This document shows positions 1 to 13,373 of a DNA stretch of 13,373 nt, piece by piece. Source of the DNA: Candidatus Thorarchaeota archaeon. Its GTDB lineage: Archaea; Asgardarchaeota; Thorarchaeia; Thorarchaeales; Thorarchaeaceae. The stretch's first letter is position 1. The number at the start of each line of letters is the position of its first letter. A program made the translations under genes and the position numbers. The stretch covers positions 1 to 13,373 of the forward strand of contig JBHIAE010000070.1 of assembly GCA_046758445.1 (NCBI GenBank), read 5' to 3'. Under the pieces are notes generated by a model. The model did no database searches. It was not told where the DNA came from and worked only from the letters and a program-made list of their open reading frames with translations.

Positions 1-1119
1 AGTCCAATCTTCAGAGAGGCTCTGAATACGACTGTGTATATTCCCCACTTTCCAAATACCATCACGCCGGAATTAATCCTGAGATCTTTTCTTGAAATGT
101 ATCTTGAAGAGCAAACTGACTTGCTTTTCGATGAAGAGCAGTTCTCATTAACATTCAAGATTATGCTGAAATCCATAAGAGAGGATTTCGTTGAATATGA
201 AACATTCATCCCAATCGAACAATTCTCCATGGATGATGAGTATATCGAACTTGTTGACGGATGGAAGATAGAAAGAGTGCCAGAAGACCGATTGGGAGAA
301 CTACTACCTGAAATGCATCGATTTGGTGAAAGAAGCCCGGATTTGAAACGTATCGAATTTGCATTGGTTCGGATTTCAAAAGAGAAGAAAGAAGTTGTAA
401 GAAAAGGAAAGAAAAGACAAAGGCGACAGACCGCAACGACTGAATCGATTGAACCTGAGATTATTATGACTGCATTACGAACGCTCAAAAAGGGATTCTG
501 TTCATTTAGTGATTGGAGAGTTAGACCACTTGATTGGCTTTTCCAAAGACGTTCTATCGGCTTGGGTTTTCGAAGTACGAACATCATGTCTCCTTTTATG
601 AGTCGAGGATATCATCTCACCACCGATGATATTGATGAACTCAAAGAGTTGATTATGCTTCTCAACTCTCTGGCAAAAAAGGAAGAATTGGAGATCCCGA
701 TTAGCAGATTCATTTATGGAATAGAAAGAGAAGATGCTCTTGACAAATTGATTGATTATATGATTGCATTAGAATCACTCTACCTACAGCTAGAAGATGA
801 ACTAAAACTTCGGTTCTCTCTTAGGATAGCTACTTTCATGGCACAGAATGAAAAGGAACACGGTGAAATATTCAATCTAATGAGTACTGCTTATTCTACA
901 CGTAGCAAGATAGTACATGGAGAAAAATGGAATAAAATCGAGAAAGAAGCTAAGAAAAATGGTTATTCTATTGGTGGCCTCATAGAAAGAGTTGAAGAGA
1001 TCTTGCGAAGTTCAATCAATAAGTTCGCGAGATTCATTATTTCTGGTCAGAGTGTGAAACAAGTTATTGAAATGATTGATGTTTCTGTAGAACAGGATAT
1101 ACCATTCTTTCGAGGATAG
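1..1119 (+). CDS. ApeA-like HEPN domain protein (predicted RNase, defence/toxin); 5'-truncated by the window edge
   Basis: Frame 1 is open from base 1 (no stop before the GTG at 34). The C-terminal region has 'DYMIALESLY...ELKLRFSLRIA' and an intact HEPN Rx4H motif RSKIVH (nt 901-918), the layout of ApeA-like HEPN proteins. Visibly AT-richer than the housekeeping genes. Confidence 0.8.
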   Translation, partial: SPIFREALNTTVYIPHFPNTITPELILRSFLEMYLEEQTDLLFDEEQFSLTFKIMLKSIREDFVEYETFIPIEQFSMDDEYIELVDGWKIERVPEDRLGELLPEMHRFGERSPDLKRIEFALVRISKEKKEVVRKGKKRQRRQTATTESIEPEIIMTALRTLKKGFCSFSDWRVRPLDWLFQRRSIGLGFRSTNIMSPFMSRGYHLTTDDIDELKELIMLLNSLAKKEELEIPISRFIYGIEREDALDKLIDYMIALESLYLQLEDELKLRFSLRIATFMAQNEKEHGEIFNLMSTAYSTRSKIVHGEKWNKIEKEAKKNGYSIGGLIERVEEILRSSINKFARFIISGQSVKQVIEMIDVSVEQDIPFFRG

Positions 1120-1199
1120 ATTCGGCAATTTGTGGAATTGGACAAGTTTCATGTCCGGCGCCATTCTGATTCATCTTCTCAAAGCATACAGAAAGAAAG

Positions 1200-1223
1200 A
1201 GTGGTGCGGAGAGCGAGATTTGA
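1200..1223 (-). repeat. Duplicated tRNA-Leu 3' end (att-like direct repeat)
   Basis: AGTGGTGCGGAGAGCGAGATTTGA (1200-1223) vs AGTGGTGCGGAGGGCGAGATTTGA (1941-1964): 23/24 identical. It covers the CCA, the acceptor 3' strand and half of the T-arm. Confidence 0.88.
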
Positions 1224-1290
1224 GATGGTCAAGATGGAAACATACATCAATGTAGTATGTGAAGAGAGATGTGAGGAGGGATATTGAAGG

Positions 1291-1833
1291 ATGAGCCTCG
1301 TGGATGCATACCTGGTCATGTTCCTAGTGGGGACCATAGGTACTGTGCTGATCGCGCTCTTGGTAGGAGTTTCCATGGGAAGATATCGTAGAGAGTTGAG
1401 AGAAGTAGGAGATGCTCAGACCCCTCTCGGTGTCATAGGGAGTGCCTACCTTGAGGGCAAGGCACAAGTCTTGGTGGCAATATCGGTCGGAGTCCCCATA
1501 GGACTGATGTGTGGCGGAGGTGTGTGGCTTCTATCCGAATATGTGGTAACACTTCAGAACATGATTCTTGCATCTGGCCTCTTGCTTGGATCTCTGCTTA
1601 TCTTCATCGGACTACTCTGGAAGTTCGGAAATGGCAAGGCTCGGCTAGAGGCAAGGCGGGTTCTTCGGAATTACTTTTCACACCGCAGTGAGGAGATTCT
1701 TAGATTGGAACTCGTGAGACTCCATAATGGTAATGAAACCCAGAGAAAAGCGTTCGAATTGATTGCTGAACGTGGGAGCAAGGCCAGCCTAGTGGCAGGG
1801 GAGGTCCTTGAGGAACTGGCGGGAGCTCAATGA
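1291..1833 (+). CDS. Hypothetical membrane protein (about 3 TM helices plus a soluble C-terminal helical region)
   Basis: 180-aa ORF with three hydrophobic stretches (AYLVMFLVGTIGTVLIALLVGV; VLVAISVGVPIGLMCGGGVWLL; MILASGLLLGSLLIFIGLLW). Purine-rich GAGGAGGG lies upstream of the ATG. Confidence 0.75.
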   Translation: MSLVDAYLVMFLVGTIGTVLIALLVGVSMGRYRRELREVGDAQTPLGVIGSAYLEGKAQVLVAISVGVPIGLMCGGGVWLLSEYVVTLQNMILASGLLLGSLLIFIGLLWKFGNGKARLEARRVLRNYFSHRSEEILRLELVRLHNGNETQRKAFELIAERGSKASLVAGEVLEELAGAQ

Positions 1834-1942
1834 AACAATGGTTAGCTCCGGATCATCGGTATAGGCCTATAATACAGGCCAAAGCTGTTGTGCTTCAATG
1901 TCGCAGAAATGTGCATACCCATTTCTCAGAGTAATAGAGAAG

Positions 1943-2030
1943 TGGTGCGGAGGGCGAGATTTGAACTCGCGAACCCCTACGAGACAGGATCCTAAGTCCT
2001 GCGCCTTTGACCTGGCTTGGCAACCTCCGC
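1943..2030 (-). tRNA. tRNA-Leu (anticodon TAG), CCA encoded, no intron
   Basis: Reverse complement GCGGAGGTTGCCAAGCCAGGTCAAAGGCGCAGGACTTAGGATCCTGTCTCGTAGGGGTTCGCGAGTTCAAATCTCGCCCTCCGCACCA. Acceptor GCGGAGG/CCTCCGC, anticodon stem CAGGA/TCCTG with loop CTTAGGA, long variable arm, T-loop GTTCAAAT, discriminator A. Confidence 0.97.
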
Positions 2031-2055
2031 GTGACTCGGATGAACACTACGGTCT

Positions 2056-2070
2056 TGATATAACGATTTT
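2056..2070 (-). promoter_or_regulatory. BRE/TATA promoter of tRNA-Leu
   Basis: Minus strand reads AAAATCG-TTATATCA about 26 nt upstream of the mature tRNA 5' end. The same TTATATC core lies upstream of UPF0148 and rps15. Confidence 0.6.
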
Positions 2071-2107
2071 GGCATCTATGTGGAGCGCCTATGCCAAGTG
2101 AGAAGAC

Positions 2108-2242
2108 TTAGTCCTTTTTCTGCCAAGTATTGCTGCATCTCGGACATCGAAAGTGTCTCTTGTATCCACCGCCCCCAGACATCTCTTTCTTCACCATGGC
2201 GATTTCTTTGTACCCACACCGGGGGCATACAACGTCATTCAT
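2108..2242 (-). CDS. Small C4 zinc-ribbon protein resembling the TFIIS/TFS C-terminal ribbon (missing from the ORF track)
   Basis: Hand translation: MNDVVCPRCGYKEIAMVKKEMSGGGGYKRHFRCPRCSNTWQKKD* (44 aa; an in-frame upstream ATG at 2257 gives 49 aa). Pattern CxxC-x23-CxxC-x3-W. SD-like GGAG precedes the ATG at 2242. Confidence 0.75.
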   Translation of the reverse strand: MNDVVCPRCGYKEIAMVKKEMSGGGGYKRHFRCPRCSNTWQKKD

Positions 2243-2629
2243 TGTCAGTATCTCCATTTGGGCAGAGGTATATTCCAATATCTAGTTTGTTCAGGCGAAG
2301 TCGGTGTTGCTGGTCAACTTCCACTTCTCCAATAGAACTTGAAACCTTACTAGAAATCTGACCTCATCTGTAATGATGTGGTGAATCAAATCTCTCGCCA
2401 TAAGCTGTTAATACAAGTCTTCAGGAGCATCGTCATGGTGATCATCAGTTAGCGTGACTAATGTGTTCGAATACTACTTGCTCTCCCGAATAGGTCGATG
2501 AATCCAATGAGAACAATCTTGGAATACTGTGAGCATATTAGACGACTGTTTGATGTTCCTTTCGGGCTCTAGCTATACAAAAGAGGAGTTACAAAGTAAT
2601 AACACGTCTATTTGATTAAATTGTTTAAT

Positions 2630-2643
2630 GAATTTAAATATCG
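2630..2643 (+). promoter_or_regulatory. TATA-containing 14-bp motif, copy 1 (GAATTTAAATATCG)
   Basis: Exact duplicate at 2725-2738. Contains the archaeal TATA-like TTTAAATA about 20 nt upstream of the hairpin starting at 2661. Overlaps the palindrome AATATCGATATT (2637-2648). Confidence 0.6.
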
Positions 2644-2660
2644 ATATTCTCACAATTGTA

Positions 2661-2724
2661 TGAGTTCAAAACCTCTCTTCTGGACAAGAAGGGGAGTGAA
2701 CTCAACTGACCTGAAATGGGTCAG
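2661..2724 (+). ncRNA. Putative small structured RNA or left-end element upstream of tnpB (two hairpins)
   Basis: Hairpin 1: TGAGTTCA (2661-2668) / TGAACTCA (2697-2704), with inner stem TCTCTTCT/AGAAGGGG using G-U pairs. Hairpin 2: CTGACC (2706-2711) / GGTCAG (2719-2724). Lies between the two TATA-motif copies. Confidence 0.45.
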
Positions 2725-2738
2725 GAATTTAAATATCG
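2725..2738 (+). promoter_or_regulatory. TATA-containing 14-bp motif, copy 2; candidate tnpB promoter
   Basis: Exact repeat of 2630-2643, just upstream of the ATG at 2752. The spacing is slightly short for a leaderless start. Confidence 0.5.
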
Positions 2739-2751
2739 TAGGCGGGAAGCG

Positions 2752-4419
2752 ATGACTAGGTCGAAGGGTGTCACAATCTCTGTCAAAGTCCCAATTAACT
2801 GGGATGCACTAACTAGGAAGAAACAGCAGCGCCTCAGACAGATTTTGGGCCGGGACATGAGAGTGATTCGTGCCTTCTTAGGTGTTATTGAACAGCATGA
2901 AGACGAGTTGCTCACTGGTCGCAATAAACAACGAATTCATGATGGAAAGCTCGACAGACTCACCCTGACTGCAGTCAAAGTCAAAGCCGGATTCAGTCAG
3001 AGACTGATTGTGCCCCATGACTTTAAGGCCCGTTTTCCAAGGATTTCTAGAAACGAGCTCTCAGAGTGCAGGCAGACTGCAGTCGCACTCTACGAGAGCT
3101 ATGTCGCTCTTAGAGAGAAGAAAACTCGAAAGACCTCACGTCCTTGTGAGGTCAACTCTACCCGGAGGATTCCTAGATGGACATTCTCTGTAAGATTCAA
3201 GCTTCTCAATCACAAGACCAAAGTGGCAAACCTGTGGCTGGATCTCCGTGACTCTCTGGACTCAGTACGAAAGGGAAAGAAGTATCATGACAGACTGCTG
3301 TTTCCTCTCAAGGTATCCCCATTTCATCATGATCAATTCATTCGTGGTCCAGTGAAAGCTGCACAGGTGTTCACAGACAGAGATGGTAAGTGGTGGGCTA
3401 CGTTTGCTGTCCGTGTCGAAACTCCAGAATCACCGAATGGCAATCTACCGTTTGCGGTTCTTGGAATTGACCTTGGAATCGACAAAGCAGCCTGTTCAAC
3501 ATTAGTAACGCCTGAGAAGGTCAGAGAAACCAAGTACTTCAGACGGACGAGGAAACTGGAACTCATTCGGAAGCTAGACCAACAAGTTGCTCATCTCCAA
3601 AGGGAAACGAACAAACGACGTAACAGTGGTTTCCCCCATGACAAGCTGGCTCTGAAACTAAGAAAGATCAGAGGCAAACGAGAGAGGGTGGCTAAGGAAT
3701 ATGATCGGCTTTTGGTGAAACAGATGCGTGAATACATCCTCAGACTCTCTCAGGAATATGTACTCTATGTTGCAGTTGGCAGACTTGCAAACATTCGCCA
3801 ATTGGCACGAAAGGGCAACCATCAGGGTCGACGTTTCCGTGGCATGATTCATTCTTGGTCATTTGCCAGAATCACCAAAAGTCTGAAACATCAGCTGGCA
3901 CAACTTGGTTGGTCAGTCACTGGAAAGGACTCTAGGTTCAGAGTTGTTCCCGAGAACTGGACCTCCATAATGTGCTGGAAGTGCGGCCAAAAGGGGATGC
4001 GTCCAAAGCAGAATCTGTTTGTGTGCCCTACCTGTGGCAACAAATGCAATGCCGACATGAATGGAGCCATCAACATCGCTGGACGCCTTATCACGCTCAC
4101 AGACTCACTTCATTCTGTGAGAGGACTAGGTAAGTGGACTAGTGCGATTGCACGAAGTAAACGACCGAAGACCCAAGGGAAGAAATCTCAAGGGAAGTCC
4201 TTACTCTCCAAGGCAAGTGTTGTATCGCACTTGGGAGAGTCCGCGGCTGTTCATTCAGCTCAGATGAGCCTTCCTGACTTTGGCGACAGAGTCGGGATGG
4301 ATGATAATGACCCCGCCGTGGCAAGTTCTGTGGAAAGTTTCACTGTCGCTGGACGTGATATGCCAGCAAGTAGACAGGAGAAGGAAGCCAGGTCTTCAGG
4401 AGGAATCTCATCCCGATGA
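2752..4419 (+). CDS. tnpB: TnpB/Cas12f-like RNA-guided endonuclease (IS200/IS605-IS607 OrfB family) with rearranged RuvC-II and long C-terminal tail
   Basis: RuvC-I VLGIDLG (D at 3469). RuvC-II region YVAVGRL has G at the canonical E position (3778), with an alternative E in PENWTS (3952). Zn finger CWKC...CPTC and RuvC-III NADMNGAINI (D at 4054). Start placed at ATG 2752 because ATG 2716 lies inside the upstream hairpin; the start is uncertain. Confidence 0.88.
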   Translation: MTRSKGVTISVKVPINWDALTRKKQQRLRQILGRDMRVIRAFLGVIEQHEDELLTGRNKQRIHDGKLDRLTLTAVKVKAGFSQRLIVPHDFKARFPRISRNELSECRQTAVALYESYVALREKKTRKTSRPCEVNSTRRIPRWTFSVRFKLLNHKTKVANLWLDLRDSLDSVRKGKKYHDRLLFPLKVSPFHHDQFIRGPVKAAQVFTDRDGKWWATFAVRVETPESPNGNLPFAVLGIDLGIDKAACSTLVTPEKVRETKYFRRTRKLELIRKLDQQVAHLQRETNKRRNSGFPHDKLALKLRKIRGKRERVAKEYDRLLVKQMREYILRLSQEYVLYVAVGRLANIRQLARKGNHQGRRFRGMIHSWSFARITKSLKHQLAQLGWSVTGKDSRFRVVPENWTSIMCWKCGQKGMRPKQNLFVCPTCGNKCNADMNGAINIAGRLITLTDSLHSVRGLGKWTSAIARSKRPKTQGKKSQGKSLLSKASVVSHLGESAAVHSAQMSLPDFGDRVGMDDNDPAVASSVESFTVAGRDMPASRQEKEARSSGGISSR

Positions 4420-4545
4420 TTGTAGACAAAGTCCTTGCTAATCTCAGATTTCTAAGAAATCTGGGACGTGGCGACACCGGCAGGGAACGGGTGGAACACA
4501 GGAGTTTCTCGAAGTTGAGATTCACTCAATTCATGAAACAGGTCA
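4400..4545 (+). ncRNA. Predicted omega-RNA (reRNA) scaffold 3' part plus guide; the 5' boundary may extend into the tnpB tail
   Basis: Position at the tnpB 3' end is typical of omega-RNAs. Long-range stem GAG-GAATCTCA (4400-4410) / TGAGATTC-A-CTC (4516-4527). 11-bp hairpin TCTCAGATTTC-TAA-GAAATCTGGGA (4442-4466). IS200/605-like end tetramers TCAC/TCAA at 4522-4529. Confidence 0.55.
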
Positions 4546-4546
4546 G

Positions 4547-4592
4547 AAAAACATTGTGACAGGCATACTGGGTCCTCTTGAGCAATGTTTTT
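4547..4592. repeat. Perfect 10-bp inverted repeat (terminator- or operator-like)
   Basis: AAAAACATTG (4547-4556) / CAATGTTTTT (4583-4592) with a 26-nt spacer. The right arm ends in a T-tract and overlaps a TATA-like TTTTTATT upstream of rps3ae. Confidence 0.55.
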
Positions 4593-4692
4593 ATTCGACT
4601 CGTTGAATGTCGGCGCGGTTCGACGGCCCAGTCCGTCAGCCTTCGTGATTCTTTGGATTCACTCTTAGTTACACCATGAGCGTGATAGTCAG

Positions 4693-5337
4693 ATGTCCTC
4701 AAGAAGCAGACAGGCAGCGGCAAGGACCAGGGACAAGTGGCGCGAGAAGACTTGGTATCAGGTGCTCGCACCAAACTACTTCGATAACAAGGAGATAGGT
4801 TCTACGCCCGCTGGTAGTCCAGATATGCTGATAGGTCGTACAGTACAGCCTACACTCTATGACCTCACTGGGGACTTCGACCAGATTCACGTCAAGATTC
4901 GCTTTAGGATACTCGAAGTCAGTGGTCAGCAGGCACAGACTGTTTTTCATGGCCACGAGTGGAGCTCAGACTACCTTAGAGGTCTTGTAAGAAGAGGCAC
5001 GGCTAGAATCGACTGGATTGGTCCTATTCTGACGAAAGATGACTTCCTTATGCGCATCTCCGTCATTGTCTTCACAACAACCCGAACAAAGACCAGTCAG
5101 GAACACGCTGTACGAAAGACGATTGAGCGAATCATCAGGGCTCATGCAAAGAAACACGTCTTCGATGAACTAGTTCAGAAAGTGCTTCTGGGTGACCTAG
5201 CTTCAGAGGTTCATGAAGAAGTCAAGAAGATCATCCCGGTTCGAGAGTGCGAGATTCGAAAGAGCAAGGTTCTCAAAGGCCCAGAGGAAGTAAAGGCACG
5301 AAGAACAAGACTTCGGAGAGGCACGAAGAAGGAATAG
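4693..5337 (+). CDS. rps3ae: 30S ribosomal protein S3Ae (eS1)
   Basis: Signature 'RDKWREKTWYQVLAP...GRTVQPTLYDLTGD...DYLRGLVRRG...IIPVRECEIRKSKVL'. Confidence 0.97.
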   Translation: MSSRSRQAAARTRDKWREKTWYQVLAPNYFDNKEIGSTPAGSPDMLIGRTVQPTLYDLTGDFDQIHVKIRFRILEVSGQQAQTVFHGHEWSSDYLRGLVRRGTARIDWIGPILTKDDFLMRISVIVFTTTRTKTSQEHAVRKTIERIIRAHAKKHVFDELVQKVLLGDLASEVHEEVKKIIPVRECEIRKSKVLKGPEEVKARRTRLRRGTKKE

Positions 5338-5352
5338 AGTTCGCAAGCGAAC

Positions 5353-5706
5353 TCAACTGGGCATATTCTCAAGCTTATGTAGAGCTTGCAAGAGCAAGAC
5401 CATCAGATTGGCAAGCTTGGTCAGTGATTCGGGGTCTGTCTCGTCCTCAAGCACACTGGTCAATGATGAGAGCTTCCGAATTAGAGTTTCCCTAAGCTGG
5501 GGAATCAAGACCTTGACAGCCTGAGTTTCAACCTCTTCATCTGGACCCACAATAACTATCCGTCTGTCGCATGTGGCGCAGTAGATATCATCACCCACTT
5601 TAAGTAAGGGTGAACCGCACTGCGGACAAGACTCAGCCAACATCGTTGCTCCGCGTCTAAGAAGCTCGGCCATCTTCTTGATAGAGCTATCATCCCTTTC
5701 AACCAT
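5353..5706 (-). CDS. UPF0148 / Sjogren syndrome-scleroderma autoantigen p27-like zinc-ribbon protein
   Basis: 'KKMAELLRRGATMLAESCPQCGSPLL...IYCATC' is the family motif. Start reassigned to ATG 5706 (MVERDD), which has TTATATCA upstream and avoids overlap with the divergent gene. Confidence 0.9.
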   Translation of the reverse strand: MVERDDSSIKKMAELLRRGATMLAESCPQCGSPLLKVGDDIYCATCDRRIVIVGPDEEVETQAVKVLIPQLRETLIRKLSSLTSVLEDETDPESLTKLANLMVLLLQALHKLENMPS

Positions 5707-5736
5707 GATGGTCACTGCAGGAAGGGAGGAATGCCC

Positions 5737-5744
5737 TGATATAA
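5737..5744 (-). promoter_or_regulatory. TATA box for the UPF0148 gene
   Basis: TTATATCA on the minus strand about 30 nt upstream of ATG 5706; identical to the tRNA promoter core. Confidence 0.5.
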
Positions 5745-5865
5745 GATATCCCGATGGCTCAGAGGGCCCAACGCTATGCCAAAATCTTGATATGCCAAAT
5801 GGCAGGTTCCTGTACTGTAGTTCGCACACCATCTGTGCGTAGAGACAATTCAGAGGTGAGTCCAG

Positions 5866-6132
5866 ATGGACCACGAAACACAGCAGAGCATCGACTTAAG
5901 CAAACAACTTCTTAAGCAGATTTCAGAGAACAACTCGGTTCCCCGTAACATAAGGCGAGCCGCCAATGAAGCCATCGCAGCCCTGGAGAATGAGGCAGAT
6001 TCACCGGCTGCCAGAGCACAGAATGCAATAGCGATTCTGGATGAACCAAATCAGGATCCGAATTGTCCAAACTATGCTCGAACAAGGATATGGCGCGTGT
6101 TGAGCTACTTGGAGCCAATACGTGATGCATGA
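5866..6132 (+). CDS. UPF0147 family protein
   Basis: 'VPRNIRRAA...AIAILDE..QDPN.P.YARTRIW' family motif. SD GAGGTGA at 5853-5859. Confidence 0.92.
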   Translation: MDHETQQSIDLSKQLLKQISENNSVPRNIRRAANEAIAALENEADSPAARAQNAIAILDEPNQDPNCPNYARTRIWRVLSYLEPIRDA

Positions 6133-6210
6133 AAACATCTTCCAAAATGTGTTCAGTCTTGACCAGTTGTGGTTGGGGCTGACACCTTGTGGCGGGGCCA
6201 GTGCTTACCC

Positions 6211-7689
6211 ATGATGAAGGCAAGGATACGAGGAATCTACTCACAGTCGCTTACGCAGATTATGCTGCAGAATCACTTTGAGATGGTACAACCTAGTCCG
6301 GAGGTGGCAAGGCGGTTCGGTCTCCCTTTCAGAAGCGAGATACCTGACGTAGACATCTGGGACCGAAGTGATTTGCAGGGCATTGTTGCAATTGCCTATG
6401 AATCAATACTGAACCGTCTAACAGAGGTGTTACGCAGGCGCCTTGGTTGGGTCATAACACGTACACCCAGGGTTGCAAAAAGTTCAATATACAAGGGTCA
6501 TGTGCTTGGCAGGGATGAGAGAACCGGACACACTAGAGTCGATCTAGGAGTCATCTCGGGATTATTGCCAGACAGGGGGTTCAGGCGCGGAGATGATGTC
6601 ATGGTTCAGATCCGTGCTCATGACTACGGACGCAAGGCACCCGTTCTATCTTCAAGCATAACAGTTCCTGGTCGCGCTGCAGTTCTCTTGCCAGAACCAG
6701 TTGTACGTCTAAGTACGAAGATCAAGGAACCTGACACGAGAAACGAGCTTATGGACCTTGGTCGAAAGATCCGTCAACACACCGAGAACTGGGGAATTCT
6801 CTGGCGAACCGCGGCGAATAAGCTAACAGATGAAGAACTGCGTAACGAGGTTGATGACCTGCTGGATGTGGCCCAACGAGTGTATTCAAAGTATGATGAT
6901 CTGGACACAACAGGGCTTCTCTTCGAAGGCACTAGCAATGCGGACATCGAGTTTCCAGCTGAGGTCAAGGAAGTGCTGGATAAGACTAGGGCCAAGATTA
7001 AGCCTACAGTTGACCGCCATCACTTCTTCAAGAGCGCAGGATACGCTCCCTTGGTAGATATGGCAGAGATGGTGATTGAAGATCGTCCCGAGGAGAGAGC
7101 CTACATGACCTCGAAGCTTGAGAAGGTAGTGGGCCTCGATATGCCCAGGGTTGACGACACAATCAATATTGAGCATGTGAAGCTGGATGGGAGATCAATC
7201 CTTCTGACCAGAGGAAGGGTTGTGGAGGTCAATCCCAAGGGGCTCGTGATCCGAAGACAGTTTCGCCATACAAGTCGCAAACTCAAGATAGTGCAGGACT
7301 ATCCTGAAGATGTTGAGGTTCCAAGAGATGAGGGTGACTATGCCCTGACAGAGGTGATTCCGGGATCCATGACTCTGACCACGAGTTATTACTCGAGGAA
7401 TGGCTCGGAGAAGGGCACATATATCAACGTCAATACTGGAGTCGAGCTGTATCCCGGTAATGCCAGTGGCCCGGGCCGTATTCGCTACATTGACTTAGAG
7501 ATTGATGTGATAAAGACGCCTTCGGGTGATGGGGAAGAGATACGTATGATTGATCAACACCTGTTGAAACGGGCTGTTCAGAGAGGTTTCATCACGAAGA
7601 GAATGGCAGATCAGGCAAGGACGAGGGCCAAGTCTGTATACGATGAATTGATGCTCCAGAGCAGTAGTTCGATTCCATCTCAGGACTAA
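6211..7689 (+). CDS. fau-1: FAU-1 AU-rich RNA-binding protein / ribonuclease (RNase E/G-like N-terminal part plus DUF402)
   Basis: N-terminal 'KARIRGIYS', 'WGILWRTA', 'PTVDRHHFFK', 'IEHVKLDG', 'GTYINVNTGVE...RYIDLEIDV'. Start reassigned to ATG 6211 (or 6214). Confidence 0.9.
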   Translation: MMKARIRGIYSQSLTQIMLQNHFEMVQPSPEVARRFGLPFRSEIPDVDIWDRSDLQGIVAIAYESILNRLTEVLRRRLGWVITRTPRVAKSSIYKGHVLGRDERTGHTRVDLGVISGLLPDRGFRRGDDVMVQIRAHDYGRKAPVLSSSITVPGRAAVLLPEPVVRLSTKIKEPDTRNELMDLGRKIRQHTENWGILWRTAANKLTDEELRNEVDDLLDVAQRVYSKYDDLDTTGLLFEGTSNADIEFPAEVKEVLDKTRAKIKPTVDRHHFFKSAGYAPLVDMAEMVIEDRPEERAYMTSKLEKVVGLDMPRVDDTINIEHVKLDGRSILLTRGRVVEVNPKGLVIRRQFRHTSRKLKIVQDYPEDVEVPRDEGDYALTEVIPGSMTLTTSYYSRNGSEKGTYINVNTGVELYPGNASGPGRIRYIDLEIDVIKTPSGDGEEIRMIDQHLLKRAVQRGFITKRMADQARTRAKSVYDELMLQSSSSIPSQD

Positions 7690-7706
7690 AGTCGATGTAT
7701 CGTCCC

Positions 7707-7955
7707 CTATCTCGTTTCGTCAATGAGTTGTATTGTTCTCAGAGAGAGGTCAATCGCGTTCATCATGTCTTCGACTGTTGCTCCTAGACTTCTAAGATCC
7801 CGCATGCAGTCGATCTTAATGATCAATTCTTTTCCATGGTTGTGTGCATCAATAGAGAGACCCTCAGGGAGCGGAAGATTGTCAGGCGATATGGCTTGGA
7901 GCACTTCTGCTGCATCCTTTGACGATTCGAGAGAGAGTTCTATCTGGACTTGCAC
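7707..7955 (-). CDS. KEOPS Pcc1-family subunit (possibly the Pcc2 paralogue by synteny)
   Basis: 82 aa, 'AISPDN...ELIIKIDC..LRSLGATVEDMM' Pcc1-type pattern. Directly downstream of rps15 and the DHH/GAN gene, as in the conserved archaeal cluster. GTG start. Confidence 0.82.
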   Translation of the reverse strand: MQVQIELSLESSKDAAEVLQAISPDNLPLPEGLSIDAHNHGKELIIKIDCMRDLRSLGATVEDMMNAIDLSLRTIQLIDETR

Positions 7956-7969
7956 TAGCTATCACTCCA

Positions 7970-9295
7970 TCAGAAACTCTGTAGGATTCTCTGAATGCCC
8001 TGCTGCACTTCTTCAGTTGTGTTCTCAATCATGATGGATGCCGGAGAGGCTGCAGTCGAAGAAACATCCTGTTTCTCAACGGCACTGAGTAGACTCTGCA
8101 GTCTGATCTTGCCTGGTTTCCATGCCACAGCCATAGCCTCATCCTTGCTAATCACTATGACCTTGTCAACTGAAACAAGATTGGTTTCCAGAGAGAGCCG
8201 TCCTACATCTGCAAGGGTACTCATCTTCGTGCCAGTGGTTCGCACCACAGCCGTCGAGTCTGTGATCTCGGTTTCCATCTCTCCCAAAGACCTGCGCATT
8301 GCTTCAAAGGCTATGATGACGTCTTTACTGTGGGCCAAATGAGAATCCAGAAACCTTCGCAGCATCTGGGCACGATCACCCATCAGAATGGCCAAAGAAG
8401 TGCCGGATTCTTGAAGGCTCCATGCTACTTCGGCCATTGACTTAATTCCAGAAACTAGTCGCGCGGGACTGTCTTCTCGCTCTTGAGCTAATGAGAAATC
8501 TTGCCCCAAGACGAGCGGGATTGTGGCGGAGTCGAGTTTCGGAAGGAGAAGAGTCGTCAGACTTTGTGCCTCCTCATTTGTGAGAGAGCTCATTGGCATC
8601 CGAAACTTCGAGAATGGAATGTTAGCTTCCTCACAGATCTTCTCACAGGCCTCTTGTTGTCCAGTTAGGCCTTCCAGATATGGTCTTGTGCTGTATGCAA
8701 GCACCTCATTGAGAGGTAGGAAGTTGGCTCCGAATACTCTGAAACCCTTCTGTTCTTGGATAAGACCATCTTTCTGTGCTGATGAAACCACCTCTTTTGC
8801 TGCACCCTTGAGTTCTATCTCTGGAAAGCTTCTCACCAGTGCTCCTGCTGCAGCGAGCTGTAGCTCTCTTGGAGTGGCAGTCATGCTCTCTCTTGCAATT
8901 ACATAGGCCGCTTCGGAAATGGAACTCTCATCACCGATTCTAAGTTGTTGAACTTGGTCAGAATCGTGGATGCCACCAATGAATATAGGATAGCTTGTTC
9001 CCTTCTTCACTCGCTTCTTGCCCACCACATCGATACCAACAAAGATCAAAGTAGATTTGGAGTGAGCCTGACGAAGAGCATTGACTCTCTCAACTTGTAC
9101 AACAGGTTCTAGGAATGTCGAATGAAAGAGTCCGCCAGACTTCAGAATCGATCGACAAATCAATGCAGATGATACTGTGGCTTCGGGGAGTGGAGAAGTG
9201 ATGATGAGAAAGGGCTTCTTCTTGTCAATGGATCTGTCATCGTGTATCTTCTTGATAGCCTTGAGACTGAGAGTCTTTCTCTTCTTGCCACTCAT
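7970..9295 (-). CDS. GAN / Cdc45-RecJ family DHH protein, catalytically degenerate
   Basis: Syntenic position between rps15 and pcc1. Retains the GAN-type segment 'GFRVFGANFLPLNEVLAYSTRPYLEGLTG' and 'SLAILMGDR'. No DxD, DHH or GGGH motifs are recognisable. Confidence 0.78.
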   Translation of the reverse strand: MSGKKRKTLSLKAIKKIHDDRSIDKKKPFLIITSPLPEATVSSALICRSILKSGGLFHSTFLEPVVQVERVNALRQAHSKSTLIFVGIDVVGKKRVKKGTSYPIFIGGIHDSDQVQQLRIGDESSISEAAYVIARESMTATPRELQLAAAGALVRSFPEIELKGAAKEVVSSAQKDGLIQEQKGFRVFGANFLPLNEVLAYSTRPYLEGLTGQQEACEKICEEANIPFSKFRMPMSSLTNEEAQSLTTLLLPKLDSATIPLVLGQDFSLAQEREDSPARLVSGIKSMAEVAWSLQESGTSLAILMGDRAQMLRRFLDSHLAHSKDVIIAFEAMRRSLGEMETEITDSTAVVRTTGTKMSTLADVGRLSLETNLVSVDKVIVISKDEAMAVAWKPGKIRLQSLLSAVEKQDVSSTAASPASIMIENTTEEVQQGIQRILQSF

Positions 9296-9329
9296 CTCAG
9301 GAGTCTAAGTCGTCCTTCTGATGATAAAG

Positions 9330-9791
9330 CTACCTCAGCAGAACTGCAGCTTGGTCGGGAATGTATTTCCAGTCTGGTGGTAGAAGTCGGGTCTTTCTGT
9401 AATACTTGGACAGTCTGTGAATCTTGCTTTCGACAAGTTGAAGCCCGCGTTTTGAAACGAAGTCTTTCTTGTTCTCTTCAAGGTGTCTTCTCATCTTGAC
9501 GGCCTTGGCAATCATGTTGCGCAGGTCTTCAGGGACCTGCCGTTCAAGGCCGTTCTCAACAATGATGTCCATAATCCTTTTTCCAGTGACAACCTTCACC
9601 AAAGGCACGCCATATTGGTCTCGGAGAATCATCCCTATCATTGACGGTGTATTGCCTGCCTTAGCAAGCTCAACTACCTTGTTTTCAACCCACTCTGCGT
9701 TCTTCTCTTTGTCCATCCATTCTGGGACACGAAGAGTAGAGGGACGCCTGCTTCCAGACTGGCCCTTGCGCCTCGTGTGCATTCTTGCCAT
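9330..9791 (-). CDS. rps15: 30S ribosomal protein S15 (uS15, S13e-like)
   Basis: 'MARMHTRRKGQSGS...PSMIGMILRDQYGVP...PEDL...RGLQLVESKIHRLSKYY'. True start ATG 9791 with SD GAGGT. Confidence 0.97.
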   Translation of the reverse strand: MARMHTRRKGQSGSRRPSTLRVPEWMDKEKNAEWVENKVVELAKAGNTPSMIGMILRDQYGVPLVKVVTGKRIMDIIVENGLERQVPEDLRNMIAKAVKMRRHLEENKKDFVSKRGLQLVESKIHRLSKYYRKTRLLPPDWKYIPDQAAVLLR

Positions 9792-9855
9792 TGGAAATAC
9801 CTCTAAGGTCTGATCACCCCAAAAGACCGGGTCTGCCCCCTCGCCCATGGCTGTG

Positions 9856-9863
9856 GATATAAA
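9856..9863 (-). promoter_or_regulatory. TATA box upstream of rps15
   Basis: TTTATATC on the minus strand in the bud32-rps15 spacer, implying a 5' UTR of about 40 nt. Confidence 0.5.
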
Positions 9864-9904
9864 GATTGTCTTCTGTCCCGTTCCTTTGCCAGCAAGAAGC
9901 TAAG

Positions 9905-10531
9905 TCAGTGATAGCGACCACGCTCTCTGATTTCTTCAGCGCGTGACAAGACGTCCTCTGCCTCGTTCTCTAGCAATCCTTTGTAGCCTTTGAGCGCTGA
10001 TTCAATCATCGTTTCTTCCAGATCCCAGTGTGTCGTTTCAAAGGCACGCCGCATCAGGTGGATGTCCACCCCCTTCATCTCCACTGTAGCGTTCATCTCG
10101 GACAGACCGAAATCAATCAGCCACATTCTTGATTGCTCATCAACTATCACGTTGCTTGTGGTTGGATCTCCATGGACTACTCCTCCACGATGGAGGAGAC
10201 CTATGAGTCGCCCAAACTCTGAGCAGAGTTCACGCAGTCGTCGTTCAGGGACCTCCTCCACCAACAGTTTGAGCTGCTTCCCTTGAATGAGGTCCATGAC
10301 GATTGTATGAGTCGTTACATCAATCCAATGCACATTTGGTGTGGGAACGCCCAGACTCCGTGCCACTGTCAACATCTTGCATTCCCTATTGGTTCTGGAC
10401 GACCTCAAGAAGTCATCAATTGTCTTGAGTAGGTATGGTTTTGCTGGACGGTGTTTGAGCAGGTATGTGTGTCCCCACTGCTCAAACCTGAAGATTATGG
10501 ATTCTGCCCCGAGGGTCCACTGTTCAGTCAA
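9905..10531 (-). CDS. bud32: KEOPS kinase/ATPase Bud32
   Basis: 'GAES', 'HGDPTTSN', 'IDFGL', C-terminal 'RGRYH'. TTG start with GGAGG SD; overlaps the kae1 stop by 8 nt. Confidence 0.95.
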   Translation of the reverse strand: MTEQWTLGAESIIFRFEQWGHTYLLKHRPAKPYLLKTIDDFLRSSRTNRECKMLTVARSLGVPTPNVHWIDVTTHTIVMDLIQGKQLKLLVEEVPERRLRELCSEFGRLIGLLHRGGVVHGDPTTSNVIVDEQSRMWLIDFGLSEMNATVEMKGVDIHLMRRAFETTHWDLEETMIESALKGYKGLLENEAEDVLSRAEEIRERGRYH

Positions 10532-11522
10532 TGGTATCCCTCCAGATTATATCCTGTTCATCAGTGCGCCACTTTGGCAGAATGTATGAGTCAGCAACCT
10601 TCAGACTGTCCCCGGCCTTGTGCTGCAGGATGCCGGTCCAGGCAATCATAGCGCCTTGATCGCCTGCGAGCGGCGGTGAAACCCTGTGAAATCTAGTATT
10701 GTGTCTCTCGCCGACTCCCTCAAGAATATGCGTGAGTCGGTTGTTACGAGCAACACCCCCTGTAAGAAGCAGTTCCTTCTTCATAGTGTGGGCAATTGCT
10801 CTTTCTGCAATCTCGGCTAGCATTCCAAAGGCGGTTTCCTGTACGCTGAAGCATACCTCTGAAAGGGGAATCCCTTCGTCGTAGAGTTTTTTCGCCGCGG
10901 TCAGCATTCCTGAGTAGCTCAAGTCCATCCCTTTGACAGAATAGGGAAGTTGGTGGTAGCTGGACCCCTTCTCAGCCTCGCGTTCCACTGCGGGACCGGC
11001 AGGAAAACGCATCCCCATGAAACGCCCCAGTGTGTCAAGCATGTTCCCAATTGCGATATCTAGTGTTTCACCAAAGGTACGAAAACGTCTTCCAGCATAA
11101 GCGATTATCTGAGTATTGCCTCCTGAAACATACACTGTGACGGGATCCCGAAAGCCAGACTCAAGACAACCAATCTCTATGTGGGCAACACAGTGGTTTA
11201 CTCCAACCAAGGGGACAGATAGTTTGAGAGATAGTGTGCGGGCCATTGTCGCAGTAGTCCTAAGTGGTGGTCCAAGACCGGGACCTTGTGAGAATGCGAT
11301 TAGGTCGATATCATCAGGGCTGATGCCTGCTCTCTCCACAGCAGTCCGAATCACACTAGGTCCGACATCGGAGTGGTGTCGACTGGCTTCGCGTGGGTGG
11401 ATTCCACCCTCAGCCGGTGAGAGCATGTCCCATACATTGGATAGTATGGACCCCTCGCTGGATGCAATTCCAGCTCCAAAGGAGTGTGCAGTCCCTTCAA
11501 GTCCAAGGCAGATTAGAGACAT
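10524..11522 (-). CDS. kae1: tRNA N6-threonylcarbamoyladenosine transferase Kae1
   Basis: 'LGLEGTAH', 'GGIHPREA', 'GPGLGPPL', metal-binding 'VNHCVAH', 'VSGGNT', 'GGVARN', 'GAMIAW'. Start reassigned to ATG 11522. Confidence 0.96.
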   Translation of the reverse strand: MSLICLGLEGTAHSFGAGIASSEGSILSNVWDMLSPAEGGIHPREASRHHSDVGPSVIRTAVERAGISPDDIDLIAFSQGPGLGPPLRTTATMARTLSLKLSVPLVGVNHCVAHIEIGCLESGFRDPVTVYVSGGNTQIIAYAGRRFRTFGETLDIAIGNMLDTLGRFMGMRFPAGPAVEREAEKGSSYHQLPYSVKGMDLSYSGMLTAAKKLYDEGIPLSEVCFSVQETAFGMLAEIAERAIAHTMKKELLLTGGVARNNRLTHILEGVGERHNTRFHRVSPPLAGDQGAMIAWTGILQHKAGDSLKVADSYILPKWRTDEQDIIWRDTID

Positions 11523-11625
11523 TATGACTCGTTTCCTTGTTATTACAGAATCGCTCCACACTTAACATTGACGAGTGGCCAGTTCCACTAACCTACGGCT
11601 TCAGAGGCCATTTTCCAGCAAAGCC

Positions 11626-11633
11626 TTTATAAT
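11626..11633 (+). promoter_or_regulatory. TATA box for the Sm-like gene (likely leaderless or short leader)
   Basis: TTTATAAT about 28 nt upstream of ATG 11661 in the divergent kae1/Sm spacer. Confidence 0.55.
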
Positions 11634-11660
11634 GTGCACAATTGGCTCTGATTTGAGGCA

Positions 11661-11894
11661 ATGCCCTTGTCACAGAATATGCCCATCAAAGCCCTAGAAG
11701 CAGTTCTCAACAATGTTATCTCAATCAAACTCAAGGACCAGAGGACCTTCCGTGGTCGCTTGACAAGATGTGACATATACATGAACTTGACACTGACTGA
11801 TGCAGAGGAGCTGGAGAACCAAGAGACCAAGGCTAAGTACGGCCAGATTCTACTACGTGGGAATAACATTCTATGGATCCAGCTTCCTGAATGA
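11661..11894 (+). CDS. Sm-like archaeal protein (SmAP/Lsm)
   Basis: Sm1 motif 'GRLTRCDIYMNLTLTDAEE' and Sm2 motif 'GQILLRGNNI'. Confidence 0.93.
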   Translation: MPLSQNMPIKALEAVLNNVISIKLKDQRTFRGRLTRCDIYMNLTLTDAEELENQETKAKYGQILLRGNNILWIQLPE

Positions 11895-11930
11895 GGCGCC
11901 TGGCAAAGTCTTTGGGCTATCTTACAACCC

Positions 11931-13373
11931 TCAACGTTCTATCTCTCGCCTGTAACGCTCTACAAGTTCAACAAGCTCGTCTTCACCCTTCTGTCGAGCC
12001 CGTTCACGTACTTCGGTCAAGAACTTCTGAAGCTGTTGCTCGAACTTCTTCCGGCTGATGAAAGCAAACTCGTCAATCCTCTGCAACTCTACCTTCTCAG
12101 CATTGATTACAGGAATAGTGGCCTTAGTGAGCTCCTCTTCAGAGAGATGTGACAGGGGCGTGTCTACGATCACTGCACGAATTCCCTTATCGACCAGCAG
12201 TCCAGCTGTCTGTGGACCCCCTCCACTTGCGTCTTCGAAGAGTACTATGTCACCGGTCTTGAGGCCTACCTTCTGAGTGCATTCATCGATGCTCTCTCTG
12301 GTGAAGTGTGGAATTGTCTTGACTGCGAGCATATCGCCTCGGATCTCAAGCCGTTTGACTCCTCTCAGAAGTTCTAGGCGACTATTCAGAGTCCGTAGTT
12401 CCTTGCGAAGTTTCTGGCTTTCACCGCGTATGTGGGTCAGTTCTTTCTCTTTCTTGACCACCTCACGATCTCGCTTGACCTTCCAGTAGTTCCTACGCTT
12501 TACAATCTCAAGACTATCAACCATTTCGCTTTCTCGAAACCGAAGGAATCCAACAAGGTGTGTCAGATCTTCAATCTTCTCACTGAGAACTGCATTCTCA
12601 GCTTCAATATCCTTGAACCTAGCAAGGAGGGAGTCATAGCGTTCCTGTGTCAGGGGCTCCTCAGCCGGAACAGGCTCAGGTGTGATCTCAACCTCCTTCT
12701 TCTTCTCATGAACTAGGGTATTTATAGCCTCATTCAATGACATGCCTTTAATTACCATTGCCTTGAGCTGATTTCTGTCTATTGCAATCTGTTCGTCACG
12801 TATCTTCTTGTCTATCTTCCTCAGCTTGGATTCTATGCTTCTGAAGGCGTATACTGCCGCTGTTAAGGCATCCCGTTCATGGGCGTTTCGGATACGAGTT
12901 CCTTCTGAGAACTCTCTAGCCAGCTCCTGTTTGTCAGCAACAGAGATCTCTCTTTTTGGCACAAATAACTCAGCATTCACTGTACTGGCTATCTTCTTGA
13001 CAAAGTGAGGTACTGGACTTACATCTGTAGCGACCAATACTGGAATTCCATGATTGTATACCTGTCTTATCATGTCGGTCCGAGTGAGTGACTTGCCACT
13101 GTTGAGAAGGTGAATTCGTCCTTCCAGAGTCAACAGACAGATTGCCGCTGTAGACCCGGGATCGATTCCTAGAATGAAGTATCTTGGACGAAGCGACCTG
13201 GGCAGTGGTTTGGGCTCCAGTGGAAGGAATTCCACTGTCTTTCGTACTGGTGATATTAGGACTTTGAAGTCCCCACCACGCTTTGGCTTTATGATACCAC
13301 GGATTGCAGGTAAGGGGGCATACGCTATGATGCGAGCGCTAGCATATCCAAAATCGGAGTTACGTACATCGAT
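11931..13373 (-). CDS. DUF460 family protein (RNase H-like domain plus coiled coil); 5' end beyond the window
   Basis: 'ILGIDPGSTAAICLL', 'VLVATDV', 'NAHERDALTAA', followed by a long coiled coil. The frame stays open from 13235 to the window end (IDVRNSDFG...KTVEF). Confidence 0.85.
   Translation of the reverse strand: MDVRNSDFGYASARIIAYAPLPAIRGIIKPKRGGDFKVLISPVRKTVEFLPLEPKPLPRSLRPRYFILGIDPGSTAAICLLTLEGRIHLLNSGKSLTRTDMIRQVYNHGIPVLVATDVSPVPHFVKKIASTVNAELFVPKREISVADKQELAREFSEGTRIRNAHERDALTAAVYAFRSIESKLRKIDKKIRDEQIAIDRNQLKAMVIKGMSLNEAINTLVHEKKKEVEITPEPVPAEEPLTQERYDSLLARFKDIEAENAVLSEKIEDLTHLVGFLRFRESEMVDSLEIVKRRNYWKVKRDREVVKKEKELTHIRGESQKLRKELRTLNSRLELLRGVKRLEIRGDMLAVKTIPHFTRESIDECTQKVGLKTGDIVLFEDASGGGPQTAGLLVDKGIRAVIVDTPLSHLSEEELTKATIPVINAEKVELQRIDEFAFISRKKFEQQLQKFLTEVRERARQKGEDELVELVERYRREIER

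Follow-up and report, generated by a model that had tools for sequence, protein, structure and literature searches.

The two motifs that flank tnpB in this Thorarchaeota locus are complementary, one lying in the leader upstream of the gene and the other in the last hairpin of the putative omega-RNA scaffold downstream of it, and this complementarity is a family trait that exceeds chance. The left and right arms co-vary among homologous loci, their mismatches are biased towards one strand, and the 5' arm of the right motif has two alternative partners. Two further couplings accompany the pair, since box B1 is identical to box B2 and segment A1 resembles segment A2. Judging from the sequence, we regard it as evenly balanced whether these features reflect a crRNA-like mini-guide in the leader, which would dock on a tracr-like scaffold and aim TnpB at its own promoter. 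The window, that is the whole stretch of DNA analysed, is 13,373 nt long. The relevant features, all on the + strand, are as follows.

2624..2629, +, TTTAAT, the window form of CTTMAT, directly 5' of B1 in a TAM-like position
2630..2643, +, box B1, GAATTTAAATATCG, BRE/TATA-like promoter box T1 and proposed DNA target of the mini-guide
2661..2704, +, hairpin 1 (hp1), outer stem TGAGTTCA/TGAACTCA, inner stem variable
2692..2717, +, left (L) motif, extended, GGGAGTGAACTCAACTGACCTGAAAT, partner of 4504-4527
2706..2724, +, hairpin 2 (hp2), stem CTGACCT/GGGTCAG
2713-2724, +, A1, GAAATGGGTCAG, 3' half of hp2, same motif as the omega-RNA 3' terminus
2725..2738, +, box B2, GAATTTAAATATCG, guide-like copy of B1 beginning exactly after A1
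2741..2745, +, Shine-Dalgarno (SD)-like GGCGG, family consensus GG(C/T)GA
2752..4419, +, tnpB, 555 aa, Pfam Cas12f1-like_TNB 3.3e-11
4237..4546, +, omega-RNA scaffold region, 5' limit approximate, overlapping the 3' end of the ORF
4504..4539, +, terminal scaffold hairpin, outer stem GTTTC 4504-4508 / GAAAC 4535-4539
4513-4519 / 4525-4531, +, inner stem of the terminal hairpin, AGTTGAG / CTCAATT
4513..4527, +, right (R) motif, inner-stem 5' arm plus most of the conserved loop
4535..4546, +, A2, GAAACAGGTCAG, scaffold 3' terminus and right limit of family homology
4547..4566, +, canonical omega-RNA guide position in the flank, AAAAACATTGTGACAG, unique in the genome

Co-variation of the left and right arms

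Direct reading of the window gives GAGTGAACTCAACT at 2694-2707 and, at 4513-4527, AGTTGAGATTCACTC, whose reverse complement is GAGTGAATCTCAACT. The two pair through 14 base pairs with one bulged A, the bulge lying on the right copy, which confirms what the earlier note had reported; RNAduplex assigns the pair -20.2 kcal/mol. Outward extension, by GAAAT 2713-2717 with GTTTC 4504-4508, brings the total to about 24 nt. The pair was missing from the repeat listing because that search extends pairs without gaps. A bulge-helix-bulge splicing motif was ruled out, the duplex having a single bulge.

The test set comprised 57 distinct Thorarchaeota loci with TnpB identities of 44-100%. The L-R duplex was found in all loci examined, ranging from -15.7 to -30.8 kcal/mol. 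Duplexes were folded locus by locus, and cognate and non-cognate pairs were compared by permutation; this was chosen over RNAalifold because sequence-only alignment (MAFFT) scrambles the variable stems, and RNAalifold predicted almost nothing for either the leader or the right end. The mean cognate duplex in the 57 loci (-23.1 kcal/mol) was far stronger than that obtained with a shuffled right segment (-8.5 +/- 2.9). It was also stronger than the mean with non-cognate right segments (-19.3), and none of 10,000 permutations reached the cognate value. The difference persisted when the invariant core was excluded (-8.7 cognate vs -6.4 non-cognate, 0/10,000 permutations), and a second test of this kind gave -10.8 vs -8.2 (0/5000). 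Co-variation of the two motifs in homologous loci, for which the earlier note had asked, is supported by these permutations.

At least 10 distinct two-sided changes were found. In L019, CTCAACTG/CAGTTGAG becomes CTCACCTG/CAGGTGA, a change partly kept as AGGT by L036 and L042, and L045 carries CTCATCTG/CAGAATG. Others are CGAC/GTCG (L003, L004, L032), CTCCAC/GTGGAG (L075, L070) and CTCTAA/TTAGAG (L071). Even the core has changed on both sides, to GAGTGAG/CTCACTC in L030 and to GAATGAA/TTCATTC in L073. The whole arm is replaced by CTCGAAAGAG/CTCTTACAG in the 46-49% identity clade, and by TTTCCTC/GAGGAAG, ACCCTCT/AGAGGGT and CTCCCCC/GGGAG in the 44-46% clade. Among the non-Watson-Crick oppositions, 38 are of the G.U type vs 14 of the A.C type, an excess whose binomial p is overstated, kin not being independent; it favours an RNA of the + strand.

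When left and right RNAs were cofolded, 36 of 49 loci had 10 or more intermolecular pairs in their MFE dimer; the mean ddG was -5.6. For the naked RNAs of the window, the -20.2 of the duplex is about balanced by the opening of hp1 and of the right hairpin (12.2 + 7.7), so that strand exchange would need protein or co-transcriptional folding.

The leader module, the terminal hairpin and the two boxes

The upstream copy lies inside a two-hairpin element behind a TATA motif, as had been described: hp1 and hp2 follow a TTTAAATA box at 2633-2640, and the unit folds with an MFE of -28.8. In 34 loci, the hp1 outer stem was paired in 89% of cells and hp2 in 93%; the hp1 inner stem was 57% paired in the sequence-only alignment, where its column-wise covariation was not above shuffles. 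Against dinucleotide shuffles, the mean z of the L RNA is -3.6. The hp2 stem changes from CTGACC/GGTCAG to CCGACC/GGTCGG in the distal clade, and a wobble of the same kind as in L/R occurs as CTGGCC/GGTCAG. Nine single copies of the L module were found in the genome by covariance model, eight of which adjoin a tnpB copy. In copy C4 (L002), the distal L motif, hp2 and B2 are gone, yet the ORF is intact and the R motif present. Rfam, searched at permissive thresholds over 2400-4800, returned no family.

The homology of all copies (about 60 loci) stops at A2, at window position 4546, beyond which the flanks differ and no conserved motif was seen across family loci. The R motif ends 19 nt before this limit, and the earlier statement that the downstream copy sits near the scaffold end is correct. 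ORF-less remnants on C40, C3, C10 and C72 keep the region from window positions 4117, 4237, 4391 and 4468, respectively, to about 4546. The terminal hairpin carries the conserved loop TTCACTCA at 4521-4528, preceded by a variable arm, and this loop is kept in nearly all loci. Its 5' and 3' arms co-vary in cis (-8.6 vs -6.1, 0/5000 permutations), and alone it is weak, being no stabler than shuffles (z -0.2). The conserved local partner of the R 5' arm is 4525-4539, so this arm co-varies with two partners, the local 3' arm and the upstream leader module. The local pairing with 4400-4410 noted earlier does exist on paper in the window, but inspection of the paralogue alignment showed that other copies have not retained it. 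Also rejected was a reading of the R variable region as a guide directed at the leader DNA, since its would-be seed is mismatched (TTCTTAC vs TTCGGTC) and its position is not an RNA 3' end.

The leader module and the omega-RNA share the same final GAAAYRGGTCAG, and the leader 3' half is a copy of the whole 3' strand of the scaffold hairpin, GAAAC included. A1 matches its cognate A2 better than non-cognate ones (4-8 of 10,000 permutations), a co-variation that is weak in size (5.4 vs 5.1 of 7).

Directly after A1 comes B2. In the window it is identical over 14 nt to B1, 95 nt upstream, and identity over 12-14 nt was found in about 62 of 70 loci, the box sequence itself varying among loci (at positions 3, 8 and 11-14 the major allele has a frequency of 0.29-0.55). 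Per-position identity of B1 and B2 in 66 loci was 0.92-1.0 at positions 1-12, then 0.77, 0.53, 0.33 and about 0.23. The start of the identity coincides with the end of CTTMAT at B1 and of GGTCAG at B2, and its far end is sharp. Positions -5 to -1 before B1 read T57, T66, A44/C19, A64 and T65 in the 66 loci; the same positions before B2 read GGTCAG, not CTTMAT. Empty tRNA-Gly sites, which bear on the TAM, showed scattered TTCAT, TTAAT and CTAAT motifs only. No third copy or complement of the box was found inside the elements, which removes the idea that both boxes match a third site. A target-site duplication left by an inserted hairpin cassette was rejected as the origin of B1/B2, because one old insertion would let the copies drift apart and they stay identical yet differ among loci.

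B2 was first read as a second promoter; its promoter look remains and it may have a dual role. It starts 24-29 nt before the ATG, and a TATA box at B2 would therefore start transcripts at or after the ATG. The SD-like motif was detected in 58 of 66 loci and lies 5-7 nt ahead of the start codon in about 48 of the 66. A conserved motif of this kind, placed between B2 and the start codon, speaks for a leadered mRNA and hence for a start at T1.

The tnpB gene and the limits of the element

The 555-aa product matches the Pfam profile Cas12f1-like_TNB (E 3.3e-11) and, weakly and below the cut-off, OrfB_IS605; phmmer relates it to solved TnpB and Cas12f chains with E values from 5.5e-9 to 1e-4. On these matches it is assigned to the TnpB/OMEGA nuclease family as a predicted RuvC-like protein with a TNB zinc-ribbon domain. 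Alignment to solved TnpBs places the RuvC-I Asp in GIDLG and the RuvC-III Asp in NADMN. The RuvC-II Glu is replaced by Gly (VAVGRLA), and a candidate relocated Glu occurs in VPENWTS. This pattern matches the 'rearranged' TnpB classes of PMC10691335, and a rearranged active site is plausible.

In the window, a Thorarchaeota TnpB element of the Asgard 'GTTCACTCA' type is present as a copy without gene X (about 2624-4546). X denotes a giant, divergent and co-inherited gene that lies beyond the left motif in at least 27 of 35 loci. It had no Pfam or NCBIfam match. With its residues 1-300, Cas1/casposase structures dominated the Foldseek matches (probability 0.6-0.9, E 0.05-1, TM 0.3-0.4), and hhalign aligned 19 columns only, with a probability of 2.7%. 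Neither X nor an adjacent Cas1-like gene is present in the window, and copies C4 and C15 are also without X. No match to the Y1 HUH transposase TnpA (PF01797) was found in the 92.7%-complete genome, where positive controls did match. The genome likewise gave no match to the Cas1 profile, and the window contained no adaptation genes and no tandem CRISPR repeat-spacer array; Cas1 matches elsewhere in the order were never on contigs listed with a tnpB copy.

Between the L and R motifs and the respective ends of family homology there are 64 nt and 19 nt. In agreement with the earlier note, no target-site duplication was seen at the window element. Empty-site mapping of the window copy showed relatives joining about 2313 to 4583, with junctions that are not clean. 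The sequence at 4547..4566 is the reverse complement of host sequence upstream of the S3Ae gene in relatives.

Proposed mechanism, alternatives and related systems

In the mini-guide reading, a promoter at B1 (2630-2643) would start a transcript near 2658-2664, whose leader would fold into the two hairpins and continue into tnpB. The 3' half of this leader would offer first a stretch that can pair with the 5' arm of the scaffold hairpin, then GAAAYRGGTCAG, then the guide position, and GAGTGAA, complementary to the conserved loop TTCACTC, may serve as an extra toehold. Cut free or still within the mRNA, the leader would dock on the downstream scaffold and displace the scaffold's own 3' strand, so that B2 (2725-2738), a putative 'guide' of 12-14 nt, would take the guide position. 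It matches B1, which follows the TAM-like CTTMAT, and the B2 DNA, preceded by GGTCAG, would be spared. TnpB carrying the mini-guide would then bind and repress the element's own promoter, probably without cutting, since a match of 12-14 nt is short. Four elements of this scheme are inferred: transcription of the leader, binding of the composite RNA by TnpB, the role of CTTMAT as the TAM and the repressive outcome. A weak point of self-repression is that, with T1 repressed, the identical B2 would be free, leaving an incomplete brake if B2 fires.

The wider proposal, which we put somewhat short of an even chance, is that of a natural two-RNA system in a transposon-type Asgard TnpB that has kept its nuclease competence. 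Through loop-toehold strand displacement, the crRNA-like leader would replace a strand in the last hairpin of the tracr-like scaffold. Such a system would amount to an independent, array-less 'RNA splitting', with the own promoter bound, not cut. The split tracr-like guide of the earlier note holds as far as the co-varying complementarity and the G.U bias go, but the roles look reversed. The downstream scaffold looks like the tracr-like (anti-repeat) part and the upstream module like the guide-bearing, crRNA-like part, because the latter ends in GAAAYRGGTCAG as the omega-RNA does, and after it comes a copy, 12-14 nt long, of its own promoter box. The term 'TnpB-to-Cas12 intermediate' is used as an analogy, not for a demonstrated ancestry.

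An unlikely alternative to the mini-guide is a cis-acting RNA switch without any guide role, the 5' leader and 3' scaffold of one tnpB transcript pairing over 1.8 kb. Its effect would be on the maturation of the omega-RNA, the stability of the mRNA or the loading of TnpB; it might, for instance, protect the tnpB mRNA from cleavage by its own product until it has been translated. The B1=B2 identity would then have another cause. The same co-variation and G.U bias fit such a switch, as do the two mutually exclusive, co-evolving partners of the R 5' arm and the near-balance of energies in the window, which a switch predicts; the SD-like motif moreover implies leader and ORF on one RNA. It leaves unaccounted for, however, the sharp 12-14-nt coupling of B1 to B2 with CTTMAT on one side only, and does not explain why the leader shares the terminal GAAAYRGGTCAG of the scaffold and copies the whole hairpin 3' strand including GAAAC. 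The pairing also misses the SD and the start codon. The switch with a local stem suggested earlier survives in that the R 5' arm co-evolves with a local 3' arm, but the partner is 4525-4539, not 4400-4410. Quite improbable in our view is an obligatory tracr-like upstream RNA, needed by the downstream guide RNA to cut a target matched by the flank. The weakness of the right hairpin alone (z -0.2), the dimer favoured in 36/49 loci and the one-to-one tie of L modules to tnpB would suit it, but L pairing displaces the very strand on which the downstream guide sits, a strand that itself co-varies with the R 5' arm, omega-RNA-only remnants without an L module persist (C10, C72, C40, C3), and the guide-like tail of A1+B2 would be left unused.

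Subterminal inverted repeats acting as DNA, either bound by a transposase (e.g. the Cas1-like giant protein) or pairing in + strand ssDNA at mobilisation, are also improbable. An inverted repeat of about 24 nt does lie near both ends of the X-less tnpB segment (window, C4, C15), repeats flanking aCas1-TnpB loci are reported by Altae-Tran 2023 (PMC10691335), and a G.T wobble bias is compatible with + strand ssDNA. The terminal inverted repeats listed as an option in the earlier note are nevertheless not supported: the motifs stop 64 nt and 19 nt short of the homology ends with no target-site duplication seen, they are internal to a two-gene X-tnpB unit in at least 27/35 loci, and their mismatches are strand-asymmetric, whereas protein-bound duplex DNA predicts no excess of G.U over A.C. 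A same-strand local partner exists for each arm as well, and the genome yielded no Y1 transposase. Complementarity by chance, or by common descent without selection, is scarcely credible. The cores GAGTGAA and TTCACTC are near-invariant and their pairs alone give no covariation signal, but the distal arms are swapped wholesale between clades with complementarity kept, and the permutations (0/10,000 and 0/5000) refute it.

The closest relatives in the literature are the Asgard aCas1-TnpB loci (Cas1H-Asgard-1/-2) of Altae-Tran 2023 (PNAS, PMC10691335). Its accessible text describes a 'hypervariable region' downstream of tnpB, bounded by a conserved T and GTTCACTCA and guessed to be a spacer-like guide. 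The family studied here shares with those loci the Asgard host, the rearranged RuvC-II, the right motif ...AGT-variable-GTTCACTCA and, at most loci, a giant divergent gene with an N-terminus Cas1-like in look. It differs in that the window copy is without a Cas1-like gene and in that the hypervariable region, in contrast to the published guess, is an arm of two alternative co-varying helices. That text contains no description of the upstream partner module, the B1=B2 coupling or the A1/A2 repeat, and its remark on GTTCACTCA and the hypervariable region was the only published counterpart found in the sources at hand.

Like the IS200/IS605 OMEGA systems (ISDra2; PMC8612924, PMC10097598), the element has a TnpB, a long single scaffold overlapping the 3' end of the ORF, a predicted guide read from the flank beyond its right end and a donor copy that would be spared for want of a TAM. 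Unlike them, it comes from a genome with no Y1 TnpA found and has a second, upstream guide-like unit, complementary to the last scaffold hairpin and matching its own promoter. Docking of a guide RNA on a separate scaffold by repeat/anti-repeat pairing, putative here, is known from type V tracrRNA:crRNA and TranC (Jin et al. 2025, Cell, as cited in PMC13565253). The corresponding duplex here is an in silico co-varying complementarity of 14-24 nt, with no CRISPR array, a single fixed 'repeat-spacer' unit and the cis single-RNA form retained. Autorepression by the Cas9 long-form tracrRNA (Workman 2021, as cited in PMC8730458) and CRISPR repeat-like regulatory RNAs (10.1101/2023.03.03.530964) resemble the proposed circuit in their short match (11-15 nt) with a PAM or TAM at the own promoter, where binding without cleavage is expected. 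Those CRISPR-Cas cases were experimentally shown, whereas the effector here is a transposon-type TnpB known from sequence alone. TldR (PMC10705468) is a TnpB-family protein guided to a promoter for repression, as is proposed here; it has lost its catalytic residues and targets host genes with a full guide, whereas the present TnpB keeps a plausible rearranged active site and a flank guide and would target itself.

The passage from TnpB to Cas12 is held to have hinged on the splitting of the omega-RNA into scaffold and guide RNA (Jin 2025, as cited in PMC13565253). If the proposal is right, a TnpB with both a one-piece guide and a docking mini-guide would be an extant instance of this step, in Asgard archaea and outside a CRISPR locus, and the circuit would be the first described case of a transposon TnpB repressing itself. 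An RNA of about 65 nt, supplied in trans, could then reprogramme the scaffold, and a short trans guide for a compact nuclease would be of genome-editing interest. For the Asgard family itself, the published 'hypervariable region + GTTCACTCA' is re-read as a helix arm, not a spacer.

TnpB copies and their common layout

The host is a Thorarchaeota (Asgard) genome bin of 3.25 Mb that is 92.7% complete. The window copy of the element and the order of motifs on its two sides are as follows.

2630-2643, B1, box of the putative promoter T1, preceded by TTTAAT, the window form of the TAM-like motif CTTMAT
2694-2707, left (L) motif in the leader (GAGTGAACTCAACT)
2713-2724, A1, 3' half of leader hairpin 2
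2725-2738, B2, copy of B1
2752-4419, tnpB, ORF of 555 aa (Pfam Cas12f1-like_TNB, 3.3e-11)
4513-4527, right (R) motif in the terminal omega-RNA hairpin (AGTTGAGATTCACTC)
4535-4546, A2, scaffold 3' terminus
Left side, in order: CTTMAT, B1, ~15 nt, GTAYGAGTTCA..(variable stem)..GGAGTGAAC, variable arm, CTGACC-GAAAYR-GGTCAG, B2, GG(C/T)GA, ATG
Right side, in order: ..GGAACACAGRAGT, variable arm, TTCACTCA, 3' arm, GAAAYRGGTYAK, then flank

This layout is common to all loci examined. In alignments to solved TnpB and Cas12f chains, the RuvC-I and RuvC-III aspartates of the window TnpB are in place, and glycine occupies the position of the RuvC-II glutamate (VAVGRLA, window 3760-3790, protein residue ~340); a candidate relocated glutamate lies in VPENWTS before the zinc ribbon (window about 3940-3960, residue ~400). 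The protein thereby belongs to one of the classes that Altae-Tran 2023 call 'rearranged'. The last ~100 codons (window 4120-4419) are of low complexity and overlap DNA kept in ORF-less remnants, so their conservation may reflect the RNA scaffold and not the protein.

The same genome bears other copies on contigs C4, C37, C102, C15 and C85 (~68% DNA identity), more distant ones on C2, C24 and C90, and omega-RNA-only remnants without tnpB on C10 (L009), C72 (L010), C40 (L006) and C3 (L007). A lone leader-like module lies at C8:71509-71600 (L152), with a different sequence after GGTCAG (AGTTCTATGAACGG). Profile searches of this 92.7% complete genome gave no match to Y1 TnpA or to Cas1. Relatives with 44-71% protein identity occur in 57 of the 87 genomes of the order, often many per genome; about 75 loci were analysed.

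Complementarity between the leader and the right end

The complementarity claimed in the earlier note is present in the window, where L and R form 14 pairs with one bulge (-20.2 kcal/mol) and the pairing extends to GAAAT 2713-2717 with GTTTC 4504-4508. The L motif spans hairpin 1's 3' arm and runs into the start of hairpin 2, within a strongly folded leader unit (MFE -28.8 in the window; family mean z -3.6) placed behind a BRE/TATA-like box. The R motif comprises the inner-stem 5' arm and the loop of the terminal hairpin, after which family homology ends.

A strong L/R duplex was found in every locus examined. Over 57 distinct loci, the mean duplex was -23.1 kcal/mol for cognate, -19.3 for non-cognate and -8.5 for shuffled-R pairs, and none of 10,000 permutations reached the cognate mean. 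When the invariant core was excluded, cognate pairs were still more stable than non-cognate ones, at -8.7 versus -6.4 in one test (0/10,000 permutations) and -10.8 versus -8.2 in another (0/5000). Between clades the variable arm is swapped wholesale and complementarity is kept.

Forms of the variable arm (left/right)
CTCAACTG/CAGTTGAG; CTCGAAAGAG/CTCTTACAG
TTTCCTC/GAGGAAG; ACCCTCT/AGAGGGT; CTCCCCC/GGGAG

Single two-sided changes were also found within clades, and even the otherwise invariant core bears them (GAGTGAG/CTCACTC in L030, GAATGAA/TTCATTC in L073). Aligned non-Watson-Crick oppositions were of the G.U type on the + strand in 38 cases and of the A.C type in 14 (p ~0.001, an overstatement given the kinship among loci). 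Such a bias speaks for base pairing at the level of + strand RNA (or + strand ssDNA) rather than for a protein that would read duplex repeats.

The R 5' arm co-varies with its local 3' arm too (-8.6 versus -6.1, 0/5000), and the stability of the local right hairpin does not exceed that of shuffled controls (z -0.2). When the two sides were cofolded, the MFE dimer contained at least 10 intermolecular pairs in 36 of 49 loci (mean ddG -5.6); for the window pair, the energy gained by the duplex (-20.2) is roughly offset by the opening costs (12.2 + 7.7). Taken together, the two partners of the R arm and the cofolding indicate that the leader 3' half is a mimic of the right hairpin's own 3' strand: arm, GAAAC, then AGGTCAG. 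It also bears a toehold for the right-hairpin loop.

Among the readings put forward in the earlier note, a split tracr-like guide is supported, with the roles reversed. An RNA switch against a local stem was right in kind but named the wrong partner; by inspection of the paralogue alignment, 4400-4410 is specific to the window. Terminal inverted repeats are not supported.

The promoter box and its copy

B1 and B2, the latter lying after hairpin 2, are the same within an element and differ between elements. Their per-position identity is 0.92-1.0 at positions 1-12, then 0.77, 0.53 and 0.33, then background, and at positions 3, 8 and 11-14 the major allele of the box reaches a frequency of no more than 0.29-0.55. 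The identity starts in B1 exactly after T-T-(A/C)-A-T (57, 66, 44/19, 64 and 65 of 66 loci) and in B2 exactly after GGTCAG. No third copy or complement of the box was found inside elements. The motif of the scaffold terminus recurs in the 12 nt that precede B2, and the two occurrences co-vary weakly but significantly (GGTCGG/GGTCGG, GGTCTT/GGTCTT, GGTTAG/GGTTAT).

Copies made by a single old duplication could not have stayed identical over such divergence, and the 3-6 nt past the TATA box are under no constraint from promoter function. On the simplest reading, B2, on an RNA started at T1, would be a guide and B1 with its TAM-like motif its target; the DNA of B2 itself would be protected because the TAM-like motif is absent there. 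In about 48 of 66 loci the start codon is preceded, at a distance of 5-7 nt, by an SD-like GG(C/T)GA, and the distance from B2 to the ATG is only 24-29 nt; both points speak for a translated mRNA that starts at T1 and would include the leader. From these sequence relations we infer a mechanism in which the leader would be transcribed, an RNP would form, CTTMAT would serve as the TAM and repression would result.

Insertion sites, gene X and related TnpBs

In the window copy, family homology begins at 2593-2621 and stops at 4546, and neither junction is clean against empty-site relatives. The ~280 nt at 2314-2592, in which no ORF and no homology was found, are missing from the relatives' empty-site alleles and from all family loci. 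The first 16 nt past A2 (4547-4562, AAAAACATTGTGACAG) are host promoter sequence in inverted form, the exact reverse complement of what relatives have just upstream of the S3Ae gene; in direct orientation, the window retains only CAATGTTTTT (4583-4592). The flank of a copy at a different locus of another genome (L078) begins in the same way. The most divergent clade (44-48% identity; L104:290-330, L105-L134) is always found upstream of the same host gene, a conserved one of 136 aa, and is always trailed by TGCATGCATCC, which genomes without the element also lack; several genomes have two right-end remnants in tandem at this site. In one subclade (L066:2205-2280, L036, L069, L072, L073; several genera), the right end directly adjoins a convergent tRNA-Gly(TCC) at its 3' end, and a canonical guide there would read this tRNA 3' end.

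Among 35 loci with 1.5-kb flanks, at least 27 have a divergent gene of 1600-1900 aa, gene X, head-to-head upstream of tnpB and ~100 nt from B1.

L138:165-5738, - strand, gene X
L139:888-6041, - strand, gene X

Gene X was found almost only in Thorarchaeota and had no match in Pfam, NCBIfam or PDB sequences. Each of its paralogues in this genome pairs with one tnpB copy; the window copy is without it. For residues 1-300 (pLDDT 82.8), Foldseek matches were mostly Cas1 and casposase chains with weak scores; by inspection an E..NALL.Y..H..D..E pattern is common to X and Cas1, at an hhalign probability of only 2.7%. Residues 400-720 resemble Cas4, MGME1, AddA and RecB structures (Z 5-7.3) and look like a PD-(D/E)xK nuclease of Cas4/RecB type (D485, E507-x-K509). 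In Altae-Tran 2023 (PMC10691335), the variable stretch is taken as a possible spacer, and the aCas1-associated Asgard TnpBs described there have the GTTCACTCA motif in common with the present family. This motif and the features of gene X place the family with or next to those aCas1-associated TnpBs.
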